Shown: one piece after another, positions 1 through 64,000 of the stretch
Position numbering within the stretch: position 1 is the first letter of the stretch
Layout: each line of letters begins with the position of its first letter
From: Candidatus Wolfebacteria bacterium
GTDB taxonomy: Bacteria; Patescibacteriota; Minisyncoccia; UBA6257; UBA9933
Assembly (NCBI GenBank): GCA_024654025.1
Contig: JANLIR010000007.1
Span: forward strand, 421-64,420
Length of the DNA stretch: 64,000 nucleotides
Direction of reading: 5' to 3'
Position numbers and translations under genes: made by a program
Notes under the pieces: generated by a model
The model's input: the letters and a program-made list of their open reading frames with translations, nothing else
What the model was told of the DNA's origin: nothing
Database searches by the model: none

Positions 1-39
1 CCGGAGGTTAACACTGCGAAATGTCTGGTATGTAAGGGG

Positions 40-1311
40 TTGTTTATGCCTCGGTACGATGAAGAGTACATTAAGCATCTTTTGAACAGAAACTATTTTA
101 CGCCGCGGCAGTATTTTGACGAGATTCGCTGGGGCGCCAAAAGAAAGCGGTACCCGTACGGCAGCGGTGTTTTTATGTGGTTGGACTTTATTTTACCGGA
201 TTTTCCGACTGAGTTTGTAGTATCTCTTCGGGAGGGGCAGACTGATATGTTCGAGGCTCCTGATTGGCTCAAAAAGGAAATCGGCCTTAAGAATCTTTTC
301 ATCAAGCTGGAGGGGCAAAATCCTTCCGGGAGTTTTAAAGACCGGGGAATGCCTATGGCTATTTCCTGGGCGCGGTTTCAACAAGAGGTGTTTCCCGAGC
401 TCGGCATAGTCGGAGTAGCTTGCGCTTCAACCGGAGATACTTCGGCCTCGGCTGCCCAGTACGCGAGTTATTGCCGCGACAAACTTTTGTGCGTGATTTT
501 CGTTCCGCACGGAAAGATTAGTCCGGAGCAACTCGCACAGGCCACGATGTCCGGCGCTATGGTTATAGCGGTGGACCATCCTACGAATCCGGGTTTTGAT
601 TCCTGCATGAAAATAGTGCAGGAGTTTAATGCCAGATTTCCGAAATTCGCGATGGTCAATTCGGCTAACATACTTCGGGTTGTTGGGCAACAAAGTATTG
701 CGGTTGAGATAAACCAGGATTTCGGCTGGGATTCGCCGGATTGGATCGCTATTCCCGCGGGAAATGGAGGGAATCTTACGGCGTTGATGCTTTCTCTGCT
801 ACGGCAGAAAGAGCATGGTTTGATTGATCGTGTTCCGGGTGTCATAGCCGGGCAGACAGCAAATTCGGATCCTTTGGTGCGCTGGGCAGATTCCGGATTT
901 ACGAAATATGAACCGCTTAAGAAACCGCCGATATCTATTGCTTCGGCAATGGATATCCAAGACCCCGTGTCTTTTCCAAGAATCAACCTTCTACTCAAGG
1001 ATTTTTTGAAAGAGTCTGTTTCAGGAATTCATTTTTTTAAGTCTGACAATCTGGAGATAAACCGGACTCGGGCGCGATTCAACCGAGCTGGCGCGGATGT
1101 GTGTCCGCAGGGAGCGGTAGCAATTCATGCCACGCTCCAGGCAAGAGACAAGGGGATTGTGAAAGAAAATGACCGAGTGGTTGCAATAAGCACAGCGTCT
1201 TCATTGAAGTTCACCGAGTCGGCGATGAAGTATCATATGCTTGTAAATCCGTTTCGCGTGGCAACAACTGGCACGGTGGAGGAGATTGCGAAAATCCTCA
1301 ATCTGACATAA
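40..1311 (+). CDS. thrC: threonine synthase (PLP-dependent)
   Basis: 423-aa ORF with the PLP-lysine motif 'PSGSFKDRG' typical of threonine synthase / beta-family PLP enzymes; followed by a rho-independent terminator at ~1366-1397. Confidence 0.7.
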   Translation: MFMPRYDEEYIKHLLNRNYFTPRQYFDEIRWGAKRKRYPYGSGVFMWLDFILPDFPTEFVVSLREGQTDMFEAPDWLKKEIGLKNLFIKLEGQNPSGSFKDRGMPMAISWARFQQEVFPELGIVGVACASTGDTSASAAQYASYCRDKLLCVIFVPHGKISPEQLAQATMSGAMVIAVDHPTNPGFDSCMKIVQEFNARFPKFAMVNSANILRVVGQQSIAVEINQDFGWDSPDWIAIPAGNGGNLTALMLSLLRQKEHGLIDRVPGVIAGQTANSDPLVRWADSGFTKYEPLKKPPISIASAMDIQDPVSFPRINLLLKDFLKESVSGIHFFKSDNLEINRTRARFNRAGADVCPQGAVAIHATLQARDKGIVKENDRVVAISTASSLKFTESAMKYHMLVNPFRVATTGTVEEIAKILNLT

Positions 1312-1365
1312 TTTGATTTGAACGTTCTTTATTAGTTGGGCGTTTTGCCGTTAGGCAGAAAGCCA

Positions 1366-1397
1366 TTGCCGCCTGGAGCGATTCAGGCGGCATTTTG
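1366..1397 (+). terminator. rho-independent terminator after thrC
   Basis: GCCGCCTGgagcgattCAGGCGGC hairpin followed by TTTT; a perfect TATAAT hexamer at 1399-1404 follows. Confidence 0.55.
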
Positions 1398-1550
1398 CTA
1401 TAATAGAGAGTGAGGTTGCGCATTTTTCTACCAATGAAGGTTTTAAGGCTAAAAATCAAAACAAAAACAAATTAAAAATACTTTTCGGAATTGGCGGGGA
1501 AACACAATAATTTTACAGATTCGCGTTGACCGCGATCTGCTTCTAACGGT

Positions 1551-1754
1551 ATGAATGGGCAAAAAAGGGAAGACGTAAAAATCGGTTCAAGGGTAGAGGT
1601 TGTGGCGAAGGCGGATCAAAAAACCGGAATACTCACTTACGGAATAGTGGCGGAGATTTTGACGAACTCTAATTTTCATCCGCATGGGATTAAAGTACGC
1701 TTAGAAGACGGACAAGTCGGCCGGGTGCAAAACATTATGCCGTCAAAGGGTTAA
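1551..1754 (+). CDS. YwbE-family small protein (DUF2196)
   Basis: 67 aa; 'GIVAEILTNSNFHPHGIKVRLEDGQVGRVQNI' matches the conserved YwbE core as I recall it. Confidence 0.6.
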   Translation: MNGQKREDVKIGSRVEVVAKADQKTGILTYGIVAEILTNSNFHPHGIKVRLEDGQVGRVQNIMPSKG

Positions 1755-1859
1755 CTATTTTATAGAGGAGGGGGGTTGAAAATATAAATTTATAAGCTAT
1801 AATAAGACGGTACTAATATATGGAAACAAAGTCGAGTTTCTAACTATAAAAACAATTAA

Positions 1860-2066
1860 ATGAACGGAACTATAAAAAGCCTTCCTGAAGGAAAAAGTTT
1901 TGGATTTATTTCTCGCGAAGGCGAAGAAAAAGATTTATTTTTTCATTCCTCCGAGTTGGTTGGCGTGACGTTTGAAGATTTGAAGCTTGGCGATGCCGTC
2001 ACCTTTGAAGTCGTTGATGGCGAAGGCGGAAAAGGCCCGGCCGCCACAAAAGTATCACGCGTTTAA
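1860..2066 (+). CDS. cold-shock protein (CspA family)
   Basis: 68 aa; 'GTIKSLPEGKSFGFISREG...FFHSSEL' cold-shock domain RNP motifs. Confidence 0.85.
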   Translation: MNGTIKSLPEGKSFGFISREGEEKDLFFHSSELVGVTFEDLKLGDAVTFEVVDGEGGKGPAATKVSRV

Positions 2067-2077
2067 CTAAACGCCCC

Positions 2078-2110
2078 AAAAAAACCGCCCTCCTATTGAG
2101 GGCGGTTTTT
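2078..2110 (+). terminator. rho-independent terminator after csp
   Basis: CCGCCCTCctattGAGGGCGG hairpin + TTTTT. Confidence 0.7.
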
Positions 2111-2170
2111 GTCTATAATTAGAATTAGCCGGTTGATAATCTTTCTGATAACCCCCCCGATAACTTCTCA

Positions 2171-2782
2171 ATGAAAATAAGCAAAAAAGAAATTGTAGCG
2201 GTTATTTTTCTGGCGATATTTCTCGCGCTGGCTTTTTTTACAACCAGATATTATTCCGATTTGGTCAGGGAAGCTACCGATAAAACCGGTATTTGGGGCG
2301 CGTTGCTTTATGTGGCGATAACCGTATTGGCCGTGGTGGTTGCGCCTATCAGCACTTTGCCTTTGGTGATTGTCGCGGTTTCAGCTTGGGGGCATTTTAT
2401 CGCGGCGGTTTTAAGCATTATCGCCTGGACATCAGGCGCGGTTATTGCTTTTGTTTTGGCTAGAGTTTTCGGCCGGCCGTTGGTGGCTAGATTGGTAAAT
2501 TTGGAAAGAGTCCGGGCAATTGAAAATAAAATTCCGCAGAAGAATTTTTTTTGGAGTGTCGTTTTTTTACGCATGGTTTTGCCGGTTGATATTTTGAGCT
2601 ACGGTCTCGGCCTGTTTTCAAACATGAAATTTTTGCCTTATTTCACCTCAACCATTATCGGCGTTATTCCTTTTGCCTTTATTTTTTCTTATTCGACCAA
2701 ACTACCAATTTTTTACCAAGTTTTGGTTATCGGTTTAGCGTTTGTTATTGCCGCCCTGGGTTTTGTAAAATCGCAACGTTAA
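2171..2782 (+). CDS. TVP38/TMEM64 (DedA/SNARE-associated) family membrane protein
   Basis: 203 aa polytopic membrane protein; 'VLPVDILSYGLGLF' type core typical of TVP38/DedA proteins. Confidence 0.55.
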   Translation: MKISKKEIVAVIFLAIFLALAFFTTRYYSDLVREATDKTGIWGALLYVAITVLAVVVAPISTLPLVIVAVSAWGHFIAAVLSIIAWTSGAVIAFVLARVFGRPLVARLVNLERVRAIENKIPQKNFFWSVVFLRMVLPVDILSYGLGLFSNMKFLPYFTSTIIGVIPFAFIFSYSTKLPIFYQVLVIGLAFVIAALGFVKSQR

Positions 2783-2844
2783 CTATTGGCTGGAATGGGC
2801 GGGAAAGCCGAAGTTCTACTACGGGGTGTGTTATAATACTTGGG

Positions 2845-3369
2845 ATGGAAATAAAACAGCGATTAGGCAGAAAAACTTTTTGGATTTTTGTTTTATCGAA
2901 TTCCAAAGCGGCTTTCGCTTTTCTTTTAGTCACAATAGTTTTAATTGTCAGCCGGGGGTATGTCGGAAACAACTTCACGGATATTTTGAATTACAGCATT
3001 ATTGTGGCTGGAGTTATTTTTACCAACGCTCTTTTATTGAGCATTGTTGTTTCGTGGTTGGTATATATTAACTACACGTTTTCCATAACGGAAAACGCTT
3101 TTAAAGTGAGGGAGGGGATTTTTAATAAAAAAGAAACCGCCATTCCTTACAGGCAAATACAGAGCGTTGATCTTCGCCAGGATGTTGTTGCCCAAATTAT
3201 CGGCGTAAGTAAGCTTGTGGTGCTTACGGCCGGGCACGACGATAACGATAAAACAGGCGAGGCAGAAATTGATTTTCCGGTGATAGACACGGAGTTTGCT
3301 CAAAATATACAAACAGAATTGTTAAAGCGCTCCCAAACGGAAAAAATCGTTATTCAAAAAGCAGAATGA
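2845..3369 (+). CDS. membrane protein with bacterial PH (bPH_2 / YdbS-like) domain
   Basis: two N-terminal TM helices followed by a soluble domain of YdbS/DUF304 type. Confidence 0.45.
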   Translation: MEIKQRLGRKTFWIFVLSNSKAAFAFLLVTIVLIVSRGYVGNNFTDILNYSIIVAGVIFTNALLLSIVVSWLVYINYTFSITENAFKVREGIFNKKETAIPYRQIQSVDLRQDVVAQIIGVSKLVVLTAGHDDNDKTGEAEIDFPVIDTEFAQNIQTELLKRSQTEKIVIQKAE

Positions 3370-3460
3370 AATGAAAAAACTTGTAATAATAGGGGCGATT
3401 CTAGGATCTTTAGCGGGTATTTGGATCGCGTATAAAATAGCTGAAAGGATTTAAAAATAT

Positions 3461-3724
3461 ATGAATAATCATATGAACAATCACGGTTTTGTAGGAATAA
3501 TTGTTATTGTTATTACGGTGGCGATAATCGCGCTTTTATTTGTTAAGTATGCAGGCGTTTTTGTTAATAATCCGGGAAATTCCGCCATCTCAACAGAACC
3601 TTCAGGATCTTTTTTAGCTCCGATTGATTATGCCCGGCAGGCGGCTTCTTCGGCTGATGAGTACGGCCAAAATATACAAAAAGTTTTTGACCAGGCGAAA
3701 AAAGCCGGCCAAGCGCAACAATAA
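3461..3724 (+). CDS. small membrane-anchored hypothetical protein
   Basis: 87 aa, one TM helix. Confidence 0.35.
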   Translation: MNNHMNNHGFVGIIVIVITVAIIALLFVKYAGVFVNNPGNSAISTEPSGSFLAPIDYARQAASSADEYGQNIQKVFDQAKKAGQAQQ

Positions 3725-3823
3725 TTTTAACATGATTTATTATCTCGCGAGGTTTGATTGACAAAATATTATAAAAGTGCTATTTCTAGCTTAGTATTTA
3801 TTTCAATAGAAAGGAGCAAGAAC

Positions 3824-4180
3824 GTGTCGACAAAAAATACCAGGTCGGGTGGAAAATACGGCGGTGGCCATACGACCATGATTCCTGCCGCGATTATCGT
3901 AGCCGATATTGTTGAAAGACAGCCAGAGGTTTCGCGGATTTCTCCCGGTATTTTGAAAGCCGGACTTAAGTCTGCCAACGGACAAAGGCGAGTTAAAATC
4001 TCAGATTGGGAAGGAGGAATTCTTCTTTCGGTTCGGGACAACACAACTCACCAGGAGGTAAGAGTTTACACGAGCAATTCTCACGTTACAAAGCTGGCGA
4101 TAGCCCGCGGAGCCAGAAACGCCGGCCTGCACATTTCTTTTGGGAATTTGCGGGAATTTAGTAGCAGACTGATAAAATAA
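3824..4180 (+). CDS. hypothetical protein (island ORF 1; GTG start with strong SD AAAGGAG)
   Basis: ORF in GC-richer island; AAAGGAG 7 nt upstream of GTG at 3824; no recognisable domain. Confidence 0.4.
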   Translation: MSTKNTRSGGKYGGGHTTMIPAAIIVADIVERQPEVSRISPGILKAGLKSANGQRRVKISDWEGGILLSVRDNTTHQEVRVYTSNSHVTKLAIARGARNAGLHISFGNLREFSSRLIK

Positions 4181-4218
4181 GCTAATTGGAAAAAATATTT
4201 CGGAGAAAGGGGACTGAA

Positions 4219-4896
4219 ATGAAGGCTTTTACTGTTGAGGAGGACGGGCGTTTGTGGAGGCTTTCGCGATTTGGGCTTCGAACAATGGCTGGAAACCACG
4301 TTTACGAAGGTATTGATGTGTGGAAAGAAACTGAGGATGCTGGCTATAGAAAGATAAAAGAAGTAGGTCCGTATCTTTTTCGTCTGACAGTTTGCGGCAC
4401 GCCGAAAGTTTTGCCTGTTCTTGACGAGGAGATAGTGCGAATTGTCCACGAACAGGAAATTATGTCTTCGAAGGAATCGATTGTGGAAGATATTGATTTT
4501 CAATACGATGAAAATGGTTGCGCAAAGACAATAATTGCTCCTTCTCGCTGTAGTGACGATATCGTGGTTTACTGGAGGTTGGGAAGGATATACAACAGTC
4601 TTATCGAGAGCGAAAATTCTTCCATAGCCGTCGTGTTGAATAATGTCAGAATTATAGCTTTGGGATATGATTGGGACTTCTACGGTTCGTCGACTGGATA
4701 CTATCCAAGGATTCTCGTTCAACTTGAACCCGGAGGAGAAGTTATTGTGCCAATAACGTATAGATGGAGATTCGCAACACGTTTCCATACGCGGATTTTC
4801 TATGACGCCGAGACGAAGCGAATCGTATTGGACAGCGAGAAAAGTGTTCAAAGATCGGCGTTCGCGGAAAATATAGGGAAGGTCATTTCTCTCTGA
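4219..4896 (+). CDS. hypothetical protein (island ORF 2)
   Basis: ATG at 4219 preceded by GGAGAAAGGGGA SD; the upstream in-frame ATG at 4186 lacks an SD; no recognisable domain. Confidence 0.45.
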   Translation: MKAFTVEEDGRLWRLSRFGLRTMAGNHVYEGIDVWKETEDAGYRKIKEVGPYLFRLTVCGTPKVLPVLDEEIVRIVHEQEIMSSKESIVEDIDFQYDENGCAKTIIAPSRCSDDIVVYWRLGRIYNSLIESENSSIAVVLNNVRIIALGYDWDFYGSSTGYYPRILVQLEPGGEVIVPITYRWRFATRFHTRIFYDAETKRIVLDSEKSVQRSAFAENIGKVISL

Positions 4897-5049
4897 ATAA
4901 TTCCATGTGTAATTTGTAGGGGGCAGCCATTTGGTTTGCCCCTCATTTTTTTGACAATGCATAAGAATTTTGGCAGGATAAGGGCAGTATTTCGGCTTAA
5001 TTTAATAAGGCAGAATTGATTACAAATTTAAGAATAAAAGGGGAAAGCC

Positions 5050-5286
5050 ATGCCGTGTGAAAAATGCGAGATTATTTTTCGCAGTCGTAAGTCGGCTCCG
5101 TTCATTCCTTTTAACGGCAGGAAAAGAGATGATTTGTACGAATGTATTGGCTGTAAACAAATCTGGTGGCAGTATGATTTGGTTTGGCATTGCTGGACTA
5201 CGTTGAATGCGCGGCAGGTGGAAATCACGCAGAGAAAAATTAAAGCGCAAGAAAGAAAACCCATAAATCGAGTAAGAACATATTAG
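5050..5286 (+). CDS. small Cys-rich zinc-ribbon-like protein (island ORF 3)
   Basis: CxxC...CxxC pattern (CEKCE ... CIGCK); AAAGGGGA SD. Confidence 0.4.
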   Translation: MPCEKCEIIFRSRKSAPFIPFNGRKRDDLYECIGCKQIWWQYDLVWHCWTTLNARQVEITQRKIKAQERKPINRVRTY

Positions 5287-5304
5287 GAGAGAGGGGGTGT
5301 TGAA

Positions 5305-5634
5305 ATGGGTGAGAGCAAAGACCAGTGGTTTTTAGAAACCGATGCGTTTACAAACGAATCAGTCGCTGATTTTTTAGCGAGCGAAGGAGTCGCGGCTGAA
5401 AGTACAGCTCAGTTCAAGGACAAGAAAGGAAGAATAAGACATGTCTGGAACGTGCCGTATCGGATAATTACCTTGCTCAAAAATTCGGAAAAGACGTTTC
5501 CGTTCAAGTACCGCGTTTTTGTCCGGTCCGGAGGACGCGCTATCAGGCCGTTTACGCTTCACAGAAAGAAAAAGACCTCGGTTCATTCCCGGCGGGCGCA
5601 AGAGTGGCTTCGGGAAATCGGAGCAAGGAAGTAA
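5305..5634 (+). CDS. hypothetical basic protein (island ORF 4)
   Basis: 109 aa; GAGGGGGTG SD; lysine/arginine-rich C-terminus. Confidence 0.4.
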   Translation: MGESKDQWFLETDAFTNESVADFLASEGVAAESTAQFKDKKGRIRHVWNVPYRIITLLKNSEKTFPFKYRVFVRSGGRAIRPFTLHRKKKTSVHSRRAQEWLREIGARK

Positions 5635-5646
5635 AAGGAGGACGCG

Positions 5647-5853
5647 ATGGGAAACGAGCTTAATAAACACCAGAAAGAAGCGTTGTCGGCTTTACGGGAA
5701 TTGGGAGGAACCGCAACTACGCGGCAGATTGCCGAGAAGGTAAAACGGAGCGTAAACGGAGTTTCTCAAACTCTCGGCGCGCTTTGGCTGGCTGTGAATT
5801 GTCTCGGCGGCAAAGGCGGAGAAAACAAGTGGAGATTGTGGAAAGAGATATAG
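5647..5853 (+). CDS. small winged-helix DNA-binding protein (island ORF 5)
   Basis: 68 aa; 'TTRQIAEKVKRSVNGVSQTLGAL' HTH-like; AAAGGAGG SD; strong terminator follows. Confidence 0.45.
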   Translation: MGNELNKHQKEALSALRELGGTATTRQIAEKVKRSVNGVSQTLGALWLAVNCLGGKGGENKWRLWKEI

Positions 5854-5883
5854 GAAGTAGGCGAATCTGTTTTATCGTAACTG

Positions 5884-5915
5884 CCGCATGGCGCAAACCA
5901 TGCGGCGTTTTTTTA
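5884..5915 (+). terminator. rho-independent terminator closing the island
   Basis: CCGCATGGcgcaaaCCATGCGG hairpin + TTTTTTT. Confidence 0.75.
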
Positions 5916-5931
5916 TAATAGCGCCGTTTTT

Positions 5932-6510
5932 ATGTTAAAATTAATTATGCCTAAATATTTAAAAGTTTTAATATTAATTGTTGGGGCGGCTATTGCCGGT
6001 GGCGTGTTGGTTTATTCGGTTTATTTTAATTTGCCAAGATCAGAAGCGCCTAATGGAAAAAATGACAATCCGGTTTTTTGCACAATGGAAGCGAAGTTGT
6101 GCCCTGACGGGTCTTATGTGGGAAGAACAGGGCCGAAATGTGAATTTACGCTTTGTCCGAATTTCAAGGTAAAGTCCACTTCTACTTTGGAATTGCCGGG
6201 ATTTTTAAAAGGGAACATAACTATAGGGCCGATTTGTCCGGTTGAACGAATTGATAATCCTTGCAAGCCGACTCCGGAAATGTACGCTGCCAGAAAAATT
6301 TTTGTGTATAACCAAACTAAAACTTTGCTGGTGAAAGAAATAACTCCCGGTCCGGACGGCAGTTATAAAGCTGATTTGGCGCCCGGCGTTTATATTGTTG
6401 ATGTGGCGCATTTTGGCATTGGTTTTGCGAGAGGAGCGCCGGCGCAAATAAAAATTGAATCCGGTAAAACAATTAAATTAGATATTGATATAGACACGGG
6501 TATTAGGTAA
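5932..6510 (+). CDS. membrane-anchored/secreted Cys-containing hypothetical protein
   Basis: N-terminal TM/signal segment; several Cys pairs; no known domain. Confidence 0.45.
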   Translation: MLKLIMPKYLKVLILIVGAAIAGGVLVYSVYFNLPRSEAPNGKNDNPVFCTMEAKLCPDGSYVGRTGPKCEFTLCPNFKVKSTSTLELPGFLKGNITIGPICPVERIDNPCKPTPEMYAARKIFVYNQTKTLLVKEITPGPDGSYKADLAPGVYIVDVAHFGIGFARGAPAQIKIESGKTIKLDIDIDTGIR

Positions 6511-6581
6511 AAATTGGCGCATAATGTTATCCACATTTTTGGCTTTGAACTTGATGAGAATAGACTTATAATAATAATGAA

Positions 6582-6857
6582 GTGAACAAGAAAATAATAA
6601 TAGGTATTTTGGCTGTTTTAATAGTGGCTGGCTTATTATTGGCCGGCTATTTTTATTGGAAAAAGACGGCCGGTACAAATCAAGCGACAAATCAAGCGCA
6701 GAAATCAACGTCAACTGACCCGATTAAAAACGCGGCGACTCAAGGGGTTTTGCCGTCAATAAATCCGGGCTCTAATCCTTTGGAAAAATCTCCGAATGTT
6801 AATCCTGCTGATAGCGCTAATCCGTTTAAAAACGCAAAAACAAATCCGTTTCAATAA
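6582..6857 (+). CDS. small secreted low-complexity protein
   Basis: signal/TM segment then N/Q/P/S-rich tail. Confidence 0.3.
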   Translation: MNKKIIIGILAVLIVAGLLLAGYFYWKKTAGTNQATNQAQKSTSTDPIKNAATQGVLPSINPGSNPLEKSPNVNPADSANPFKNAKTNPFQ

Positions 6858-6863
6858 TAAAAA

Positions 6864-8540
6864 ATGAAAATAAGAATTTTAAGCTTATCGGTTTTAGCTT
6901 TCGGGATTATTATTTCCGCGGGCATTATTTTGGATGCGAAAACGTTTGCGCAAGAAAATGCGGGAAATTCCAACGCAGAGGTAAATATTCAGTATCCAAT
7001 TGTGGAATTGGGTAATTGTAAAAATAAAGAGGAGTGTAAAAACTTTTGCGAGAAACCTGAGCATACAAATGCTTGTCTTGCTTTTGCCCAGACAAATAAT
7101 TTGATGAGCAAAGAAGAAATTGCGGCAGCTAAAAAAATGCTTTCAATCGGTAAAGGCCCGGGTGGTTGCACGAGTAAAGATACGTGCGAAGCGTATTGTG
7201 ATAACACTGATCATATAAATGAATGCGTGGCGTTTGCCGAAAAAACAGGGATAATACCACCAAAGGATCTTGAAGAGGCTAAAAAAATAAAAGCGGCGAT
7301 TGATAGCGGTATAAAGCCGCCTCCATGCAAGAGCAAAAAAGAATGCGACAGTTATTGCGGCAGCGGGGCGGATCAGATGGAGCAGTGTATTACATTTGCC
7401 AAGGCAGCTGGTTTTATGAAACCGGAAGAAGAAGCGGACGCGCAGAAAATGATAGCCGCGATGAAAAAAGGAGCTAAGCCGCCGGCTTGTAACGGCAAGG
7501 AAGATTGCGATCAGTATTGTTCTCAGGATACCCATTTTGAAGAGTGTATTAATTTTGCGGAAGTGGCTGGTTTTATTACTTCCGAAGAAGTACAGATGGC
7601 GAGAAAGACCGGAGGAAAAGGTCCGGGAAATTGCCGCGGCAAGGAAGAGTGTGATAGTTTTTGCCAAAAAGATGCGAATATGGAAACTTGCGCGAATTTT
7701 GCTGTTGAGCACGGAATGATGAGCCAGAAAGATCTTGAGATGTTTAAGAAAACCGGAGGCAAGGGTCCGGGCGGATGCAAGAGTAAAGATGAGTGCGACG
7801 CGTTTTGTAATAATTCCGAAAACCGGGAGGCGTGTTTTAGCTTTGGGAAAGAACACGGGCTTATTTCCGAAGAAGATCTTAAAAAAATGGAAGACGGGAA
7901 ACAGAAAATGGTGGAAGGATTTAATCAAGCTCCGCCGGAAGTTGTAAATTGTTTAAAACAAGCATTCGGCGATAATAACTTTGAAAAAATAAAAAGCGGA
8001 GGTTTTATGCCCACTCAAGAGATGGGCGAACATATGCGCGAGTGTTTTGGGAAAATGGGTCCGCCTCCCGGTGATGAAAAACCAGGCGAAGGACCAGGTG
8101 GATGGCCTGATGGAGGGCCGAATAGTTCCGGAACGCCCATGATGGGTCCGGGAAAAGACGATCAGAGCGGCGGCCCGAATATTGATTCATTGCCTTCGCA
8201 GGTTAAAGAATGCATGATTTTAAATTTCGGGGCTAATTTTGAAGAGCGTGTTAAATTAGGGGAAATAAAAGGCGAAGAATTTGGCCAGCAAGTCACAAAA
8301 TGTTTTGTGAATTTCCAGTCGCAACAAGGCGTGCCAATGCAGAATTTTACTATGCCCTCAGGAAGCCAAATGATGCCGCTTCAAATGAATCAGCCCTTGC
8401 CAATTCAACCGCAACAAACATTACCGCCTCCTCCAGCTCCTACTCAACAGCCGCTTCCTTCCGGGTTTGTTCCGGCAAAAATGCTTTTAGGGTTTTTGAT
8501 TGAGGCGTTCGATAATGTTTTTCAAAAAATAGGATTTTAA
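6864..8540 (+). CDS. secreted protein with six cysteine-rich ~50-aa tandem repeats and a Pro/Gln-rich tail
   Basis: N-terminal signal/TM; six repeats of C-x5-C-x3-C-x8-C ... F-A/G-x-x-x-G (CKNKEECKNFCEKPEHTNAC, CTSKDTCEAYCDNTDHINEC, CKSKKECDSYCGSGADQMEQC, CNGKEDCDQYCSQDTHFEEC, CRGKEECDSFCQKDANMETC, CKSKDECDAFCNNSENREAC); C-terminal G/P/Q-rich region. Confidence 0.6.
   Translation: MKIRILSLSVLAFGIIISAGIILDAKTFAQENAGNSNAEVNIQYPIVELGNCKNKEECKNFCEKPEHTNACLAFAQTNNLMSKEEIAAAKKMLSIGKGPGGCTSKDTCEAYCDNTDHINECVAFAEKTGIIPPKDLEEAKKIKAAIDSGIKPPPCKSKKECDSYCGSGADQMEQCITFAKAAGFMKPEEEADAQKMIAAMKKGAKPPACNGKEDCDQYCSQDTHFEECINFAEVAGFITSEEVQMARKTGGKGPGNCRGKEECDSFCQKDANMETCANFAVEHGMMSQKDLEMFKKTGGKGPGGCKSKDECDAFCNNSENREACFSFGKEHGLISEEDLKKMEDGKQKMVEGFNQAPPEVVNCLKQAFGDNNFEKIKSGGFMPTQEMGEHMRECFGKMGPPPGDEKPGEGPGGWPDGGPNSSGTPMMGPGKDDQSGGPNIDSLPSQVKECMILNFGANFEERVKLGEIKGEEFGQQVTKCFVNFQSQQGVPMQNFTMPSGSQMMPLQMNQPLPIQPQQTLPPPPAPTQQPLPSGFVPAKMLLGFLIEAFDNVFQKIGF
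7017..7830 (+). repeat. six in-frame tandem ~150-nt repeats encoding the Cys-rich module
   Basis: periodic CxxxxxCxxxC motif in translation; the antisense ORF 7143..7928 is a by-product of the repeat. Confidence 0.6.
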
Positions 8541-8566
8541 TAAGCCGAATAAATCTTTGATAAATT

Positions 8567-9091
8567 ATGGACGGACAGGATGGACAAAAAAAATTTTCAA
8601 CAGGAATTCAGATAGCGGCCGTTGTCGTCGTAATAATTATTTTTGGCGCGCTTTACTATTATTCCAAAAATATGAGTAGCCAGCCAACAGAGCAACCGCA
8701 AAGCGGACAACAGACAACAACTTCATCTCAGCAGGCTTCTTCGACAAATTCGACAAAAACGAAACCGGGCGCCACCACGAAAAAGTCAACCGCGCCTACG
8801 CCCGAACAGTCCGTCACTTACGATCAGGCAATTAATACTTACGGCAGCAAGAGAATTCAGTTTGACCCCAGTTGCGGCGTTATCCCTTCGTATTCTAATT
8901 ATTTAAATAACACGAAAGTCATGTTTGATAATCGGTATGAAAAAGGCAGGTGGTTTTATTTGGACGGCAAGGGGTATTATTTGGAGTCGTACGGATTTAA
9001 AATAGTTACGCTTTACAGCAAAACCTTGCCGCATACGGTAAAAATCGACTGCGGCGCAGGCAAAAACAACGGGCAGATACTTTTGCAGTAA
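8567..9091 (+). CDS. membrane-anchored hypothetical protein with S/T/Q-rich linker
   Basis: TM helix, low-complexity linker, C-terminal globular part. Confidence 0.45.
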   Translation: MDGQDGQKKFSTGIQIAAVVVVIIIFGALYYYSKNMSSQPTEQPQSGQQTTTSSQQASSTNSTKTKPGATTKKSTAPTPEQSVTYDQAINTYGSKRIQFDPSCGVIPSYSNYLNNTKVMFDNRYEKGRWFYLDGKGYYLESYGFKIVTLYSKTLPHTVKIDCGAGKNNGQILLQ

Positions 9092-9195
9092 TTTAAAGCA
9101 AGCAGACAAGTTTTTATTTGTCCCGCGCAAGCGGGATTTATTTTGTAAGAAAACGCTTCTGATTCGTCTAATATTTAGTGGCTAAAAAACCAACC

Positions 9196-9322
9196 CATTC
9201 GACTGACTCAGGTCTTCGACTCCCTCGGGACTGAGTCCTCGGGACGAACGTCCGAGACTCAGATCTTCTGATTCAGAGAATCATCAGATTCGATGAACTC
9301 GAGGAGGTTGTCCTGAGTTAAT
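9196..9322. repeat. GC-rich highly palindromic element (REP/RPE-like or structured leader) upstream of 9365 gene
   Basis: local GC spike in AT-rich DNA; nested inverted repeats e.g. CTGAGTCCTCGG...CCGAGACTCAG (12-bp stem), TCTGATTC...GAATCATCAGA, GTCCT...AGGAC; shares 'TTCGACTGA' and 'AGGAGG..GTCCTGAG' with the uvrC insert. Confidence 0.4.
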
Positions 9323-9364
9323 TGAAGGACAAAAATGGTCGTAAAATAATTAAAAAAAATAAAC

Positions 9365-10645
9365 ATGAAAAAGAAATTATTAGCATCAATACTAGCAGGG
9401 CTTACAATTCTAAGTTTGGTCGCGTTTGCGCCATTTGCTTCGGCGGATAGGGGCGGTCGGGAGGACAAGAGAGGAGGTCGGGATCGAGATGATGACAATC
9501 TTAATCTTAATCGCGGCCAGATGATTTCTTCGTTTGTCCGCGGTCTCAACAGCGGTCCGGGCAGTATCAACAGCGGCCGGGATCGGGACGACGACGACGA
9601 TGATGATGATGAGGATCTTAACGATAGAGACGAAAACAGAGGTCGAGGGAATGTCGGGGCTGGTATTAGCGATGGCAGAATCCAGGCATTAGAGAGATTA
9701 ATAGTTCTTATCCAGGAACAAATTCAGATTTTATTGGCGAGATTGAATGAGCTTAGGGGGGACGTTAATACTGTTTTGACAATTTCTTCCGTTGCGGCAA
9801 CCGAGATCAAAATAACTGAAGCAAAGGTTGTCTGGTTAACAAGCAGATCGGCAGACAGCAAAGTTTACTTTAGCACGGCTTCGCCCGTTGATCTTGCTAC
9901 CGCGCGAACAAAGTCTAAGGGAGGCCTTGAATTCAGCCACAGAGTCAGTTTGGATGGATTATCTCCAAATACCACTTATTTCTTTATTGTTGAATCAAAG
10001 GACACTTCCAACAATGTCGTTCGATCAGCGCAGTTTTCTTTCACTACCTTATCTGTCGGCGTTGATAATGCCGCTCCGATATTATCTTCTTTGATTGTAA
10101 CTAACATTGCTTCAAGCTCGGCAGAAGTTAAATGGGTTACCAACAAATCCGCCACAAGTAAGGCCTACTTTTCAACTAGCTCCCCGGTTAATTTAGGAAC
10201 AGCTTTAACTGTTGTGGACGCCAGTTTGGTGACCAGCCATTCGTTGAGGCTGACAGGACTTAGCGCCAGTACGACTTACTTCTTTGTAGTTGAGTCATTT
10301 GACGCGGCGAGTAGTGTTACAAGGTCAGCGCAGCTTTCCTTTAACACGGTATCCGCGGCCGCGCCTGTTATTTCGGTGATTTCCGTTTCGGGCTTAAGTT
10401 CGTCAACGGCTACAATTTCCTGGACAACCGATACGCTATCTACGAGCAAAGTTTACTTCTCGACCAGCACTCCGGTTAATGTTTTGAGCGCTCAGACTGC
10501 ATCAAGCAGCGCTCTTGTTACAAGCCATTTAATAGTTTTAACAGGGCTTAGCGCCAATACCAATTATTACTTTGTAATTGAGTCTGTTGACGTAATAAGC
10601 AATGTGAGCCGGTCAAGTCAGTTTTCGTTTCTGACCACGCTTTAA
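9365..10645 (+). CDS. secreted protein: signal peptide, poly-acidic region, coiled segment, three tandem FN3-like domains
   Basis: signal peptide; 'DRDDDDDDDDEDLNDRDENRG'; three ~100-aa repeats each ending 'TTYFF(I/V)VES.D...V.RS(A/S)QFSF.T'. Confidence 0.6.
   Translation: MKKKLLASILAGLTILSLVAFAPFASADRGGREDKRGGRDRDDDNLNLNRGQMISSFVRGLNSGPGSINSGRDRDDDDDDDDEDLNDRDENRGRGNVGAGISDGRIQALERLIVLIQEQIQILLARLNELRGDVNTVLTISSVAATEIKITEAKVVWLTSRSADSKVYFSTASPVDLATARTKSKGGLEFSHRVSLDGLSPNTTYFFIVESKDTSNNVVRSAQFSFTTLSVGVDNAAPILSSLIVTNIASSSAEVKWVTNKSATSKAYFSTSSPVNLGTALTVVDASLVTSHSLRLTGLSASTTYFFVVESFDAASSVTRSAQLSFNTVSAAAPVISVISVSGLSSSTATISWTTDTLSTSKVYFSTSTPVNVLSAQTASSSALVTSHLIVLTGLSANTNYYFVIESVDVISNVSRSSQFSFLTTL
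9587..9616 (+). repeat. (GAY)10 trinucleotide microsatellite in coding sequence (poly-Asp)
   Basis: gacgacgacgacgatgatgatgatgaggat. Confidence 0.8.
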
Positions 10646-10676
10646 AAGCTGTTAGAAATTAGAATTTGAACAATAA

Positions 10677-10728
10677 AACAACAAGAAAACCGCTTTAAGC
10701 GGTTTTCTTGTTGTTTCCTTTGTTTTGT
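10677..10728 (+). terminator. rho-independent terminator (long stem)
   Basis: AACAACAAGAAAACCGCtttaGCGGTTTTCTTGTTGTT + T-rich. Confidence 0.75.
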
Positions 10729-10845
10729 GGTTTTGTGAAAACTTGTTTTCTAAAACGTCTTATTTTGGTATGATTAAAGCAAGCAAGCTTTTTTGCAAAG
10801 CTGATTGTCAAAGGTCGAGCTGAAAAAAATTACACACAATTTAAA

Positions 10846-11388
10846 ATGAATAAAAAATTATTTGCAAAGATTTTAGGCGTGGCAATGATTGCGGTTTTAG
10901 CGGTTGTGGCTTTAAATGTGGCTTTTGCGGAAAATGACAATTCTTCAACGTCAGCCGTAAAATCAAAAGGCGGTACGTTGGGATGGGGTGAAATGAAGAA
11001 GCTTTCTGACTACGACAAAGAAGAAAGTAAAAGCGGCCAAGCGGTTATTATAAGAGCTAACGGCGATTTCCGAGTTAACGGCGTAACTGCCAATTCGGTG
11101 AATGCTTCTTCCAGCTTAATAAACGTTACGTTTTTTAATTTTACAAGAGACGTTAATGTTTCCGGAGCTAAAATAATGGGTGGAGGAAGGGCAATTTCTC
11201 TCTCTGATATTCAGGCTGGAGACAAGTTAAATGCCGCCGGCAATTATAACGCTTCAACTAAAGTTATAACTGTTTACGAGATACAAGACATCACTGCGCG
11301 CACGCAGAATATTTCCGAAATTCAGAAGAGAATCCAGCAATTAATGGATATGATTAATGCGCTTAAGGCTAAGTTGGGAATACAGTAA
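10846..11388 (+). CDS. secreted hypothetical protein
   Basis: signal peptide; no recognisable domain; terminator CCCCCCTCCGActtaaTTCGGAGGGGG at 11399-11436. Confidence 0.5.
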   Translation: MNKKLFAKILGVAMIAVLAVVALNVAFAENDNSSTSAVKSKGGTLGWGEMKKLSDYDKEESKSGQAVIIRANGDFRVNGVTANSVNASSSLINVTFFNFTRDVNVSGAKIMGGGRAISLSDIQAGDKLNAAGNYNASTKVITVYEIQDITARTQNISEIQKRIQQLMDMINALKAKLGIQ

Positions 11389-11684
11389 AGAAAATTTTAA
11401 CCCCCCTCCGACTTAATTCGGAGGGGGTTTTGTTTAGGTTTTTTGGGGCCGGTCGGAGCTTCGGTTTTTAATTTCGCCACAGATTTCGTCCCAATTTTGA
11501 ATTCCTTGAGGATTTTAAGGAAATAGACGAGTTTTATGCAGGGTATTGCTTTATTTTCTTTTATGTGTTAACCTTATTTCATAGGGTAAGTGTTCTCGCG
11601 AATGGTTTTAAGGCGACAATGTTTTAATCGGTCTTAATTAAAACCAGACGGGGGTTGGTCGCCTTACAATACAAAAATCAAAAA

Positions 11685-12023
11685 ATGGCTAAGAAATTAT
11701 ATGTCGGCGGGTTGCCTTATACGACCACCGATGAAGAATTAAAATCCAAATTTTCCGAATTTGGTTCAGTCTCGTCTGCCAATATCATTACTGATAAATT
11801 TACCGGCAGATCACGCGGTTTTGGCTTTGTTGAAATGGAAAACGACGAAGAGGCTCAGAGCGCGATTGAGAAATTGAATGGTTCGGATTTTGGAGGAAGA
11901 AATCTTACTGTTAATGAAGCAAAGCCGATGGGAGAAAGAGCGCCGCGAAAGAGTTTTGGCGGTGGCGGACGAGGAGGATTCGGCGGAGGCAGAGGGAGAG
12001 GAGAAGGAGGTAATTGGCAGTAA
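11685..12023 (+). CDS. RNA-binding protein (RRM domain, Gly-rich C-terminus)
   Basis: 'KLYVGGLPYTTTDEEL...RGFGFVEM' RNP2/RNP1 motifs; the ATG at 11685 is preferred over the track start 11655; terminator at 12038-12076. Confidence 0.8.
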   Translation: MAKKLYVGGLPYTTTDEELKSKFSEFGSVSSANIITDKFTGRSRGFGFVEMENDEEAQSAIEKLNGSDFGGRNLTVNEAKPMGERAPRKSFGGGGRGGFGGGRGRGEGGNWQ

Positions 12024-12127
12024 AGTAGATAAGAAAAACACCCCTCCGACTAAGGTCGGAGGGGTGTTTTGTTTTGCTTATTTTTATGATATATTTAAGA
12101 AAATAAGGTTGTTTGATTTTTTATAAA

Positions 12128-12415
12128 ATGAGAGAAACACAACCACAAGTCAGTTCGTTTGTTTGCCAGAGCTGTTCTATGCCTATGGAAAAACCGACTG
12201 ATTTTGGAACCGAGATTGACGGTTTGGCAAGTAAAGAATTTTGCGTTTTCTGTTATTCCAACGGAAGTTTTATTGAACCCGATTTAATTCTTAGCCAGAT
12301 GATAGATAAAGTTTCGCGAATGCTGGCTAAGCAGATGAATATTTCGGAGGATGAGGCGAGTTCAATAGCGCGAACTTCGGTACCGTCTTTGAAAAGGTGG
12401 CAGAAAAAAATTTAA
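12128..12415 (+). CDS. zinc-ribbon domain protein
   Basis: CQSC...CVFC four-Cys motif; start could be 12113. Confidence 0.45.
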   Translation: MRETQPQVSSFVCQSCSMPMEKPTDFGTEIDGLASKEFCVFCYSNGSFIEPDLILSQMIDKVSRMLAKQMNISEDEASSIARTSVPSLKRWQKKI

Positions 12416-12428
12416 ATTTTACCACAAT

Positions 12429-12857
12429 ATGGAAAAAGAAATTAAAAAAATTTACAGATCAATTGACGACAGAATTATTTGGGGAGTTGGCGGAGGGCTG
12501 GCTAAATATTTTGGACTTGATTCGACTTTGGTCCGTCTTATTTTGGTTGCTTTTGCGCTCATAACAGGAGGATTGGGGATTTTATTTTATTTTGCGGCGG
12601 CTCTTATTGTTCCAAATGAGCCGGGAATTTTTAAAAATTCGAGCGAAAACGTTTCTGACAATTTTAATAATTTTAACGACAAAGTCAGAGCTAGAAAAGG
12701 GGGCGGAATAATAATAGGTACGGTGCTTTTAATAATAGGCATTTTAGCGGTGCTTAAAAAGTTTTTTCCGATTGTTTGGTTTGGCTGGGGTTTAACGTGG
12801 CCGATAATAGCTATAATTTTAGGAATAGCGATTCTTATAAGAAGCGGCCGCAAGTAG
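12429..12857 (+). CDS. PspC-domain membrane protein
   Basis: 'IYRSIDDRIIWGVGGGLAKYFGLDSTLVRLILVAFAL' PspC domain. Confidence 0.7.
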   Translation: MEKEIKKIYRSIDDRIIWGVGGGLAKYFGLDSTLVRLILVAFALITGGLGILFYFAAALIVPNEPGIFKNSSENVSDNFNNFNDKVRARKGGGIIIGTVLLIIGILAVLKKFFPIVWFGWGLTWPIIAIILGIAILIRSGRK

Positions 12858-12860
12858 ACT

Positions 12861-13352
12861 ATGAGTAAAAGTGTTGTTTTGATGGTTTTGGCAATGGCCG
12901 TTGTTTTATATGGCGGCTATTATTTTTATAATCAATTTTTAAACGGCAAATCCGAGATTAAAAATTCAGACTCTCCTGCTACGCAGGATCTTGCGAAGCG
13001 AGATAATATTATGGAAAATGTGACAAAAGAAAATCTTAAAATAGAAGTTTTAAAAGAAGGGAGCGGAATTGAAGCAAAAAACGGCGATAAAGTGAGCGTT
13101 CACTATGTCGGCACCTTAACGGATGGGAAAAAATTTGATTCCAGTTTAGACCGGGGTGAGCCGTTTAGTTTTATACTGGGAGCGAGCCAGGTTATAAAAG
13201 GATGGGATCAAAGCGTTTTAGGAATGAAAGTCGGCGAAAAAAGAAAATTGACAATACCGTCTGGTTTAGCATATGGCGATAACGGCATACCCGGAGTGAT
13301 TCCGCCGAAAGCAACTTTAATATTTGAAGTAGAATTATTGAAGATAAATTAA
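12861..13352 (+). CDS. FKBP-type peptidyl-prolyl cis-trans isomerase
   Basis: '[16 protein letters not shown]...[26 protein letters not shown]' FKBP signature. Confidence 0.85.
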
Positions 13353-13810
13353 TGAAGGATCCAAAAATATTATTGGGCGCTTTAATTATAATCGCAGCCG
13401 CGATTATATTTTTATTTGTTAAAGAAAAAAATACCGGATTGCAGCCGCAAGTTTGCGTTAAAAATATCTGTTTTAACGTGGAAATCGCAAAAACCTATTT
13501 TAAAAGAGGAAAGGGATTGATGTTTAGGAAAAACTTGATTGAAAAATCCGGAATGCTTTTTGTTTTTGAGCATCCGAACCTCTATCCTTTTTGGATGAAA
13601 AATACGCTTATTTCGCTAGATATGATTTGGATAAGTGAAGATAAGAAAGTTGTTTTTATCCATAAGAATGCCCAGCCTTGCGTTTCGGGGACAATTTGCG
13701 AAAATATTAATCCGCAAGCCCCGGCCAGTTATGTTCTTGAAATAAACGCCGGCGAAGCGGACAAAGAGGAAATTTCAATAGGCGACAGCGTTAGTTTTAT
13801 AAATATTTAA
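13352..13810 (+). CDS. DUF192-domain protein
   Basis: 'KGLMFRK...MLFVF...WMKNTLISLDMIWI' DUF192 (COG1430) pattern. Confidence 0.55.
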   Translation: MKDPKILLGALIIIAAAIIFLFVKEKNTGLQPQVCVKNICFNVEIAKTYFKRGKGLMFRKNLIEKSGMLFVFEHPNLYPFWMKNTLISLDMIWISEDKKVVFIHKNAQPCVSGTICENINPQAPASYVLEINAGEADKEEISIGDSVSFINI

Positions 13811-13811
13811 C

Positions 13812-15044
13812 ATGCAATTTAGTAAAAAATATGTTTTGGCGGTCTCTGTGCCTATTTTAGTTCTGATGGGATATTGGGGGTTGGCAACTAAAAAAAACAT
13901 CACTCTTTTGTCTCTGGTGTCTTTGGAAAAAAATGAAAACGCGATAAACTCCAGCTCAACTGAAAAAAAACTAAATGAATTTGTCAGAAACCCCGTTTTT
14001 ATAAACACTCCTGATGTTGTAAAGGGGATTTATTTAACAAGTTGGTCGGGAGGAAGCAAGAAAAAAATTGATGAGGTTATTAAACTTTCAAAAACATTCG
14101 GTATAAATTCGGTAGTTATAGACATAAAAGATTTTTCCGGTTATTTGGCCTATGATACTGGTTTGGAGCAGGTTAAAAAATATAAGGCTCACGAGATAAA
14201 AATCGCTAATATAACAGATGTTATTAATAAATTGCATAGCGAGAATATTTATACCATTGCTCGAATTACGGTTTTTCAGGATCCGGTTATGGCAAAAACG
14301 CGGCCGGACTTAGCGGTTAGAAGAAAATCCACAGGCGGGATTTGGCTGGATAGAAAAGGCTTGGGTTGGATTGATCCATCAAATAAAGATTATTGGAATT
14401 ATATAGTTGACATTTCTAAAGACGCGCGCAGCCGAGGATTTGATGAATTAAATTTTGATTATATCCGGTTTCCTTCGGACGGAAATTTGGCGGATATGGA
14501 ATTTCCATCGTGGAACCGGAAAATTCCAAAACACGAAATTATCAGAGAATTTTTTAAACACTTAAGGGATAATTTGCCCGGCGTTAAAATATCCGCTGAT
14601 CTTTTCGGTTTGGCCACCATCCAAAAGGACGATTTGGGCATTGGCCAGATAATTGAAGACGCGTATGAAAATTTTGATTATGTTTCGCCTATGGTTTATC
14701 CGTCGCATTACGCAAGCGGATTTTTGGGATATAAAAGTCCCGCGAAGTATCCTTATGAAGTCATTAAATATTCGATGGACAGCGCGGTTAAAAAGTTGAG
14801 CTTGCTTGATGGAAGCGCGGGTGCCACTTCGACTGCTTCTGCCAGTTCAACAAATTTAATAGCCAGTAATAAAAAATTTGCAGAGCTTAGGCCTTGGATC
14901 CAAGATTTTGATTTAGGCGCGGATTATAACGTTCAAATGGTGAAGTTGGAAATTGACGCGATAAAAGACGCTTTGGGTAGCGGGTTTACGGGTTTTATGC
15001 TATGGTCTCCGTCTAATATATACACCGTGGAAGCCCTGCGTTAG
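13812..15044 (+). CDS. putative glycoside-hydrolase-like (TIM-barrel, COG1306-type) membrane-anchored protein
   Basis: N-terminal TM; 'GIYLTSWSGG...INSVVIDIKD...IARITVFQD' resembles putative GH-like family proteins. Confidence 0.45.
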   Translation: MQFSKKYVLAVSVPILVLMGYWGLATKKNITLLSLVSLEKNENAINSSSTEKKLNEFVRNPVFINTPDVVKGIYLTSWSGGSKKKIDEVIKLSKTFGINSVVIDIKDFSGYLAYDTGLEQVKKYKAHEIKIANITDVINKLHSENIYTIARITVFQDPVMAKTRPDLAVRRKSTGGIWLDRKGLGWIDPSNKDYWNYIVDISKDARSRGFDELNFDYIRFPSDGNLADMEFPSWNRKIPKHEIIREFFKHLRDNLPGVKISADLFGLATIQKDDLGIGQIIEDAYENFDYVSPMVYPSHYASGFLGYKSPAKYPYEVIKYSMDSAVKKLSLLDGSAGATSTASASSTNLIASNKKFAELRPWIQDFDLGADYNVQMVKLEIDAIKDALGSGFTGFMLWSPSNIYTVEALR

Positions 15045-15077
15045 ATAATAATATATGTTAAAATAAATTTAATAAAT

Positions 15078-15209
15078 CCCGCACCTTTATTAGATTTAAA
15101 TTTTTAACGAAGCCAACGACAATTTAATTAATTTTGATATTTTTATAAAATAATGATTAGTTATAAATTAACAAAATTTTATTGCTTCGCGATCTAATAA
15201 AGGTGCGGG
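15078..15209. mobile_element. MITE-like palindromic element, family 1, copy 1
   Basis: terminal inverted repeats (T)CCCGCACCTTTATTAGAT ... ATCTAATAAAGGTGCGGG(A); flanked by TAAA/TAAA 4-bp direct repeats. Confidence 0.65.
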
Positions 15210-15231
15210 ATAAAATTAATTATTAAATAGT

Positions 15232-16788
15232 ATGTCCAAAATTATAAACTTTATAAAAGCCAGGAAATTTTCGGTTGGAGGATTGCTGTTATTCGTCGTT
15301 GTGGCGAGCTATTTTTTATTTATAAGAACCAAACCAAGCGGTTTAAAATTTTTTACCGTTACAAGGGGCGAAGTTAAGTCCGAAGTAAGCGTTACGGGAA
15401 AAGTAAAGCCATCTAAAAACTTGGATTTAGCCTTTGAAAAAAGCGGCCGCATAACTAGAATTTATGTTAAGGTAGGCGACAAAGTCGGCGAAGGTCAGCA
15501 ATTAGTCAGCTTGGATAATTCCGATTTGATTGCTCAACTTGCGCAGGCCCAAGCCAATCTTAAATCGCAGGAAGTAAAATTAGAGCAACTGAAAAAAGGC
15601 ACTCGGCCGGAGCAAATAAAAATCCATCAAGCCCAATTAGATAAAGCGAAACAAGATTTGACTAATTATTATTCGGGGGCGGTGAACGTACTTACTGACT
15701 CATACACAAAATCGGATGACGCGATAAGAAAGCAAGTCGGCGGGCTGTTTACGGGATTAACCACGTCTAATCCGCAATTGATTTTTTCTTCAAGCGACTC
15801 GCAGGCGGTTATAGACGTCCAAACGAAAATGGCGCTGTCAATCGCCGCTCTTGATAGTTGGCGAAGTCAATTAAGCATTCTTAATTCTTCTGATTCGGCG
15901 GCAATAGAACAAGCCATTAATAATTCAGATAAGTATTTGAATATCGTCAAAGGCATGCTTGACCGATTGACAGATTCGTTAAATAGCTCGTTTGGGATTT
16001 CTTCCGCAACGATTGATTCATATAAACTTAACGTTAATACTGCCAGAGCCAATGTGAATACAGCGATAACCAATATTAGCAACCAATTGCAATCAATATT
16101 GTCGCAAAAAATCGTAGTCCAGACGAATCAAGATCAGCTTTCTTTGGATTTAGCCGGTTCGACTGCGGAAGATATTTCTTATCAACAAGCGCAGGTTGAT
16201 TCAGTGGCGGCCAATGTCGCTTATTATCAGTCGCAGGTTTCTAAAACTGTTTTAAGAGCGCCTTTTTCAGGTACGGTGACAAAAGTGAATTTTGACCCCG
16301 GAGACATTATCCCTGCGAATACCGCGGCTGTTTCGTTGATCGGTGTGGGGCAATACGAGATAGAGGCCAATGTTGCCGAATCGGACATTGCCGACGTGAA
16401 AATAGGAAATACGGCAAGAGTTACTTTGGACGCTTACGGTTCAGATGTGGTTTTCGGGGCAAAAGTCGTTCAAATAGATTTATCTTCAACTGTTTTAGAG
16501 GGAGTAGCGACTTATAAAACGACATTGCAGTTTTTGAATAGTGATTCAAGAATATTGGCAGGGTTCACGGCGAACGTCGATATTTTAAGCGCGCTGAAAG
16601 AAAACGTTCTTTACGTCCCGACGCGGGATATACTTACCAGAGACACTAAAAAATACGTTAAATTAGTAAAAGATGAAAAAAATGGAATTGTGGAGGAGTC
16701 GCAAATTACCATTGGGCTTCGCGGTTCTGACGGAAGAACTGAAGTTGTATCGGGCTTGAATGAAGGAGACAAAATTGTTGTTGACTAA
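15232..16788 (+). CDS. efflux transporter periplasmic adaptor subunit (HlyD/MacA family)
   Basis: N-terminal TM, long coiled-coil, beta-barrel/lipoyl-like segments typical of membrane-fusion proteins. Confidence 0.75.
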   Translation: MSKIINFIKARKFSVGGLLLFVVVASYFLFIRTKPSGLKFFTVTRGEVKSEVSVTGKVKPSKNLDLAFEKSGRITRIYVKVGDKVGEGQQLVSLDNSDLIAQLAQAQANLKSQEVKLEQLKKGTRPEQIKIHQAQLDKAKQDLTNYYSGAVNVLTDSYTKSDDAIRKQVGGLFTGLTTSNPQLIFSSSDSQAVIDVQTKMALSIAALDSWRSQLSILNSSDSAAIEQAINNSDKYLNIVKGMLDRLTDSLNSSFGISSATIDSYKLNVNTARANVNTAITNISNQLQSILSQKIVVQTNQDQLSLDLAGSTAEDISYQQAQVDSVAANVAYYQSQVSKTVLRAPFSGTVTKVNFDPGDIIPANTAAVSLIGVGQYEIEANVAESDIADVKIGNTARVTLDAYGSDVVFGAKVVQIDLSSTVLEGVATYKTTLQFLNSDSRILAGFTANVDILSALKENVLYVPTRDILTRDTKKYVKLVKDEKNGIVEESQITIGLRGSDGRTEVVSGLNEGDKIVVD

Positions 16789-16793
16789 GCGCG

Positions 16794-17507
16794 ATGTTAA
16801 TAGAGACAAAAGGGTTGAAAAAAATTTACTCGATTGACGGATCGGAAACTCCGGCCGTAAACGGAATCAACCTTGAAATAAAGGAGGGTGAATTTGTGGC
16901 GATTATAGGGCCTTCGGGGTCGGGCAAGTCAACGTTGCTTCAGATTTTGGGTTGTTTAGACCGGCCGACGGGCGGAGAATATTTTTTTGACGGGAAAGAG
17001 ATAGAAAAATATTCGGACGACGAATTAGCGCATTTGCGCAATAAAAAGTTCGGATTTGTTTTTCAGTCATTTAATCTTTTGGGGAGATTATCGGTTTTAG
17101 AAAACGTAGAATTGCCTTTAATTTACGCGGGCATTCCGGAATTAAAACGCAGAGAAATGGCCGTTAAGGTTATAGGTTCGGTAGGATTATCCGATAGGGT
17201 TGATTTTGAAACCATGCGGCTTTCAGGAGGCCAGAAGCAGAGAGTCGCTATCGCGCGAGCTTTAGTTAATGAACCGAGAATTATTTTCGCGGACGAACCG
17301 ACGGGCAATTTAGATTCAAAATCAGGAGAAATTATTTTAGAATTTTTCGAAAAACTTCATGAAGACGGGCATACAATCGTTTTGGTCACTCATGAGACAT
17401 ATTTGGCGGAATCAGCCGAAAGGATAATATATCTTAAAGACGGGTTGATTGAGAGAGAAGAAATCGTTAATCACAAGTCCTTTAGAGAAAATAAATTTTC
17501 TAAATAA
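16794..17507 (+). CDS. ABC transporter ATP-binding protein (MacB/LolD-type)
   Basis: Walker [10 protein letters not shown], signature [15 protein letters not shown], Walker [13 protein letters not shown]. Confidence 0.9.
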
Positions 17508-17516
17508 GTATTTTTT

Positions 17517-18758
17517 ATGAAATTCAGGGATAATTTAAAAATGTCTTATTCGGGATTGACAACGCACATGTCGCGTTCGGTTTTGACCATATTGGGAATT
17601 GTTATCGGCATTACCGCGATAATTATAGTTATGTCTCTTGGGCAAAGCGCGCAGAATTTGATTGTGGGGGAAATACAATCAATGGGGCCGGAAACAATCG
17701 TTGTTTTGCCGGGCAAACAGCCTAAAGGGTTAAGCGATGTCGGCGGATCAATATTTGGCGATTCATTAAAAGAGAGAGATTTTAAGGATTTAAGCAAAAA
17801 AGAAAATGTTCCCGATGCCGTCAATGTTGGTCCGGTTGTTTTCAGCCAAATCAACTCTTCTTATGGATCGGAGACTTACGACACCATGATTTTGGGGGTA
17901 TCTCCTTCGATGTTTAAAACATTTGGCCTTGAAGTAAATCCGCCCGGAACGCTTTTTGGATCCAACGACGTTAATGAAAAATCCAGCGTTGTTATTTTAG
18001 GGAATAAAGCTCAAACCGAACTTTTTGGCAACTCTGATTCAATTGGAGAAAAAATTAAAATAAAAGGGAAAAATTTCAAAGTTATAGGCGTTCTGATAAA
18101 AAAGGGGCAGTCCTCGTTTGTTAATTTTGACGACCATATAATAGCGCCCTACACGACAGTTCAGGATTTGTCGGGCTTGAAATATTTCAACAGAATAGCG
18201 GTGACGGCTAAATCCGTGGAGGCAATTCCAAGCGTCATTAAGGACATAGAGCTTGTTTTAAGGACTAACCATAAAATTGACGATCCAAAAAATGACGATT
18301 TTTATATTCAAACACAGGAAGATCTGGTTAAAAGCATCAGCAGCATAACGGATATTTTGACGATTTTTCTGGGTTCCGTGGCCGCTATATCTCTGGTAGT
18401 GGGCGGAATTGGCATTATGAATATTATGTTTGTATCGGTTACCGAACGCACTCGCGAGATTGGGTTAAGAAAGGCGCTGGGCGCTACCAATAAAAATATT
18501 TTGGTCCAGTTTTTGACCGAAGCGGTTATTTTGACCGTAACCGGCGGGGTGATAGGCATTATTTTCGGGACCGGACTAACCGCTTTGACCGTGGTTGTTT
18601 TAAACAAGTTCGCGGGCATTAATTTTTCTTTTTCTTTTCCTATAGACGGAGCGCTTTTAGGACTGTTCGTTTCCAGCGCGGTTGGTTTTATTTTCGGAAT
18701 TTTCCCGGCGCGCAAGGCTTCACTAAAGAGTCCCATTGAGGCGTTAAGATACGAATAA
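17517..18758 (+). CDS. ABC transporter permease (FtsX/MacB family)
   Basis: N-terminal TM, large periplasmic domain, C-terminal FtsX-like 3-TM bundle. Confidence 0.85.
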   Translation: MKFRDNLKMSYSGLTTHMSRSVLTILGIVIGITAIIIVMSLGQSAQNLIVGEIQSMGPETIVVLPGKQPKGLSDVGGSIFGDSLKERDFKDLSKKENVPDAVNVGPVVFSQINSSYGSETYDTMILGVSPSMFKTFGLEVNPPGTLFGSNDVNEKSSVVILGNKAQTELFGNSDSIGEKIKIKGKNFKVIGVLIKKGQSSFVNFDDHIIAPYTTVQDLSGLKYFNRIAVTAKSVEAIPSVIKDIELVLRTNHKIDDPKNDDFYIQTQEDLVKSISSITDILTIFLGSVAAISLVVGGIGIMNIMFVSVTERTREIGLRKALGATNKNILVQFLTEAVILTVTGGVIGIIFGTGLTALTVVVLNKFAGINFSFSFPIDGALLGLFVSSAVGFIFGIFPARKASLKSPIEALRYE

Positions 18759-18759
18759 A

Positions 18760-18896
18760 CCCCGCACCTTTAGAAGATATTAACGCCCCGACGCTTTTAT
18801 TTAATATCGATATTTGTTTAAAAATATAGGCTTTTTATCATTGCCGCTTTTTACTAAAGGGCGTTTTTAAAAGCGTAATCTTCTAAAGGTGCGGGG
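18760..18896. mobile_element. MITE-like palindromic element, family 1, copy 2
   Basis: CCCCGCACCTTTAGAAGAT ... ATCTTCTAAAGGTGCGGGG; flanked by TAAA/TAAA. Confidence 0.65.
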
Positions 18897-18897
18897 T

Positions 18898-18920
18898 AAA
18901 AAAAGGCCCGGTTAAGGGCC
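18898..18920 (-). terminator. rho-independent terminator for the minus-strand gene 18967-19407
   Basis: minus strand reads GGCCCttaaccGGGCC + TTTTTTT. Confidence 0.6.
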
Positions 18921-18966
18921 AACGAGCTGGTGGTGCACGGCAGGAAAGCGGGTAGGTTGTCTTAAG

Positions 18967-19407
18967 TCATCTTGGGCAAGTTTTGTTCATCATGTTCAGA
19001 TATTTTTTGGGAAAACTTTGTAAATCTATTTTTCTTGGAATATCTGTGAGTGAAGTCAAACCAAAAACGGATTTTGTCAGATGGGGCACGGAAGAATTTA
19101 AAAAATCATAGTCGTATTTCTTTATCGTTAAAAGCAGGGGATAGGCGTTTAAAATGTTGTTGTCGTCTTCTCCCGTAAAGATTCCGATCCATAAATCGTC
19201 TATGGCGACATAGGCCGCTATCGTGAAACCTACAACTTCAATTCTTAGTCCCTCCAATCTTTTTGTCAGAAATTCCGCCAATCCGCATAGTAAAGTGAAT
19301 TCCCGCGGATTTTGACAGGACGTTTGAATATCGGCGTTGTTTTTTACTTGTTTGAGTTTTTCTTGAAGCGCCGTTGTTAAATGCACAACATTCAATCTAC
19401 TTGGCAT
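18967..19407 (-). CDS. hypothetical protein
   Basis: 146 aa, no recognised motif. Confidence 0.4.
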   Translation of the reverse strand: MPSRLNVVHLTTALQEKLKQVKNNADIQTSCQNPREFTLLCGLAEFLTKRLEGLRIEVVGFTIAAYVAIDDLWIGIFTGEDDNNILNAYPLLLTIKKYDYDFLNSSVPHLTKSVFGLTSLTDIPRKIDLQSFPKKYLNMMNKTCPR

Positions 19408-19688
19408 AATCTCCCCCCTTATGTGACTGCGATTTTTTTAGAGCTTTACCATATATAATTTAAAAAAAGCTCAATGTCAATAAACAAAAAAAACAAAAAC
19501 CGCCTCCTCACAAGACGGCCTTTGCTTTTTTCTTTGGTAACACAAAGAATGCATTACCTTTTGATTGATAAGTTAATTATATATCCGCCATTAATTGCGT
19601 CAACCCCCGCATTTTTTACCGGATTGTGGATAAAAAAATTCCGATATTTGCCTTAAATATGAAGAATATTATATAGTTATGTTGATAT

Positions 19689-20783
19689 ATGGTGATAAAA
19701 TTTTTATATAAATCAGTTCTTCGGCCAATTCTTTTTTTGAATGATCCGGAATTTGTCCATGGGCGGATGATTAAATTTGGAAATTTTTTGGGTAGGTATC
19801 GGTTCGGAAAAAAAATTGTTTCGTCGCTGTTTTTTTATTCCGATAAATCTCTTGAACAAAATATTTTAGGAATCAATTTTAAAAATCCTGTTGGTTTGGC
19901 GGCCGGATTTGATAAAAATGCCGAGCTGGTTGATATTTTATCGTCAGTGGGTTTTGGATTTATGGAAGTCGGTTCTATTACCGGCGAGCCTTGCGAAGGA
20001 AATCCCAAGCCGAGATTATGGCGGCTAAAAAAATTAAAAGGCATAGTTGTTTATTACGGATTAATGAATGACGGTTGTGAAAGGATTTTTGGGCGGTTAA
20101 AAAATAAAAAATTTAATATTCTTTTAGGAACTAGCGTTGCCAAAACGAATAGCCGTGAAACCGCGGAAATTGAAGCGGGCATAAACGATTATTTTAAGGC
20201 ATATAAAACAATGAGTGAGATAGGCGATTATACGACTATAAATATTAGCTGTCCCAACGCTTTCGGAGGAGAACCGTTTACAGATCCCGTAAAATTAGAG
20301 GCTCTTTTAAAAAAAATATTTGAAATACCAAAAAAGAAACCGATTTTTTTGAAGCTTTCTCCTGATTTAAGTGAAGCCGAAACGGACGCGATTTTGGAGG
20401 TTTGTAAAAAATATCCCGTTGACGGTTTTATTTGCTCCAATTTAACTAAAAAAAGAGTAAATATTATCGATAAGGATTTGCCTGAAAAAGGGGGTGTAAG
20501 CGGCAAGCCTATGGAAGAATTATCGAATAGACAGATAAGCTATATTTACCGGAAAACAGGCAGAAAATACGTGATTATTGGCTGTGGAGGGGTTTTTAGC
20601 GCCGAGGATGCTTATAAAAAGATTAAATTAGGGGCCTCATTGGTTCAGCTTATAAGCGGTATGATTTATGAAGGCCCACAACTTATAGGAGCAATAAACA
20701 AGGGTTTGAAACGTCTGTTAGAAAAAGACGGTTTTGATAATATTTCTCAAGCGATAGGGGTGGATAACGGCGGTAGAAATTAA
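19689..20783 (+). CDS. pyrD: dihydroorotate dehydrogenase (quinone), class 2
   Basis: 'NPVGLAAGFDKN', 'GFGFMEVGSIT', 'GCGGVFSAEDAY' motifs; N-terminal membrane-association extension. Confidence 0.85.
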   Translation: MVIKFLYKSVLRPILFLNDPEFVHGRMIKFGNFLGRYRFGKKIVSSLFFYSDKSLEQNILGINFKNPVGLAAGFDKNAELVDILSSVGFGFMEVGSITGEPCEGNPKPRLWRLKKLKGIVVYYGLMNDGCERIFGRLKNKKFNILLGTSVAKTNSRETAEIEAGINDYFKAYKTMSEIGDYTTINISCPNAFGGEPFTDPVKLEALLKKIFEIPKKKPIFLKLSPDLSEAETDAILEVCKKYPVDGFICSNLTKKRVNIIDKDLPEKGGVSGKPMEELSNRQISYIYRKTGRKYVIIGCGGVFSAEDAYKKIKLGASLVQLISGMIYEGPQLIGAINKGLKRLLEKDGFDNISQAIGVDNGGRN

Positions 20784-20808
20784 AAAGCCCCACGAAGGGG
20801 CTTTTTAA
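20784..20808. terminator. bidirectional terminator between convergent pyrD and pilin gene
   Basis: AAAAAGCCCCacgaaGGGGCTTTTT. Confidence 0.7.
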
Positions 20809-20831
20809 TTTCTGAATTAGTTGTTGTTGAT

Positions 20832-21281
20832 TTATCGAGTTACTGAAATTATTGCTGTTTCTGGAGTTAATTCTGTATCTGGAGCGGCAACCGTGACTCT
20901 TCTGGTTGCTGGATCGTAAACCACGGTATATCTGGTTGATGTCGCGGTTCCGTTTGTTGGGTCAACAGGCATAGTGGAAACATAAGTAGGAACTATACAG
21001 CTTTGTATGTTATAGAAGCTGGTTCCTATTTCTGTGGTTGATGTAGGAAGTGAAGCGCCAGCAATCACGCAAGTAAAGTTGCCTTTGTTGTCAACTTGGT
21101 TTTGGCTGATTGCGTTCAAAATCGTGTTAACATTGCTCCATCTTTGGGTGTTTCTTGCCTGGGCAAACTGTCTGCCCGGGTTTAACGCGACTATAACGAC
21201 TCCGGCTAAAATCGCGATAATGCCGATAACGACCAGTAATTCGATTAATGTAAAACCTTTGCTTTTCATTTTGTGTTTCAT
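20832..21281 (-). CDS. type IV pilin (prepilin N-terminal methylation motif)
   Basis: 'KGFTLIELLVVIGIIAILAGVV' class III signal peptide; start may be the second ATG (MKSKGF). Confidence 0.75.
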   Translation of the reverse strand: MKHKMKSKGFTLIELLVVIGIIAILAGVVIVALNPGRQFAQARNTQRWSNVNTILNAISQNQVDNKGNFTCVIAGASLPTSTTEIGTSFYNIQSCIVPTYVSTMPVDPTNGTATSTRYTVVYDPATRRVTVAAPDTELTPETAIISVTR

Positions 21282-21379
21282 TTTGTGTCTTTTTCTTGAA
21301 TCTCGACCTTTTATCGATATTAATTATATTTTAGCAAAGTATAATTCATTGGGCAAAACAACTTATCCACACCCAGCTC

Positions 21380-22855
21380 TTATTTTATTTCATCCCAGGA
21401 TAATATTTGGTAGCTGTCGCTTGTAAGAGGGAAGCTTGGCGGCGGGCTGTATAAAAGATTCGTGTCGTAAATAAGATTTCTTGTTTGATAGCCGGTGCCG
21501 TCAGTGTAAGCGAATCCGTATCTTTGGTTGGACATTATCATTCCGTAAAGAGTAATAGTGTTTCTTATGTGGTAAGGAGAACAGCGATCTTGATTGCTTC
21601 CTGGCGGCCGGAAATAATACCTTCCAACCCGTCCGTTTTGAGCTATTAGAGCGGCGTCTATTGTTAGAAAGTCCGAACTTTGCAAGCCGGCGTTGATGTT
21701 GCCCTGGGCTATGAGGCCGATCGTGTCACGGCCGTCAAAATTAGTATAAAGAAGATCGTTATTTACTGTTATGGCCCGCCAGTTGGACGGAGTTTCAGGA
21801 AACTTTGCGGCGGCTACGGTTATTCTGGCGGTATTTATTTGGCCGTCTATCCAGACATTATCCTCGATAAATATTAAGCCGTTTGCCGGAAAAGGATAAT
21901 TGGCTACAAATTGTTGAGCGCTGATTGTCCAGGTTCCCCAATCCTGTTCGCCTAAAACAGATATGCAGCCCTGAGGAGGGTTAAGAACCGAGGTGACGCG
22001 GTAAAAATCAAAAGTATCATTAGTTTTTAGGACGATATGATAGCCCTGATTGCCGGAACTGGAAGCGTAAAATCCGTTAGCTTGGGAGTCGGTTTTTATT
22101 TTAGTTAAATTTGCGCTGATACCGGTAAAGTCAACCGCTGGAACTGGAAATTGCCTGCCAGCCATAAAAACATCCGATCTATTCGGCACAGGAGATGTTG
22201 GCGGAGCTTCGCTTGGCCGGAAGTTATTGTTAACTGTATTTGCAGGCGGAAGGTCTTTGTGAGTATGGACTCCAAATTCGCTGTTACCGGAATGGTCAGG
22301 ATCTTTATAGGTGCCCAAAGCGCTAGAAACGATATTATGCGCCAGTCCGTCAACTCGCACGCCGTAATTGGAAAACAGTTCTCCGAAAATTTCCGTTCCT
22401 TGGCCAAACCGTACATTTGCATTTAAAACCGCGGCGTATTTTGCGAACGAAGGAATGCCCAATTTTACCTCGACTATTTTTTCGATAGTTGGGTCAGAAA
22501 GAACTTTTCCCGTAGATTTAATTACTACAATAGTAGACCCTATAGGCGGGGGAGTTATGTCTAAAATAAATTGGCCGATTTGAACTCCATTTTTGTCGAA
22601 ATAATTATGGATGTACGGTCCAGGCTGGCCGGTGCCGTCTTGATAATCATTGGCAGCGTGCGCTAAGTGCCAGCGGTAATATTCGATTCCCGATTCCGCG
22701 ATTGAAAGCGCCGATTCTTTTTCGTTGTATCTTGTCGCGGATTTTAAAGTAGCGTCGGCCCAGATTATAAATCCCGATAGAAAAATAACGGCAACGGCGC
22801 CATATATCAATACCTGGATTGCCAACGTTCCTTTTTGATTATAATTTTTTATCAT
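21380..22855 (-). CDS. PilX-like / type IV pilus minor component with large secreted domain
   Basis: N-terminal TM with PilX_N-like segment then ~450-aa Gly/Asn-rich beta-rich domain. Confidence 0.4.
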   Translation of the reverse strand: MIKNYNQKGTLAIQVLIYGAVAVIFLSGFIIWADATLKSATRYNEKESALSIAESGIEYYRWHLAHAANDYQDGTGQPGPYIHNYFDKNGVQIGQFILDITPPPIGSTIVVIKSTGKVLSDPTIEKIVEVKLGIPSFAKYAAVLNANVRFGQGTEIFGELFSNYGVRVDGLAHNIVSSALGTYKDPDHSGNSEFGVHTHKDLPPANTVNNNFRPSEAPPTSPVPNRSDVFMAGRQFPVPAVDFTGISANLTKIKTDSQANGFYASSSGNQGYHIVLKTNDTFDFYRVTSVLNPPQGCISVLGEQDWGTWTISAQQFVANYPFPANGLIFIEDNVWIDGQINTARITVAAAKFPETPSNWRAITVNNDLLYTNFDGRDTIGLIAQGNINAGLQSSDFLTIDAALIAQNGRVGRYYFRPPGSNQDRCSPYHIRNTITLYGMIMSNQRYGFAYTDGTGYQTRNLIYDTNLLYSPPPSFPLTSDSYQILSWDEIK

Positions 22856-22856
22856 A

Positions 22857-22997
22857 CCCGGTATTACAACTTCGATTATTTTTGGGTTAATTCTCGAAAT
22901 TGAAAATTAGTTAATATTTTTTGTTTTTTACCCAATATTGTTTATTCTAAAATCCTCAAAAATTTTATAGAGAATTTGTCGAAGTTGTAATACTGGG
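22857..22997. mobile_element. MITE-like palindromic element, family 2 (single copy)
   Basis: 19-bp TIRs CCCGGTATTACAACTTCGA ... TCGAAGTTGTAATACTGGG (18/19 complementary) exactly filling the intergenic gap; flanked by TCATA/TCATA 5-bp direct repeats. Confidence 0.65.
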
Positions 22998-25262
22998 TCA
23001 TAAATTTGTTCTTAAATTTCTTGGGGATATTTTTATAGAAAATTGTTGCGATGAATCGGCGTCTGCGTCTTTGGCGGTAACTTGGATGCCGATTTCGCGG
23101 ATAAGTGAAATATCTATAGGGTAGGGCATCGCTGGTTCAGAGCCGGAATAATTGGCGTCGTAATAAGAAAATATGCTTGAAGTGCTCATATCAAGATTGT
23201 GGACCATATCCGTGATAATTTGATTCGCCGGATTGTATACGAGCGGATTGCCAACGGGTTTAGTGACGCTTTTTTCAAGAATTGTGCTGCTTGTAAAATA
23301 TCTTACTTGTTCTATAACGTTGTCTCCGTCAATGTCGCTGAAAAACGTAAAAGAACTGGTGGTTGCTTCGGCAATCGGATAACCGCCGACAGCAGATATT
23401 CTCATTGAACGAATTTCGGGAATAACCGTTTGTTGGGTTTGTAAAAGTTCTTGTTGAATTCCTATTTCTCCGGTAAAGAAAGTTTCAAAATTTATGACAT
23501 TTCTGATGAAATATCCGATAAACAGCATAATCATAATCGCTATTCCCATGGCCACAAGAATTTCTATAAGAGTAAATGCGGATTCGTTTTTGGGCAAAAC
23601 TTTTTTTGTTTTTATGAAATAAATAGTCGCCGCTGCGGCAATTAAAAGCAGTACGATGAGCGCGACGTAAAAAATGTTTTTTGAGGAAAAGGGCGAGGTT
23701 TTGGGTGAGGCTAAAAAATCAACGGGCTTAGAAATTTTTTCAAAAACCTCGTTGTTATTCGAATAAATTATTGCTTTATATTTTCCCGCAGGTAAGTCGT
23801 TTAGAGTGGCGGCGCGGTTATTTTTAGAGACAAATATTTTTTTGACGAGTTTATAATTCTCGTCGAATATATCTATTAGATATCCGTTTGAAGGTTCAGA
23901 AACTGGCGATGACCAGGTGATATTTAATGTTTGATTGCTTTGAAAAATAGACAAAGAAGAAGGGAGGTTTTGACTTTGATTTGTTGTAGTGGAGGCGTTT
24001 AATAAAGTTTGTGTTGGCGGAGTGCTTGTGGGAGAAGTTGTCGGTAATGGTTGAGGCGGTTGCGTTACAGGTGGCTGTGTTGAGGGCGGTTGTGTCGTTG
24101 ATGGTTGAGTTGTTGATGGGGGTGTTTGTAGGGTAGTGAATTCAATATATTGGTTAGAGATATTTCCAAAAAGATCAACAGACATAATTGAGGCAAAATA
24201 GTTTGTGTTCGGCTGTAAAACATTTCCGGAATTGATCGCGTGTTCAAGTTCAAAAGTGGAGTCGCCGACGCTGGTAATAATTTGATATTTTTTAACAAGG
24301 CCGATTAAGACGCTGGAATTAGCTGGCTTATCGGTTGTCCAAGCAAACAGAGCGGAGTTTTGGCTTAGGGACAAAACGCGGATGTTTGAAATTACCGGGG
24401 GTACTGTGTCTGTTGGTGTTGAAGTTGAAGCGGTATAAGCGTTAACGCCGACAGTGCCATTAATGCCGGATTCATTGCCCCACTGGTCTTTTGCCAGTAT
24501 TTGATAATTATATTGGGTGTTTGGCAGTAAAGCGGAGAATATAGATTCGCAGGTTGTTATTGCTTGATTGCAAATTTGATAACCGTTTTTAAATGGATCG
24601 GTTTGTAATTGGGTTTTATCCGACGATTCGATCGTTATTTTGAAATCAACCGGCTCATTGGCGTTAAATTTTATGGAGGTGGTGGCGGAAGAAGTTGACG
24701 AAATTATATTTGAAAGCGCCGGAGGTAATAAATCAGAATTATCATAAAGAGCGAATTTAACGGAAAAACTTTGTTCAATTCCGGAAACAATCGCAGGCAT
24801 GACTATTTTTTCCAAAGGCGAATAAACGGCGTTATGTTCAAGCGGCTGGACTCGATTGGCGTAATAAATATTTATGTCCGCTGAAGCGCTGGAGATTTTA
24901 ATTTTATATGTTTGATCTCCGGTTACCGCTATTACTTGGCTGAAAGCTACATGGAATCGTTTTCCGCCCCAAGCAGGAGAAAGTATTGGCACGGAAACCG
25001 ATTTTGAAGACAAAGTTTGATTAGCGTTGTTTAAAAGAGAGACGGATATATTGCCCGAGGCGGAATTGTCGAGCCACAAATCAAAGCCGGAAATCAAGTC
25101 ATTGGAAACGATGAATGGCTGGATTATTTCTCCGCGGCGGGAAACAGAAAAATTATTGGATTCGTCCGGAGCGAATTCGAAATACTTAATTTCAGAAGTT
25201 TGCGCTAGTACCAAAGTTGGCGCGGCGATTAAAATGAACAATATGGCGATAATATATTTCAT
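22998..25262 (-). CDS. large secreted FN3/Ig-like protein with Pro/Thr linker, followed in the same frame by a pseudopilin-like segment
   Basis: signal peptide; FN3-like 'NTNYFASIMSVDLFGN'; PT-rich linker; TM; then 'ESAFTLIEILVAMGIAIMIM' prepilin-like motif ~220 aa from the C-terminus. Confidence 0.45.
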   Translation of the reverse strand: MKYIIAILFILIAAPTLVLAQTSEIKYFEFAPDESNNFSVSRRGEIIQPFIVSNDLISGFDLWLDNSASGNISVSLLNNANQTLSSKSVSVPILSPAWGGKRFHVAFSQVIAVTGDQTYKIKISSASADINIYYANRVQPLEHNAVYSPLEKIVMPAIVSGIEQSFSVKFALYDNSDLLPPALSNIISSTSSATTSIKFNANEPVDFKITIESSDKTQLQTDPFKNGYQICNQAITTCESIFSALLPNTQYNYQILAKDQWGNESGINGTVGVNAYTASTSTPTDTVPPVISNIRVLSLSQNSALFAWTTDKPANSSVLIGLVKKYQIITSVGDSTFELEHAINSGNVLQPNTNYFASIMSVDLFGNISNQYIEFTTLQTPPSTTQPSTTQPPSTQPPVTQPPQPLPTTSPTSTPPTQTLLNASTTTNQSQNLPSSLSIFQSNQTLNITWSSPVSEPSNGYLIDIFDENYKLVKKIFVSKNNRAATLNDLPAGKYKAIIYSNNNEVFEKISKPVDFLASPKTSPFSSKNIFYVALIVLLLIAAAATIYFIKTKKVLPKNESAFTLIEILVAMGIAIMIMLFIGYFIRNVINFETFFTGEIGIQQELLQTQQTVIPEIRSMRISAVGGYPIAEATTSSFTFFSDIDGDNVIEQVRYFTSSTILEKSVTKPVGNPLVYNPANQIITDMVHNLDMSTSSIFSYYDANYSGSEPAMPYPIDISLIREIGIQVTAKDADADSSQQFSIKISPRNLRTNL

Positions 25263-25282
25263 GTTTGATAATTCTCAATAAA

Positions 25283-27079
25283 TTATAGCGGCAGTAAATT
25301 TATTACAAATTCCTGCCAGTCGTTAAAAATGGAAACCGCTGAATTGGTATAATTTTGATAACCTGTTTTTGAGGCGGTAACCGTGTAAGTTTGATTGGTT
25401 AATCCATTAAATAATGTTTGGCCTAACGGGATGCATGATGACGAAAAATAAAATTCTATTTCCTGAAGCGAGGGAGTGTAGGCTGGGTTAACGGTATTCA
25501 AAAATACTTTATAACGGAAATAACGATTGTTGTTGAGTAAAGAAGAAATTGTGCTGCTGGAAGTGTAAAAGGAATTGGAAGTTCCGTCCGGGCCAACATA
25601 ATTCCATGTTGAGTTATCGTTGTTGGCGGCAAGCTGGAATTTTAAACTGTCAATGCCGGTTTGGGACGGCTGACTCGCTGGAAGCCAATCAATTGAATAA
25701 AAAGACACATTGGAGGCCCCTAAATTAAAAGTATTAGATTCTAACCACTGGGTGCTTGTTGTGTAAGTTCCGTTGGATGACTTTAGTGTTATTGTTCCGG
25801 GGATAGCTTCGGTTTCAATATCTCCGCTTTGGGAAAAATAATTTGATCCTGACCAATCGGTTTGTATAAACGATCTTTGTCCGGTAATTTGAGTTTTGTC
25901 GATCAAATTTCCGGTAATTTTTACAGAAACATCGTCTATTGGCTGGTTGTTTTGATCTTTAACGGTTGCAAGGAGAGCCAGGGGTAATTTCGGTTCCATT
26001 AGCCATTTGAGATTAGTAGTGGTGCTGGGATTTAAAGTAAGAGGCAGAAGAGGCAAGTTGCCGCTTAAATCATAAGAAGTGTTAGAGTTTGTGAATCCGT
26101 AAGTATCCCATTCCAGATTGTTTAATATTTTATTTCCGCTCGCGTCGGTTTGTGAATTAGCCGAATATTTTAAAATATCTGGATTTGTTCCAATTAGTTT
26201 TCCTCCCTGGATCGAAAAAGCGCTGTTAGGAACAGGGGAGCAGAATTTGTCTTGGGTTGATAGATTAATAACGCTTAGTCTGTCGATAGTGAAACTTATT
26301 GAAGTTACTTGTTGAGAGGCAACCGTGGCGTCGGGTTTGGTTGGGTTGGGGTTTGATGGAGCGCCGGCGGGGTATGTTCTTTCGGAAGAATAACCGGATT
26401 TGCTGACGGGAATTCTGTACGACGCGGTGCTGGTTGGGATGTCTACAAGTTGGAGCACTCCATTTAGGTTTGTGGTGTCGGTTATGTTAATTGGCGGCGT
26501 AGTGCTTGAATTTGTTACGTTTACGTTGGCGCCGCTTATTGGCTGGCCGTAAGCGTCTAAGACATTTATGAAAAGCGAGCCGTTGTTGGTTGTGGTTTCA
26601 AGGCCTTTTGCCGGAGCAACGGTTGTGGTCATAGTAATAGAAGCAACGCCGCCAAAACCAGCGCACGAAATACAATTCGCTTCGACTTCAATAATTTTAT
26701 AATCAGCCGGAGAAGTGTCGTTGGGAGTTCCGCCCAAAGTGCCGTCAAACGGGTCGTCAACATTTCTAACGGTTGTTGTTAATAAAAAACTGCCGCCGCC
26801 GGATTGTACCGTTGTGGTTGCCAAAAGTTTTCCAACAGGATAACCGCCTAAAATGCCGATGTCGGAGTAATTCATTTTTCTGGCGGTTTCGAACTCAGTT
26901 TCTATGGCCGCAACTGCTTCGGCGCGCCATTGGTTTTTTAAAATTATTTCCAAAATATTGGCGTAAGTCAGATATATTGAAGAGGAGATTATTAAAAGCA
27001 ATGTGGAAGCCACTAGAGCTTCTATCAAAGTGAACCCAGTATTACAACCGCGGTTTTTAAAATTAGAGAAAGATTTCAT
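25283..27079 (-). CDS. large pilin-like protein (prepilin-type N-terminus + ~560-aa carbohydrate-binding/Ig-like region)
   Basis: 'NRGCNTGFTLIEALVASTLLLI' G-FTLIE motif; the start may be 27100 as in the track. Confidence 0.5.
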   Translation of the reverse strand: MKSFSNFKNRGCNTGFTLIEALVASTLLLIISSSIYLTYANILEIILKNQWRAEAVAAIETEFETARKMNYSDIGILGGYPVGKLLATTTVQSGGGSFLLTTTVRNVDDPFDGTLGGTPNDTSPADYKIIEVEANCISCAGFGGVASITMTTTVAPAKGLETTTNNGSLFINVLDAYGQPISGANVNVTNSSTTPPINITDTTNLNGVLQLVDIPTSTASYRIPVSKSGYSSERTYPAGAPSNPNPTKPDATVASQQVTSISFTIDRLSVINLSTQDKFCSPVPNSAFSIQGGKLIGTNPDILKYSANSQTDASGNKILNNLEWDTYGFTNSNTSYDLSGNLPLLPLTLNPSTTTNLKWLMEPKLPLALLATVKDQNNQPIDDVSVKITGNLIDKTQITGQRSFIQTDWSGSNYFSQSGDIETEAIPGTITLKSSNGTYTTSTQWLESNTFNLGASNVSFYSIDWLPASQPSQTGIDSLKFQLAANNDNSTWNYVGPDGTSNSFYTSSSTISSLLNNNRYFRYKVFLNTVNPAYTPSLQEIEFYFSSSCIPLGQTLFNGLTNQTYTVTASKTGYQNYTNSAVSIFNDWQEFVINLLPL

Positions 27080-27119
27080 TGTCAGAAAATTAACGTACAA
27101 AAATCCAAAAACTTAAAAA

Positions 27120-28181
27120 TTATTTTATTTTCAATCCTTGCGTTACCGAATATATCGGGGTGATTATCGAAAGCGCCACAAAGCCGATAAGCACGCCCAT
27201 GACAATTATAAGAAGCGGTTCTAAAACGCTAGACAGATTTTTAGTAACATCGTCCACGTCATTTTCGTAAAATTCGGAAAGATAAAGCAAGGTTTCGCTT
27301 AAGTTTCCGGTTTTTTCGCCGATTGAAATCATTTCTCCGACCATCGGAGGGAAAAGATCCGGCCGGCCGATTAAGAATCGAGAAATTTCTTCGCCGCGGG
27401 AAACTCCGGTTGCTATTTTGCCGATTTGCTCTTTGTAAATAAGATTAGCGGTGGTTGTCGACGTGATGGTTATGGCTTCAATCACTTTTATGTCGCTTCG
27501 AAGAAGAAGGCCTAATGTCCGGCAGAAGTTTGCTATGTTGTAGTGTTTTGATAATCGTCCAGCCAAAGGCAAAATCAGCAAAAAACGGGTGGCGGCATAT
27601 TTAACTATTCTTATTTTTAAAATCAGCCAAACGAAAATTATAAAAATTATGATTCCGATAATAACGTAAAATCCGTAAGCGACTAAAAAATTGCTGACCG
27701 CGATTAAGATTCGCGTTGTAATCGGAAGCGTCATTTTCAAGCTTTTGAAAACCGGAAGAATTTTAGGAAAAATATAAACAGTCAAAAATCCAACGATGCC
27801 CAAAGTAGAAATGCCGATTATTACCGGATAAATAAGGGCGCCCTTTATTTTTTTATTCAAGTTTTGGTTTTTTTGGAGTTCTTCGGCCAAGTAATTGAGG
27901 TTTTCGTAAAGTATTCCACTGGCCTCGCCGACTCTGATGACGTTTATAAATAATTCGCCGAAAACGTTTTTGAATTTTTCAAGCCCGGTTGATAAAAATT
28001 GGCCATTGGAAACATCGTCAACCAGTTCGGTAAGAATTTTTTTCATTGTTTTGGAAGTGGCCTGTTTTTTTAACAGTTGCAAGCTGTCGACAATGGGCAT
28101 TCCGGTTTTCACCATTATGGAAAGGTGCTTGGCAAAAATTATTTTTTCCTGATTGGAAACTCTAAAAAATATATTATTCAT
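27120..28181 (-). CDS. pilC: type IV pilus assembly platform protein PilC (T2SS F domain)
   Basis: two T2SSF repeats, 3 TM; 'ISIGEKTGNLSETL'. Confidence 0.85.
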   Translation of the reverse strand: MNNIFFRVSNQEKIIFAKHLSIMVKTGMPIVDSLQLLKKQATSKTMKKILTELVDDVSNGQFLSTGLEKFKNVFGELFINVIRVGEASGILYENLNYLAEELQKNQNLNKKIKGALIYPVIIGISTLGIVGFLTVYIFPKILPVFKSLKMTLPITTRILIAVSNFLVAYGFYVIIGIIIFIIFVWLILKIRIVKYAATRFLLILPLAGRLSKHYNIANFCRTLGLLLRSDIKVIEAITITSTTTANLIYKEQIGKIATGVSRGEEISRFLIGRPDLFPPMVGEMISIGEKTGNLSETLLYLSEFYENDVDDVTKNLSSVLEPLLIIVMGVLIGFVALSIITPIYSVTQGLKIK

Positions 28182-28184
28182 ATG

Positions 28185-29402
28185 TTATTCATGGATAACT
28201 CTTAGCACTTCTTCTATTGTGGTTATGCCTTCGATGGCTTTTTTAAATCCGTCTTCGATCATTGAAGTCATGCCGTTTTTTTCAGCTAAATGTTTGATTT
28301 CAGTGGCATCGGCTTTTCTAACGATAGCCGCCCTCATTTCGTCGTCTATTTCCATAACTTCGTGTATTCCGACGCGGCCTCTATAGCCAGAGCCGCTGCA
28401 ATTTTCACATCCTTTGCCCTGATAAAATTTTTTAGATTTGTAAAGAGTTTCAACCGGAAATGTTCCCATTAGCCCTTCCAGATCGTTTATTGTTACTTTT
28501 TTTTCAAATTTGCATTCGACACAAATTCGTCTGACCAGTCTTTGACCGATGGCGACGTTCACCGTGGAGGCGATTAAAAATGGTTCGACTTTCATATCGA
28601 TAAGCCGCGGTAATGTTGTCGGCGCGTCGTTGGTGTGGATGGTAGATAAAAGCAAATGGCCGGTTAAAGCGGCGTTAACCGCAATAGCAGCGGTTTCTTC
28701 GTCTCTGATTTCGCCGACCATAACGATATTCGGATCTTGCCTTAAAATAGAACGAAGTCCGTTGGCAAAAGTTAAGCCGGTTCTCGCGTTGACTTGGATT
28801 TGTTCGAGACCTTCAATCGCGTATTCTATCGGGTCTTCGATGGTGATAATGGAAACGTCTTTAGTGTTGAGAGTTTTTAAAATCGTGTAAAGAGTCGTTG
28901 TTTTGCCGGAGCCGGTGGGGCCGGTTGCTAAAATCATTCCGTACGGTTTTTTCATATTCCGTTCTATTTTTTCAATATCTTTGGGCGCGAATCCTAAACT
29001 GTCCAGAGTGAATTTTTCGGCTTTTTCCGAAAGAAGGCGCATAACGCAATCCTCGCCGTAAAAAGTCGGCGCTAAGGAAACGCGGATGTCCACGAAGCCG
29101 CCGTTTTTAAATTTCAAACGGAAACGGCCGTCTTGCGCCGCCTGGTGTTCGTCGGTCCGAAGCCCTGAGAGGACTTTGACGCGGGTGATGACTTCGGATT
29201 GGATTTCTTTAGGTAAAATAAACGAGTCGTTTAAAATGCCGTCAATTCTAAGCCGCACTCTGACTCTTTTTTCTTCAGGATCAACGTGAATATCGGAAGC
29301 GCCGGCTTTGTACGCGTATTCAATAAGAGAATCAACCAAGCTGATAATTGAAATCCCGGCGCCGCGTTGTAATTCTTCTTCAACTTTTGAAAAGGGAGCC
29401 AT
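28185..29402 (-). CDS. pilB: type IV pilus assembly ATPase PilB/GspE (short form)
   Basis: Walker A GPTGSGKTTT, Asp box, His box 'TGHLLLSTIHTNDA', tetra-Cys motif CVEC...CENC. Confidence 0.85.
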   Translation of the reverse strand: MAPFSKVEEELQRGAGISIISLVDSLIEYAYKAGASDIHVDPEEKRVRVRLRIDGILNDSFILPKEIQSEVITRVKVLSGLRTDEHQAAQDGRFRLKFKNGGFVDIRVSLAPTFYGEDCVMRLLSEKAEKFTLDSLGFAPKDIEKIERNMKKPYGMILATGPTGSGKTTTLYTILKTLNTKDVSIITIEDPIEYAIEGLEQIQVNARTGLTFANGLRSILRQDPNIVMVGEIRDEETAAIAVNAALTGHLLLSTIHTNDAPTTLPRLIDMKVEPFLIASTVNVAIGQRLVRRICVECKFEKKVTINDLEGLMGTFPVETLYKSKKFYQGKGCENCSGSGYRGRVGIHEVMEIDDEMRAAIVRKADATEIKHLAEKNGMTSMIEDGFKKAIEGITTIEEVLRVIHE

Positions 29403-29503
29403 TATTTATTATTTTATCAATATAAAAAACAAAAGACAATGGAACAAAGTTTAAGAAACGTTACGTTAAGTGGCGTTTCGTAATCCTGAGTTTATCGAAG
29501 GAT

Positions 29504-29532
29504 AAAAAAACGCCGCGTTTTTAAGGCGCGGC
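29504..29532 (-). terminator. rho-independent terminator (minus strand) after gene 29557-29988
   Basis: minus strand reads GCCGCGccttaaaaaCGCGGCG + TTTTTTT. Confidence 0.6.
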
Positions 29533-29556
29533 TAGTTGAGGCAGAACAGCGCGAAG

Positions 29557-29988
29557 TTATAAGAATGCTTGAATTTTCTGTTTGGACACTCCCATTTTTA
29601 GAAGTTCTTTTTTGGTATCGCAATACTGTTTTTCGATAAATTGTGAGCGGTTCATGCCCGAAGGAGGGCTTTCGAAATATTCCACCGCATTTTTAGAACT
29701 CAAACGCGGTGAAATTTTTTCTAAAATATACTCTCTTATTTCCGCTACTGTGGAGTATTGTCTGCTAATAGCTAGCAGTTCCTGGAGTTTTTCAACTTCT
29801 TCTTTTTTCCCGAATCGTTTAATCCATAAGCGCCGAGGAATGCGGTAAAAACGAAGGCCAACAAACAAAAGCAGTAAAGTTGGAAGGACTATAAATATTA
29901 ACAACGCTTTGGGAAGTTCGATAATAGTTGGGACGACGAGTTGATAAAAGAAATCGGAAAATGTTTCCGTCCAAGGCGTAGATGTCAT
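29557..29988 (-). CDS. hypothetical membrane protein
   Basis: one or two TM segments, no known domain. Confidence 0.4.
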   Translation of the reverse strand: MTSTPWTETFSDFFYQLVVPTIIELPKALLIFIVLPTLLLLFVGLRFYRIPRRLWIKRFGKKEEVEKLQELLAISRQYSTVAEIREYILEKISPRLSSKNAVEYFESPPSGMNRSQFIEKQYCDTKKELLKMGVSKQKIQAFL

Positions 29989-30102
29989 TTTATCCTCCGG
30001 AGAATGGGGTTATTTGGCTATTGTTCGACTTGTAAATATCTGATTACAAAATAACTTTTTATTTTGACAAAGTCAATTTTTTGCGTAGTAATATAAGTAA
30101 TT

Positions 30103-31947
30103 ATGCCGCTATTCAAACTGCATTCTAAATTCAAGCCGTCCGGCGATCAACCTGAGGCTATCAAAAAACTTATTGAAGGAATTAATAAGGGATTTAATAA
30201 ACAGACGCTTTTGGGAGTAACCGGATCAGGGAAAACTTTCACGATGGCGAATGTTATCGCTAATTTTGATATGCCAACATTAGTTATCGCGCCAAACAAA
30301 ACTTTAGCTGCCCAGCTCTACCGCGAGTACAAAAATTTTTTTCCTAAAAATTCGGTAAATTATTTTGTTTCTTATTACGATTATTATCAGCCTGAAGCGT
30401 ATATGCCTATAACCGATACTTATATAGGAAAGGAGGCAATGATAAACGAGGAAATTGACAAACTTCGGCATCAAGCAACCAGCGCTCTTTTAACAAGAAA
30501 CGACGTTATAGTTGTAGCGTCGGTTTCGTGTATTTATAATTTAGGAGTGCCGGTGAATTATTTTAAAAACGCGCTTCATTTGGAAATCGGAAAATTAATC
30601 ACGCGAGGAGATTTAATACGCCAGCTTGTGAAAATTCAATTTAAAAGAACACCCGGTTCTCTAAAAAGAGGCTATTTTCGCGCCAGAGGAGACGCTTTTG
30701 AAATTATGCCGGCAAGCGGAAACGCGCTTTATTTTGTCGAGATCGAAAACCAAAAAATAAAATCACTCGCGCTTTTGGACCCTCTTACCCGAAAAATAAC
30801 AGAAAGTTTGAATGAAACAGTTATATTTCCGCCAAAGCATTTTATTTCAGAGGAGCCGCAGATAAAAAAAGCGGTTGAGGAAATTAAAAATGAATTAAAA
30901 GAGCGGTTGGAATATTTTAATAAGAATAATTTATATCTTGAAGCTCAGCGGCTGGAGAGAAGGACCAGGTATGACATGGAAATGCTTAAAACTCTGGGGT
31001 TTTGTCCGGGAATTGAAAATTATTCAAGGCATTTAACGGGTAAATTAGCGGGTGAGCCGCCGGATTCTTTGTTGGCGTATTTTCCTGTTGATGAAAAAGG
31101 AAGGCCTCGATTTTTAACCATTATAGACGAGTCGCATATCGCAGTACCGCAAATTAGGGGGATGTACGAAGGCGACAAAAGCAGAAAAGGAATATTGGCG
31201 CAGTATGGCTGGAGACTGCCTTCGGCTTTGGATAACCGGCCGCTTAAGTTTTCTGAATTTGAAAAAAGAGTTGGTCAAGTTGTTTTTACTTCCGCCACTC
31301 CAAGCAATTTTGAGTTGGAAAATTCAAAGCAAGTCGTTGAGCAGATTATTCGGCCAACGGGCTTGATTGATCCTCCAATTGAAGTGCGTCCGGTTTTTGA
31401 TAAAGAAAAAAAATTTAGCCAGATAGACGATATTATGGCGGAGTCGGAAAAAATTGTAAAAAATAACGAACGAGTGATTATAAATACTTTGACCAAAAAA
31501 ATGGCCGAGGATTTGCAGGAGTTTTTGGTTAAAAGGAAATTTAAGGCGAAATATCTTCATTCGGATGTAAAAACTTTGGAAAGAGCGGAGATTTTAACCC
31601 AATTTCGAAAAGGAGATTTTGATATTTTGGTCGGGGTTAATTTGCTTCGTGAGGGGTTGGATTTGCCGGAAGTAGCGCTGGTGGCGATTTTGGATGCGGA
31701 CAGAGAAGGTTTTTTAAGAAGCGAGACGTCGTTAGTTCAAACAATGGGCCGCGCCGCTCGAAATATTAACGGCCGAGTTATTATGTACGCGGATAAATTA
31801 ACCGGATCGCTAAAGCGGGCAATTAAAGAAGTTGAACGCCGCCGGAAAATCCAGACCGAATACAACAAGAAAAATAAAATTACTCCACAATCGATTGTCA
31901 AAAAAGTGGAAGATTTGATTCAGTTTGATTCTGATTTTGGGGTATAA
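30103..31947 (+). CDS. uvrB: excinuclease ABC subunit B
   Basis: helicase motifs GVTGSGKT, DESH, beta-hairpin region; 614 aa. Confidence 0.95.
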   Translation: MPLFKLHSKFKPSGDQPEAIKKLIEGINKGFNKQTLLGVTGSGKTFTMANVIANFDMPTLVIAPNKTLAAQLYREYKNFFPKNSVNYFVSYYDYYQPEAYMPITDTYIGKEAMINEEIDKLRHQATSALLTRNDVIVVASVSCIYNLGVPVNYFKNALHLEIGKLITRGDLIRQLVKIQFKRTPGSLKRGYFRARGDAFEIMPASGNALYFVEIENQKIKSLALLDPLTRKITESLNETVIFPPKHFISEEPQIKKAVEEIKNELKERLEYFNKNNLYLEAQRLERRTRYDMEMLKTLGFCPGIENYSRHLTGKLAGEPPDSLLAYFPVDEKGRPRFLTIIDESHIAVPQIRGMYEGDKSRKGILAQYGWRLPSALDNRPLKFSEFEKRVGQVVFTSATPSNFELENSKQVVEQIIRPTGLIDPPIEVRPVFDKEKKFSQIDDIMAESEKIVKNNERVIINTLTKKMAEDLQEFLVKRKFKAKYLHSDVKTLERAEILTQFRKGDFDILVGVNLLREGLDLPEVALVAILDADREGFLRSETSLVQTMGRAARNINGRVIMYADKLTGSLKRAIKEVERRRKIQTEYNKKNKITPQSIVKKVEDLIQFDSDFGV

Positions 31948-32098
31948 ATTTGACACCGATTATTTGCGGGTTTAATCTATTATCAACAGAATAAAAATTT
32001 ACTTGCCCCCTATAAGCCAAAAGGAGGGCGCTTTGAGTTATGGAAGACCCGGATAGTAGTCCGCCGTAGGCGGGCACTACCGGGCAGGTAAAATAATT

Positions 32099-34648
32099 AT
32101 GGAAGAGAAGATTATTATCAAGGGGGCGCGGGTGCATAATCTTAAAAACATCAGCGCCGAGATCCCAAAAAATAAATTGATTGCTTTTACCGGAGTTTCG
32201 GGAAGCGGCAAATCGTCGCTTGCTTTTGATACGATTTTTGCCGAAGGACAGCGTAGATATATTGAATCGCTTTCGCCGTACGCGAGGCAATTTTTGGGGC
32301 AGATGGACAGGCCGGACGTTGACGAAATTGTGGGGTTATCGCCGGCAATTGCCATTGATCAAAGAGCGCTTTCGCACAACCCGCGTTCTATCGTAGGAAC
32401 GCTTACGGAAATTTATGATTATCTTCGTGTTTTATACGCCCGTTTGGGAGAAGTTTATTGTCCCAATGACGGAACAAAAATTAAAAAATTATCATTGGAA
32501 GAAATCGTGGATATTATTGAAGACAACGCGAAAGAACTGAAAGAAGAAACGGTTACAATTTTATCTCCGGTCGTCCGTGGCAGAAAAGGAGAGTATTACC
32601 AGCTCCTTTATGATTTTCTTTCACAGGGTTTTAGCGAGGCGAGAATTGACGGGAAATTTTATAGTTTGCATGAACGCGTGGAGCTTTCTCGTTATAAAGA
32701 GCACGAGATAGAAATAGTAATGGATAAGGTGATGATTAATGATGAAGGCCGGTTGTTTGAGGCGGTTGAAAATTCTTTAAATTACAGCAAAGGTTTGGTT
32801 ATCGCGAAATTTTCCGAAAAAGAAATATTGCTTTCTTCAAATTGGACTTGCCCGGTTGATAATTTTTCTTTTCCGGAAGTCGAGCCAAGGCTTTTTTCTT
32901 TTAACAGCCCGCACGGCGCGTGCCCGACTTGTTTCGGACTCGGAAAGACCGATTTGTTTTTGAAAACGATTTGTCCCGATTGTAACGGAAAAAGATTGAA
33001 GCCGGAGTCGCTTTCGGTAAAAATCGGCGGCACTTCGACAGGCTCAGTACAAGGCAAAAGTATTTATGAAGTTTGCAATTTATCGCTCAGCCAAGCTCGC
33101 GATTTTTTTGCAAGTTATAAAAAGAAAATGTCTTTACGGGAAAAGAAAATTGCTCTTAATGTTGTTGAGGAAATAGAAAACCGGCTGCAATTTTTACTGG
33201 AAGTCGGCCTTGATTACTTAACTTTAAACCGGGAAGCGGAAACGCTTTCAGGCGGCGAAGCGCAGAGAATTAGATTGGCTTCCCAGATTGGCTCAAAACT
33301 TTCAGGCACTCTTTACGTTTTGGATGAACCGACCATTGGGCTTCATGAAAGAGACACGGAAAAATTAATAGGCACTTTGAAATCATTAAGAGACCAAAAT
33401 AATACCGTTATTGTGGTAGAACACGACGAGAAAACAATCCATAGTTCTGATTATTTGCTTGATTTGGGGCCAGGCGCTGGAGTGCACGGCGGAGAAGTAA
33501 CCGCGATTGGAGAGACAAAAAAACTTTTACGTAATACCAATCCGCGAACGCATACGAACACCACGAACAAAGAATTCGAAAATTCGCTAACTTTAAAGTA
33601 TTTGCGAGGCACTAAGGAAATCGCTGTTCCAGAAATAAGAAGGCACAAAACAGCCGAATCAATAAAAATAATAGGCGCGAGGGCGAATAATTTAAAAAAT
33701 ATCGACGTCGAGTTTCCTTTGAGGCGTTTGGTGTGTATGACCGGCGTTTCCGGAAGCGGTAAATCGTCTTTGCTTTACGATGTTTTATACACAAATCTTT
33801 CAAAAATAAAAGCGCGTTTTAACGAGCCGTTGGAAAACGCCGCGAAAATTTTGGGAAGCGAGTTTATCGATAAAATTGTAATGGTTGATCAGTCGCCGAT
33901 AGGCCGGACTCCGCGTTCCAATCCCGCAACTTATACTGGCATATTTACTCCAATAAGAGATTTTTTTGCCGAACTTTCCCAGTCGAGGGAAAAAGGTTAT
34001 ACCGCCTCAAGGTTTTCTTTTAATGTCCAAGGGGGCAGGTGCGAAGCTTGTCAAGGTGCCGGGTCTAATTTGATAGAAATGCATTTTTTGCCGCCGGTTT
34101 TGGTGGAATGCGAAGTTTGCCACGGGAAACGCTTTAACCGGGAAACTTTGCAGATTAAACACAAGGCTAAAAACATTTTTGAAATTTTGGAAATGAGCGT
34201 TGACAAGGCGCTGGAATTTTTTGACGGAATATATTTGATAACCGATAAATTGAAAGTGCTTCAAGAAGTCGGGCTTGGATATATAAAACTCGGCCAGAGC
34301 GCCACGACTTTGTCGGGCGGAGAAGCGCAGAGAATAAAACTTTCTAAAGAGCTTATCCATCCTTTGGGAAAGAGGGGATTGTTTTTACTGGACGAGCCGA
34401 CGGTCGGGCTTCATTATCATGATATTGAAATGCTTTTGAAGGTTTTAAACAAGCTTATTGAAAAGGGAAATTCGATATTTATTATAGAGCATAATATGCA
34501 TGTGATAAAATCAGCGGATTACGTGATTGATTTGGGTCCTGAAGGCGGAGAAAAAGGCGGAAAACTTATTGCTAAAGGCACTCCGGAGGAAATTGTGAAA
34601 AACGCGCACAGCATCACAGGGAAATATTTGAAAGAATATTTGAGGTAG
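32099..34648 (+). CDS. uvrA: excinuclease ABC subunit A
   Basis: two ABC ATPase modules ([10 protein letters not shown] twice), zinc-finger Cys clusters, LSGGE signatures. Confidence 0.95.
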
Positions 34649-34689
34649 GGTATGGGGTATAGCCACTAGGGCTTAGTGAGTAAAAAAGT

Positions 34690-34720
34690 AAGGACCTTTT
34701 TAGGGGTCCTTTGGCGGAGG
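34690..34720. terminator. hairpin terminator shared by convergent uvrA and the 34700-35098 gene
   Basis: AAGGACCtttttaGGGGTCCTT with T-run on the minus side. Confidence 0.45.
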
Positions 34721-35098
34721 AAAGGCTGACAGAAATTCCTCTGCAGTTTTGATGATGTAGTTTACTTCGGGAAACATTAAGCTGTGAGAAAAAGGCATTT
34801 TCGGGTTTGCGCGATATGGATTTACAGCTTCAAGCAGAGGCATTTCGGTTTGCTGTATAATTTTTCTTATCACGGTCTCGGAAATAGGAGTTATTGGGCA
34901 AAAAGCGTGTCTGTTTATATTCTGCAGTTCCTTTTTTGTATATCTTCCTTCGTCCAATCTTTTGGCGTTCTTTTTACCACCAATAAAGATTTTGTCTTCT
35001 TTCGCCAGCTCCTTTAATTTCTCGATAAGGTAAAAGGTGTATGCCCACGAAAAGCCGGTTATGACCGAAGGAATCGGGTATTTCGCTACGTTCTTCAT
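34700..35098 (-). CDS. hypothetical protein
   Basis: 132 aa; no confident family assignment. Confidence 0.4.
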   Translation of the reverse strand: MKNVAKYPIPSVITGFSWAYTFYLIEKLKELAKEDKIFIGGKKNAKRLDEGRYTKKELQNINRHAFCPITPISETVIRKIIQQTEMPLLEAVNPYRANPKMPFSHSLMFPEVNYIIKTAEEFLSAFPPPKDP

Positions 35099-35163
35099 TT
35101 TATGACTCCTCTCAATATGGATTTGTTCGTGTTCTGATATAATGAAATCATCGTCTATAATTT

Positions 35164-36498
35164 ATGTCAAATTTGTTATTAAAAGCAAAAAAATTTCCGC
35201 TAACACCGGGAATTTATATGTTTTTAGACGCTAAAAAGAAGGTGCTTTATGTTGGCCGGGCGGTTTCTTTGAGAAAGCGTATTTTGAATTATTTCCAGAA
35301 AAATTTGTTGGACCAGAGGATAAAAGAAATGGTTTTTTTGGCGCGCGACATTAAATATAAAAAAAGCGAAAATCTTTTAGACGCAATTGTTTTGGAGGCG
35401 AATCTTATAAAGAAATATTGGCCGAAATACAATATAAAAGATAAGGACGACAGGTCATTTGTTTATGTCGCGATTTCAAAAAAAGATGATTTTCCGAAAC
35501 CGATTATTGTACGGGGCAGGGAAGTGGGGAAAATTTTGTCTGAACCGGTTAATTCTCAAATTCTCAAGAACATTGGAATAAACAAAATTAGCGTAAGGAA
35601 ACAGATGCAAATATTTGGACCATATCAGTCATTGCATTTAATAAAAAACGCATTAAAAATTATTAGAAAGATTTTTCCATATAGCACTTGCAAAATTGGT
35701 TCGGGAAAGCCGTGTTTTGATTATCAGATTGGACTGTGCCCGGGCGCGTGCGTCGGAGCTATTTCAAAAAAAGACTACAAAAAAAATATTGAAAACATAG
35801 CGCAATTGCTTAAAGGAAATAAAAAAAGATTGCTGAAAAAACTAAAAAAAGAAAATCCTAATCAGGCGATGGCTTTGGAGCACATTCAAGACGTTGCTTT
35901 GTTAAGCGGATCGGAGTTTGAAAATTTTAAATTGAAAATTGAAAATTCCGCGAAGCGGATAGAAGGATATGACGTTTCTCACCTAGCCGGAAAAGAAACT
36001 TACGGATCAATGGTTGTTTTTGCAAACGGCGAAGCGGATAAAAGCCAATACCGGTTGTTTAAAATTAAAAGCGCGCCGGCAAACGACGACTTGCGGGCTT
36101 TGGAAGAAATTATTTTAAGGAGATTTAAACACGACGAATGGCAAAGGCCAAACTTAATTTTAATAGACGGCGGCCGGCCGCAAATAAGTTTTGTCTCAAA
36201 AGCGCTAAGAAATAAAAATATAAATATTCCTTTGGTCGGCATTTCTAAATACAGGAGGACTCGTCCTGAGGGCGTTCGACTGAGCCCTTCGGCGGTGAGC
36301 CGTTCAGGACGGTCGAACCGCTCAGCCGAAGTCCGTGTCGAAGGAGATGAATTAGTTTTCCCGCTAGGCATGAAAAAACCAACAAGAGAATTGATTGAAA
36401 ATATCAAAAGTATTTTGTTAAAAGTTCGCGAGGAGGCGCATCGATTTGCGTTAAAATCCAGCAGGCGCAAAAGAGGGATGTTGATAAGTAATTTCTAA
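35164..36498 (+). CDS. uvrC: excinuclease ABC subunit C (short; no C-terminal HhH module) carrying a ~30-aa in-frame insert
   Basis: GIY-YIG N-terminus 'PGIYMFLDAKKKVLYVGRAVSLRKRI', UvrBC-interaction and RNase-H-like endonuclease regions; insert 'YRRTRPEGVRLSPSAVSRSGRSNRSAEVRVEG' between conserved 'LVGISK' and 'DELVFPLG'. Confidence 0.85.
   Translation: MSNLLLKAKKFPLTPGIYMFLDAKKKVLYVGRAVSLRKRILNYFQKNLLDQRIKEMVFLARDIKYKKSENLLDAIVLEANLIKKYWPKYNIKDKDDRSFVYVAISKKDDFPKPIIVRGREVGKILSEPVNSQILKNIGINKISVRKQMQIFGPYQSLHLIKNALKIIRKIFPYSTCKIGSGKPCFDYQIGLCPGACVGAISKKDYKKNIENIAQLLKGNKKRLLKKLKKENPNQAMALEHIQDVALLSGSEFENFKLKIENSAKRIEGYDVSHLAGKETYGSMVVFANGEADKSQYRLFKIKSAPANDDLRALEEIILRRFKHDEWQRPNLILIDGGRPQISFVSKALRNKNINIPLVGISKYRRTRPEGVRLSPSAVSRSGRSNRSAEVRVEGDELVFPLGMKKPTRELIENIKSILLKVREEAHRFALKSSRRKRGMLISNF
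36250..36345 (+). repeat. GC-rich palindromic in-frame insertion inside uvrC (RPE-like)
   Basis: local GC ~65% within AT-rich gene; inverted repeats GTTCGAC...GTCGAAC, GGAC..GTCC, CTTCGGC..GCTCAGCCGAAG. Confidence 0.55.
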
Positions 36499-36552
36499 TT
36501 TTTGAGGAATTTAGATATAATCAATAAACGGTCGATAAAGATGAAATAATAT

Positions 36553-36792
36553 ATGACAAAAAATCTTAGCACAATCGATAGGATAATCAGATTAATAATT
36601 GCCCTAGGATTATTATATGTAGCGTTTGCTTATTACCAAACTAATTTTGTTTTAGCTATAATAGCTTTTGTTTTAGCACTCGGAACCGCGATCACCGTAA
36701 TTACCGGGTTTTGTATTGTTTATAAACTTTTTGGAATAAGCACAAGAAAAGATCAAGGTGGTTCATCGTTTCCGTCGCAACCTATGCAGTGA
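36553..36792 (+). CDS. DUF2892 (YgaP-like) small membrane protein
   Basis: 'IDRIIRLIIALGLLY' + second TM with 'GFCIVYKLFGIST'. Confidence 0.5.
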   Translation: MTKNLSTIDRIIRLIIALGLLYVAFAYYQTNFVLAIIAFVLALGTAITVITGFCIVYKLFGISTRKDQGGSSFPSQPMQ

Positions 36793-36818
36793 ATAGGGTT
36801 TAGCCACTAGCCACTAGT

Positions 36819-36858
36819 AAATGCCTGCTATGCGTATGAGTAGCAGGCATTTTTTTAG
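36819..36858 (+). terminator. rho-independent terminator
   Basis: AATGCCTGCTAtgcgtatgagTAGCAGGCATT + TTTTTTT. Confidence 0.8.
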
Positions 36859-36872
36859 AAATAAATAAATAA

Positions 36873-36900
36873 TTGAATTTTATTGACTTTTTGCTAAGAT
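36873..36900 (+). promoter_or_regulatory. putative sigma70-type promoter for the tRNA-Ala/tRNA-Ser pair
   Basis: TTGAAT -16 nt- TAAGAT, 12 nt upstream of tRNA-Ala. Confidence 0.4.
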
Positions 36901-36912
36901 GGTTTTGTTGAG

Positions 36913-36983
36913 GGGCCTATAGTTCAGTGGCAAAACACCTCATTTGCAATGAGGAGCCGCGAGTTCGATTCTCGCTAGGTCCA
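36913..36983 (+). tRNA. tRNA-Ala (anticodon UGC)
   Basis: acceptor GGGCCTA/TAGGTCC with G3·U70 Ala identity pair, anticodon loop cTTGCAa, T-loop GTTCGATTC; CCA not encoded. Confidence 0.8.
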
Positions 36984-36987
36984 CAAG

Positions 36988-37077
36988 GGAGGCGTGCGCG
37001 AGTGGTTGAAACGGATGGTCTTGAAAACCATTATGCCGGAAACGGCATCGAAGGTTCGAATCCTTCCGCCTCCGCCA
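36988..37077 (+). tRNA. tRNA-Ser (anticodon UGA)
   Basis: acceptor GGAGGCG/CGCCTCC, anticodon loop cTTGAaa, long variable arm ATGCCGGAAACGGCATC, T-loop GGTTCGAATCC, CCA encoded. Confidence 0.8.
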
Positions 37078-37112
37078 GTTAGAAAATGACTGAATATTAA
37101 AAGATCCGAACT

Positions 37113-37631
37113 ATGGAAAAATTTGAACCAAATATAGAAAATAAAGAAAAATTGAGAGACGCCACTCTTGTTTTTTTAATAAAAAAAGAGCACGAAAAAA
37201 TATTAGAAATTTGCTTAGCGATGAAAAAACGAGGGTTTGGTAAGAATAGGTGGAATGGCGTGGGTGGCAAGGTAGAGAAAGATGAAGAAATAGATAATGC
37301 TGCCGAGAGAGAAACTAAAGAAGAAATTGGCGTTGAGATCAGGCAAACAAATAAGGTGGCAGAACTATCATTTTTCTTTCCGCATAATCCAGCGTGGAAT
37401 CAAAAAGTCCATGTTTATTTTTCTGAAATTTGGGGCGGAGAACTAAGTGAAAGCGAAGAAATGAAACCGCAATGGTTTCCAACGCAAGAAATACCGTTTG
37501 ATCATATGTGGCCGGACGATGAATTTTGGGTTCCGGAAGTTTTGTCCGGGAAGTTAGTAAAAGCCACCTTTGTTTTTGGCGAAGGTGATATTATTCAAAG
37601 CAAGAATGTTCAAATCGTTGAGAGCCTATAA
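37113..37631 (+). CDS. NUDIX hydrolase (MutT-like)
   Basis: Nudix box 'GGKVEKDEEIDNAAERETKEEIGV'. Confidence 0.8.
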   Translation: MEKFEPNIENKEKLRDATLVFLIKKEHEKILEICLAMKKRGFGKNRWNGVGGKVEKDEEIDNAAERETKEEIGVEIRQTNKVAELSFFFPHNPAWNQKVHVYFSEIWGGELSESEEMKPQWFPTQEIPFDHMWPDDEFWVPEVLSGKLVKATFVFGEGDIIQSKNVQIVESL

Positions 37632-37697
37632 TTATTTATATTTTTTAAAAAAGCGGTATCTTTTGGAAAATTAAAATTTTGAATACAAAAATAATCC

Positions 37698-38453
37698 ATG
37701 AGAAAAGAACGGGAGAAAATTTATATATACGGAAAACACGCGCTGGAAGAGGCGCTTATTAATACGCCGTGGGCGGTGAAAAAAGTTTTTCTTTCTTTTG
37801 ATATAAATGATTCGAAACTGCGCGAACTTTTAAAGAAGCACAATGTGCCGGCTACGGTGATGAAAGGCAAGGAAGCTGACAGAATGGTCGGACAGGAAAC
37901 AGTGCACCAGGGCGTTATTGCCATATTGGATCCAGCCTTGCTTTTGGTAAATTTTGATGATTTTACAGCTAAACTTAAACCAACGGCAGATACGATACTT
38001 GTTCTTTTAGATGAGCTGACCGATCCGCACAATGTCGGCGCTATTATTCGCAGCGCGGCGGCGTTTGGAGCCTCGGGTATTTTAATGCCTTTTCATAATC
38101 AAGCGCCTATTACCGGCGCGGTGGTAAAAACTTCGGCTGGTATGGTTTTTCGCGTGCCGATAATTTCTATTGGAAATGTGAATTTTACCGTTGATAGGTT
38201 GAAAGATATGGGTTTTAAAACTTACGCGTTAACGATGCAGGGAGCAAAAGATGTTTCTACGGAAACTTTTGACGAGCCGGCATTGTTTATAGTTGGTAAT
38301 GAAGGCAAAGGCATACGGCAGAAAACAATGGAACGTTGTGATGTGTCGCTTCGCGTACCAATGAATCCGCGGTGCGAATCTTTAAACGCTTCGGTTTCGG
38401 CGGCGGTAGTGCTTTATCAGTGGAGCACAAAGCACGCGAAAACGCTAAAATAA
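37698..38453 (+). CDS. TrmH/SpoU-family RNA 2'-O-methyltransferase (RlmB-like)
   Basis: SpoU motifs 'LDELTDPHNVGAIIRSAAAFG', 'LFIVGNEGKGI', 'ESLNASVSAAVVLY'; N-terminal substrate-binding domain. Confidence 0.8.
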   Translation: MRKEREKIYIYGKHALEEALINTPWAVKKVFLSFDINDSKLRELLKKHNVPATVMKGKEADRMVGQETVHQGVIAILDPALLLVNFDDFTAKLKPTADTILVLLDELTDPHNVGAIIRSAAAFGASGILMPFHNQAPITGAVVKTSAGMVFRVPIISIGNVNFTVDRLKDMGFKTYALTMQGAKDVSTETFDEPALFIVGNEGKGIRQKTMERCDVSLRVPMNPRCESLNASVSAAVVLYQWSTKHAKTLK

Positions 38454-38465
38454 AAAAAGAAGAAC

Positions 38466-39353
38466 ATGAATAATATCAATTTGACTAGCCAGCCATGGCG
38501 AGACTACGAGCTGATTGATTCCGGAGACAATCGCAAATTAGAACGGTACGGATCTTATATTGTTATTCGTCCGGAAACGCAGGCTATTTGGAAACCGGCG
38601 CGGCCCAAAGATTGGAAGAGGGCGAACGCTGAATTTAGTTGGATCGAGGGCAAGGGCGTGTGGCAGAAAAAAAATATTCCCCAGTCGTGGGAACTTTCCT
38701 GGAAAGACATTCGTTTTATTGCGCGGTTAACGTCTTTTAAGCATACCGGAGTTTTTCCGGAGCAGGCTGTAAATTGGCAGTGGCTAAGCGAGCGTGTGGA
38801 CGCTCTTAAACAGCCGAAAGTACTAAACCTTTTCGGCTATACCGGCATTGCCAGTATAGCGGCGGCAAAAGGCAAAGCGCAGGTAACACATGTGGATGCT
38901 TCAAAACAAAGCAACGCGTGGGCAAAGGAAAATGCCCGACTTTCAGGAATTTCAGCAGGAATTTCAGAAGGAAGCATCAGATATATATTGGAAGACGTTT
39001 TGAAATTCAGCGAAAGAGAAGCGCGCCGGGGAGCCATTTATGACGGAATAATTTTAGATCCGCCGGCGTTTGGTCGCGGGCCAAAGGGCGAGGTGTGGAA
39101 AATAGAAGAATCGATTCCGCGTCTTTTAACCGCGATAAAAAGCATTTTATCTTCAAAGCCCGGTTCTTTCTTTTTGTTAAACGGTTACGCAGCCGGCTAT
39201 TCGCCGCAATCGTTTTTGCAGGCAGTGGAAAGTTTCTTTAGTGAGAAAAAAGGCGATAAAAAAGGCGAGTATGGGGAATTACGTATTCAAGAGGCTGGTT
39301 CAGAACGGTGCGTTCCAGCGGGTATTTATGTTCGTTTTACACGGACAACTTAG
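38466..39353 (+). CDS. class I SAM-dependent (rRNA) methyltransferase, RlmI/COG1092-like
   Basis: 'VLNLFGYTGIASIAAA' SAM-binding motif I, 'ILDPPAFGRG' motif IV. Confidence 0.55.
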   Translation: MNNINLTSQPWRDYELIDSGDNRKLERYGSYIVIRPETQAIWKPARPKDWKRANAEFSWIEGKGVWQKKNIPQSWELSWKDIRFIARLTSFKHTGVFPEQAVNWQWLSERVDALKQPKVLNLFGYTGIASIAAAKGKAQVTHVDASKQSNAWAKENARLSGISAGISEGSIRYILEDVLKFSEREARRGAIYDGIILDPPAFGRGPKGEVWKIEESIPRLLTAIKSILSSKPGSFFLLNGYAAGYSPQSFLQAVESFFSEKKGDKKGEYGELRIQEAGSERCVPAGIYVRFTRTT

Positions 39354-39363
39354 AATATCTTAG

Positions 39364-40104
39364 ATGCATAGCTTAACGCTAAAAAACCTTAAAACCGAGT
39401 TAAAGAAATTTGCCAGTCCCCAAAAAGCCGAAATTTTGGCTCGTTTTTTTAAAATCGGAAAAGGCGAATACGGAGAAGGGGATATTTTTATTGGGGTGGT
39501 TGTCCCGGATATCAGGAAAACCGCAAAAAAATATAACGCCATTGGTTTGCGCGAAACAGAAAAATTGCTTCATTCTAAAATCCACGAGGAACGGCTGTGC
39601 GCGCTTTTAATTCTGGTTGAAAAGTTTAGAAACGGCGGTGAAAAAACCAAAGAGCAAATTTATAAATTATATTTAAAAAACACAAAATATATTAATAATT
39701 GGGACTTGGTTGATTTGTCATCCCACCACATTGTCGGAGAATTTTCGTCTGACAAACCGACCGACAAACTGATTAAAAAGCCAAAAAGCGTTTTATATAA
39801 ACTTGCGAAGTCAAAAAATTTATGGGAAAGGCGAATCGCCACTCTAGCCACTTTTAATTTTATAAATAAGGGCCAGCACAAAGAAACTTTAAAAATCGCT
39901 GAAATATTATTAAAAGATAAGCATGATTTGATACACAAGGCGGTTGGATGGATGTTAAGGGAAACAGGTAAGCGCTGTTCGCGAGAGATTTTGGAAGATT
40001 TTTTAAAAAAACATTACAAGCAAATGCCGCGGACAATATTAAGGTACGCGATAGAAAAGTTTCCTGAAAAAAAGCGAAAATCGTATTTAGGTGGTAAAAT
40101 ATAA
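39364..40104 (+). CDS. DNA alkylation repair protein (AlkD/HEAT-like repeat family)
   Basis: 'WDLVDLSSHHIVG', 'WERRIATLATF', 'HKAVGWMLRE' match the DNA_alkylation family as I recall it. Confidence 0.6.
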   Translation: MHSLTLKNLKTELKKFASPQKAEILARFFKIGKGEYGEGDIFIGVVVPDIRKTAKKYNAIGLRETEKLLHSKIHEERLCALLILVEKFRNGGEKTKEQIYKLYLKNTKYINNWDLVDLSSHHIVGEFSSDKPTDKLIKKPKSVLYKLAKSKNLWERRIATLATFNFINKGQHKETLKIAEILLKDKHDLIHKAVGWMLRETGKRCSREILEDFLKKHYKQMPRTILRYAIEKFPEKKRKSYLGGKI

Positions 40105-40170
40105 TAAGTTTCTGTGGAATTTGATACGCGTTTTAAATAATGATAAATTTATAAGATATACTACAAAAAA

Positions 40171-41196
40171 ATGGAATTCGATTTAAACAAAATAAAAAAA
40201 TCCGCTCAGGAGGCCATAGAAGAACTTGCCAGTCCGGAAAAACTAGAGGAAATAAAAATTAAATTTTTGGGCAGAAAAAGCGAACTCACCGAACTTTTGC
40301 GTTCTTTAAAGGATTTGTCGATTGAAGAAAGGCGTAAATTAGGTCCGAAGCTTCAAGAGTTAAAAAAAGAATTAGAAAGGTCTTTTGACAAAAGACTCAA
40401 AGATCTTCGTATTTCACATTCTACGCTTCGCGAACGCATTGACGTTACCAAGCCGGGGCATAAAATTACTTCCGGTCATATCCATCCCTTGTCAAAAATC
40501 GAAGAAGAAATCGAGCAGATTTTTTTATCAATGAATTTTTCCGTGGTTGAGGGTCCGGAAGTTGAAGATGAATACCACAATTTTGACGCCTTAAACATCC
40601 CCAAAGACCATCCGGCAAGGGAGATGTGGGACACATTTTGGCTTCGCCAAAATGAAATCAAAAATCAAAAATCAAAAATCAAAAATCCTGAAAAACTATT
40701 ACTAAGAACTCATACGAGTCCGATGCAGATACGCTATATGGAGAAAAATAATCCGCCTTTTCAAATTATTGTGCCAGGCAGGGTTTTTCGCTACGAGGCC
40801 ACTGACGCGTCGCATGAAATAAATTTTTATCAAGTAGAAGGGCTTATGGTTGGCAAAGATATGAGTTTGGCGAATTTTAAATTTGTCGTTGAGGAATTTT
40901 TTAAAAAGTTTTTCGGCAGCCAAAAAATAGAGTTTCGGTTCAGGCCGAGCTATTTTCCGTTTGTTGAGCCCGGGGTTGAAGTAGATATCAAATTAGGCAA
41001 AAGCGGCAAGTGGCTGGAAGTAATGGGCGCGGGCATGGTGCACAGAAAAGTTTTTGACGCTGTCGGCTATAACCCTAATGACGTAACGGGTTTTGCTTTT
41101 GGTCTTGGTTTAGAGCGCTTGGCGATGATTAAATACAAGATTCCGGACATCAGATTATTTTATTCGGGAGATTTGAGATTTATTAAGCAATTTTAA
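40171..41196 (+). CDS. pheS: phenylalanine--tRNA ligase alpha subunit
   Basis: class II aaRS motifs 'HPAREMWDTFW', 'LLRTHTSPMQIRYM', 'FRPSYFPFVEPG', 'GAGMVHRKV', 'GFAFGLGLERLAMI'. Confidence 0.95.
   Translation: MEFDLNKIKKSAQEAIEELASPEKLEEIKIKFLGRKSELTELLRSLKDLSIEERRKLGPKLQELKKELERSFDKRLKDLRISHSTLRERIDVTKPGHKITSGHIHPLSKIEEEIEQIFLSMNFSVVEGPEVEDEYHNFDALNIPKDHPAREMWDTFWLRQNEIKNQKSKIKNPEKLLLRTHTSPMQIRYMEKNNPPFQIIVPGRVFRYEATDASHEINFYQVEGLMVGKDMSLANFKFVVEEFFKKFFGSQKIEFRFRPSYFPFVEPGVEVDIKLGKSGKWLEVMGAGMVHRKVFDAVGYNPNDVTGFAFGLGLERLAMIKYKIPDIRLFYSGDLRFIKQF
40654..40688 (+). repeat. (AAAATCA)~5 heptanucleotide tandem repeat inside pheS
   Basis: gaaatcaaaaatcaaaaatcaaaaatcaaaaatcc encoding NEIKNQKSKIKNP in a variable surface loop. 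Confidence 0.8.
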
Positions 41197-41255
41197 AGGG
41201 CTTTGTCTAAATTTTGAAGCCGTCAGGCGAACAAAATTTAGATGCAAAACCTTTA

Positions 41256-41539
41256 CCCAGCACCTTTTTATGCATTATGTTTATATAATTCAAAGCAATA
41301 AAACGGGTGCTCTGTATTTTGGAAGAACCAATAATCTTGTTCAAAGATTAAAAGATCACAATAATGGAAGTAACTTTTCAACAAAAGAACAGAAACCGTG
41401 GCATTATGTTTATACCGAAGGCTATTTATCAGAAAAAGACGCAATACAACGAGAGTTAAAGTTGAAAAATTACGGCAACGCTAGAACATATGTCAGAAAA
41501 CGAATTCAAAACAGTTTAAAATAATAAAAAGGTGCTGGG
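41256..41539 (+). mobile_element. GIY-YIG gene cassette bounded by 17-bp perfect inverted repeats
   Basis: ACCCAGCACCTTTTTAT (41255-41271) and ATAAAAAGGTGCTGGGT (41524-41540) abut the start and stop codons of the GIY-YIG ORF; the IR core CCC(A/G)GCACCTTT resembles the family-1 MITE TIR. Confidence 0.5.
41270..41524 (+). CDS. GIY-YIG nuclease superfamily small protein (UPF0213/YhbQ-like)
   Basis: 'YVYIIQSNKTGALYFGRTNNLVQRLKDHN' GIY-(x10)-YIG with conserved R and E/N. Confidence 0.75.
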   Translation: MHYVYIIQSNKTGALYFGRTNNLVQRLKDHNNGSNFSTKEQKPWHYVYTEGYLSEKDAIQRELKLKNYGNARTYVRKRIQNSLK

Positions 41540-41599
41540 TGCTCAATTTTATAGTAAAATTGACTGCGCCTACGGCTTGTAAATTTTAATAAAATTGGC

Positions 41600-43675
41600 A
41601 TGAAATTCTCGTATAAATTATTAAAACAATTAGTTCCGCAGATAAAAAACCAAAACGAGTTGGTTGATAAATTGACAATGCACGCGTTTGAAATTGACAG
41701 CGTGAAAGGGGATACGATTGACATAAAACTTCCGCCAAACAGATATTCAGACGCTGGATCGCATATTGGAATAGCGCGTGAAATTGCGGCAATTTCAAAC
41801 TACAAACTTAAAACTAAAAACTACGGACAAAAAGAAAAAAATAAAAAGAAATCGTATTTTAACGTAAAAATCCAGGATAAAAATTTATGTCCGCGTTACA
41901 CTGCTCAATACTTTGAAAATATTAAAATAAGCGCGTCTCCGAAATGGATACAGGATGTTTTAAAAACCTGCGGATTAAGGCCGATAAATAATGTCGTGGA
42001 CATAATGAATTACGTAATGCTTGAAACCGGCCAGCCTTTGCACGCGTTTGATTACGACAAACTTTACGCTAAAGGCGGAAAACAACCAACGATAATTATA
42101 AGAAAAGCGAATAAAGGAGAAAAAATAATCTCGCTTGACGGCGAAAAGTACAATTTAGACCCGGATGTTTTAGTTATTTCCGACGAAAAAGAAGTGTTGG
42201 CAATTGCCGGCATAAAAGGCGGCAAGATTGCGGAAGTGGACAAAAATACAAAAAGAATTATTGTTGAATCCGCAAATTTTGATCCCGTTAACATATATAA
42301 AACTTCAAAAAAACTTTTGCTTTCAACAGACGCTTCTTTAAGATTTTCGCGGAATTTAAGCCCTGAACTGGCGATTTTAGGCTTAAATAGAGCGGGGCAG
42401 TTGCTTATAGAGATCGCCAAAGCGTCTTCTGGCGCAGTTATCGATGTTTATCCAAAAAAGCAGTCTAAAAAAATAGTAAAATTCGACACAGAAAGATTTA
42501 GAAAATTTATCGGATTAGGTTTGGATTTTAAAACCTTCAAAAATTATTTTGAAAGTTTAGGGTTTATCGTTAAAGTTCCGGCTGACCAATTAACTAATTC
42601 GCCAATTAACCAGTTCTTTGTGGAGGTTTCACTGTTTCGCGTTGATATTGAAACATTTGAGGATTTAGCGGAAGAGATAGTCAGACTATACGGTTATGGT
42701 AAATTAAAATCAGTTCCGCCGTACGCGTTTTTAAAACCTTCCGGATTCGAGGATCAAATAGTTTTAAAAAATAAAATCAGAAAAATTTTAACCGGAATCG
42801 GATTAAGCGAAATTTATAACTATTCTTTTATTTCCGATAAGGAAGGCGAGTTAGATTTCGGGTTTGCTAAAAATAAATTAATCGAACTCGAAAATCCCAT
42901 TAGCAGTCAGTTCAAATATTTAAGGCCTAATTTAGAAATCGGTCTTGTTAAAAACATAAGCGATAACAGCCGGTTTTTTAACGAAGTTCATATTTTTGAG
43001 ATTGGTAAGATTTTTTCCGCCGGAGGCGGACCCGCTGATGGCGGGGAAATCGGTAAAGTTTTTTCCGCCAAAGGCGGATCCGCCTATGGAGGGCAGGCCG
43101 GTAAAGAAACATTGGCGTTAGGGATGATTTTATCCGACAAAAATCAGGAGACGTTTTTTAAATTAAAAGGGATTATTTCCGCGCTATTTAAGAAAATCGG
43201 CCTGGTGAACTATTCTTTTACCGAATCCGAAGCAAATGTTTTGCTTATAAAATCAGGAAATAAGTTTTTGGGCAGTATTAGAAAAAAATATGACTCGCCT
43301 AAAAAACAAATTTCTTCAGCGGAAATAAATTTGGACGAACTTCTGGTTTTAATCGAGGGAGAACACGAATTCCGGCCGCTTCCGAAATTTCCCTCTGTTA
43401 TGCGGGACATTTCTATTGCCGTTTTAGAGTCCGCAAAAGTTGGAAATATTATTGAGGAGATCCAGGAGGCAAACATGAAATACATCGAAGACGTTGATTT
43501 AATAGATGAATACGATTTAACAAAATCAAATTCTTCCGCCGATAAAGGCGTAAGCTATACTTTTCGAATTATTTTCCAAGCCCCTGACCGGACCTTAACC
43601 GACCAAGAAGTTGACAAGGAGATGGAGAAAATTATTTCAATTTTAAAAAATAAGTTTCGCGCTTCTTTGAGATAA
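41600..43675 (+). CDS. pheT: phenylalanine--tRNA ligase beta subunit
   Basis: N-terminal tRNA-binding/B3-4 and B5 domains, C-terminal FDX-ACB; contains an in-frame 48-nt tandem duplication. Confidence 0.9.
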   Translation: MKFSYKLLKQLVPQIKNQNELVDKLTMHAFEIDSVKGDTIDIKLPPNRYSDAGSHIGIAREIAAISNYKLKTKNYGQKEKNKKKSYFNVKIQDKNLCPRYTAQYFENIKISASPKWIQDVLKTCGLRPINNVVDIMNYVMLETGQPLHAFDYDKLYAKGGKQPTIIIRKANKGEKIISLDGEKYNLDPDVLVISDEKEVLAIAGIKGGKIAEVDKNTKRIIVESANFDPVNIYKTSKKLLLSTDASLRFSRNLSPELAILGLNRAGQLLIEIAKASSGAVIDVYPKKQSKKIVKFDTERFRKFIGLGLDFKTFKNYFESLGFIVKVPADQLTNSPINQFFVEVSLFRVDIETFEDLAEEIVRLYGYGKLKSVPPYAFLKPSGFEDQIVLKNKIRKILTGIGLSEIYNYSFISDKEGELDFGFAKNKLIELENPISSQFKYLRPNLEIGLVKNISDNSRFFNEVHIFEIGKIFSAGGGPADGGEIGKVFSAKGGSAYGGQAGKETLALGMILSDKNQETFFKLKGIISALFKKIGLVNYSFTESEANVLLIKSGNKFLGSIRKKYDSPKKQISSAEINLDELLVLIEGEHEFRPLPKFPSVMRDISIAVLESAKVGNIIEEIQEANMKYIEDVDLIDEYDLTKSNSSADKGVSYTFRIIFQAPDRTLTDQEVDKEMEKIISILKNKFRASLR
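43001..43096 (+). repeat. 2 x 48-nt in-frame tandem duplication within pheT (IGKIFSAGGGPADGGE / IGKVFSAKGGSAYGGQ)
   Basis: ~75% identical adjacent 48-mers. Confidence 0.75.
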
Positions 43676-43731
43676 TTTATGTTATTATTTATCGCGCTAG
43701 TTTGGTAAAATAATATAAGCGCTAAAAGGAA

Positions 43732-45234
43732 ATGGAAAAAATTAAAAAGATATTAAAATTTTTAAATCCTCAGCCCGCGATTGGCGGATTGGAAATAAGC
43801 GATTCCTATTTGCGTTTTGTTTTAATCAAGGAAAAAAAGGTTGATTTTTTTTCATTAAAACTTCCGCCCTCCATCGTGGAAAACGGCAAGGTTAAAAATC
43901 GCGACGCTTTGCGTCTGATGCTTTTGAATCTCCACGCTAAAATAACACCCAAAAAAAAGAAAAAAATATATGCGGTTGTAAGTGTTTCAGACGGCAATAT
44001 TTATTCCTCGCTTTTAAGTCTTCCGGCAATAGCCTCAAGCGGAATGGACGAAGCCGCCAAATTAAATTTGCAAATGGCTTCGCCTGTTGATTTTGAAAGC
44101 GTTTACAGCGATTGGCAATTAATAGGGGAAAAAGAATTAAGCGGCGGAAACCAGCTGGAAATTTTCGGAGCTTTTATTTCAAAGACTACCGTTAATGAAT
44201 TTGAGTCGGTAATCGAAGAAGCTGGTTTTGTAACTGCCGCTGTTGAGTTTCCGGCGCTTTCGCTTTCAAGAGTCATAGTTAAATTAGGTGAAAAAATTGC
44301 TAAAGAAAAAACCTATCTTTTTTTAAGGGTTAGCGGAGACGGATTGACATACGGAATTGTTAAAAACGGCAATCTATATTTTGCGCATTTTGTGGCATGG
44401 CTCTCGGCTTATGGAACAGAAAAAAAGATTAGTTCGGACTCCTTTAAAAAATTAATTATTTCCGAGACTAGAAAAGTTTTGAATTTTCATGAAAATCACA
44501 TTGGCGGGCAGATCGAAAAGATTTTAGTTATTACTCCCAGTATGATTGATGATATTTTAAGCGCGCTTGCCGAAGGAGCGCCAAATATAAAATCCGAAAC
44601 TCTCTCTCTTGAGCAATTTAAAGAATTAGCGATTAGCTGGTACAGCGTGCTGGGAGTAGCGCTTCGCGGATTAGTGCCTCGTCCCCAAGATAATATTGTT
44701 TCTTTGTCGAGTGACGATACCGATGTTAAGTTTGGAAATTATCAAACTATCGGTTTTATAAGAATTTGGAGAAATATTTCATTCGCGATTCTTGCTTTTG
44801 TTTTACTGGTTTTTATCAGTTTAGATGTTTTTTTAAGTTCTAATTCTAATAATTTGCAAAAACAGCTGGGCGCGTTGAGTTTAAATCCTAATAGCCAAAA
44901 AATATCCGAATTGACCCAGCAAGCCGCAGCATTCAATGAAAAAGTTGAATTAATAAGTAGCGCGTATTCTAATAAATCTTATTGGTCACCGGTTTTCGAC
45001 GCGCTTATTGAAAAGCTCGGGAGCGACATTACAATAAAAAGATTTTATCTTTCTTCTGCTGGTTCCCCGATTGTTATAACGGGCGAAGCGCCAAGCGAGG
45101 AAAGAGTGTCGGCTTTTGGAGAGGATCTTAAAAAAGACTCAAGATTTTCCGATGTTCAGATTCCTCTGTCGTCAATTAAAGAGATTTCCAAAAACGCCTT
45201 TATTTTTAACTTAATTTTTAAGGCTAATTTTTAA
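43732..45234 (+). CDS. pilM: type IV pilus assembly protein PilM fused to PilN-like C-terminal domain
   Basis: actin-like ATPase fold N-terminus (PilM/FtsA-like), internal TM helix then PilN-like periplasmic region. Confidence 0.6.
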   Translation: MEKIKKILKFLNPQPAIGGLEISDSYLRFVLIKEKKVDFFSLKLPPSIVENGKVKNRDALRLMLLNLHAKITPKKKKKIYAVVSVSDGNIYSSLLSLPAIASSGMDEAAKLNLQMASPVDFESVYSDWQLIGEKELSGGNQLEIFGAFISKTTVNEFESVIEEAGFVTAAVEFPALSLSRVIVKLGEKIAKEKTYLFLRVSGDGLTYGIVKNGNLYFAHFVAWLSAYGTEKKISSDSFKKLIISETRKVLNFHENHIGGQIEKILVITPSMIDDILSALAEGAPNIKSETLSLEQFKELAISWYSVLGVALRGLVPRPQDNIVSLSSDDTDVKFGNYQTIGFIRIWRNISFAILAFVLLVFISLDVFLSSNSNNLQKQLGALSLNPNSQKISELTQQAAAFNEKVELISSAYSNKSYWSPVFDALIEKLGSDITIKRFYLSSAGSPIVITGEAPSEERVSAFGEDLKKDSRFSDVQIPLSSIKEISKNAFIFNLIFKANF

Positions 45235-45240
45235 AATATC

Positions 45241-46545
45241 CTAACTCTCAAGGCTGACTTTTTGGAATTGTCCTTGACGAAGTATGTAGATAAAATTATT
45301 TTCTCCGTCATAAAACAAATTGTCGAAACCGTTTTCGATGTTGTAAAGGTTTAAAGGCGGTCGGTCATCAATTTCCGTTAAACTGACTTCGTTGGATTTT
45401 CCCGCCAGCAGCCTGAGAGAGTCTTTGTACCAGAAAATTTTTTCCAACTCTTGTTTTTTGGCCAGTTCAAATCTGGACACATCGCCAATTTTTTTCCTAA
45501 ATATTTCGTCCCACTCGTCGATAAAGCGGACATTTATAGTGCCGTTTGTGTCCAAAAAAGCAATTGCCCGGTTGTTTGGGGAAAACTCAAAAAATTTGAC
45601 GGAGTGAGCGATTTTTTCCGGCAAAGGATTTTTTTCCGTAAATAAATATAATCCTCCGCCCGAATCCAAAAACGCGATCCGATTTCCTGACCTAGAAGCT
45701 TCCACGCTTTTTACGGGGAATTTAGCGGTAGAAGAAGTTATTTCAAAGAGAGTGTTTTGAGTTTTAAAAACAAGGTTATAAGAAAGAAACGAAACAATAT
45801 TTTTGTCTCCTTTTTTTGTTTTTACGAAATATACAGTTGAACCCCTAATATTCCATGATAATATTTTTTCTTCTATCAGGCTTTCTTTTTGCCGTCGCTC
45901 GGTGTCTAAAATTATCAGACCATTTTTTGTTTCAATGATAATTCTATTGGAATCAAAGGGGAGAAACCCGACTTTTTTTATTTCTAAGGCGGTCGTATTT
46001 TCCGATAATATATTTGCAGCCAAAACCCCGAGATTTAAAGCGGTTTTTGGATTCTTTAAATCATAAAGGTAAAAATTGCCGCTTAAGCTGTTTAGGGAGA
46101 TGATTTTATTGGAATCCGTTGATACGTCGATTATGACGTTTCCTTTTATTGACTTTGCCAGAGTTTCCGATTTAAATTTGTTCGGCGGCAAAAACGCGTT
46201 TATCGTTTCCACCAAAGACGGCTTGAGTTTTAGTATTTTGCGATATTTTTGAAAGCCTTCTTTTTCTATTGTGACGGTATAGGTTTTGGGCAAAAGATTA
46301 GGGATAAGAGTATGGTTTTGAATTATATTCGAATCGTCCGAGAATTCTTTGTTGTCTAATTTTATAACAACTCCGCGGGGCGTTGTTTGAATTGCGATCG
46401 CGCCGGTTTTTTGTATTTGAAAATTTTCCAGATTCAGCCGCCAGCCAAGCCCGTATAAAACAATAATTGAACCGCCGATTATAAAAACCAGAGTAAAAAG
46501 GACGAGCAGCAGCCGTCTTGATAATAGTGACATATTCAACTGCAA
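45241..46545 (-). CDS. membrane-anchored hypothetical protein (PEGA-like + beta-rich domain)
   Basis: N-terminal TM; 'YTVTIEKEGFQKYRKILKLKPS' PEGA-like. Confidence 0.4.
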   Translation of the reverse strand: MQLNMSLLSRRLLLVLFTLVFIIGGSIIVLYGLGWRLNLENFQIQKTGAIAIQTTPRGVVIKLDNKEFSDDSNIIQNHTLIPNLLPKTYTVTIEKEGFQKYRKILKLKPSLVETINAFLPPNKFKSETLAKSIKGNVIIDVSTDSNKIISLNSLSGNFYLYDLKNPKTALNLGVLAANILSENTTALEIKKVGFLPFDSNRIIIETKNGLIILDTERRQKESLIEEKILSWNIRGSTVYFVKTKKGDKNIVSFLSYNLVFKTQNTLFEITSSTAKFPVKSVEASRSGNRIAFLDSGGGLYLFTEKNPLPEKIAHSVKFFEFSPNNRAIAFLDTNGTINVRFIDEWDEIFRKKIGDVSRFELAKKQELEKIFWYKDSLRLLAGKSNEVSLTEIDDRPPLNLYNIENGFDNLFYDGENNFIYILRQGQFQKVSLES

Positions 46546-46595
46546 TTATATCGCGTCGTTTGAATTTTTCAACAAAATCACGTATATTTCAAAAT

Positions 46596-47603
46596 ATGTT
46601 TACTAGAAAAATTGGAATTGATTTAGGCACGGCTAACACAATCGTTTTTGTTCCTAAAAAGGGTTTTATTATCAACGAACCGACAATTGTTGCTTTGAGT
46701 TCCACCGACAACACTGTTCTTGCGGTTGGCAGAGAAGCCAAGGAAATGATCGGCAGAACCCCGGCCGACATAAGGGCGTACAGACCGTTAAAAGACGGAG
46801 TTATCGCCGACTATTATATTACTAAGGCGATGCTTAAATATTTTATCGCTAAAGCAATCGGCCCTTTTAATTTTTTTAAACCCGATGTTGTTATTTCCGT
46901 TCCGGCCGGCATTACTCAGACAGAGCGCCGGGCTGTCATAAATTCCGCTAAGGAGGCGGGCGCAAAAGAAGCCCACGTGGTTAGAGAACCGATTTTAGCT
47001 GCTTTGGGCGCGGGGATTCCAATTAATTCCCACTCAGGCAATATGATTGTTAATATGGGAGGCGGCACGTCGGAAACGGCGGTCATATCGCTTGGCGGCA
47101 TTGTTTCTTGGGCGTCGCTAAGAGTGGCCGGCAATAAATTTGATTCTGCTATCAGTGATTATATAAAAAAGAAGTATTCTCTTTTTATAGGAGAGCAGAT
47201 GGCGGAAACCGTCAAAATCGAAGTTGGTTCCGCTCTTCAAACAAAAGACAAAAGGACCTTTAGGGTAAGAGGCCGGGATATGATTTCGGGTTTGCCCAAA
47301 GACGTCATTGTCAGTTCAAATGAGATTGCCGAGGCTTTGCACGGCCATCTTTTGGACATCGTAGCTTCTGTACAAAATGTGTTTAACGAAACTCCGCCGG
47401 AGCTCGTCGCTGATATTATGGAAAAGGGAATAATTCTTTCCGGCGGCACGGCTCAGATACCCCTGCTTGGAGAGTTTTTCAAAAGAGCTTTGGGCGTTAA
47501 TGCATACGTTGCCGAAAATCCTCTTTTTTGTGTTGCTAAAGGCGCCGGATTAATTTTGAATCACCTGGATGTTTATAAGAGAACATTATTGAATAAAAAG
47601 TAA
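46596..47603 (+). CDS. mreB: rod shape-determining protein MreB
   Basis: 'IGIDLGTANT', 'VISVPAGITQTERRAV', 'NMGGGTSE', 'ILSGGTAQIPLL'; start moved to 46596 to avoid overlap with the convergent gene. Confidence 0.9.
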   Translation: MFTRKIGIDLGTANTIVFVPKKGFIINEPTIVALSSTDNTVLAVGREAKEMIGRTPADIRAYRPLKDGVIADYYITKAMLKYFIAKAIGPFNFFKPDVVISVPAGITQTERRAVINSAKEAGAKEAHVVREPILAALGAGIPINSHSGNMIVNMGGGTSETAVISLGGIVSWASLRVAGNKFDSAISDYIKKKYSLFIGEQMAETVKIEVGSALQTKDKRTFRVRGRDMISGLPKDVIVSSNEIAEALHGHLLDIVASVQNVFNETPPELVADIMEKGIILSGGTAQIPLLGEFFKRALGVNAYVAENPLFCVAKGAGLILNHLDVYKRTLLNKK

Positions 47604-47608
47604 ACGGG

Positions 47609-48526
47609 ATGAATAAATATCAAAACGCATACATAATTTTTTTATCAAAATTTATCAAGCCCCGGCGCCGGTTAAAAGTTATTGTCGATTGCTCTAACGG
47701 CGCGGCTGGATCGATTGTTTATAAAATATTTAAAAACAGCAAGATTTTAAATTTTAAAATTATCAATTCCGTAGCGGATGGAAATTTTCCCGCTCACGGA
47801 CCAGACCCTTTAAGAGGAAATGCTTTTAAAAAAGCTTCTTCTTTCGTGTTAGAACAAAAGGCCGATGTTGGCATTGTTTTTGACGCTGACGGCGACAGGG
47901 CTTTTTTTATTGATAATCGTGGAAGAAAAATAAATCCAGATGTTATAGCTAAGCTTTTCGTTTGGCATTTAAAACCGAAAAAAATTGTTGTAGACGCCAG
48001 AACCGGATGGCTTGTTACTAAGTCACAAGCCACAAGTTACAAACCACAAGTTATTAATTCAAAAGTCGGCAGATATTTCGTTGAGCAGCTGATGAAAAAA
48101 AATAAGGCTGACTTTGGGGCTGAACACTCCGGACATTATTATTTCAAGACATTCTATTATTTTGATTCTGGAATTTTTTCAGCGATTCAAGCTATTAATG
48201 CTGTTTCGAAATTGCCCTATTCGCTCGCTGATTTTGCCGATTTATTGCCTCAGTATTATTCAAAGGATGTTAATTTTAGGTTAAATTCTAAGCGTGACTA
48301 CTCCGCGACCATAGGAAAAATAGAAAATAGATACAAGAAATTCGCCGTAAAAACTTCTCGGCTTGATGGGCTGAAAATGGAAATAAAAAAGCCTTCCGGC
48401 AGGTTTTGGTTCAATATTCATTTTTCCAATACCGAGCCGGTGATAAGGTTGACAATCGAGGCCCAATCGTCGAAGATACTGGCGGTAGAGGCTAGAAATT
48501 TAGCTGATTTACTAACGAAAGCATGA
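47609..48526 (+). CDS. phosphohexomutase (PGM/PMM) fragment lacking N-terminal catalytic domain I
   Basis: domain II 'GIVFDADGDR', domain III 'GAEHSGHYYF', domain IV present; no 'TASHNP' phosphoserine loop; ORF begins 6 nt after mreB. Confidence 0.5.
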   Translation: MNKYQNAYIIFLSKFIKPRRRLKVIVDCSNGAAGSIVYKIFKNSKILNFKIINSVADGNFPAHGPDPLRGNAFKKASSFVLEQKADVGIVFDADGDRAFFIDNRGRKINPDVIAKLFVWHLKPKKIVVDARTGWLVTKSQATSYKPQVINSKVGRYFVEQLMKKNKADFGAEHSGHYYFKTFYYFDSGIFSAIQAINAVSKLPYSLADFADLLPQYYSKDVNFRLNSKRDYSATIGKIENRYKKFAVKTSRLDGLKMEIKKPSGRFWFNIHFSNTEPVIRLTIEAQSSKILAVEARNLADLLTKA

Positions 48527-49005
48527 AAAACGACGACCTTTTTAATGATTCAAATGGGAAAAAGATAAGTTCTCGCGAAGTAGTTGAAGAAGTGATTAGT
48601 TTTATGAAGGAAGATCAGAAGCGCCACTACAAGGTGATGATCGGAACGGATTCTCAGCAAACCAGCAACGACAGCGATTTTGTGACCGCGATTGTGGTTC
48701 ATAGAGTAGGCAACGGAGGAAGGTACTTTTGGAGACGGTCCGAGAACGGTAAATTTTACACTTTAAGGGATAGAATTATTACCGAAGTTCTTTTGTCTAT
48801 TGAAGTAGCAAAAGAAGTTTTAATGTTTTTGAAATCAGCTACAACTCTTCCGTTTAATTTTGAAATCCACGCCGACGTCGGCAATAACGGCAAGACCAAA
48901 ACAATGATTTCCGAAGTGGTCGGCATGATAAAAGCAAATGATTTTGAAGCAAAAACAAAACCCGAAAGCTACGCCGCCAGCAAAGTGGCCGACAGACACA
49001 CGTAA
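48523..49005 (+). CDS. YkuK/DUF458-like RNase-H-fold protein
   Basis: 'MIGTDSQQ...DFVTAIVVHRVGNGG...FEIHADVGNNGKT' pattern. Confidence 0.4.
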   Translation: MKNDDLFNDSNGKKISSREVVEEVISFMKEDQKRHYKVMIGTDSQQTSNDSDFVTAIVVHRVGNGGRYFWRRSENGKFYTLRDRIITEVLLSIEVAKEVLMFLKSATTLPFNFEIHADVGNNGKTKTMISEVVGMIKANDFEAKTKPESYAASKVADRHT

Positions 49006-49025
49006 ATTATTTAATTAGTTACGCA

Positions 49026-49577
49026 ATGACCAATTCCATTGTTCTCGATATAGAGACAAAAAATACTTTTTTCGACGTTGGAAGAGATAATTTTGACGCT
49101 CTAGACGTTTCCTTAATCGGCGTTTATTCATACAACAAGAATGAATTTATCGCTTACGAAGAACATCAAATAGAGGATTTTATCGATTCCCTAAAAGGCG
49201 TTGGCTTAATAATCGGGTTTAGCATAAATCGGTTTGATATCCCTGTGTTGAAAAAACATTCCAAAGAAATGAATTTATTTTCAATTCCGAGGCTGGACCT
49301 GCTTGACGAAATAGAATTTAAAACCGGCAAACGCGTTAGTTTGAATAATCTTTCAAAAACAAATTTAGGCCTTGAGAAAACTCATCACGGCCTGGAAGCG
49401 CCCAATCTTTACCGGGACGGCAATATTGAAGAATTAAAAAATTATTGCTTGAATGACGTAAAAATAACAAAAGAACTTTACGAGCTCGCAAAGCGTCAGG
49501 GGTATCTTCTGGTGCCGAAAAAGGGGAGCGATGAATTAGAAAAAGTAGAACTTTTATTAAATAGATTACCGATTTAA
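49026..49577 (+). CDS. putative DEDD-type 3'-5' exonuclease (RNase H-like fold)
   Basis: 'VLDIETKNTFFDVG' Exo I-like motif, 'YCLNDVKITKELYE' Exo III-like YxxxD. Confidence 0.45.
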   Translation: MTNSIVLDIETKNTFFDVGRDNFDALDVSLIGVYSYNKNEFIAYEEHQIEDFIDSLKGVGLIIGFSINRFDIPVLKKHSKEMNLFSIPRLDLLDEIEFKTGKRVSLNNLSKTNLGLEKTHHGLEAPNLYRDGNIEELKNYCLNDVKITKELYELAKRQGYLLVPKKGSDELEKVELLLNRLPI

Positions 49578-49621
49578 TTTTATAATTTGCGGAAGCGGGA
49601 GGCCACAGCATCATAACAAGT

Positions 49622-49637
49622 AATGGTGCTGGGTAAA
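49622..49637 (-). repeat. solo copy of the GIY-YIG cassette terminal repeat next to tRNA-Ser
   Basis: minus strand reads ATTTTACCCAGCACCATT; 13/13 match to TTTACCCAGCACC at 41250-41262. Confidence 0.35.
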
Positions 49638-49653
49638 ATTCTCACTATTTTTG

Positions 49654-49742
49654 CGGTGGGGGTGAGATTTGAACTCACGATGCCCTTGCGAGCATACCAC
49701 ATTTCGAGTGTGGCGCCTTAAACCGGACTCAGCCACCCCACC
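49654..49742 (-). tRNA. tRNA-Ser (anticodon CGA)
   Basis: revcomp: GGTGGGGTGGCTGAGTCCGG...CCACACTCGAAATGTGG (anticodon CGA) long variable arm, T-loop GAGTTCAAATCTCAC, acceptor CCCCACC. Confidence 0.75.
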
Positions 49743-49756
49743 ACTATCTTTGTATG

Positions 49757-49828
49757 TGCCCTCGCGAGGAATCGGACCTCGATCCGCACGTTAGGAGTGT
49801 GCTATTCTATCCGTTGAACTACGAGGGC
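49757..49828 (-). tRNA. tRNA-Arg (anticodon CCU)
   Basis: revcomp: GCCCTCGTAGTTCAACGGATAGAA...CACACTCCTAACGTG (anticodon CCT), T-arm CGAGGTCCGATTCCTCG, acceptor CGAGGGC-A. Confidence 0.65.
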
Positions 49829-49839
49829 AATGAAAATAG

Positions 49840-49889
49840 ATTATATTTTTTATCAAAAACTTGCAAGGCATTAAAAGTTTCGTTATTAT
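49840..49889. promoter_or_regulatory. back-to-back divergent tRNA promoters sharing a palindromic -35 (CTTGCAAG)
   Basis: plus: TTGCAA-17-TATTAT toward tRNA-Ala(GGC); minus: TTGCAA-15-TATAAT toward tRNA-Arg/tRNA-Ser. Confidence 0.5.
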
Positions 49890-49944
49890 AAAATCGCTCC
49901 AGCGTTAATAGTCACAAGTTAAAAGTTATTAGTTATTTAATAAT

Positions 49945-50018
49945 GGGCCGTTAGCTCATTTGGCTAGAGCGCTACTATGGCATAGTAGAGGCGACCGGTT
50001 CGAATCCGGTACGGTCCA
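49945..50018 (+). tRNA. tRNA-Ala (anticodon GGC)
   Basis: acceptor GGGCCGT/ACGGTCC with G3·U70, anticodon stem CTACT/AGTAG loop aTGGCat, T-loop GGTTCGAATCC. Confidence 0.75.
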
Positions 50019-50033
50019 CGAGTAAAGCTTAAT

Positions 50034-50065
50034 AAAATCTCCCGATACCGGGAGATTTTATTTTA
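50034..50065. terminator. bidirectional terminator (tRNA-Ala + / response regulator -)
   Basis: TCTCCCGataCCGGGAGA with T-runs on both strands. Confidence 0.65.
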
Positions 50066-50444
50066 CAAACGTTTTGACTTTTGATACGAGATCATCGATT
50101 GAGGTTTTTGCCTTCACGAAATATTCTATTGCTCCAAGTTGTTTGCTTTTTTGAATATCCTCGGGCTGGCTTAAGTTGGAAATAATAATAACCGGAATGT
50201 CTATTTTATCGCTTAATTCCGGATCGGATTTTATGTCTTCCATAATTTCAAATCCGGACTTTTTAGGCAGAATAATATCCAAAAGGATAAGATTCGGCGT
50301 TGAAGATTTTAAAAATTTAATCGCTTCTTCGCCGTCTTTTGCCACCAGCACTTCAAAATTCTCCTTTTGGAGACGATTTTTTAAAAGCGAAGATAAAAAC
50401 GGTTCGTCTTCAATGAGTAATATTTTTTTCGGTTTTCCTGCCAT
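50058..50444 (-). CDS. single-domain response regulator (CheY-like receiver)
   Basis: 'ILLIEDEPF', 'ILLDIILPKKSG', 'PVIIISN', conserved K in 'YFVKA'. Confidence 0.85.
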   Translation of the reverse strand: MAGKPKKILLIEDEPFLSSLLKNRLQKENFEVLVAKDGEEAIKFLKSSTPNLILLDIILPKKSGFEIMEDIKSDPELSDKIDIPVIIISNLSQPEDIQKSKQLGAIEYFVKAKTSIDDLVSKVKTFVK

Positions 50445-50461
50445 ATGTTAATTAATTTATC

Positions 50462-50502
50462 AGATAAATCAAAATCCCGCCAGTCCAGAGACTGGCGGGA
50501 TT
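50462..50502 (-). terminator. strong hairpin terminator immediately downstream of the 16S rRNA gene
   Basis: 13-bp stem AATCCCGCCAGTC/GACTGGCGGGATT followed (minus strand) by TTTTGATTTAT. Confidence 0.6.
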
Positions 50503-50619
50503 GTTGGAAATTTTTTGGTTGCCCCAATACTCTCGCTTTAGGCGAGAGAGTCGAGACATAAGGCTCCTCGACTAACACCTGTGTCCGCAAAGCGGACATC
50601 GATCAATTTTCGAATTTAA

Positions 50620-52150
<1,531 letters not shown>

Positions 52151-52382
52151 ATGCTAAAGCTCAAGCTTATATAGCGAAGAAAATCTAACAACCAGTACTG
52201 ATTATTAGAAATCCTTCGCCAGCTTGAAGTTCAGCATTTTTGTCCTTCGACAAACTCAGGACAATCCTGAGTAGCATCGAAGGATTGGGACAACCAAAAA
52301 AGTTCCAACTTTTTTTGGTTTTAATAAGCATCGATTGTTAAAGTCCTTTCCATGTTCAGCTCATTTTTTTCAGAGCCTACTT

Positions 52383-52409
52383 ATTTTACTTGACGGAAAG
52401 GGATTGTCA
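52383..52409 (-). promoter_or_regulatory. putative rRNA promoter
   Basis: minus strand GTTGACA-16-TAAAAT ~225 nt upstream of the 16S 5' end; the -35 is contiguous with the MITE copy 3 terminus. Confidence 0.45.
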
Positions 52410-52546
52410 ACCCCGCACCTTTAAAAGATATTAACGCCTCGCCGCTTTATTTAGTATCGATATTTATTTAAAATATGGGTTTTTACTAATGCCGATTTTT
52501 ACTAAAAGGCGTTTTTTAAAAAGCGCAATCTTTTAAAGGTGCGGGG
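52410..52546. mobile_element. MITE-like palindromic element, family 1, copy 3
   Basis: CCCCGCACCTTTAAAAGAT ... ATCTTTTAAAGGTGCGGGG, flanked by TCAA/TCAA; interior ~85% identical to copy 2. Confidence 0.65.
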
Positions 52547-52726
52547 TCAACCCTTTTCGATTAAATGTGGATAAGTCTATTTGAGTTCTTGCGGCCTATG
52601 CTATAATAAAAACAATATCGAAACCGCAGTATTTTGTTTCGATTTTAAATAATTTGAAAAGGTCGAGATGAAAATCTACAAGTCGATTAATTTTTTACAG
52701 AAATAAAAAAGGAATAAAAATAATTC

Positions 52727-53302
52727 ATGAAAAAAGGATTTACATTGCTTGAGCTTTTAATTGTTATTGGTATTATCGCTATTTTAGCGTCAGTTGTCGC
52801 TTTGGTGTTAAACCCGGCTGAACTTTTGAGGCAAGCCAGAGACGGCCAGAGAATTTCCGATTTCGATACATTAAGGACCGCGATTAATTATCACTTGTCA
52901 ACCGGAACCAGTCCCGACACCAATCTTGGAGGCACTGGCTTGGCATACAGAAGAAGTCTTGCTGCCGCGAATTGTCCTTTTGCTTCTTCTTCCGCGTGTA
53001 CGGCAATTACAACCACTGCGTCAACTACCATTGATGGAACTGGGTGGGTTAACGTGAACTTTAATGATGTTGGAGGCGGCACGTCTCCTTTGACAATTCT
53101 TCCAATAGACCCGACTAACACTTTAACCTATTACTATACTTACGCTGGGGACGATTCACCTAACCTGTTTGAGCTTAATAGCAGATTGGAAAGCACCAAA
53201 TACAGGATTAAAATGACGCAAGACGGAGGAAATCAAAATGGCTGTTCTACTTATACCGAACCCACCTGTTACTACGAAGTCGGTACTTCAGTGACTCTCT
53301 AA
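52727..53302 (+). CDS. type IV pilin
   Basis: 'KKGFTLLELLIVIGIIAILASVV' class III signal peptide, 191 aa. Confidence 0.8.
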   Translation: MKKGFTLLELLIVIGIIAILASVVALVLNPAELLRQARDGQRISDFDTLRTAINYHLSTGTSPDTNLGGTGLAYRRSLAAANCPFASSSACTAITTTASTTIDGTGWVNVNFNDVGGGTSPLTILPIDPTNTLTYYYTYAGDDSPNLFELNSRLESTKYRIKMTQDGGNQNGCSTYTEPTCYYEVGTSVTL

Positions 53303-53320
53303 TCGGAAGGATATTTAGTA

Positions 53321-53929
53321 ATGGTTTTTTATCTTTCGCTTACAATTTTGATTTTAGCTTTAGGAGCGCAGCTAACCCTGCGCTCCTTTGGTAATAGATC
53401 AACAAACAACAAATCTGTACGAATATACGAATGGATTTTCTATGGCGCAATCATTTTAATTTTCGCTAATTCTTTTTATTTGTCATATTCGCAGTATAAG
53501 ATTTGGAAATACGGACCTCTTTCGGAATTTACAAAATTTTTTCTGCCACCGCATCAAAGTATAAATTATTTTATTGGTTATTCTCTATTTAATTTTTTTG
53601 CAACCTATCTGGTCTCATTAGTATTTGCATTTCTTTTTTTAAAAGCCGTTAAATATTACAATAAGAAATTTGAAGAAAAGTTTTTTTATCCTGAGGAGTA
53701 TTATTTAGGCGCGCTGGCGATTTTTTTATCAGGCTTTCCGGGGATTTTTATTTATATTATTTTTCTTTTCCTCGCCTCTGCTCTCGGCTCGCTAATATTG
53801 AATAAATTTTCCACTCTAAAAGGCGAGCGAGTATCATTTTATTATTTGTGGATACCAGTTGCGATTTTTGTTATAATAATAAGTAGGTATCTCCAGCAAT
53901 TGCCAATATGGCAATTGCTCAAACTCTAA
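53321..53929 (+). CDS. polytopic membrane protein of unknown function (not an A24 prepilin peptidase by motif)
   Basis: 6-7 TM helices; the A24 motifs (catalytic Asp pair, GxGDxK) are absent. Confidence 0.4.
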   Translation: MVFYLSLTILILALGAQLTLRSFGNRSTNNKSVRIYEWIFYGAIILIFANSFYLSYSQYKIWKYGPLSEFTKFFLPPHQSINYFIGYSLFNFFATYLVSLVFAFLFLKAVKYYNKKFEEKFFYPEEYYLGALAIFLSGFPGIFIYIIFLFLASALGSLILNKFSTLKGERVSFYYLWIPVAIFVIIISRYLQQLPIWQLLKL

Positions 53930-53987
53930 TTTATAAACAATAAATATCTATAAATATCGCGAAGCAAGTATCAATGAATATATTTTA

Positions 53988-55700
53988 ATGTTAACAATTC
54001 CTTCTCAAAAACTGAAAGATTTTTTGGTAAAAGACGGTTTAATAACCTCGGATAATTTTGATGTAATAGAAAAAGAAGCCAGCCGGCTTAATCAAAACTT
54101 GTCCGAAGTTCTTGTTTCTAGAGGCGTTCTTACAACAGAATATCTTTATTCGCTCCTTAGCAATTATTTGGGCGTTGAACCGGTTAATTTAAGCGCTAAT
54201 CCTATAGACGAAAATGTTTTAATGAAAATTAGCGAAAAGCTCGCTCGTCAAAAAAAAGTCGTGCTTTTTAAAGAAGAGGCCGGGGGCGTTTATGACGCCG
54301 CTATGGAAGATCCTAGTGATTTGAAAACCATAGATTTTTTAGAAAATTCTTTAAACGTAAAAATAAAACCCTTTTTGGCAAGGCCGGCGGATCTGGAAAG
54401 GGGATTTGCCATTTATAACCGCCAGTCATCCGCGGACTTTCAAAAAATAATCGAGGAAAATATCAAAACCTCGCTTTCTATCAAAGAGGACAAAATTGAA
54501 AAGATTGCCCGGGAAATGCCCATTGTGGCGATTGTTGAAAATTTTATTGCTTACGCGTCCGCGACTCGAGCTTCGGATATTCACATTGAAGCGCTGGAGG
54601 ATATGGTTTTGGTTAGATTTCGGATAGACGGCGTTCTTCATGAAATCGCTAAAATTCCCAAAGATGTCCACCCGGCGATTTTGGCGAGAGTTAAACTTTT
54701 GGCGGCGCTTAAACTTGACGAACATTATAAACCGCAAGACGGCAGATTTCGTTATCAGTTATCGGAAGCGGTTTTAGATATGCGCGTTTCGATTATCCCG
54801 ACTTTCTACGGCGAAAAAATTGTTTTGCGTTTACTTCCGGCCGCGCAGAAACCGCTTGCTTTGGAAGAAGTTGGCATGCTTGAAGATACCGTAAAAGTTG
54901 TTAAAGAAAATATTGTTAAAACTTACGGAATGATTTTGGTTTGCGGTCCTACCGGTTCAGGGAAAACGACAACCATTTATTCGATTTTAAATATGCTAAA
55001 TAAGCCCGAAGTCAACATTGTTACAATTGAAGACCCGATAGAATACTCGGTTAAATATATTAACCAAACACAAGTAAATGTTTTAGCCGGAGTGACATTT
55101 GCCAATGGGTTAAGATCGATATTAAGACAGGATCCTAATATTATCGGTGTAGGCGAAATCCGCGATGAAGAAACAGCTGAAATCGCGGTTCACGCCGCTT
55201 TGACCGGACATTTAGTGCTTTCAAGTCTGCATACTAACGACGCGCCAACGACAATTCCGCGTTTAATTGATATGAAGATCCCGCCGTTTTTGGTCGCGGC
55301 GGTTTTAAATTTAATAATCGCCCAAAGATTGGTTCGGAAAATTTGCTCAAACTGTATGGAATCTTATTCTACCCCGCCCGATCTTTTAAAAAATCTTGAA
55401 AAATTAAAATCCGAATCCAATTTATCAGCCGAATATCAAATACCTAAAACGTTATTTAAGGGAAAGGGTTGTAATGTTTGCGCCAATACCGGCTATCGGG
55501 GAAGAATGGGTATTTATGAAGTTATGCAAATAGACAACGAAGTCAGGGCGGAGATGGCAAAAACCGATTTTTCTTTGACGAATTTAACTAATCTAGTTCG
55601 TAAAAAAGGTATGATAACAATGTTTGAGGACGGTTTGCGTAAAGCCGCGCTGGGATTGACTTCGGTCGAGGAGGTAATGAGGGTTATAAGAGAGGAATAA
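53988..55700 (+). CDS. pilB: type IV pilus assembly ATPase PilB/GspE (full length with N-terminal domain)
   Basis: Walker A GPTGSGKTTT, 'TGHLVLSSLHTNDA', tetra-Cys CSNC...CNVC; paralog of 28185-29402. Confidence 0.9.
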   Translation: MLTIPSQKLKDFLVKDGLITSDNFDVIEKEASRLNQNLSEVLVSRGVLTTEYLYSLLSNYLGVEPVNLSANPIDENVLMKISEKLARQKKVVLFKEEAGGVYDAAMEDPSDLKTIDFLENSLNVKIKPFLARPADLERGFAIYNRQSSADFQKIIEENIKTSLSIKEDKIEKIAREMPIVAIVENFIAYASATRASDIHIEALEDMVLVRFRIDGVLHEIAKIPKDVHPAILARVKLLAALKLDEHYKPQDGRFRYQLSEAVLDMRVSIIPTFYGEKIVLRLLPAAQKPLALEEVGMLEDTVKVVKENIVKTYGMILVCGPTGSGKTTTIYSILNMLNKPEVNIVTIEDPIEYSVKYINQTQVNVLAGVTFANGLRSILRQDPNIIGVGEIRDEETAEIAVHAALTGHLVLSSLHTNDAPTTIPRLIDMKIPPFLVAAVLNLIIAQRLVRKICSNCMESYSTPPDLLKNLEKLKSESNLSAEYQIPKTLFKGKGCNVCANTGYRGRMGIYEVMQIDNEVRAEMAKTDFSLTNLTNLVRKKGMITMFEDGLRKAALGLTSVEEVMRVIREE

Positions 55701-55704
55701 ATAT

Positions 55705-56913
55705 ATGAAATTTTCTTATATAGCCGCGCAACAAAACGGAAAAGTTATTGAGGGAGAAATTGAAGCTGTTTCAACCGCCGAAGTTTTAGCGTCTTTGGCA
55801 GCCCAGGGCTTAAAGCCAATTTCGCTTAAGAAACAAAGCATCGCCACCGCCTCAAAAAAACGTTTATTCGGAGGTTCTATAAATGTCGCCGATAAAATAT
55901 TTATTACAAAATATTTATCGTTGATGTTGAAAATCGGAACCGATCTTTTTAAGGCTATTGATATTTTAATCAATGATTTTGACAAGCCAGCGGTTCGCGA
56001 CCTACTTTTTGAAATAAAAAGCAATCTTGAAAAAGGCCAGCCTTTTTATCTTGCTTTTGCCAAATATCCAAAACAATTTTCACAAGTTTTTATTAACTTG
56101 ATAAGAGCCGGGGAGATTTCGGGAAATTTAGATAAATCGCTTGAAGGATTAAGCGATAATCTTCAGCGTGAACAGGAACTGCGCTCTCAAATTCAGGCGG
56201 CTGTAATTTACCCGATAATACTTATAATCGTTGCCACGCTGGTTATTTTCTTTTTGGTTGGATTCGCGCTGCCGAGAATAGGAAAAATTTTTACCTCCGG
56301 CGATATTGATCCGCCTCTTTTTTCAAAAATTGTTTTTGCCGTTTCCGCTTTTGTTAATCAATATTTTGTTTTTTTCTTGGTATTTATTGTCGGCTCAATT
56401 GTGACGTTCTGGGTGCTTTTTAAGAAAAACCTATTTTTCAGAAGACTTATATACCGAGCTGGCAAAAGACTTCCTCTTATAGGAAAAGTTTTAAAAATCT
56501 TGGCGGTTCAGCGTTTTTGCGCTGTTTTCTCTTCCCTCCTCACGTCAGGGCTTCCTATTATAGAGGCCTTGGAAACCACGGCTAATGCAGTGGGCGATGA
56601 AGAAATGAAAGAAAGTATTTTAAGAGTTGCCAATGAGGGAATTGCCAAAGGCCTGACCGTGGGAGAAGCGTTTAGAAAAGAAGTTATATTCCCAAAAACC
56701 GTGGTAAATCTTATTGCCATATCGGAAAAAAGCGGCCACATTGAAAGTATTTTGCTTACTTTAGCTACTTTCTACGAATCAGAAGTAAAAACTTCGATAA
56801 AAACACTCGTGTCGTTTCTTGAACCCATTCTTTTGTTAGGCATCGGATTAATCGTCGGCGTTATCGCTTTATCGGTAATGGTGCCGGTGTATCAATTGGT
56901 GGGGAAGATATAA
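55705..56913 (+). CDS. pilC: type IV pilus platform protein PilC (T2SS F)
   Basis: two T2SSF repeats; paralog of 27120-28181. Confidence 0.85.
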   Translation: MKFSYIAAQQNGKVIEGEIEAVSTAEVLASLAAQGLKPISLKKQSIATASKKRLFGGSINVADKIFITKYLSLMLKIGTDLFKAIDILINDFDKPAVRDLLFEIKSNLEKGQPFYLAFAKYPKQFSQVFINLIRAGEISGNLDKSLEGLSDNLQREQELRSQIQAAVIYPIILIIVATLVIFFLVGFALPRIGKIFTSGDIDPPLFSKIVFAVSAFVNQYFVFFLVFIVGSIVTFWVLFKKNLFFRRLIYRAGKRLPLIGKVLKILAVQRFCAVFSSLLTSGLPIIEALETTANAVGDEEMKESILRVANEGIAKGLTVGEAFRKEVIFPKTVVNLIAISEKSGHIESILLTLATFYESEVKTSIKTLVSFLEPILLLGIGLIVGVIALSVMVPVYQLVGKI

Positions 56914-57098
56914 TTATGCTAAGAAAAATATCGGAGGATCGACGCGCCCTTTTGGAGCTTCTTATATGGAACAAGAAATTTTAAAAGATTGGCAGAAAAA
57001 GGCCATAGAATTTATAGCTTCGGCCAAAGAAGTTGAATAATTTTTTGTAAATTTAAACCCGCTAAACTCGCCAACGCGCCAAATAAATAATAAATTTA

Positions 57099-58691
57099 AT
57101 GCCGCAAATTTATAAAAAATTAAAAGGATTCACTTTGGTTGAAATAATTATCGCTGTTTTTATACTGGCTTTTTTGACGATTCTTGTTGTGGTTCTTTTG
57201 GATCCAGCGGATTTTTTCCCGGGCGCAAGAGACACGCGTAGGATTTCAGATTTGCAGGCGATTGATTCGGCTTTAAGTATATATAAAACAGAGGTAGGCG
57301 CGTTTTTTAAATCGTCTTCTGTTGCGACTGATCCGTCAAACGCCGTTATTGGTTTAGTGCGTCAGGACTGTACGGGCTATTCAAATTGTTTTACTTCTTT
57401 ATTTGCTTGGCAGGCGGCGTTTGGCGGGATAAATTTTGGCGCTTGCGCTCAAGGCGATTTAGTTTGCGCTAATAAATCTGCGGTGGCGAAAATTGACGGA
57501 ACTTGGACAAATCCAGATACAAGCCGTTTAAATATTGACGGATGGACAACGAGTCCTTCTAACTATATAAGAATTTATACTGCGCAAGCGGCGCGGCATA
57601 ATGGAAAGTGGAACACTAATAAATACCGACTTGAGGTCAGCGGGCAAAATCCAATCGGAATTAACGAAGATTATGTGCGTATTGAAGGATTACAAATAAG
57701 AATGCCCTCTCCAGATTATCAAGCAATTACAAACGGGTATAGCGGCGCGGATATTAGAATAAATAATAATATAATTCGCGGCGCGGGCGGTGTTTCTAAT
57801 TCAACCTTCGGGCTTTATCTTGATGGCAATATTAATACCGAAATAAAAATATGGAATAACATAATTTATGATTTGGGCAGCGGTACTTCTCTGTGCGTTT
57901 TTTCCTTTGCTAACCAAACCACCTACGCGTATAATAATACTTGTGTTGGAGCCGGGTTTGGTTTTTACCGAAATACGACTGGTTCCGGTAAGATGTCCGC
58001 TATAAATAATATTGCCCAAAACACAACCGACGGATTTAACGGAGTTGATTCTTCTTCTGATTATAATATTTCCGATCTTTCAAATGATGCTCAGGGGACA
58101 CATTCCAAGAATTCCACCACGGTGTTGTTTGTTTCTACTTCAACCCCCGATTATCACTTGTCTTTAAATGACTTAAACGCTAAGGGAGCCGGGATGAAAG
58201 GATGTTCTTCCTCGTCAATTATGACCTTTCAAGACGATATTGATGGGCAACCAAGAGGCGGCAGCTGGGACATTGGGGCTGACCAAGCTGTCCCTGATTA
58301 CAAAACGGTTTTTACCTCTCTTCCTGATAATAATTCTGCTTGTTGCGCCAGCTATTCTTTGCCTTCTCTTCCTTCGGATTGGACGTACGGCTGCGTTGTT
58401 TCTACGGGTCTTCAACAGGTAAATAGCGGAGGATGGATCCCCTTGGATTTTACTAACATTGCGGCAAACGCCATGTCTTTTCTGTCTATTGACCCGGGTA
58501 ATTCTACTTCAAGCGGGCAATATTACACTTTTGTTTCTGACGGAAAAAAATGGGAATTAACTTCCATATTAGAATCCGATAAAAATAAGGGCGTGGATAA
58601 GATAGGCGGTAAAGACGGCGGACAGTATGCTAATATATTAGAAATAGGGTCTAATTTAACCTTAACGCCCTCAAATGTTAAAAATAGATAA
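57099..58691 (+). CDS. large pilin-like protein with parallel beta-helix repeats
   Basis: 'KGFTLVEIIIAVFILAFL' prepilin motif; repeated N-x-I-x-G/N beta-helix rungs. Confidence 0.55.
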   Translation: MPQIYKKLKGFTLVEIIIAVFILAFLTILVVVLLDPADFFPGARDTRRISDLQAIDSALSIYKTEVGAFFKSSSVATDPSNAVIGLVRQDCTGYSNCFTSLFAWQAAFGGINFGACAQGDLVCANKSAVAKIDGTWTNPDTSRLNIDGWTTSPSNYIRIYTAQAARHNGKWNTNKYRLEVSGQNPIGINEDYVRIEGLQIRMPSPDYQAITNGYSGADIRINNNIIRGAGGVSNSTFGLYLDGNINTEIKIWNNIIYDLGSGTSLCVFSFANQTTYAYNNTCVGAGFGFYRNTTGSGKMSAINNIAQNTTDGFNGVDSSSDYNISDLSNDAQGTHSKNSTTVLFVSTSTPDYHLSLNDLNAKGAGMKGCSSSSIMTFQDDIDGQPRGGSWDIGADQAVPDYKTVFTSLPDNNSACCASYSLPSLPSDWTYGCVVSTGLQQVNSGGWIPLDFTNIAANAMSFLSIDPGNSTSSGQYYTFVSDGKKWELTSILESDKNKGVDKIGGKDGGQYANILEIGSNLTLTPSNVKNR

Positions 58692-60351
58692 TATAAATAA
58701 TATTGGGAAAAGAGAGATAAAAGTATTTTTTTCGTTTTTATTAACTATATTTTTTGGCTTTGGTTTGTTTTTTTTCTCTCGCGCAGACGCGGCTTACGCG
58801 CCACCCGCAGGAATACCTGCCCCGATTTTTGGAATTAACGAAGTAGCGCCAAGCACAGCCATAAAATGTTCTAGTTGGCCATCTGCTTTTTCTCCAGAGT
58901 GTTATTACATTGATAATACAAGTCCGGCCGCAACAGATATTGGGAATACGAATGGATATCCGAATAGGCCTAGGGCGACGATACCGACGACCTATGCCGC
59001 CGGTTCTTACGCAGAGGTTCGCGGAGGACCGTACAATAGTATTACGATTACATTCAACGGCACGTCGGCTAATCCGATATTTTTCCGCGGTCCTTCCGCG
59101 TTGGATCGGACGACAATTCATGGGGTTGGGCTTACGGGAAGTTATGCAATCGTGGAGTATATTAATTCCGATTTGAATGGCGGCAATGTAGGGTTTTTAT
59201 ATCCGGCGTCCTATATTTCTTTCCGAAATAATACCGTACAGGGAACAGGAGTTCTACTTACTGGAAATCAATCCGCCTTATCGTTAAGCGGCGGCACGGC
59301 CGGACACAATAATAATTTAGTAGTCTACAACAACACCATATGGAATCATGGCCAATGGAATTATAACACCACCGCCGATGTTCACGGGATAAAACCTCGG
59401 AACGATGTCGATGAGGCGTGGATTTTAGAAAATACAATTTACCATGTGCAGGGCGATTCGATTCAGACGGGCGAGGCGACTCTCGTCGGACAAAGTTACC
59501 CGACTAAGATATACATCGGAAAGAATATTATGTATGAGAATAAGGAAAATTGTATTGATATAAAAGGCGGAACGGACATTATCGTATCGGAAAATATCTG
59601 CCACGATATGTTAAACGCTTATGGGGACGACCAGATGGAAGGAATTGTTACTCATAATAGCGCGAACTGGACATGGTATATCAATAATACAATATGGAAC
59701 TCCGGGTTTGGAATTTATACCTCTGGTAGTGCAAATCAGTACGCGGTTGGAAACGTAATTTACAGCATCCAGGGGAGTTCCAATCCGTCTTCGTTCTATG
59801 ACTACGGTACGGGAATTATTTTTATCGGCGCCAACCCCGGGGCAATCGTCAATAATACGATAGACAACACTCAACATGGATATTCCGAGGCAGGAGGCGG
59901 CGTGGTGAATATGGCAAACAACATCATTTCAAATCGCAGCCTCGCGGCGGGCTACGACCAGATGATAGAGAACACGACCGGCAACACTTTAGACTACACG
60001 CTGACTAGCGGCAACACCAAGACTCGCTGGGGCGGGGGAACTTATGCCACGGCGGCGGCCTTTAATTCCGCTACCGGGCAGGGCGCGCATCATTGGGAGA
60101 CTAATCCGCTATTTATGAATACCGCAGGCAACGACTACCGGCTGACAGCGTCTTCTCCGGCAATAAACAACGGAGTTCTCGCGCAAGTATACGCTACGTT
60201 TCAGAACCGTTATGGTATTTCAATCGCGAGAGATATTAACGGAAATATTCGCCCGTCGGGAACAGCTTGGGACATCGGCGCGTATGAATATGTTTCAGGC
60301 GCTCCCGACACCACTCCTCCCGCCGCGCCAACAGGACTGTCAGTAAATTAA
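58675..60351 (+). CDS. secreted right-handed parallel beta-helix repeat protein
   Basis: signal/TM N-terminus; beta-helix rungs; C-terminus 'WDIGAYEYVSGAPDTTPPAAPTGLSVN'. Confidence 0.55.
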   Translation: MLKIDNINNIGKREIKVFFSFLLTIFFGFGLFFFSRADAAYAPPAGIPAPIFGINEVAPSTAIKCSSWPSAFSPECYYIDNTSPAATDIGNTNGYPNRPRATIPTTYAAGSYAEVRGGPYNSITITFNGTSANPIFFRGPSALDRTTIHGVGLTGSYAIVEYINSDLNGGNVGFLYPASYISFRNNTVQGTGVLLTGNQSALSLSGGTAGHNNNLVVYNNTIWNHGQWNYNTTADVHGIKPRNDVDEAWILENTIYHVQGDSIQTGEATLVGQSYPTKIYIGKNIMYENKENCIDIKGGTDIIVSENICHDMLNAYGDDQMEGIVTHNSANWTWYINNTIWNSGFGIYTSGSANQYAVGNVIYSIQGSSNPSSFYDYGTGIIFIGANPGAIVNNTIDNTQHGYSEAGGGVVNMANNIISNRSLAAGYDQMIENTTGNTLDYTLTSGNTKTRWGGGTYATAAAFNSATGQGAHHWETNPLFMNTAGNDYRLTASSPAINNGVLAQVYATFQNRYGISIARDINGNIRPSGTAWDIGAYEYVSGAPDTTPPAAPTGLSVN

Positions 60352-60367
60352 AAATGTAAAAATCAAA

Positions 60368-62008
60368 ATGAAAAACTATAATATAAAATCAAAAATTATT
60401 TTTCTCGCGATATTGTTTTTCGGAATTTTTGGTTTGGTGGAAATTTCCAGAGCCGCTTGGACTCCGCCGATAGGCATTCCTGTGCCGCCGTTTCCTTCAG
60501 ATTTAGATGTGGTGCGCCCCGCGCCTCCAATTCCCTGGACTTCGGAAGTGGCGGGAAATTATTACATTCAGCGCGACCAGGCGGGATGTTCCGATTCTCG
60601 CGCCTACGGGGCCCCCTCTGCGGCTAGGTGTTCTCTTCCGTCTTCTCCGCCTGCAGGATCTAAAGTATTTTTACACGGGGTATATTCAACATATCCAACT
60701 ATTTCGTGGACGGGAACGGCCAATAGTCCAATTTGGTTAATAGCGTATGATAATTCGAATAAACCAAATATGTCTAATGGCTACGCTGTAAATAGTATCT
60801 ATACTATTTTAGACGGGATTTCTTCTTCGATGACCGTTTCTGGCGGCATAGGCGTGGCTGGACGCTACACAATGTTGCGTAATTTTACGTTTACAAACTC
60901 CGCTGACGGATCGAACTATTCAGGCGTTGCAGTAGGCGGCGGTGGAAATAATATTGTGATATACAAAGCAACAGTTGGTCCTTTGGGGAATTGGCAATAT
61001 GCGGGCGCTGGCGATATCGATACTCATGGCGGAAACGTAAGCGGGAATGCTAATTATATTTGGTTTCTTGATTCTACTTGGTTTCACGCTCATGGCGATG
61101 GAATACAGATAGAAAATGGTTCTGGAAACGCTGCTGGAGCGCATCATATTTATATCGGCAGGAATCTTGCTTACGAAAACTATCAGTCAGGGTTTTGGAC
61201 TAAAAACGCCACTGACGTAATTATGTCTCAGAACGAAGTGTGGGGCATGCATGTAATCCCAACTAATGCTAGCGTTGGAGAAGCGATGGGGGGTCAATAC
61301 GACCCTAAGTACGTTTGGTTTATTGCTAACAAACTTCATGATTCGTCAATTGGTCTAAAAATGTCTGGCGGAAACAATGGTGGCGGTGGTCCGTGGTATG
61401 CCATTGGAAACGTGATTTATAATATTTATCACAGCACTGCTGCGTGTAATCCATGGGGAATGGGCGCGTTGTCTTATAGAAATGAAGGCGGGCTATATGC
61501 TTATTTCAATACAATAGATAACGTAGATTCTTTTATATCTGTGATTCCTGCCAATTCAGGCGAGTTTCGTGATAATATTTTTACAAACCAGTATACTCCT
61601 GCTGGATGTCCAGCGCTGAATGATGACGGGTACGGTACTTATACTATCGACTATAATCTTTGGGATAACGATAATATTATTACAAAATATAATGGGACAA
61701 TTCGTACAACGTTATCTTCATTTGCCTCCGCGACGGGGCAGGAGACGCATCGGGTAGTTGGGAGCCCGCTGCTAAACGTCGACCGCTCGATATCAAGCAA
61801 CTCTCCCGCGATTGACACTGCAAATCCTACGGAGGAAGCGGTATTTGCTACATTTCAGTCTCGGTACGGAGTTGATATTCGAAAAGATTTCGCAGGGTCA
61901 ACTCGTCCCAGCGGCGCGCGGTGGGACATTGGCGCGTATGAATACGTTTCCGGAGCTCCGGTTGATACTACTCCTCCCGCCGCGCCAAGCGGACTAGTGG
62001 TTAATTAA
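60368..62008 (+). CDS. secreted parallel beta-helix repeat protein (paralog of 58675-60351)
   Basis: same architecture; C-terminus 'WDIGAYEYVSGAPVDTTPPAAPSGLVVN'. Confidence 0.55.
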   Translation: MKNYNIKSKIIFLAILFFGIFGLVEISRAAWTPPIGIPVPPFPSDLDVVRPAPPIPWTSEVAGNYYIQRDQAGCSDSRAYGAPSAARCSLPSSPPAGSKVFLHGVYSTYPTISWTGTANSPIWLIAYDNSNKPNMSNGYAVNSIYTILDGISSSMTVSGGIGVAGRYTMLRNFTFTNSADGSNYSGVAVGGGGNNIVIYKATVGPLGNWQYAGAGDIDTHGGNVSGNANYIWFLDSTWFHAHGDGIQIENGSGNAAGAHHIYIGRNLAYENYQSGFWTKNATDVIMSQNEVWGMHVIPTNASVGEAMGGQYDPKYVWFIANKLHDSSIGLKMSGGNNGGGGPWYAIGNVIYNIYHSTAACNPWGMGALSYRNEGGLYAYFNTIDNVDSFISVIPANSGEFRDNIFTNQYTPAGCPALNDDGYGTYTIDYNLWDNDNIITKYNGTIRTTLSSFASATGQETHRVVGSPLLNVDRSISSNSPAIDTANPTEEAVFATFQSRYGVDIRKDFAGSTRPSGARWDIGAYEYVSGAPVDTTPPAAPSGLVVN

Positions 62009-62038
62009 ATTTATTAATATCCGTGTTATAATTTATTT

Positions 62039-63727
62039 ATGCGTAGAATTTTAACAATATTATTTATTTTGGGACTGGCTTTAATTATTTTCCCATTAAA
62101 TAAAACTAATGCGGCGCGTATTTGGTCGTCTGGGCTTGAATTGGCAAGTAGCACAGCCGAAGGGCTTGCTAATTCAGGGACAGGGCCTTCTATGGTTTTG
62201 GCAACTTCTACCGTAAGGAGCGGCTCTTATTCTTTGAAGACTCCGTCTTTAATTTCGGGTTCGTCTACGATTTCGCGTTATGCATTTGCAGCAAGTAATT
62301 CTACTGGCCCGTTTTATTTTAGATTCAATTTTTATATTTCTAATTTGCCGTCGGCCACAACAACTATTTGGGCTGCCGAATCCGGGTCTCCTTATTATAA
62401 ACGAGCCAGTATCGAAATTAATAACAGCGGCATCCTGGCTTTAGTATCACAGGAAGCGACAAGGATTGGTTATAGCGCCGTCCTCGCGACAAGCACCTGG
62501 TACAGAATAGAAGTTTTGTTTGACATAAGCGGAGCCGCGGGGAGTCATATAACAAGATCTAGATTAAACGGAGTTGAGTTTGCTTCATCAACTACTTTAA
62601 CTATTGCTGCGGGCGTCCAAAATTATTCTGTGGGCGGAAATATTTTAAGTGAAAGCCAGTCAGGCGGGCTGTGGTATTTCGATGATTTGGCGTTTAACGA
62701 TAATACGGGTTCATACCAAACAAGTTATCCTGGCGAAGGAAAGATTGTACATTTAAAACCGAACGCCGCTGGGGATAATGCTATGGGCACTTCCACTCCC
62801 TCGGGCCAATCCGCGTTTTCTGTTGTAAATGAATTACCGCCTAATAATGACACTAATTATTGGGCGTTAACAACCGATAACGATATTCTTGACGTGAATT
62901 TAGATTCTTTTGCTTCAACGAGCATAAAATCAATTGACACCATAAACCTAGTTAATGTCGGAATTATTACAAGAAATTCCGCCGCGGGAACTTCGCAATT
63001 TATTTTAAGAGTTAAATCGCAATCTAGCGGAACAGTAGCCACAGGGACAACGATGGATTGGAGTTTGTCTTCTTCTTGGTACCCGATAACTCTGCTGTCT
63101 TCTTATGTAAATCCTCAGGCAGGAGGGAGTTGGACGCCCGCGTTACTTGAAAACGCCCAAGCGGGTATAATAGCAACTATTGCGACCCCGAATGTTTTTG
63201 TAACTTCTATGTGGGCCTTAGTTGAATATATTTCCGTTCCTTTTGCTCCGTCTTCATTAGGGCCGTCAAACAAAGTAGACGGCTCCTGGTCTACTTCTAC
63301 CCAGCCAACATTGTCTTTCACTCAATCAGACTCTGATGCTTCTAGCACCATTAAATATACCATTCAAATCTCCACATCTTCTTCTTTTGCTTCCCAAGCT
63401 GTTGATTATGAATCAGCTCTCTTGGCTCAAGGTTCAACTTCATTTACCGTTGGCCAGGCTGCTGGAGGAGGAGCATACACAGTAGGTACGTCATCACAAA
63501 CATTACCTGATGGACAATACTACTGGAGAGTGATGTCAACTAATAATAATAATGTGACTTCATCATACACAACCGCCAATAGCGGAGCAGTTGCTTTTGG
63601 AATAGATACAACCGCTCCCACAGGAACAATAGCTTCATCAACATATGGAACCATCACCAGTTCATCAATAATCATCAACAGGCCTTCTACTTCAACGATC
63701 ATAGAAAGTGGTTCAGGACTTTATTAA
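62039..63727 (+). pseudogene. secreted S/T-rich lectin/FN3-like protein interrupted by an in-frame TAA; the reading frame continues open to the window end
   Basis: after the TAA at 63725-63727 the same frame stays open and encodes an FN3-like segment (…NTQYTYDVRFIDLMGNISSYGATSSKYTLTP…). Confidence 0.4.
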
Positions 63728-64000
63728 TGGCAAGTACGAAGAAACTCCACCACTACCTTATCAGCTGTTTCCACCTCCACTGCCACTACCTCTGACTCAT
63801 CTCTAACTTCCAACACCCAATACACCTATGATGTCAGATTCATAGATTTAATGGGAAACATCTCTTCCTATGGAGCTACATCTTCCAAATACACTCTTAC
63901 TCCTGATCCCACTAACTTCTCCGCCACCCCAAGCCAAACCTCCCAAACTTCAATTGCTTTATCAGTAGATTCTTTCAATAATGCGTCTTCCTCCTCATCG

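Follow-up and report, generated by a model that had tools for sequence, protein, structure and literature searches.

Three palindromic elements in the window

Three palindromic elements of 134–137 bp each are present in a stretch of 64 kb, called the window here, from a Candidatus Wolfebacteria MAG (Table 1). Copy 1 has a DUF4015 gene on one side and a gene for a HlyD-type adaptor on the other; copy 2 follows the stop codon of a MacB/FtsX permease gene and precedes a hairpin (18905–18920) that is a bidirectional terminator, and the TAA stop codon of the permease gene is contained in its left duplication. A HlyD / ABC ATPase / MacB-FtsX operon is flanked by copies 1 and 2, in agreement with the initial annotation, which had the two copies bracket a MacA/MacB-type efflux operon. 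Copy 3 was said to be contiguous with the −35 box of a 16S promoter, and it does abut a promoter-like site on the minus strand that points at the 16S rRNA gene (50613–52150, minus strand). The left duplication of this copy (TCAA, read as TTGA on the minus strand) supplies the −35 box with its first four bases, so that the box is kept intact.

Table 1. Positions of the elements, their target-site duplications and associated features in the window.
Feature	Positions	Strand	Remarks
MITE copy 1, 134 bp	15077–15210	none	terminal repeat TCCCGCACCTTTATTAGAT
Copy 1 left target-site duplication, TAAA	15073–15076		right partner 15211–15214
MITE copy 2, 137 bp	18760–18896	none	terminal repeat CCCCGCACCTTTAGAAGAT
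Copy 2 left target-site duplication, TAAA	18756–18759		right partner 18897–18900
GIY-YIG composite unit	41197–41599	+	entire pheS–pheT spacer, from pheS stop codon to pheT ATG
GIY-YIG left inverted repeat, 17 bp, ACCCAGCACCTTTTTAT	41255–41271	none	overlaps AT of the start codon
84-aa GIY-YIG nuclease ORF	41270–41524	+	UPF0213/YhbQ–SLX1 branch
GIY-YIG right inverted repeat, ATAAAAAGGTGCTGGGT	41524–41540	none	overlaps last base of the stop codon
Promoter-like site TTGACA-16-TAAAAT	52383–52410	minus	11/12 matches; upstream of 16S rRNA gene
Copy 3 left target-site duplication, TCAA (minus strand: TTGA)	52407–52410		right partner 52547–52550
MITE copy 3, 136 bp	52411–52546	none	terminal repeat CCCCGCACCTTTAAAAGAT

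All three elements of the initial annotation were found, with the outer base off by one; the ends were corrected because the covarying Y/R terminal pair belongs to the repeat. The 4-bp direct repeats given for them (TAAA, TAAA and TCAA) are present on both sides of each copy. The terminal inverted repeats of all three copies are perfect 19-mers. The repeat pattern occurs at six sites in the window with no mismatch, against 0.57 expected with up to three mismatches, and the observed count was reached in none of 100 shuffles. For both strands, the z-scores of the folds lie between −5.7 and −8.5.

Copies 2 and 3 belong to one subfamily, which also includes the element of locus L013. Their identity is 87% over the full length and 84% over the interior, close to the 85% estimated before. 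Both contain a terminator-like hairpin, located at 18845–18863 in copy 2. Copy 1, with an interior of 19% GC, is of a different subfamily and, as had been stated, has only its ends in common with copies 2 and 3, the 55% identity of the interiors being background level. No ORFs of at least 40–50 aa were found inside the window elements, and no Rfam family reached the gathering threshold over them; an E-value scan of one element-bearing locus against Rfam gave only chance matches of microRNA type over the element.

Empty sites and insertion polymorphism

Copies 1 and 2 are absent from the same positions in the relatives L043–L046, in which the gene order is kept. In L043, L044 and L045 a single TAAA is found exactly at the insertion points of both copies; the flanking proteins of these relatives are 84–86% identical to those of the window (HlyD: 86% for L043 and L044, 84% for L045). 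A still closer HlyD, P0001, has 94% identity. The copy-2 site of L045 also has a 10-bp tandem duplication, a possible footprint of excision. The synteny of the relatives with the window ends before the 16S gene, and the empty sites known are those of copies 1 and 2.

The polymorphism also occurs in the opposite direction. An element 88% identical to copy 1 is located at the 3' end of a DUF192 gene in L045, and the corresponding site is empty in the window, in L043 and in L047. Fixation at orthologous positions, named in the initial annotation as the outcome that would speak against mobility, was therefore not what was found. Three copies are present in the 64-kb window, four with the exact pattern, plus variants, in MAG JAJYNK01 and two in MAG JAGMAD01.

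Close relatives are syntenic with the window yet lack copies 1 and 2 and carry a single TAAA at each point, which shows mobility. The proposal of a MITE-like mobile family thus holds, and the three window elements almost certainly arose by insertion and belong to one family of small mobile DNA (MITE). A composite transposon formed by copies 1 and 2 around the efflux operon was discarded, since relatives that lack the elements have the operon at the same place.

The family in other genomes

A pattern search of 185,579 species genomes gave 10 loci, located in seven MAGs of the Candidate Phyla Radiation (CPR), and metagenomes contributed 32 loci. About 30 independent family members were obtained, all of them in CPR genomes or metagenome contigs, and the family was seen only in CPR/Patescibacteria; the MITE pattern had no matches in the IMG/VR viral contigs. 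The elements are 120–145 bp long across the family, those measured outside the window having 121–145 bp. Their interiors fall into many unrelated subfamilies, only the 13 terminal bp being conserved across genomes. For the clustering of interiors a cut-off of 60% identity was useless, given an AT-rich background of about 55%, and only pairs of at least 79% were kept. Units with family ends were found in three size classes, 52–88, 120–145 and 280–296 nt. Among the end sequences are CCCCGCACC, CCCAGCACC and CCACACC.

Perfect 4-bp duplications flank 23 of 29 independent copies from other genomes, and three more have one mismatch; the direct repeats are thus reproduced outside the window. The first base of the 23 perfect duplications is always T and the last two are always A, the second being C in 12, A in eight and G in three, and a purine precedes the duplication in 21 of the 23. 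The target is hence R|TVAA, often as the TTGA of a TTGACA −35 box. TTAA and CTAG were never found among the targets, and the element ends begin with CCCC or TCCC. The flanks of the approximately 30 copies are unrelated, yet the duplication rule is common to them. The A…T of TVAA lengthens the palindrome by one pair.

Within one subfamily the duplications differ, being TAAA for copy 2 and TCAA for copy 3 and L013. This led to the rejection of a "restriction-ligation" model, in which the element keeps its own 4-nt overhang when moving.

Many copies are located in promoters or between convergent genes. Insertions were found in the −35 box of the RNase P RNA promoter and inside the RNase P RNA gene (L005 and L005b), and inside a tRNA promoter (L027 and L028). 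The same ends can also enclose a tRNA gene, tRNA-Glu in L010 and tRNA-Ser in L007; when the tRNA-carrying elements were deleted in silico, the joined flanks of L010 gave a tRNA-Lys(ttt) call and those of L007 gave none.

Each element is thus an insert of about 120–145 bp at a 4-bp R|TVAA target, which is duplicated in the process. Signals containing TVAA survive because the target is duplicated: a stop codon (TAA-A), a −35 box (TTGACA, through its TTGA) or, in relatives with T/A ends, a start codon (A|TGAA) is kept. The duplication rule explains why the surviving copies are located where genes end and in promoters, namely those of genes for 16S rRNA, RNase P RNA and tRNA.

Covariation of the terminal stem

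The outer 13 bp of the stem are conserved, while positions 14–19 vary between copies yet stay Watson–Crick paired; the stem is 19 bp long across the family and pairing collapses at position 20. The initial annotation had described compensatory change at two positions of the terminal repeats. The pairing is indeed kept, the covarying positions being six (14–19) plus the terminal Y/R pair. Three to four Watson–Crick types were found for each of the pairs 14–16. Double-change cells numbered 66, against 26 ± 4.5 in shuffles, the observed number being reached in none of 500, and only three of about 174 variable cells were G·U.

The combination of 13 conserved bp with 6 bp that are variable and still complementary indicates that the machinery, or selection, needs a 19-bp stem in addition to sequence. 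The near-absence of G·U suggests that complementarity is kept at the DNA level. A possible route would be that a hairpin forms while the DNA is single-stranded and that one of its arms then serves as the template for correcting or copying the other. The data agree less well with a stem kept solely by selection on an RNA hairpin. To our knowledge, perfect covariation of six sub-terminal positions is not a described property of MITEs.

A GIY-YIG gene framed by similar repeats

The initial annotation stated that no transposase is present in the window. Classical transposases are indeed absent, and what had been missed is a GIY-YIG gene with cognate repeats (41255–41540). The composite unit to which it belongs consists of a hairpin module, an inverted repeat, the ORF, a second inverted repeat and a second hairpin module. 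Between the left repeat and the MITE end CCCCGCACCTTT, 11 of 12 positions agree. Within the window, the sequence CCCNGCACCTTT is confined to the ends of the MITEs and the two repeats around the GIY-YIG ORF (6 sites, against 0.05 expected).

The 84-aa product matches PF01541 with E = 8e-17, and a comparison of 15 homologues showed no variation at the catalytic residues Y5, Y16, R26, H30, E62 and N70. Among solved structures, UPF0213 BH0048 and SLX1 are the closest to it. No DNA-binding domain is present beside the catalytic core. Proteins of this type form a large group, with 3,506 clusters matching at E ≤ 1e-10.

In the relative represented by L057 and L058 the pheS–pheT spacer is an unrelated stretch of 42 nt without the GIY-YIG unit: the unit has itself been inserted between the two genes. 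Elsewhere, homologues were found in seven other, unrelated gene contexts, all with ACCCAGCACCTT repeats, which brings the contexts to at least eight: pheS|pheT, trxB|gap, T2SSE|T2SSF, DUF8128|TrwB, TrmB|nusA, upstream of rpsL, between a 579-aa ORF and a racemase gene, and inside a 16S gene (L060). ORF-less derivatives of the composite are represented by two copies in L006.

The closest connection with the MITEs was found in L017, where the order is TCAA, MITE, TCAA, GIY-YIG element with a CCCCGCACCTTT end, TCAA. This is the sole ORF-bearing element with an exact MITE-type end and a 4-bp duplication, its other end being degenerate; the former end matches the MITE end of L015 at 22 of 25 positions. 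GIY-YIG units of the window type show no duplication at the repeats and fill precisely the interval between a stop codon and the ATG that follows it, and these two features together suggest another way of moving. No recognisable remnant of the GIY-YIG ORF was found inside the MITE interiors. A search of IMG/VR with the GIY-YIG-type repeat pattern gave six matches, all of them chance occurrences in GC-rich phage genes with no GIY-YIG ORF.

Proposed explanation

Taken as a whole, these data are probably best explained by a family of non-autonomous DNA transposons (MITEs) with a small GIY-YIG nuclease as the candidate mobiliser. In this explanation the SLX1/YhbQ-type nuclease, whose gene is framed by the like repeat CCCNGCACCTTT, would be the mobilising enzyme and would act in trans on the MITEs, as related elements that have no ORF. 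The partnership of nuclease and MITEs, drawn from sequence comparison, is plausible and apparently undescribed, and we put it forward tentatively, at somewhat less than even odds. In the literature searched, no paper connected CPR, or bacterial GIY-YIG proteins, with MITEs or terminal repeats. We know of no GIY-YIG enzyme, of the I-TevI or Eco29kI type for example, that carries out strand transfer or makes a cut with a 4-nt stagger.

With greater reserve still, we raise the possibility of a previously unrecognised class of mobile elements, in which the 84-aa GIY-YIG protein would read the hairpin ends and insert the element at R|TVAA with a 4-bp duplication. Such a class would comprise nuclease-bearing (about 290 bp), tRNA-carrying and empty (52–145 bp) forms.

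Search for a transposase and alternative explanations

No classical transposase was found among the 30 ORFs of the window or in the annotation of the syntenic loci, and no gene for Y1_Tnp, TnpB, DDE_Tnp, integrase or tyrosine recombinase was found in the window. A transposase was likewise absent from about 576 kb of related loci, a biased sample, as these loci were picked by the MITE pattern or the GIY-YIG protein. An IS-sized unit bounded by family ends (of the CCCCGCACCTTTA type) and a duplication was not found in the related loci, where the search gave only pairs of separate MITEs (L003, 2418–6040).

The alternative that survives best is that the MITEs are moved by a conventional DDE transposase (IS1380-, IS701- or IS5-like) whose gene is located in another part of the genome, on a phage or on a plasmid. 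The GIY-YIG ORF would then be an unrelated selfish gene, homing into the hairpins or captured as cargo. DDE transposition is marked by duplications of fixed length and by true terminal inverted repeats, and the family shows both, its duplications being of 4 bp. Moreover, the same ends enclose unrelated tRNA cargo in L010 and L007, so that an ORF between them need not be the mobiliser, and the lack of duplications around GIY-YIG units of the window type also fits this reading. On the other hand, neither a transposase in the window and the related loci nor an IS-sized unit with family ends among the sampled loci was found, the R|TVAA target and the CCCC/TCCC ends do not fit IS5, and a transposase that reads sequence leaves the perfect pairing of six non-conserved positions unexplained. 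We regard this alternative as unlikely, though it deserves serious consideration.

The stem could also be kept by selection at the RNA level, the helix being removable by RNase III or harmless to the host RNA, as in the intervening sequences of rRNA. This would account for the persistence of the elements and not for their movement, and it is compatible with the GIY-YIG explanation. A perfect duplex of about 19–20 bp has the size of an RNase III substrate, which the stem matches. Copies were found inside structured RNAs (the L005 element in RNase P RNA and the L060 GIY-YIG element in 16S), and short ORF-less non-intron insertions as well as GIY-YIG ORFs have been reported from CPR rRNA genes (PMC11270868). 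Yet G·U pairs are almost absent, unlike in RNA-selected helices, and for many copies the position, within a promoter or an interval between convergent genes, is one at which no single defined strand is expected to be transcribed. As the main force behind the stem, RNA-level selection seems rather improbable to us.

The compensatory stem and its strict Watson–Crick pairing resemble DNA-hairpin recognition, and would suit elements such as REP/RAYT or IS200/IS605 (PATE), which form single-strand hairpins and are mobilised by an HUH Y1 transposase. These systems make no target duplication; insertion takes place on the 3' side of a constant sequence of four or five nucleotides, and their hairpins are asymmetric and sub-terminal, not true terminal inverted repeats. 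The 4-bp duplications of varying sequence in 23 of 29 copies and the absence of a Y1 transposase or TnpB from the window make this origin very improbable.

Least credible of all is that the elements are fixed regulatory or structural hairpins (terminators, attenuators, small RNA genes or protein-binding sites) and not mobile: the strong covarying stems, the place of copy 2 at an operon end, the internal terminator-like hairpins of copies 2 and 3 and the 16S promoter adjoining copy 3 would all fit, but such an origin is refuted by the empty sites of close relatives with their single 4-bp target, and the occurrence of one subfamily at different loci, the single duplication rule obeyed by about 30 copies with unrelated flanks and the lack of an Rfam match also speak against it. 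The elements may have a secondary, co-opted regulatory role.

Comparison with known systems

The family resembles Correia/NEMIS of Neisseria, RUP of Streptococcus pneumoniae and ERIC/IRU of enterobacteria: these elements are likewise non-coding, about 100–150 bp long, with terminal inverted repeats; they are intergenic, form long hairpins when transcribed and lie near or within promoters and gene ends; and insertion polymorphism between relatives is common to both. They differ in that they duplicate TA (IS630/Tc1-like) or nothing clear, whereas the present family duplicates 4 bp at R|TVAA; in that their copies have homologous interiors, whereas only 13 terminal bp are conserved here; and in that the candidate partner here is a GIY-YIG nuclease and not a DDE transposase. 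An assignment to MITEs of IS630/Tc1 type (Correia, RUP), which duplicate TA, was rejected, since the duplications found are of 4 bp, TVAA.

With the IS5 family the elements share a 4-bp duplication, inverted-repeat ends and an A/T-rich target. The IS5 group has a YTAR target and ends beginning with GG or GA. The present family, in contrast, has a TVAA target and CCCC/TCCC ends, with no DDE_Tnp gene found in the window, and the IS5-like partner suggested in the initial annotation was abandoned on the grounds of target and ends.

Like GIY-YIG homing endonuclease genes, the GIY-YIG unit is an insertion relative to close relatives and encodes a full catalytic domain. Homing endonuclease genes occupy the same site in cognate alleles, whereas these GIY-YIG ORFs are found in at least eight unrelated contexts; unlike those genes, they have conserved inverted repeats around the ORF, a 4-bp duplication in L017 and ORF-less derivatives.

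Integron attC sites and IS200/IS605 ends also combine conserved ends with a variable, complementary inner stem, and here, too, recognition seems to depend on both structure and sequence. Unlike attC, the present elements are single scattered copies with no arrays, cassettes or GTTRRRY core, and they have TVAA flanks and duplications. Identity with attC was discarded because no integrase was found in the window, the copies are single and the flanks are TVAA.

A further relationship is with rRNA genes of the same host group, CPR, for which many short ORF-less non-intron insertions have been described, as well as insertions with GIY-YIG ORFs that are neither group I nor group II introns (PMC11270868, J Bacteriol 2024). 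The GIY-YIG element in 16S of L060 and the MITE in RNase P RNA of L005b look like the same phenomenon. The text of that study contains no mention of inverted repeats or palindromes, and it describes no terminal repeats, duplications, intergenic copies or relationship with MITEs; its insertions are in rRNA, whereas the window copies are intergenic. The location in stable RNA that is typical of rRNA-type intervening sequences is shared by L005b and L060 and not by the window copies.

Significance for CPR bacteria

CPR bacteria have tiny genomes, are thought to be poor in mobile DNA and carry unexplained insertions in their rRNA genes. The family described here indicates that short hairpin-ended transposons remodel CPR promoters (of rRNA, RNase P RNA and tRNA), operon ends and structured RNA genes, and its duplication rule lets insertions spare stop codons, start codons and −35 boxes. 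With the 13-bp end as a simple probe, insertion polymorphism can be followed at strain level in metagenomes of CPR; the same end is a likely cause of contig breaks in assemblies.

If the link with the GIY-YIG nuclease is true, it would add a nuclease family to the prokaryotic set (DDE, DEDD, HUH, serine, tyrosine and Cas1) and give a role to thousands of orphan GIY-YIG proteins of 85–90 aa. The reading as a new class, if true, would explain the short non-intron insertions and the GIY-YIG ORFs in CPR rRNA genes, and would provide a biological role for part of the very large UPF0213/COG2827 family.

The palindromic elements of the window are insertions that duplicate 4 bp

All three window copies end in perfect 19-bp inverted repeats, with one unit of a 4-bp direct repeat on either side (see table; the bounds count the covarying terminal base pair as part of the element). 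The repeat pattern matched the window at exactly the six arms of these copies, with no mismatches; 0.57 matches with up to three mismatches were expected, and no shuffle out of 100 gave as many as observed. Folding z-scores ranged from −5.7 to −8.5 on either strand. Copies 2 and 3 are 87% identical, and the likeness of copy 1 to them is confined to the ends. Except for the exact bounds, now set with the terminal pair, this is the arrangement described in the initial annotation, including the neighbouring genes, an efflux operon between copies 1 and 2 and a putative 16S promoter at copy 3.

Coordinates of the features discussed (L numbers denote loci or contigs from other genomes or metagenomes)
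Feature	Locus	Position	Strand	Details
Copy 1	window	15077–15210		terminal repeat TCCCGCACCTTTATTAGAT; flanking 4-mer TAAA
Copy 2	window	18760–18896		terminal repeat CCCCGCACCTTTAGAAGAT; flanking 4-mer TAAA
Copy 3	window	52411–52546		terminal repeat CCCCGCACCTTTAAAAGAT; flanking 4-mer TCAA
HlyD-type adaptor, ABC ATPase, MacB/FtsX permease	window			between copies 1 and 2
Terminator-like hairpins, then T run	window	18845–18863; 52509–52526	plus	inside copy 2; inside copy 3
16S rRNA gene	window	50613–52150	minus	
Promoter-like site	window	52410–52383		TTGACA-16-TAAAAT; TTGA is the left duplicate of copy 3
29-nt inverted repeats	window	50503–50531; 52281–52309		flank the 16S gene; 90% complementary
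G+C-rich hairpins, then T runs	window	11399–11444; 12037–12082		AACCCCCCTCCGAC…GTCGGAGGGGGTT; 74% identical
Adjacent large ORFs	window	58675–60351; 60368–62008		no Pfam match in either
3' ends of these ORFs	window	60268–60364; 61922–62021		~100 bp in common, 76–78% identity
GIY-YIG unit	window	41197–41599		403 nt
GIY-YIG ORF	window	41270–41524		84 aa
Arms of GIY-YIG repeat	window	41255–41271; 41524–41540		perfect 17-bp inverted repeat ACCCAGCACCTTTTTAT
Copy-1-like element	L045	8592–8725		inside 3' end of DUF192 gene
10-bp tandem duplication	L045	13560–13585		TACGAGTAAA TACGAATAAA; empty copy-2 site
92-bp sister-family element	L047 (= L048)	13524–13615 (= 10054–10145)		ends CCCCCACACCAAACGCGGAT; TAAA duplication
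MITE pair	L005	2616–2751; 3034–3170		promoter copy; RNase P RNA copy
T…A-ended sister MITEs (TCCCAYACATARCT, TCCCGTTAGAAATGGCA)	L047	~9470–9600; ~9830–10000		directly at start codons; TGAA/TTCA duplications
T…A-ended sister MITEs	L003	2418–2522; 5936–6040		at start codons
T…A-ended sister MITEs	L045	3318–3423; 7547–7651		at start codons
T…A-ended sister MITE	L043	15495–15606		at start codon
ORF-less GIY-YIG composites	L006	4482–4560; 5075–5199		inverted orientation; bracket a 105-aa ORF (4631–4948)
tRNA-carrying element	L010	1714–1848		Glu-UUC; Saccharibacteria MAG
tRNA-carrying element	L007 (same locus as L026, L037)	2150–2299		Ser-CGA; Woesebacteria MAG

Close relatives were found with the HlyD-type protein (15232–16788) as query, and their contigs were compared with the window; the identity of this protein was 86% for L043/L044, 84% for L045/L046 and 78% for L047/L048. 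L043/L044 and L045/L046 keep the whole gene order, with short spacers at the copy-1 and copy-2 sites, which read …AAATTTAATAAA↓TTAATTAAT… and …GATACGAATAAA↓AAAGGCCCGG…, respectively. At both sites the relatives' sequence equals that of the window minus the element and minus one TAAA, and this single TAAA identifies the flanking 4-mers as true target-site duplications, as had been proposed. Elements at orthologous positions in all relatives had been named as the result that would speak against mobility; copies 1 and 2 are absent from the syntenic relatives. L045 has an element 88% identical to copy 1 elsewhere, at the 3' end of its DUF192 gene; the window, L043 and L047 have no element there. 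Insertion of the window elements duplicated 4 bp, the target being R↓TVAA, a purine followed by the duplicated TVAA.

The terminal repeat of the L045 element supplies four new codons, and a T-to-A change, which breaks one stem pair, creates a new in-frame TAA stop; the protein ends …SVSFNPAP* instead of …SVSFINI*. In the more distant relative L047/L048, the 92-bp hairpin element of a sister family occupies precisely the TAAA used by copy 2, either because this is a hot spot beside the terminator hairpin or because an old insertion has undergone turnover. The tandem duplication at the empty copy-2 site of L045 covers the stop codon and target TAAA and could have been left by excision or by an unrelated slip.

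Judged by its sequence, the hairpin within copy 2 could act as an added terminator behind the efflux operon. The repeats around the 16S gene probably form a pre-16S processing stem; this gene is not followed by a 23S gene, and tRNA genes Ala-GGC, Arg-CCU and Ser-CGA lie just beyond. The two similar G+C-rich hairpins look like a repeated terminator, and the shared 3' ends of the two large ORFs make these likely tandem paralogues.

A family with covarying ends

The exact paired-end pattern was found at 10 loci in 7 genomes, in a search of 185,579 species with one genome per species, and at 32 metagenome loci. Removal of same-locus repeats and one unrelated family left about 30 independent elements, 121–145 bp long. 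Five of the seven genomes belong to named lineages of the Candidate Phyla Radiation (CPR), namely Parcubacteria, Woesebacteria, Buchananbacteria and Saccharibacteria, and two are titled only 'bacterium'; as far as searched, the family of miniature inverted-repeat transposable elements (MITEs) is confined to CPR. L024, L029, L031, L034, L035 and L038 represent a different 128-bp palindromic family with only CCGCACCTTTA in common, ends CACCGCACCTTTATTGTGTGA, and flanks (ttccacc/ggtggaa) that lengthen the palindrome and form no direct repeat.

Interiors fall into many mutually non-alignable subfamilies (background identity ~55%), with clear relationship in few pairs: copies 2/3 with L013, copy 1 with L045, and L001 with L008. 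The part common to the whole family is the end, consisting of a conserved 13-mer, (C/T)CCCGCACCTTTA, and a structurally conserved 6-bp extension whose positions vary freely between copies and are still paired. Stem pairs 14–16 each occur as three or four Watson–Crick types, double-change cells numbered 66 (26 ± 4.5 in shuffles; 0/500 shuffles reached 66), the variable stem has only three G·U cells, and pairing stops abruptly at position 20. The compensatory change reported initially holds as to pairing, and involves six variable positions plus the terminal pair across the family, not two. GCGAAGC/GCTTCGC, a motif known to fold into a DNA mini-hairpin of unusual stability, is found repeatedly, directly inside the stems of copy 1, L003, L005a, L006 and L045 and in the GIY-YIG-unit hairpins of L052 and L053.

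Insertions at promoter, stop and start signals

Perfect 4-bp duplications flank 23 of 29 elements, with the oriented target R↓T-V-A-A (12 TCAA, 8 TAAA, 3 TGAA, never TTAA). Most TCAA sites read TGTCAA, the −35 hexamer TTGACA on the opposite strand, as in the window 16S promoter, the RNase P RNA promoter of L005 and tRNA promoters in L027/L028; TAAA sites often include a stop codon, as at copy 2. In L005, one MITE lies in the −35 TTGA of the TTGACC-17-TATAAT promoter that drives the RNase P RNA gene, and a second, variant MITE forms a large insertion inside that gene (RF00010, E = 8e-22); the variant ends, CCCCGCACCTTTG…CAAAGGTGCGGGG, show a compensated change within the 'conserved' part. Sister families with other ends (TCCCGTTAGAAATGGCA, TCCCAYACATARCT, CCCCCACACCAWA) follow the same target rule. 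Those ending in T/A are often at A↓TGAA, where the element's last A and the TG of the duplicate together restore the ATG. The TCCCAYACATARCT or TCCCGTTAGAAATGGCA ends and TGAA/TTCA duplications given in the table for L047 apply equally to the T…A-ended copies of L003, L045 and L043.

A GIY-YIG unit with related ends

The repeat bracketing the GIY-YIG ORF of the window and the MITE end agree at 11 of 12 positions. Within the window, the motif CCCNGCACCTTT is limited to MITE ends and the two GIY-YIG arms (6 sites; 0.05 expected). The unit (hairpin module, inverted repeat, ORF, inverted repeat, hairpin module) takes up the entire pheS–pheT spacer, its limits coinciding exactly with the pheS stop codon and the pheT ATG; a relative with an 86% identical PilM has an unrelated 42-nt spacer instead. 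Its outer modules are GGnTTTTG…CAAAACC and GCTCAATTTT…AAAATTGGC, and their inner stems differ between homologous units of other genomes with pairing kept.

Homologues of the ORF, 49–77% identical, occur in other contexts: between trxB and gap, T2SSE and T2SSF, DUF8128 and TrwB, TrmB and nusA, or a 579-aa ORF and a racemase gene, upstream of rpsL, and inside a 16S rRNA gene. Repeats of the type ACCCAGCACCTT…, with compensated differences between copies, frame all of these except the 16S copy, whose repeats are ATGCCACACCTC. The ORF product falls within the UPF0213/YhbQ–SLX1 branch; those members of the branch that have been characterised are structure-specific nucleases. The catalytic residues of the ORF product do not vary among its homologues, and the family is very large, comprising 3,506 clusters at 50% identity (E ≤ 1e-10).

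In two elements bearing the MITE ends, the cargo is an entire tRNA gene; neither has a 4-bp duplication, and both are located between tRNA fragments. With the L010 element deleted in silico, the joined flanks are called as tRNA-Lys(ttt), and the 11-nt sequence TGAAAAAAGCC stands twice in tandem where they meet; the flanks of the L007 element resemble a class II tRNA's 5' half and 3' end, and two GIY-YIG genes and a tmRNA gene lie within 3 kb.

Candidate mobilising enzyme

Pfam scans of 30 window ORFs and annotation of the syntenic loci revealed no DDE, HUH, serine or tyrosine transposase, in keeping with the initial remark that the window has none; a conventional transposase could be encoded elsewhere in the genome, the sampled DNA being biased. 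The family is a MITE family, showing the generic MITE features of small size, no coding capacity, terminal inverted repeats, a duplication of fixed length, insertion polymorphism and several copies per genome; the GIY-YIG element of L017, with one degenerate end, is a candidate for a cognate autonomous element. The defining features of IS5-type elements, suggested earlier as partners, failed when tested, as did those of IS630-, REP/RAYT-, IS200/IS605- and attC-type elements, all of which were rejected.

L017 contains a MITE and a GIY-YIG element (CCCCGCACCTTTTTAGGACT end) in tandem, TCAA-[MITE]-TCAA-[GIY-YIG element]-TCAA, sharing a sub-terminal GGACT; the L015 MITE end matches the end of this GIY-YIG element at 22 of 25 positions; and L006 has two ORF-less GIY-YIG composites with repeats merely 24 nt apart. 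These findings tie the ORF-bearing elements to the MITEs. We infer that the mobilising enzyme is the GIY-YIG nuclease of the ORF-bearing relatives, which would move the MITEs in trans. The ORF could instead be cargo, since tRNA genes, too, are found between such ends in L010 and L007. Only one ORF-bearing GIY-YIG element has a clean duplication; window-type units run exactly from stop codon to next ATG without one, and GIY-YIG enzymes are not known to catalyse transposition. That the family is a new class of nuclease-driven transposon is put forward tentatively, as somewhat short of probable. The second ORF-less copy of L006 ends directly at the nusA ATG; in L054, too, nusA is closely preceded by a GIY-YIG unit, here one that bears the ORF.

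Because covariation is strictly Watson–Crick and G·U pairs are nearly absent, pairing between the two arms is probably preserved in the DNA itself; one possible route would be single-strand hairpin formation with one arm corrected from the other. Pairing kept solely by an RNA helix is a poorer fit, although survival of copies in transcribed regions is probably aided at the RNA level, where the element would form a self-contained helix that RNase III may cut.

No account of CPR MITEs, or of bacterial GIY-YIG genes bounded by terminal repeats, was present in the literature searched. The nearest report concerns CPR rRNA genes, with GIY-YIG ORFs and many short ORF-less non-intron insertions (PMC11270868); inverted repeats and palindromes are unmentioned there. 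It is likely that this family explains both the short non-intron insertions and the GIY-YIG ORFs of CPR rRNA genes.

Follow-up and report, generated by a model that had tools for sequence, protein, structure and literature searches.

A family of MITE-like elements abutting gene start codons in Wolfebacteria-like CPR bacteria

Introduction

Bacterial MITEs, non-autonomous DNA transposons bounded by terminal inverted repeats (TIRs), are usually described as intergenic and as inserting at short, often palindromic targets in either orientation. The Correia or NEMIS elements, the MITEs of Neisseria, resemble the family described here in their length of 100-160 bp, their TIRs, the lack of an open reading frame, their intergenic location and, as far as our copies would also be transcribed with their neighbors, in co-transcription. 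The TIR hairpins of Correia elements are substrates of RNase III. Correia elements differ from the present family in duplicating TA, inserting in either orientation, reaching hundreds of copies and carrying IHF sites and promoter hexamers, with no specificity for start codons. The present family, in contrast, has few copies per genome, a fixed orientation and an ATG-containing repeat, such that its copies are flanked not by TA but by TATG, TATGA, ATGA or ATG. The ERIC/IRU elements of enterobacteria and Yersinia and the bcr1 elements of the Bacillus cereus group are comparable in size, form whole-element hairpins and are transcribed within operons, as our copies probably are; their effects on mRNA depend on orientation, and bcr1 produces a specific AT-rich 5-bp duplication, TTTAT. 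To our knowledge, none of these elements has been reported as systematically abutting start codons, and the present family shares no sequence similarity with them and has no Rfam match.

Other mobile and repetitive elements offer partial parallels. Members of IS1380/piggyBac have CC(C) termini and 4-5-bp duplications of a specific tetranucleotide (ISfinder table), with piggyBac itself combining TTAA with CCC termini. The CCC...GGG termini of the present family recall these elements; its repeats are 3-5 bp and contain ATG, and no transposase partner was found. The IS200/IS605-derived PATEs are small, hairpin-rich and non-coding, and insert in a strand- and orientation-specific manner by a short motif, with which the constant ATG and fixed orientation of our copies are compatible. 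However, PATEs have neither terminal inverted repeats nor a target duplication, while the 19-bp TIRs of the present family reach its ends. Rickettsia palindromic elements (RPE) are likewise small, palindromic and mobile, and are positioned under the constraint of essential-gene reading frames such that the genes are spared, but they lie in frame within coding sequence and are translated, whereas the present family sits just outside the open reading frame at the ATG. The 20-40-nt GC-rich imperfect palindromes and RAYT of REP/BIME sequences also differ from a 141-bp element with an AT-rich interior and 19-bp TIRs.

Here we analyze one such element in a 64,000-nucleotide stretch of Candidatus Wolfebacteria DNA (hereafter the window) and its relatives in other genomes. 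It is a MITE of the Correia/ERIC/bcr1 kind, with every definitional feature present except an autonomous partner, and is set apart from the known families compared here by its ATG-containing duplication, exclusive start-codon placement and fixed orientation. A literature search of incomplete coverage yielded no prior account of MITEs in CPR bacteria, of start-codon-targeting MITEs or of anti-Shine-Dalgarno loss in Patescibacteria.

The element and its genomic context

The features of the locus are collected in Table 1. On the plus strand the sequence runs ...TTTTTTA TCATA, CCCGGTATTACAACTTCGA, 103 nt, TCGAAGTTGTAATACTGGG, TCATA AATTT, with arms that are complementary over 19 nt apart from one mismatch (G versus A at position 4), or over 20 nt at 95% complementarity with the adjacent A/T included. 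An arm search of the 64 kb allowing up to three mismatches recovered two sites only, both of them the window arms (0.03 expected by chance), and none of 100 shuffled controls contained two or more. The profile built from the family matches the element with E = 3.5e-38, and its identity to copies at other loci is 80-93%. The sense RNA is predicted to form a single long helix with the arms as its closing stem (-43.1 kcal/mol), with a z score of -7.25 relative to shuffles.

Table 1. Positions of the element, its repeats and neighboring or compared features in the window
Feature	Position	Strand	Remarks
MITE-like 141-bp element	22857-22997	- (sense, as flanking genes)	Paired arms and family profile match
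5' terminal inverted repeat (sense), CCCAGTATTACAACTTCGA	22979-22997	-	Adjoins stop codon of upstream gene
3' terminal inverted repeat (sense), TCGAAGTTGTAATACCGGG	22857-22875	-	Start-codon end in every copy
Upstream direct repeat, sense TATGA	22998-23002	-	TGA stop 23000-22998 and orphan ATG 23001-22999
Downstream direct repeat, sense TATGA	22852-22856	-	Contains ATG 22855-22853 of the 491-aa gene
19-codon uORF	22942-23001	-	Opened by orphan upstream ATG; crosses 5' arm, ends within element
Upstream gene, 754 aa	22998-25262	-	Surface-protein part and pseudopilin-like C-terminal part, fused; N-methyl motif at residues 558-581
Downstream gene, 491 aa	21380-22855	-	Conserved CPR pilus-operon protein; N-terminal TM segment; start codon is the insertion target
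CCCGCACC elements of another family	18759-18897, 52410-52547		Similar size
CCCGCACC element, degenerate	~15077-15210
ORF framed by ACCCAGCACC... inverted repeats	41255-41540		Small GIY-YIG nuclease cassette

A sequence-only reading of the window had described a 141-bp element with 19-bp TIRs and a single mismatch, flanked by TCATA repeats and exactly filling the space between the TGA of one gene and the ATG of the next. Arm search and alignment bear this out, as both minus-strand reading frames abut the element and both repeats are present. Its assignment of the locus to a pilus operon is right as well, given the T2SSE ATPase, T2SSF and several prepilin N-methyl-motif proteins encoded in one minus-strand block around the element, and the CCCGCACC elements of similar size that it placed in a different TIR family do exist (Table 1).

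The equivalent of the 754-aa gene in locus L005 is divided into two genes of 564 and 214 aa (three-digit L numbers denote loci of the comparison set; L5, S17 and the like are ribosomal proteins). The 491-aa protein has more than 4000 homologues (best identity 92%), all from CPR/Parcubacteria and, where named, from Wolfebacteria, Zambryskibacteria and Yanofskybacteria. A protein recorded from a Candidatus Wolfebacteria MAG is 100% identical to the GIY-YIG protein of the window. Among available genomes, the nearest is the MAG DBS2-4.bin65 (JAJYNK01) together with three near-identical contigs, and the DNA identity between JAJYNK01 and the window across the syntenic operon is 82-91%.

Copies, empty sites and a second subfamily

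Scanning 185,579 species-representative genomes with CCCRGTATTACAACTTCGA identified 12 loci, four of which are paired-arm elements of 134-144 bp. All four belong to JAJYNK01, at L29/S17, L24/L5, rpoB/rpoC and pilB, with none at the window junction; the window itself lacks the pilB copy. The remaining genome matches, and about 14 from metagenomes, involve a single arm in GC-rich coding DNA of unrelated taxa and were rejected as chance or gene homology, some nine single-arm matches being the chance expectation for the genomes as estimated from the collection size. More complete copies, and three cut by contig ends, came from the metagenome scan, while a profile built from the copies found no further copy, degenerate ones included, in 408 kb of collected sequence. 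The sample thus defined is about 12 complete copies, all from fragmented MAGs, and the family is probably confined to a Wolfebacteria-like clade of CPR bacteria.

The copies measure 134-171 bp and have no coding capacity beyond short uORFs in inconsistent frames. The 19-bp arms occupy the extreme ends of every copy with 0-2 mismatches and are near-invariant across 11 aligned copies, far better kept than the interior, which is poorly conserved, includes indels and one 30-bp nested insert, and, read in the sense orientation, is rich in A in every copy.

Direct evidence of insertion comes from L24/L5, where the empty allele of L024 reads ...AATCTAATTT-TATG-AAGAACG... and the filled alleles of L035 and L012 read ...AATTTAATTT-TATG-element-TATG-AAAAACG..., with flanks that align gap-free over 710 nt at 91% identity. 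This pair is an ordinary target-site duplication, formally equal to an element ending in TATG inserted after TATG. At the window junction, pilB and L5, the element is present in some genomes and absent from others. The view of the 141 bp as a mobile, MITE-like element is therefore borne out by copies elsewhere and by an element-free sister junction, and the further copies that had been anticipated do occur at other loci, with matching TIRs and flanking duplications.

A second subfamily is represented in JAJYNK01 by a 155-bp element at S5/L15 with arms CCCAGTAGTGAAAAAACGAT and ATCGTTTTTCTACTACGGGG (17/20 complementary), TATG on either flank and an end that abuts the L15 start. The same start codon is occupied by the main family in L024 and L035, lineages whose flanking genes are 93% identical to those of JAJYNK01. 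Since about half of the arm positions differ between the two subfamilies and complementarity is nonetheless kept, the two elements inserted independently at this start rather than diverged in situ, which argues for a position chosen by the insertion machinery and not only by a selection filter.

The genome, metagenome and viral scans revealed no autonomous partner or transposase gene bearing these TIRs, but MAGs under-represent IS elements, so the absence is weak evidence; TIR pairs more than 400 bp apart were absent from every scan, and the viral contigs gave no match to the TIR at all. An IS1595-like IS on sister contig L003 was rejected as the partner, as both its TIR (GGGTCTTG...) and its 8-bp target duplication are different. 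Two other kinds of element in the window, the GIY-YIG cassette and the CCCGCACC MITEs, were likewise rejected as kin, their sequences resembling the family only at the CCC/GGG tips. As a separate observation, an unrelated palindromic insert of ~190 bp lies between ATGA...ATGA at the junction orthologous to that of the window in L048, a more distant relative.

Placement of copies at start codons

The copies, from the window and related groundwater CPR genomes, occupy ten independent sites: the start of the 491-aa pilus gene (window and L041), L29/S17 (L009, L024 and L035), L24/L5 (L012 and L035), rpoB/rpoC (L013), and positions before pilB (L018), before lepB in a divergent intergenic region shared with pth (L029), before a 141-aa ORF (L030), before rplT at 88 nt past rpmI (L037) and before ileS (L038 and L040), as well as S5/L15 (cut in both L024 and L035). 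Nine sites are fully visible, and in each the arm after ...AAATAATCGAAGTTGTAATACYGGG gives way to (T)ATG, which opens a long, recognizable gene: rpsQ (S17), rplE (L5), rpoC, rplT (L20), ileS, lepB, pilB, the unknown 141-aa ORF and the pilus gene of 491 aa. At the remaining site, S5/L15, an ATG-containing upstream junction lies 5 nt past the S5 stop. Orientation relative to the gene is identical at 10/10 sites.

The flanking repeat is TATG at five sites and TATGA in the window; elsewhere it is ATGA (lepB), ATG (ileS), ATGC/ATGA (rplT) or ACG/ATG (141-aa ORF). The 4-bp TATG is thus the usual duplication of the family and the 5 bp of the window an exception, and across repeats of 3-5 bp in variable register the sole constant is ATG. 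Three copies have an additional A or C separating the upstream ATG from CCC, and the T on the 3' side may be present or absent. Beyond T(-1)ATG, the target context displays a weak A at +4 and +6 and is otherwise merely AT-rich.

We compared this placement with a null of random (T)ATG insertion plus purifying selection, using a crude gene call on the window, in which 28% of the non-disruptive ATG sites, and 34% of the TATG ones, are start codons. Under this null, nine start-codon sites out of nine have a probability of ~1e-5 to 6e-5. The sign of GC skew differs between copies, those at pilus genes lying on the negative-skew strand and those at ribosomal-protein genes on the positive, which weakens replication strand as the cause of the fixed orientation; so far as GC skew, a weak line of evidence, can tell, it is the gene rather than the replication strand with which orientation agrees.

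Ancestry of the stop/start junction

The sequence-only reading had proposed that the insertion site was originally an ATG/TGA overlap, and that relatives would show TATGA at the orthologous junction with no insert. The first part agrees with the alignments and the second was not borne out, such that the overlap itself is seen in no relative. The predicted empty junction (AAATTTATGATAAAAAATT; AACAAATTTATGATAAAAAATT with a single TATGA) is absent from all relatives compared, and exact-protein look-ups with the 491-aa protein, PilB and PilC of the window for empty contigs of the same species returned no records. The sister contigs are element-free and read ...AATTTATAA-TAG...(29 nt)...-ATG, with a 491-aa homologue that is 5 aa longer at its N-terminus. 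Among the relatives the junction is TAA + 29 nt + ATG (L001, the closest relative) or, in more distant ones, abutting TAA-ATG (L005), TGA + 5 nt (L047) or TAA + 11 nt (L049), and this junction is evolutionarily labile. Two findings that would have spoken against the reading, the same spacer in relatives with no TIRs or duplication and copies elsewhere with no flanking duplications, were not encountered in these comparisons.

The reconstructed empty site is collinear with L001 across the insertion point, where TTTATGATAAAAAATTATAATC aligns with TTTATAATAGACGAATAATACC before 48 extra nt in L001, indicating that the flanks were formerly contiguous. A stop/start overlap is therefore a reasonable, if unproven, ancestral state, and from these alignments we regard an ancestral ATGA overlap as plausible. 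The accompanying claim, that the duplication spared one stop and one start codon, is sound in its logic and matches the sequence: with TATGA duplicated, TGA and ATG both survive. Had the duplication been the usual TATG, the sequence shows that the upstream reading frame would continue for 24 codons within the element. An ATGA repeat likewise flanks the lepB copy, where TGA is no stop codon, and the A of the repeat is thus not specifically tied to stop codons.

The sole other sequence from the lineage of the window, L041 from Hainich groundwater, whose copy is one of the three cut by contig ends, is 92.8% identical to it overall and already has the element in place, with an identical upstream flank (GAACAAATTTATGA then CCCAG...); to judge from this shared junction, it represents the same insertion in a close relative. 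The hallmark of the family is ATG start-codon insertion in a fixed orientation, with or without an adjacent upstream gene, rather than the ATGA overlap.

Predicted RNA structure and host translation

The 3' end of the 16S rRNA reads ...GTGCGTGGAATAATTAAATT and lacks CCUCC, the anti-Shine-Dalgarno sequence, by comparison with the E. coli 3' end. A Shine-Dalgarno-like 4-mer precedes 9/57 genes, compared with 9% of random 17-mers. Together these observations point to Shine-Dalgarno-independent initiation in the host, in which case an insertion directly before an ATG destroys no ribosome-binding site.

The orphan upstream ATG retains its native upstream context. In 11/12 copies examined it opens a uORF of 11-30 codons that crosses the 5' arm and terminates within the AT-rich interior, and no uORF peptide is conserved among the copies, whose frames differ. 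Where copies are internal to an operon, 0-7 nt separate the helix from the stop codon before it. Terminal stems of 19-23 bp are predicted. At every filled site, the prediction has nearly all of the 20 nt ahead of the real AUG (-20 to -1) paired; where the copy is of the TATG type, four further pairs form between the two UAUG copies, and the real AUG is itself predicted to be paired.

Rfam 15 gave no match at the gathering score and only chance-level matches (E > 1) at a relaxed threshold. A promoter/terminator scan returned one weak promoter-like match in the 5' arm that is not conserved among the copies, with counts at the level of shuffles, and the consensus fold has covariation at one stem position only, thus providing no evidence for a selected RNA structure.

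Discussion

We think it probable that the window element belongs to a family of MITEs mobilized in trans, which insert at start codons in one orientation and form hairpins in the operon transcript. A candidate transposase acting in trans would insert the element at (T)ATG and duplicate 3-5 bp that include the ATG; in the copies that survive, the duplicated ATG would always be the start codon of a gene and the orientation of the element constant relative to that gene. In the window, the landing site may have been the start of the 491-aa gene, at a junction where this start shared bases with the stop of the 754-aa gene or came immediately after it; duplication at such a site leaves TGA on one side and ATG on the other. 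The element would then be co-transcribed with the operon, its 19-23-bp terminal stem looping out 141 nt and bringing the old initiation context, namely the upstream flank and orphan ATG, to the foot of the helix beside the real AUG. Ribosomes that end at the upstream stop or translate the short uORF could open the 5' arm and make the real AUG accessible, or RNase III may instead cleave the stem. Initiation that does not involve Shine-Dalgarno pairing would explain why even the ribosomal-protein and rpoBC operons tolerate insertions. The orientation bias could arise mechanistically, through asymmetric target recognition, or selectively, as an antisense insertion would add U-runs after hairpins to the operon mRNA.

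Several observations count against this explanation. A 3-4-bp target alone is insufficient to account for a placement restricted to start codons, the norm for TIR transposons is insertion in either orientation, and a fixed staggered cut is not expected to yield flanking repeats as irregular as 3-5 bp. In addition, the AUG predicted to be paired in TATG-type copies would be expected to inhibit initiation. A bolder proposal is that several hairpin families actively home to translation starts by recognition beyond the 4-bp motif, through the DNA or RNA context of the initiation region or through integration coupled to transcription or translation. The helix would then hide the insertion from, or even aid, ribosomes that initiate independently of Shine-Dalgarno pairing, and the elements would be a mobile coupling or processing signal spreading in ribosomal-protein, RNA-polymerase and pilus operons. 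We regard this as conceivable and rather doubtful.

An unlikely alternative is that the copies are an exapted, selected cis-acting RNA module and that the start-codon pattern arose by selection instead of insertion preference. Possible roles would include an RNase III site that uncouples cistrons, a device that enforces coupling, or a regulator-binding site for translation-machinery genes. The presence of copies in ribosomal-protein operons, rpoBC, ileS, lepB and pilus genes, several of them common to diverged genomes, is in keeping with such a module, as are the strictly fixed orientation and a host that lacks the anti-Shine-Dalgarno sequence. The S17 copy in particular is found in three lineages at 87-93% identity, similar to that of the flanking coding DNA. 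The conservation of the arms well above that of the interior would also be expected of a selected RNA, but transposase binding predicts it equally, and the near absence of covariation, the lack of an Rfam family and a poorly conserved interior with indels and a 30-bp nested insert all count against it. Moreover, a given junction may be filled in one genome and empty in a close relative, so that no single copy can be indispensable.

Less probable still is a single-strand element of the IS200/IS605 type (PATE-like), or one moved by a site-specific recombinase, that inserts 3' of ATG with no true duplication and carries its own (T)ATG at the 3' end. Such an element would account for the fixed orientation and for a constant ATG with variable neighboring bases, the TIR core CAACTTCGA is repeated sub-terminally and able to form a local 3' hairpin, and the empty/filled pair at L24/L5 formally fits an element ending in TATG. 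However, inverted repeats of 19 bp that reach the termini are a hallmark of DDE-type elements and unlike IS200/IS605 ends, no Y1 or serine-recombinase partner was found in our scans, and orientation tracks the gene rather than the replication strand on the weak evidence of GC skew. Neither this model nor the precise duplication model fits the extra A or C before CCC in three copies or the variable T on the 3' side.

It is very improbable that the family derives from, or is mobilized by, the window's small GIY-YIG nuclease cassette (Table 1), whose inverted repeats read ACCC...GGGT. Four other genomic contexts hold the same cassette between identical flanks, and both kinds of element start with (A)CCC, end with GGG(T) and sit between genes of essential operons, but the similarity is limited to CCC/GGG; the cassettes have longer conserved flanks, no ATG duplication and do not abut start codons, while no copy of the family studied here contains an ORF. 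Finally, a chance palindrome or immobile native spacer, for which nothing speaks beyond the AT-rich context, is refuted by the recurrence of specific repeats at loci that are otherwise unrelated and by the clean empty site at L24/L5.

If the start-codon-inserting MITE is the correct reading, a family that is found only on start codons, in one orientation and in the most conserved operons (spc, rpoBC and infC-rpmI-rplT) represents a distinct insertion strategy, and its start-codon habit is unusual for a bacterial transposon. For annotation, the inserts supply CPR operons with orphan ATGs, short uORFs and 140-nt 'spacers', can be mistaken for regulatory RNAs and break metagenome assemblies, three contigs ending within copies. 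The family is also a natural test case for the way in which ribosomes without the anti-Shine-Dalgarno sequence locate an AUG at the foot of a 20-bp helix.

Additional mobile and putatively mobile elements and insertions at gene junctions

The window carries an 84-aa GIY-YIG nuclease ORF bracketed by 17-bp inverted repeats (ACCCAGCACCTTTTTAT/ATAAAAAGGTGCTGGGT), and we found homologues with 65-77% identity in four unrelated gene contexts, namely trxB/gapA, T2SSE/T2SSF, DUF8128/TraG-like and pheS/pheT. Conserved flanks are common to all copies in the form GCAAAACCTT(T)ACCCAGCACCTTTTT-ATG ... TAA-AAAGGTGCTGGGTGCTCAATTTT. The ORF together with these flanks looks like a compact mobile cassette.

The second MITE family of the window is flanked by 4-bp repeats, TAAA and TCAA, the former taking in the TAA stop of a MacB-like gene. 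The copy beginning at 18759 is missing from the orthologous site of the sister genome (contig L001, ~10800-10880), where a 10-bp tandem duplication (ATACGAGTAA/ATACGAATAA) stands in place of the element. Among the sister MAGs, only one (contig L003) has an IS1595-family insertion sequence immediately upstream of the 754-aa pilus gene. Its TIRs (GGGTCTTGTCTAGAAGATTTT) match perfectly over 21 bp, and the accompanying duplication spans 8 bp (ATAAACAA); the TIR and the arm of the CCCGCACC MITE have the octamer TAGAAGAT in common.

At the S5/L15 junction of the ribosomal protein operon, the main element family occupies loci L024 and L035, and the nearest sister genome (L012) harbors an element of a different subfamily. 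The latter has arms CCCAGTAGTGAAAAAACGAT / ATCGTTTTTCTACTACGGGG, TATG on each flank, and adjoins the rplO start codon, with L15 directly following S5 without an L30 gene.

Coordinates of elements and associated features
Feature	Location	Details
Different-subfamily element	L012 4939-5093 (+ coordinates)	S5/L15 junction, JAJYNK010000039.1; 155 bp
Second MITE family	window 18759-18897; 52410-52547; ~15077-15210	arms ACCCCGCACCTTTAGAAGAT; ~139 bp
Putative GIY-YIG cassette	window 41255-41540	ORF 41270-41524; between pheS 40171-41196 and pheT 41600-43675
Homologues of putative GIY-YIG cassette	L042/L044 1501-1755; L045 1501-1764; L046 1501-1755	
IS1595-family IS	L003 502-1213	712 bp; 219-aa DDE_Tnp_IS1595 ORF
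Incomplete main-family copies	L035 8569-8619; L041 3269-3338; L024 1-88	
16S rRNA	window 50613-52150, minus	3' end ~50613-50640
Palindrome-rich insert	L048 1005-1200	~190 bp; between upstream TAA and real ATG

Gene structure and translation signals

The orthologue of the window's pilus junction in a 68%-identical relative (L048) holds an insert unrelated to the window element, with ATGA on both sides and an orphan ATG at its start. Upstream in the window, the 754-aa ORF (22998-25262) has its prepilin N-methylation motif mid-protein, at residues 558-581. Because relative L005 has two genes in the corresponding region, 564 and 214 aa long and overlapping, the single ORF of the window and its sister genome reflects either a gene fusion or the loss of a stop codon. 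The 16S rRNA of the window terminates in ...GTGCGTGGAATAATTAAATT, and the CCUCC anti-Shine-Dalgarno sequence is absent both within and beyond this 3' end. An SD-like tetramer at positions -20 to -4 precedes only 9 of 57 genes (based on crude gene calls) versus a background of 9%.

Atypical and incomplete copies of the main family, and a possible remnant

The S17 copy in metagenome locus L024 (3834-4004) owes its length of 171 bp to a nested palindromic segment of 30 bp (CTAATCCCACACATATGATTATGTATGGGATTA region) in its 3' half. Where a membrane-protein ORF (MNPVLQLRS...) begins in L019 (2711-2746), TTTATGAA is immediately followed by an exact match to the 19-nt 5' arm, which extends into a short palindrome. 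This may be either an element remnant absorbed into the coding N-terminus or a chance match. Two contigs terminate within element copies and the L024 locus is cut within a third, which suggests that these repeats interrupt the assembly of such genomes from short-read metagenomes.

Follow-up and report, generated by a model that had tools for sequence, protein, structure and literature searches.

The Rickettsia palindromic elements (RPE) are short, dispersed palindromic repeats that lie in frame within unrelated housekeeping genes, and the extra peptides they encode can be accommodated in the folded host protein (PMC10969869). Bacterial MITEs are sometimes fused in frame to open reading frames as well (PMC10969869), and for the REP sequences two superfamilies with either a GTAG or a CGTC end tag are distinguished (PMC3733652). 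Literature searches by topic and by peptide string turned up no account of such elements from Patescibacteria. The stretch of DNA analyzed here, 64,000 nt from Candidatus Wolfebacteria and called the window in the following, carries a comparable insert in the coding sequence of uvrC. An earlier note on this DNA had proposed that a selfish palindromic element inserted into the gene and is tolerated there. Empty sites in relatives, dispersed copies elsewhere and the position of the insert in a loop support this proposal, and we consider it highly probable that the 87-nt segment is a non-autonomous hairpin repeat that integrated in uvrC, is selfish, is read through and is tolerated. The gene and the insert are located as follows.

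35164-36498, plus strand: uvrC, the host gene of the insert, an open reading frame of 444 amino acids with Pfam matches to PF08459 (1.5e-38) and PF01541
36251-36337, plus strand: the whole inserted unit, 87 nt or 29 codons in frame, defined by the gap against empty sites

In the uvrC product Pfam detected the GIY-YIG and the UvrC RNase H-like endonuclease domains and no others. The protein has the same sequence as MCR4275669.1 from a Candidatus Wolfebacteria MAG at NCBI, and the usual length of UvrC in Patescibacteria is 385-395 amino acids. Conceptual translation of the insert gives the peptide (Y)RRTRPEGVRLSPSAVSRSGRSNRSAEVRV, of which the stretch RRTRPEGVRLSPSAV... is a part and which is rich in arginine and serine with a total of 8 Arg. 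In an alignment of 28 proteins the two closest sequences, P0001 with 98% and P0002 with 97% identity, both possess the segment, and it is absent from P0003-P0010 (70-84% identity), which read GISKF-GGDELVFP at this position. The DNA alignment is unambiguous and shows a gap of exactly 87 columns against the empty sites in L001, L002 and L008, where TCTAAAT is directly followed by TCAAAGGAGATG and where both hairpin arms are missing. The filled site thus reads TCTAAAT, 87 nt and TCGAAGGAG versus TCTAAAT and TCAAAGGAG in the empty one, and comparison of the two revealed no target-site duplication of at least 2 bp. As expected in the earlier note, insert-free relatives therefore exist as proteins as well as in the form of a clean DNA empty site. 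The claim of an in-frame insertion also holds, with 87 nt at 36251-36337 and the frame kept, but since the DNA alignment fixes the insert at 87 nt the extra peptide comprises 29 residues and not about 32. The 87 extra bases are common to the window, L004 and L005, the latter two having identical inserts. As an insert-bearing uvrC was found in five independent assemblies of a 98%-identical lineage, an assembly artefact is excluded. From these comparisons the insertion appears to be recent, and the event in which a small dispersed hairpin repeat entered the coding sequence of uvrC would date to the recent ancestor of this cluster of Wolfebacteria strains.

The GC-rich segment described in the earlier note is present almost exactly where it had been placed, with 63.5% GC at 36250-36345 compared with 40.7% on average in the window (sd 7.7%, 90-nt windows). 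Together with three peaks in the open reading frames at 59.9-62.0 kb it makes up the top four of the 64 kb in GC content per 90 nt. All of the inverted repeats listed before could be found again (GTTCGAC/GTCGAAC, CTTCGGC/GCCGAAG and CGTCCTGA/TCAGGACG), and the RNA fold of the segment is a single long imperfect hairpin with -50.5 kcal/mol (z = -2.5 against dinucleotide shuffles). Within the insert three parts can be distinguished.

36251-36269, plus strand: copy-specific 5' outer part ACAGGAGGACTCGTCCTGA, defined by the fold and, among the loci compared, matching only the orthologous uvrC copies
36270-36334, plus strand: conserved core of the repeat family, 65 nt, consisting of the 63-nt consensus GGGCTTCGACTGAGYCCTTCGRCGGTGAGCCGCTCAGGACGGTCGAACCGCTCAGCCGAAKGT and then CC, a 21-bp imperfect hairpin
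36335-36337, plus strand: copy-specific 3' remainder

In the fold the hairpin is extended by pairing between GGACT (36257-36261) and AGTCC (36331-36335). As a 20-mer from the 5' outer part gave 0 matches in a collection of genome contigs, this part is not common to the other copies, and the repeat unit would consist of the 63-nt conserved core and a copy-specific outer stem. A search of 36200-36400 against Rfam 15 at a loose threshold gave no family at gathering score, the best match (E = 0.37) lying outside the insert, and across the whole window Rfam matched rRNA and tRNAs only.

Using the 20-mer GGTCGAACCGCTCAGCCGAA from the 3' arm as query against JGI metagenome contigs we obtained 46 loci. 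Five of them show no flanking similarity. The remaining 41 mostly contain the complete core, with truncation in a few cases. In a second scan a 22-mer was compared with one genome per species (GTDB) and matched 21 loci, which belong to 19 contigs of one Zixibacteria MAG (SMAG_U2949) and to two other MAGs. One of these two is labelled Gammaproteobacteria, has 34% GC and contributes one contig that is the same as L056 over the region compared; the other is a Methylomirabilota MAG with a diverged copy. By eye, the L056 copy is flanked by a possible 7-bp direct repeat, AGAACCT. The further copies that had been expected for a mobile element are thus present at about 40 non-orthologous metagenome loci with the core and at the 21 GTDB loci. 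The centre of the insert matches non-orthologous loci over 56-60 nt at 91-98% identity. The best agreement was observed for L055 (98.3% over 60 nt, window 36275-36334) and for L031 and L014 (98.2% over 56 nt), all three being other AT-rich contigs; the rest show 93-95%, with 92.9-94.6% for the Zixibacteria copies. A covariance model of the core (R1, built from alignment A2) recognizes the window copy with 82 bits (E 1.8e-19). Numerous copies are located at contig ends, as expected of repeats. The Zixibacteria genome contains a large number of copies, most of them intergenic, and there the core is found within longer outer hairpins and beside other hairpin modules, forming composites.

The consensus core folds into the 21-bp hairpin with 95% of the cells paired versus 25-50% when the partners are slid. 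Two core sub-types exist, which are distinguished by two base pairs (U-G versus C-G; A-U versus G-U), and the C/G sub-type is the type of the AT-rich contigs including this window. No covariation beyond shuffles was detected in the core hairpin, nor does the paired share exceed that of shuffles, so that selection on the structure receives no support here; the copies are too similar to each other and their 3' arm is fixed by the retrieval with an exact 20-mer. Apparently the hairpin repeat family is new and without description in the literature.

These copies also bear on the question whether the loop was made locally, by slippage or by a palindrome-building template switch, as a lineage-specific expansion that was never mobile. 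The loop length is indeed variable across bacteria, and several inserts in UvrA and UvrC of CPR bacteria are hairpins of unrelated sequence. However, dozens of unrelated loci elsewhere, in different genes and phyla, show 56-60 nt at 91-98% identity, and the empty site possesses neither hairpin arm. As second copies exist, local palindrome formation is refuted for the uvrC insert and we give this explanation hardly any probability. The refutation applies to this insert and does not extend to the other hairpin inserts (L008-L012).

What has to be counted against the preferred reading, a dispersed hairpin repeat, is that the 64 kb of this genome contain one copy only: blastn-short, Smith-Waterman alignment with a shuffle null and the covariance model with filters off all found no second core copy in the window. 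The earlier note had suggested that the insert shares motifs with an intergenic element.

9196-9322, plus strand: intergenic element, GC-rich and with several hairpins, from another repeat family, with a homolog at L045

The motifs are literally there, as one 9-mer and one 8-mer are common to both, but the similarity does not exceed the chance level (blastn-short E about 20; Smith-Waterman score 13, which was reached by 5 of 20 shuffled queries). Under R1 the element obtains 11.4 bits (E about 1), which is the best non-self match in the window. It was thus rejected as a second copy of the uvrC element. The words that the two families have in common, TTCGAC/GTCGAA and CTGAG/CTCAG, are self-complementary. 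A homolog of the intergenic element was identified at L045 681-800 (local score 99 versus 36 +/- 6 with a maximum of 56 for the dinucleotide-shuffle null), and it is directly adjoined by a partial core copy at L045 651-682. Judged by sequence, the 9196-9322 element and the uvrC core represent different families of the same class, which occur together elsewhere.

In order to describe how the core behaves in coding sequences we analyzed long open reading frames through the core using Pfam. The core is read in both orientations, and the four of its six frames that are open are all in use. The four translated core peptides themselves matched no known Pfam family. The host proteins, which show Pfam domains on either side of the core or interrupted by it, and the copies at or near an N-terminus are listed below.

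L031: MiaA, same orientation, core peptide STEPFGGEPLRTVEPLSR
L026/L023: GT2 membrane glycosyltransferase
L027: Mfd, opposite orientation, core peptide RLSGSTVLSGSPSKDSVE
L049: PilM, opposite orientation, core peptide SAERFDRPERLTVEGLSR, the Pfam domain being split in two
L051: GrpE, N-terminal region
L038: FtsE, extreme N-terminus or 5' leader
L014: BadF/BadG-type kinase, extreme N-terminus or 5' leader

The MiaA copy provides a second pair of filled and empty sites. A search for MiaA homologs assigned L031 to the Patescibacteria. Of the 120 homologs 58 read KLAKKFGGEI and 48 possess an older 12-residue insert, KLALRLSSGQAKKKFGI; the core is present in only one of the 121 aligned sequences, the query L031 itself, which alone has 21 further residues. 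At the DNA level L080 represents the empty site with GCCCTTCGACTAA followed by AC and TCAGGGC, and the full comparison is GCCCTTCGACTAA, AC and TCAGGGCAAGC in L080 versus GCCCTTCGACTAA, the 63-nt core and CCTCAGGGCGAGC in L031. Because this relative shows an empty site for the core alone, the moving unit is the 63-nt core, which in MiaA landed in the loop of the older small palindrome. Since the whole 87 nt are absent in relatives, the uvrC insert presumably arrived all at once, or else by two insertions in quick succession, of 24 and 63 nt, each a multiple of three.

All in-domain copies (87, 51 and 63 nt) are multiples of three and stop-free in the frame of the host. For the uvrC insert the open frame alone is unremarkable, as 45% of its shuffles are stop-free in the host frame too, and according to the shuffle computation about one in seven random insertions would combine a length divisible by three with the absence of stops. 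Selection would then retain only frame-preserving insertions in permissive loops. With a length divisible by three and a landing frame free of stops, the uvrC insert is presumably read through and translated, which would add a 29-residue, Arg/Ser-rich and probably disordered loop that is tolerated. Alternatively, the mRNA might lose the insert or the ribosome might jump over it, as known from T4 gene 60 and from the 'byp' elements of yeast mitochondria. These byps and the mitochondrial GC clusters are palindromes rich in GC that have inserted in coding regions of an AT-rich genome; the byps are skipped by the ribosome and do not need to keep the frame. A GC-rich hairpin in an AT-rich genome is exactly the mitochondrial setting, but a frame kept by every in-domain copy is predicted by a translation filter and not needed for bypass, and no match to known ribozyme or intron families was found. 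Bypass or splicing is therefore very improbable.

The position within the protein is consistent with tolerance of the translated repeat. In the AF2 model of UvrC, with a mean pLDDT of only 68 and 85-92 for the RNase H domain, residues 364-393 have a pLDDT of 28-48 and no secondary structure, and they are flanked by strands at 357-361 and 396-398. Aligned with the solved UvrC domain of T. maritima (2NRR), the protein matches precisely up to GLAK and then again from the helix with the catalytic histidine onwards. Based on the model and on this break, the 29 extra residues form a loop, probably disordered, that lies between two strands in the RNase H-like nuclease domain, which agrees with the surface loop suggested before, here seen as a low-confidence unstructured segment between two beta strands.

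Comparing the window with L004, both of which bear the insert, we counted 27.5 synonymous and 11.5 non-synonymous changes in uvrC (pN/pS 0.11), and 9.8% of the synonymous sites differ. The low pN/pS indicates that purifying selection on uvrC continued after the insertion. At the synonymous rate one would expect 8.5 differences within the insert, but there are 0, which could reflect constraint rather than neutrality. The whole 3' end of uvrC is almost identical between the two, with a cluster of changes just upstream in codons 341-352, and this pattern suggests a recent recombination tract.

In addition to the 87-nt insert a shorter form exists. P0242 is a 431-aa member of the 90% cluster of P0001, and its gene (L081) originates from replicate R1 of the Hainich groundwater well H41. 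Compared to L004 it differs by one base and by an in-frame deletion of 36 nt at the apex of the hairpin, leaving an insert of 51 nt.

36286-36321, plus strand: apical 36 nt absent from the short allele, the placement being ambiguous by 2 nt due to GC microhomology

P0242 and L081 accordingly are devoid of PSAVSRSGRSNR and show the junction ...GACTGAGC to TCAGCCGAAG... instead. Two contigs from replicates R2 and R3 (L006 and L007) both terminate at 36285, as would be expected from an assembly-graph bubble between the long and the short allele. Long (87-nt) and short (51-nt) uvrC alleles were thus both found in one groundwater well. Because the full core is present at dozens of unrelated loci, the 87-nt form is the intact one and the 51-nt form its deletion derivative. 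Apical or 5' deletions are also seen in the copies L038, L041, L045, L046, L053, L057 and L064. The element in uvrC is now decaying through frame-preserving internal deletion from the 87-nt to the 51-nt allele.

It is conceivable, if quite unlikely, that the insert has become functional in the meantime, either as an Arg-rich loop near the nuclease active site or as an mRNA hairpin, and it might then add DNA contacts to a UvrC without the C-terminal helix-hairpin-helix or act in translation pausing or regulation. The CPR UvrC proteins studied here stop soon after the RNase H domain according to Pfam, the insert contributes 8 Arg, and the 87 nt are free of substitutions between alleles with 9.8% synonymous divergence. 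Furthermore, unrelated GC-rich hairpin inserts are found in the same loop of other Patescibacteria UvrCs, 6 nt away. On the other hand, close relatives work without the insert, an allele with a 36-nt in-frame deletion is present in the same well, and the absence of substitutions spans the entire 3' end of uvrC. Unrelated proteins carry the same element in four frames, so that the peptide was not designed for UvrC, and terminator- or promoter-like signals are absent. We regard the insert as probably neutral or slightly deleterious.

The element would be selfish and non-autonomous DNA carried as a hairpin, and it would most likely be mobilized in trans by an enzyme that uses hairpins of single-stranded DNA and does not duplicate the target. 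Enzymes of the RAYT or IS200/IS605 type would be candidates, as would insertion sequences that target REP loops. Such an enzyme would fit because there is no target duplication, the core is a hairpin and copies are nested in hairpin loops, the nested copies being located in the loops of older hairpins. A regular-expression search of open reading frames of at least 90 aa in the window and in 80 loci, covering a few kb per copy, found no RAYT/IS200-like Y..NP motif. No transposase or other gene for mobilization came to light within this range, which also counts against the preferred reading.

The cores of the Patescibacteria (window, L031 and L055) differ from those of the Zixibacteria by only 2-3 bases, at paired positions. 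Due to this small difference one may think of a recent transfer of the core between phyla, for example between a host and the DNA-scavenging CPR episymbiont that lives on it, by a mechanism that is duplication-free, aims at hairpin loops and does not require a protein encoded by the element. We regard this as possible though doubtful. Viral-contig, phage and plasmid collections contained 0 copies of the core, and thus no vehicle could be identified.

If the preferred reading of a dispersed selfish hairpin repeat is correct, the in-frame colonization of essential genes by palindromic selfish DNA would extend from Rickettsia, from which it is mainly known, to the Patescibacteria with their reduced genomes, in which such elements were previously unreported. 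For testing the family there are a consensus, a covariance model, a filled and an empty site for each of two genes, and both a long and a short allele from one well. Such repeats might explain part of the lineage-specific Arg/Ser/Gly-rich inserts in CPR proteins and would be a recurrent cause of contig breaks in CPR assemblies. Specialists would not expect the near-identity of the core in Patescibacteria and Zixibacteria, the nesting, or the occurrence of two alleles, long and short, for an insert in an essential repair gene in one well. The near-identical core in different phyla raises the question how a 63-nt sequence travels, and if a transfer between phyla were true, the repeats could mark who lives on whom.

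In comparison with known systems, the hairpin repeat resembles classical MITEs (Correia/CREE, ERIC, Nezha, Chunjie) in being non-autonomous, structured and about 60-150 bp long. Its hairpin arms are inverted repeats by nature, but the insertion in uvrC took place without a target-site duplication, and we know of no parent insertion sequence with matching ends. With REP and BIME sequences it has the GC-rich imperfect palindromes in common, and also the many, mostly intergenic copies in composites as seen in the Zixibacteria and the lack of a target duplication. In contrast, the two ends of the core are GGGCTTCG... and ...CCGAAKGTCC, and the GTAG/CGTC tag is not conserved, CGTC being found in some copies only, at the variable K/Y position. 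The uvrC copy is moreover intragenic, and there is no RAYT-like motif within the few kb per copy searched. The yeast-mitochondrial byps are similar as GC-rich palindromic inserts in coding regions of an AT-rich genome but differ since all in-domain copies of the hairpin repeat keep the frame. We thus claim no membership in the RPE, REP/BIME or classical MITE families. The RPE differ in size (about 100-150 bp compared to a 63-nt core and an 87-nt unit) and in their hosts, which are Patescibacteria, Zixibacteria and Methylomirabilota here instead of Rickettsia. Further differences are the core being nearly identical across phyla, its nested modular architecture within older or outer hairpins and its low copy density in this genome. 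Nevertheless, the palindromic in-frame inserts in uvrC, miaA, mfd, pilM and a GT2 gene resemble those of the RPE, so that the likeness suggested in the earlier note can be regarded as a fair analogy of behaviour, though not of family.

The UvrC loop that bears the in-frame hairpin repeat of the window is a hotspot for hairpin inserts, as we found further ones in other Patescibacteria:

L009 about 11060-11130, and loci L010, L011 and L012: hairpin inserts of 15-17 codons in uvrC

They lie in the same loop, 6 nt downstream of the site of the window insert, are unrelated to it in sequence and consist of two GC-rich hairpins in tandem. The second stem shows a compensatory change between L009 and L010, and the L012 version is degenerate. 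The window UvrC holds another insertion, which is AT-rich and otherwise present only in the homologues P0001-P0003:

35527-35610: second UvrC insertion, GKILSEPVNSQILKNIGINKISVRKQMQ, residues about 122-149

R/S/G-rich inserts were also seen elsewhere in the UvrC homologues P0076 (about 52 aa), P0094 and P0016, as was an 'LPVGR' insert after FPYSxC in UvrC homologues.

Comparing uvrC of the window with that of L004, a locus of the same ~98% lineage, 7 of the 35 differing codons are bunched at codons 341-352 (36184-36219) and just one falls within the last ~92 codons. Such a pattern resembles the boundary of a recombination tract taking in the uvrC insert. The spacing between uvrA and uvrC is 515 nt in the window (34649-35163), ~40 nt in the 98% relatives L006 and L081 and ~17 nt in the relative L002, and the gap is occupied by one ORF showing no Pfam match:

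34700-35098, minus strand: ORF of 132 aa

The content of this gap looks like another recent insertion.

Lineage-specific hairpin inserts are also present in UvrA of the relatives L008 and L009, and two uvrA inserts of the window are shared with L006:

L008 1040-1129: uvrA hairpin insert, 28 aa, -43.5 kcal/mol
L009 7835-7879: uvrA inserts, two small hairpins
33026-33049: uvrA insert GGTSTGSV, 8 aa, 62% GC
33530-33568: uvrA insert, 11-13 aa

For MiaA, an older insert of 12 residues past the P-loop helix occurs in 48 of 120 homologues and is widespread in Patescibacteria; its DNA is a small palindrome (GCCCT...AGGGC):

L080 10060-10100: older MiaA insert LRLSSGQAKKKFGI at DNA level

Additional, differing inserts are found at the same position in P0127, P0135, P0156 and P0226.

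An intergenic element of the window is a member of a second repeat family, separate from the uvrC-type core:

9196-9322: GC-rich multi-hairpin element, 127 nt

Its homologue in the metagenome locus L045 (681-800, identity about 78%) adjoins a partial copy of that core. An ORF array whose first member has an N-terminal methylation (pilin-like) motif contains several of the window's strongest GC islands (59943-60680, 61700-62005):

57099-63727: four tandem ORFs, 530-562 aa

L056 4686-4761 (JGI metagenome) and L061 3441-3516 represent one and the same contig region of 34-36% GC, and the repeat copy in it may be flanked by the 7-bp direct repeat AGAACCT. The source MAG of L061 is labelled 'uncultured Gammaproteobacteria', which may be a binning error.

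Two replicate assemblies from the Hainich groundwater well H41 (L006 and L007) stop at the identical base within the uvrC insert, and in the third replicate a short allele of 51 nt is assembled (L081 5613-5700). Therefore, hairpin repeats of this kind are one cause of broken contigs in CPR assemblies.

Follow-up and report, generated by a model that had tools for sequence, protein, structure and literature searches.

Why a nuclease gene should lie between pheS and pheT, and whether the inverted repeat that encloses it marks a mobile unit, are the questions raised by one locus in a stretch of Candidatus Wolfebacteria DNA, here called the window, which was analysed over its whole length of 64 kb. 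A sequence-only reading of the window had proposed a small mobile or hairpin-bounded cassette encoding an 84-aa GIY-YIG protein, with a possible link to non-coding palindromic elements nearby, and this proposal is supported by empty junctions in relatives and by recurrence of the unit in other gene contexts. On balance we think it probable that the locus holds a minimal selfish unit, widespread in Patescibacteria (CPR), in which one copy of a dispersed hairpin repeat has the nuclease gene as its loop.

Architecture of the inserted unit

The genes on either side, pheS (40171–41196, plus strand) and pheT (41600–43675, plus strand), are both confirmed by Pfam and define the limits of the insert: the coding alignment of pheS to its relatives runs up to the TAA stop codon at 41194–41196, and the ATG of pheT forms the right boundary. 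The complete inserted unit is 403 bp in length (41197–41599, plus strand), and not the 284 bp first assigned to it, as it includes two outer hairpins. It has no counterpart at the orthologous junction in L090–L096, is kept whole in other gene contexts, and consists in order of a left outer hairpin, a left arm, the GIY-YIG ORF, a right arm and a right outer hairpin.

The nuclease gene itself occupies 41270–41524 of the plus strand and is the only GIY-YIG gene in the window. Its two arms, ACCCAGCACCTTTTTAT at 41255–41271 and ATAAAAAGGTGCTGGGT at 41524–41540 of the same strand, form a 17-nt inverted repeat without mismatch across an interval of 252 nt, the left arm overlapping the start codon by the AT of its ATG and the right arm opening on the final base of the TAA stop codon. 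Perfect 17-bp repeats abutting start and stop had thus been described correctly, though their placement at 41256–41539 was one base off. Against shuffled flanks, local alignment gives this inverted repeat z=12.

Each flank beyond the arms is an extended hairpin in its own right. That on the left (41197–41254, plus strand; dG -21.6, z -5.5) has the stem TCTAAATTTTG/CAAAATTTAGA at 41206–41216 and 41232–41242, closed by AAAGG/CCTTT, and that on the right (41541–41599, plus strand; dG -15.3, z -4.4), of the form GCTCAATTTTAT.../...ATAAAATTGGC, ends at the pheT start codon. Hairpin-forming repeats are therefore found both 5' and 3' of the gene, in addition to the 17-bp stem that spans it, and the 403-bp unit folds as three adjacent helices (z=-4.8). 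In four related loci (L001, L007, L008 and L010) the counterpart of the left flank keeps its pairing with a different sequence, and the end motif AAAATTGGC-ATG of the right flank is common to all four. Several flanks contain GCGAAGC, a mini-hairpin motif that is unusually stable as DNA. The flanks were also considered as an independent repeat of the window, which was rejected, their motifs being confined to the cassette. No Rfam match above noise was obtained at the locus, and no promoter or terminator belonging to the unit was found on the plus strand.

A single-domain GIY-YIG nuclease

The ORF matches the GIY-YIG family PF01541 over residues 1–74 (E=7.8e-17), which bears out its initial identification, and the AF2 model of the protein contains a GIY-YIG core and a terminal helix with no further domain. 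Residues Y5, Y16, R26, H30, E50 and E62 are invariant in the family, the invariance of the catalytic Y5, Y16 and E62 having been judged across 15 members. Among solved structures it is closest to UPF0213 and Slx1: phmmer finds 1zg2 (UPF0213) at E=2.3e-5 and Slx1 at E=2.5e-3, Foldseek finds 1zg2 at E=3e-4, and the structural match to Slx1 has a TM of 0.65–0.68 and an rmsd of 2.0–2.4 Å at about 30% identity. This agrees with the UPF0213-like nature suggested from the sequence, and UPF0213 proteins (YhbQ, BH0048) together with prokaryotic Slx1-like proteins are its closest kin in both sequence and fold. Slx1, whose eukaryotic form requires a RING domain and Slx4, is a structure-specific nuclease with branched DNA and stem-loops as its substrates, and we know of no description of repeat association or mobility for UPF0213 proteins.

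The homing endonuclease I-TevI is only a marginal structural match, and against TIGR01453 the protein scores 19 bits, with a cut-off of 56. As profiles from NCBIfam, PADLOC and PHROGs identified no meaningful family, a role in defence or in phage is not supported; a scan of viral contigs returned one partial match and a search of a plasmid collection one weak match from Radiobacillus.

Empty junctions and insertion contexts

All five sampled relatives, which represent four distinct pheS proteins of 72–89% identity, lack the GIY-YIG gene at the pheS–pheT junction, as would be expected if it were a mobile cassette. The junction of L093 is bare, with a single T between stop and start (TAA-T-ATG), and the remaining relatives have unrelated small inserts. 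By comparison with close relatives, all 403 bp of the unit are inserted.

A search for further units with the same repeat, ACCCAGCACC...GGTGCTGGGT, was equally informative and located homologous genes enclosed by it in at least six other gene contexts, the repeat and its flanks recurring at trxB|gap, pilT|pilC, DUF8128|TrwB, TrmB|NusA and lepB|hisS. Overall, GIY-YIG units occupy at least ten unrelated contexts and their position differs in nearly every genome sampled. It is because related units occupy unrelated sites in CPR genomes that the unit has the look of a very small selfish element associated with a family of hairpin repeats, and it appears to have moved between sites over evolutionary time. 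The insertion sites have no sequence in common. No consistent target-site duplication was found for 39 elements, 38 of which show matches of 0–3 nt attributable to chance and one an 11-nt case, and the comparative data contained no near-identical filled and empty pair for the GIY-YIG unit itself. Pseudogenised copies of the gene also occur (L025).

Co-variation of repeat and nuclease

Relatives of the protein number 446 in GTDB species genomes. A significant repeat with its right arm at the stop codon was detected at 39 of 82 analysed loci, and the arms pair perfectly in 33 of these 39; the six mismatches in 663 pairs are all transitions, divided 5:1 between G·T and A·C, which are too few and come from cases too far from independent to tell the folding strand. 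The repeats are polar, with a C-rich 5' arm, a G-rich 3' arm and the core ACCCnGCACC...GGTGCnGGGT, and are often accompanied by additional outer hairpins. At least 12 distinct stems are present among the analysed loci, each beside its nuclease gene, and the type of repeat tracks the protein cluster or lineage of the nuclease.

With a dN/dS of about 0.1, the ORF is evidently under purifying selection. Elements that have reached saturation at synonymous sites still have identical arms, and this conservation of arm sequence, beyond that of pairing, together with its tracking of protein lineage, suggests that the protein reads the stem.

Hairpins without an open reading frame

The window contains three further elements, which had been labelled MITEs, with stems of the types ACCCCGCACC and ATCCCGCACC. 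The first (18759–18897, z -7.3) has a 20-bp perfect terminal stem, ACCCCGCACCTTTAGAAGAT, and starts immediately after the stop codon of an ORF at 17517–18758; the second (52410–52547, z -5.9) is another copy of it with a ACCCCGCACCTTTAAAAGAT stem; and the third (15076–15211, z -9.0) has the variant stem ATCCCGCACCTTTATTAGAT and termini of ATCCCGCACCTTT, and nearly fills the spacer between co-directional ORFs at 13812–15044 and 15232–16788. The motif CCCAGCACCTTT, allowing at most one mismatch, occurs nine times in the window against 0.18 expected, a count reached in none of 100 shuffles, and its matches include both ends of the first two elements, which are palindromes of about 138 bp with ACCCCGCACCTTT termini.

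An end of the cassette type had also been noted near tRNA-Ser(cga) (49653–49742) and is indeed there, on the minus strand at 49625–49637, 15 nt from the tRNA gene and not 17. It is not a solo copy; it forms one arm of a degenerate or decayed short hairpin of the ACCCAGCACC type (49603–49637, minus strand), weak in its folding (dG -6, z -2.1) and lying 15 nt downstream of the tRNA gene. The opening 14 nt of this hairpin (ACCCAGCACCATTA) recur without change in an ORF-less hairpin by the L019 and L020 cassettes. The stem type of the cassette thus has one further copy in 64 kb, a degenerate one, and its sister stem has three. Because that single degenerate copy is all that the window offers, dispersal of the cognate repeat in the source genome is not shown.

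In other genomes the association between cassettes and ORF-less hairpins is closer, as had been supposed from the likeness of their ends. The MITE terminus of the window, ACCCCGCACC(TTT), also encloses the homologues in L022, L025 and L028, and ORF-less hairpins with the stem of the local GIY-YIG unit are found near the cassettes of L014, L018, L021 and L031. In L014 there are six same-stem units in 6.2 kb, only one of which has the ORF, and in L018, L021 and L031 there are two to three each, those of L031 being located at pilin gene leaders. The interiors of same-stem elements are unrelated to one another and to the ORF unit. When metagenomes were scanned with the 20-nt MITE terminus, 13 loci were identified. 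In 12 of them the terminus pairs with a partner arm to form an ORF-less hairpin, and none contains a GIY-YIG gene, so that a GIY-bearing master copy of the MITEs was rejected. With conserved stems and unrelated interiors, these elements behave as hairpin repeats and not as remnants left by deletion within a master copy.

Insertions in structural RNA genes

Related units interrupt genes for structural RNAs, at terminal loops of 16S rRNA helices (L021, L046 and L065) and at helix P3 of RNase P RNA (L050, L027 and L033, a set that excludes L039, where the locus is truncated). L073 was rejected as a further RNase P RNA insertion, since it does not lie in that gene. The 16S and RNase P cassettes are on the strand of the RNA and their repeat continues the host helix, giving an insert that is closed by a helix within the loop of a variable helix, while the copy in the window is intergenic. 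Cassettes are co-oriented with both neighbours in 20 of 22 cases, and in the predicted RNA fold of the unit the stem sequesters the start and stop codons. Our literature searches found no report of GIY-YIG insertions in RNase P RNA; GIY-YIG ORFs in non-intron insertions of CPR rRNA genes are on record (PMC11270868), and these too are helix-closed inserts in terminal loops of variable rRNA helices.

The position of these cassettes as extensions of host helices on the RNA strand, their strong bias in orientation, the sequestered codons and the rRNA precedent are all favourable to the best surviving alternative, an IVS-like element whose inverted repeat matters at the RNA level only, looping the ORF out, perhaps for excision by RNase III, and whose nuclease is an ordinary double-stranded DNA homing endonuclease cutting empty sites. 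We nevertheless judge it unlikely. I-TevI and SegA–G are similarly selfish GIY-YIG genes, co-oriented between conserved genes, but have a C-terminal DNA-binding domain and one cognate site, whereas the 84-aa protein is a bare domain that matches I-TevI marginally and is found at unrelated sites without a common sequence. The rRNA study placed its GIY-YIG proteins 'outside the context of homing' (PMC11270868), and it did not report inverted repeats, sites other than rRNA, ORF-less hairpins of the same stem or co-variation of repeat and protein. The last two weigh further against the alternative, as same-stem hairpins without an ORF are abundant, and the arm sequence is conserved past synonymous saturation in step with protein lineage.

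Comparison with repeat-associated nucleases and transposons

The preferred reading, of a nuclease gene held within its own hairpin repeat, has its closest described parallel, one that the sequence-only reading did not name, in the Ssn nucleases and their NTS/SRM hairpin repeats (Chenal et al., Nat Commun 2025, PMC11893778). Ssn proteins are single-domain GIY-YIG enzymes specific for single-stranded DNA hairpins, with genes flanked by cognate repeats in which loop insertions are tolerated, and their authors remark that the NTS-ssnA-NTS layout resembles an insertion sequence (PMC11893778). The likeness extends to a free-standing GIY-YIG protein some 90 aa long (84 aa here, within the Ssn definition of a single GIY-YIG domain of <150 aa), to a Y5/Y16/E62 spacing that equals SsnA Y6/Y17/E64 within one residue, to the bracketing of the gene by inverted hairpin-forming repeats, to a repeat sequence that co-varies with nuclease lineage and, in relatives such as L014, to the dispersal of cognate repeats in intergenic DNA. 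The two systems differ in that complete hairpins flank the Ssn gene, whereas here a single hairpin encloses the gene between its two arms, which adjoin the start and stop codons, and in that the CPR unit sits at different sites across genomes, rRNA and RNase P RNA genes included. The SRM consensus, HGTCWYN(0-2)YYVSBRHN(0-5)WNVSBRGN(0-2)RNCYNB, has no match in the window or in L001–L009, nor within 500 bp of the gene at 80 related loci. Patescibacteria are nowhere mentioned in the Ssn paper (PMC11893778), and were probably little sampled by its RefSeq survey.

The arrangement also recalls REP/RAYT systems, both in its layout of a gene with dispersed palindromes and in the location of repeats after stop codons in operons. 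In the 'REPtrons' of these systems a small nuclease gene lies between inverted dispersed extragenic palindromes, its presumed substrates. RAYTs, however, are HUH/Y1 enzymes with covalent intermediates, in contrast to the hydrolytic GIY-YIG chemistry expected here, and are usually single-copy and vertically inherited, whereas the CPR unit changes location between genomes.

In a second alternative the hairpins would be REP-like repeats with a regulatory or structural role in the host and the nuclease a Slx1-like host enzyme processing hairpins or cruciforms at these repeats, with its gene embedded in one of them for autoregulation. Such a domesticated system would agree with the Slx1/UPF0213-like fold, with purifying selection on the ORF, with co-transcription with housekeeping operons (as judged from orientation and the lack of a detected promoter), with the L031 repeats at pilin gene leaders and with the domestication proposed for Ssn in Neisseria (PMC11893778). 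It is distinctly unlikely in our view, as the closest relatives have no copy of the gene at the orthologous pheS–pheT junction, its location differs among nearly all the genomes sampled, pseudogenised copies exist (L025), essential RNA genes are interrupted, and the gene is present as a single copy in 64 kb with no fixed genomic position.

To a classical cut-and-paste transposon, with the GIY-YIG protein as double-stranded DNA transposase and the MITEs as its deletion derivatives, we give little credence. A single ORF within terminal inverted repeats, present in many contexts and accompanied by ORF-less elements with the same termini, is what such a transposon would present, but the target-site duplication of fixed length is absent, ORF-less elements share the stem and not interiors derived from an autonomous element, GIY-YIG chemistry is without strand transfer or rejoining, and perfect arms are unusual for the terminal repeats of insertion sequences. 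A chance repeat or an assembly artefact, for which nothing speaks besides the AT-rich background, is already refuted by the z of 12 against shuffles and by recurrence of the repeat in dozens of independent assemblies (NCBI, ENA, JGI and Logan).

A model for spread and its implications

We therefore read the locus, as its best explanation, as a CPR variant of the Ssn logic, in which a hairpin-specific GIY-YIG nuclease is paired with cognate dispersed repeats and the gene is here placed inside the repeat. The 84-aa protein would act like Ssn nucleases, recognising its cognate stem in single-stranded or extruded DNA and tolerating the gene itself as the loop of the hairpin. It would nick beside the stem, after which host repair or recombination might place a copy of the hairpin with its ORF in other cognate hairpins or at new sites. 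Since GIY-YIG enzymes hydrolyse DNA and have no rejoining or strand-transfer activity, this integration step is entirely hypothetical. When transcribed, the stem would loop the ORF out of the host transcript, so that insertions in rRNA, RNase P RNA and operon mRNAs would do no harm, and it would also sequester the start codon of the nuclease. The three ACCCCGCACC-type elements of the window would be ORF-less members of a sister hairpin family, whose cognate nuclease lineage is found in L022 and L025 and is absent from the window.

A more far-reaching version can be entertained tentatively, and we regard it as possible rather than probable. Under it these units, of about 290–400 bp, would be the smallest autonomous mobile elements yet described in bacteria and would form a class of their own, whose bare 84-aa structure-specific nuclease spreads by invading cognate hairpin loops ('hairpin-loop homing'), seeds and maintains REP-like families across Patescibacteria and colonises loops of rRNA and RNase P RNA, giving the Ssn family an ancestral selfish role.

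The presence and absence of the unit at orthologous sites, together with its many unrelated positions, provide the comparative evidence of mobility that the Ssn hypothesis lacked. For annotation, it is relevant that models for RNase P RNA and 16S are split by GIY-YIG units, which can cause RNA genes to be missed. Nuclease lineages that have a presumptive recognition stem beside the gene also constitute a catalogue of candidate sequence-specific single-stranded DNA nucleases. For the biology of Patescibacteria, the model would explain concretely why CPR rRNA genes contain GIY-YIG insertions that are not introns, a phenomenon here extended to RNase P RNA, and it offers a mechanism by which the abundant intergenic hairpin repeats of these streamlined genomes may have originated and may be maintained.

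The unit between pheS and pheT

Between pheS (40171-41196, + strand) and pheT (41600-43675, +) lies an 84-aa GIY-YIG ORF (41270-41524, +) with a Pfam GIY-YIG catalytic domain (E=7.8e-17). It is enclosed by a 17-nt inverted repeat with no mismatch, ACCCAGCACCTTTTTAT (41255-41271) and ATAAAAAGGTGCTGGGT (41524-41540), whose left arm overlaps the ATG and whose right arm begins on the final base of the stop codon. This arrangement, first described in the sequence-only reading, is real (z=12 against shuffled flanks), although the repeat lies one base to the right of where it had been placed. The window belongs to a Candidatus Wolfebacteria MAG (Patescibacteria/CPR); its GIY-YIG and PheS proteins are both 100% identical to NCBI entries, and it contains no second GIY-YIG gene.

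The arms are themselves flanked by hairpins at 41197-41254 (z -5.5) and 41541-41599 (z -4.4), and the resulting 403-bp unit (41197-41599) folds into three adjoining helices, namely the left hairpin, a long-range 17-bp stem around the ORF and the right hairpin (dG -98.6, z -4.8). Motifs of the outer flanks are absent from the rest of the window, so that here they travel with the GIY-YIG gene. Coding sequences of relatives can be aligned up to the pheS stop codon and from the pheT start codon, which makes all of 41197-41599 insert; the cassette includes the outer hairpins and exceeds the bounds first given.

The neighbouring genes have peculiarities of their own: a low-complexity AAATCAAAAATC run in pheS (40649-40700) gives an NQKSKIKN insert in the protein, and pheT carries an internal Gly-rich near-duplication (42978-43121, …GKIFSAGGGPADGGEIGKVFSAKGGSAYGGQAGKE…). 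Going by protein length (666-713 aa vs 691 aa in the window), relatives have a reduced version of this near-duplication or none.

The pheS-pheT junction in relatives

The GIY-YIG gene is absent from this junction in five relatives' loci (four distinct PheS proteins, 72-89% identical). The two genes are separated by 1 bp in L093 (TAA-T-ATG, 3647-3649), by a 42-bp AT-rich spacer in L090, by a palindromic insert of 114 bp (ends ATCCCGTTAGAAAT / ATTTCTAACGGG) that abuts the start codon of pheT in L091 (2061-2174) and likewise L092, and by a 106-bp insert with CGAATAAA tandem repeats and a GAGCGAAGCG end in L094 (2675-2782). L093 and L094 encode an identical PheS protein, and the difference between them is a presence/absence polymorphism for a further small element. 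In a relative with 72% identity the space is taken by a 134-aa Lys/Glu-rich ORF with no Pfam match (L095, 2878-3282; L096, 1462-1866). This junction is thus one at which small palindromic elements land repeatedly.

The same unit in other gene contexts

Homologues with 58-93% identity are found in five further protein-gene contexts: thioredoxin reductase/GAPDH (L001-L006), pilT-like ATPase/pilC (L007), DUF8128/TrwB-like (L008), TrmB/NusA (L009) and lepB/hisS (L010, the 93%-identical homologue). In all of them the same ACCCAGCACC...GGTGCTGGGT repeat as in the window is flush with the start and stop codons. The intergenic region is conserved throughout, running TAA-(A)GGnnTTTGyC, hairpin, GCAAAACCTT(T), arm and ORF, followed by arm, GCTCAATTTT, hairpin and, at the start of the following gene, AAAATTGGC-ATG. 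The outer hairpins keep their pairing while differing in sequence between elements, and the arms change in concert, both carrying TTGTTTGTTT in place of TTTTT in L009, L014 and L018 (TTATTTGTTT in L015). Together with the empty junctions, these homologous units at unrelated sites support the earlier suggestion of a small mobile GIY-YIG cassette. Among bounded cassettes with two nearby neighbours, 20 of 22 lie on the same strand as both; this bias, with no recognisable plus-strand promoter or terminator in the window's unit, fits expression via read-through from the host operon.

One cassette (L034:2964-3282) has an 11-nt direct repeat, GCGCCCATAGT, on both sides, corresponding to the 5' end of tRNA-Arg(gcg); it is the sole clear flanking duplication among 39 elements.

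Distribution and constraint of the arms

A scan with one genome per GTDB species yielded 446 relatives, the best 80 of which are mostly from Patescibacteria, and a HMMER search of 1.84 billion representatives gave 18,583 matches at E≤1e-3 (3,506 at E≤1e-10). A significant flank-to-flank inverted repeat (z≥5) was present in 39 of 82 loci, the right arm beginning at or a few bases from the stop codon, and none was found in non-CPR relatives. An exact-seed search also returned 39 arm pairs, a set that overlaps with but differs from the former, and 33 of these are perfect over 10-22 nt. Mismatches affect 6 of 663 paired positions and are all transitions (five G·T on the coding strand, one C·A), too few to assign the folding strand. 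Arm sequence tracks protein cluster, being ACCCAGCACC in cl03 (the window's clade), ACCCCGCACCTTT in cl09, ACCCCCACACC in cl14, CCCCGCTC... in cl20 and CCCCCCACCAC in cl21. Comparison of the window with L001 or L009 shows saturation at synonymous sites but no difference in the arms over 16-17 nt, and so the arm sequence itself is constrained, not complementarity alone.

The tRNA T-arm sequence GGTTCGAATCC in the flanks of L053, L086 and L089 (two labelled non-CPR, one a Nealsonbacteria MAG) marks GIY-YIG genes beside tRNA genes, not within inverted repeats.

Insertions in structural RNA genes

GIY-YIG hairpin cassettes also interrupt 16S rRNA genes, lying on the same strand as the rRNA (L021:2806-4855, L046:2899-5775, L065:2897-3454); reading of the flanks would place those of L046 and L065 in helix 6 (V1) and that of L021 in the V2 region. 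L021 additionally has a group I intron (3601-3885) with a second, ORF-less hairpin of the same stem (3757-3798). Non-intron rRNA insertions with GIY-YIG ORFs are known in CPR and were judged 'outside the context of homing' (PMC11270868), a paper that does not mention inverted repeats.

In three loci a ~290-bp GIY-YIG hairpin replaces helix P3 of RNase P RNA (L050:2983-3271, L027:2981-3271, L033:2981-3271). The P1 5' strand precedes the cassette, a single base separates the right arm from the conserved CR-I (GGAAAGTCC), and CR-V with a perfect 10-13-nt P1 3' complement is found 270-421 nt downstream; such interrupted genes are overlooked or wrongly aligned by Rfam. The truncated locus L039 probably has the same arrangement, and since its type of stem, CCCCCCACCAC, is shared by sites outside RNase P RNA (L031, L052, L068), the stem is a property of the element, not of the host RNA. 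Our literature search turned up no earlier description of ORFs within the RNase P RNA of CPR.

Insertions of this kind fit a repeat that acts only in RNA, like an IVS, and accompanies a conventional homing nuclease, but we consider this unlikely, since the protein is a bare domain of 84 aa, the insertion sites are unrelated and the arms are conserved at the sequence level.

The GIY-YIG protein

The AF2 model (mean pLDDT 84 overall, core confident, C-terminal ~15 residues low) shows a typical GIY-YIG set of three strands and helices, to which a basic helix is added at the C-terminus. Among solved structures it comes closest to UPF0213 BH0048 and Slx1 (TM 0.65-0.68, rmsd 2.0-2.4 Å, ~30% identity), with I-TevI only a marginal match, and Y5, Y16, R26, H30, E50 and E62 are invariant across the family. 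The protein matched no defence-system model and PHROG only weakly, and the viral contigs scanned held essentially nothing.

The Slx1-like fold and purifying selection (dN/dS ~0.1) would both suit a domesticated host enzyme. This reading is less probable than the RNA-only one, as it sits badly with empty orthologous sites and variable positions, with insertion into essential RNA genes, and with a pseudogene (L025:2975-3232) that has two in-frame stops between arms that are still perfect.

Hairpins without the nuclease gene

When up to one mismatch is allowed, the window has nine copies of the core CCCAGCACCTTT against 0.18 expected, the additional ones being termini of two palindromic elements. 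The window's three ORF-less palindromic elements, previously termed MITEs, all have a perfect 20-bp terminal stem (z between -6 and -9); two of ~138 bp (18759-18897 and 52410-52547) have termini ACCCCGCACCTTT and the third (15076-15211) has ATCCCGCACCTTT. Their proposed kinship to the GIY-YIG unit is supported by homologues L022, L025 and L028, which are bounded by the same terminus, ACCCCGCACC(TTT). A supposedly solo end near tRNA-Ser(cga) is a genuine copy, but it forms one side of a short hairpin (49603-49637, minus) that has decayed and whose first 14 nt are common to an ORF-less hairpin adjacent to the cassettes of L019/L020.

Thirteen metagenome loci contain the MITE terminus in its extended form of 20 nt, 12 of them with a partner arm 59-134 nt away; these 12 have unrelated interiors and no GIY gene. 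The conserved part of the 'MITEs' is the stem and not a MITE body. A classical TIR transposon is contradicted by these unrelated interiors and by the lack of target-site duplications, and chance or artefact is excluded.

In locus L014 (129-5423), six units within 6.2 kb are built on one stem, ACCCAGCACC...GGTGCTGGGT, and resemble one another in their outer flanks. The loops measure about 10 nt, 21 nt and, in three units, 77-87 nt, and one unit has the GIY-YIG ORF as its loop. L018, L021 and L031 each have additional ORF-less copies of their own stem. With ORF-less hairpins so dispersed, the nuclease gene is an occasional loop cargo of a hairpin-repeat family.

The three ~80-nt loops of L014 contain 29-40-codon ORFs that run through the right arm, which encodes KGAGCK; they may be peptides or accidents of the repeat. 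In L031, CCCCCCACCAC...GTGGTGGGGGG stems (717-778, 2296-2396, 2901-3182) lie on either side of the leader-peptide portion in genes resembling type IV pilins, the G-rich arm encoding a Gly run ahead of the FTLIE motif, and the GIY ORF is in the equivalent position before a third pilin-like ORF; this recalls the clustering of Neisseria NTS at surface-protein genes.

Likeness to Ssn and a possible mechanism

The closest described system is Ssn, ~94-aa single-domain GIY-YIG enzymes (catalytic Y6, Y17, E64) that bind a specific hairpin in ssDNA only, cut a few nt 5' of it, and tolerate loop removal or arbitrary loop extension; ssn genes are flanked by cognate hairpin repeats, of which hundreds of copies are dispersed (PMC11893778). 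Given this tolerance, a stem with a 252-nt gene as its loop is a plausible substrate, and perfect arms mean that an identical stem can form on either DNA strand. The nuclease may recognise its own stem, single-stranded or extruded, and nick the DNA beside it, whereupon host repair or recombination could spread the hairpin with its ORF to further cognate hairpins or to new junctions. In the transcript, the stem would keep the insert from disturbing the structure of host RNAs and would sequester the nuclease start codon. GCGAAGC, an exceptionally stable DNA mini-hairpin, is present in several flanks, which fits structure at the DNA level.

Three points count against simple Ssn membership: the published repeat consensus (SRM) has no match in the window and related loci, the arms of the unit straddle the gene whereas Ssn has two complete flanking hairpins, and no target-site duplication or rejoining activity was found that explains integration. 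The unit is best classed as a nuclease paired with hairpin repeats in the manner of Ssn or REP/RAYT, distinctive in that the gene lies inside the hairpin, that changes of location are demonstrable, and that structural RNA helices have been colonised in CPR bacteria.
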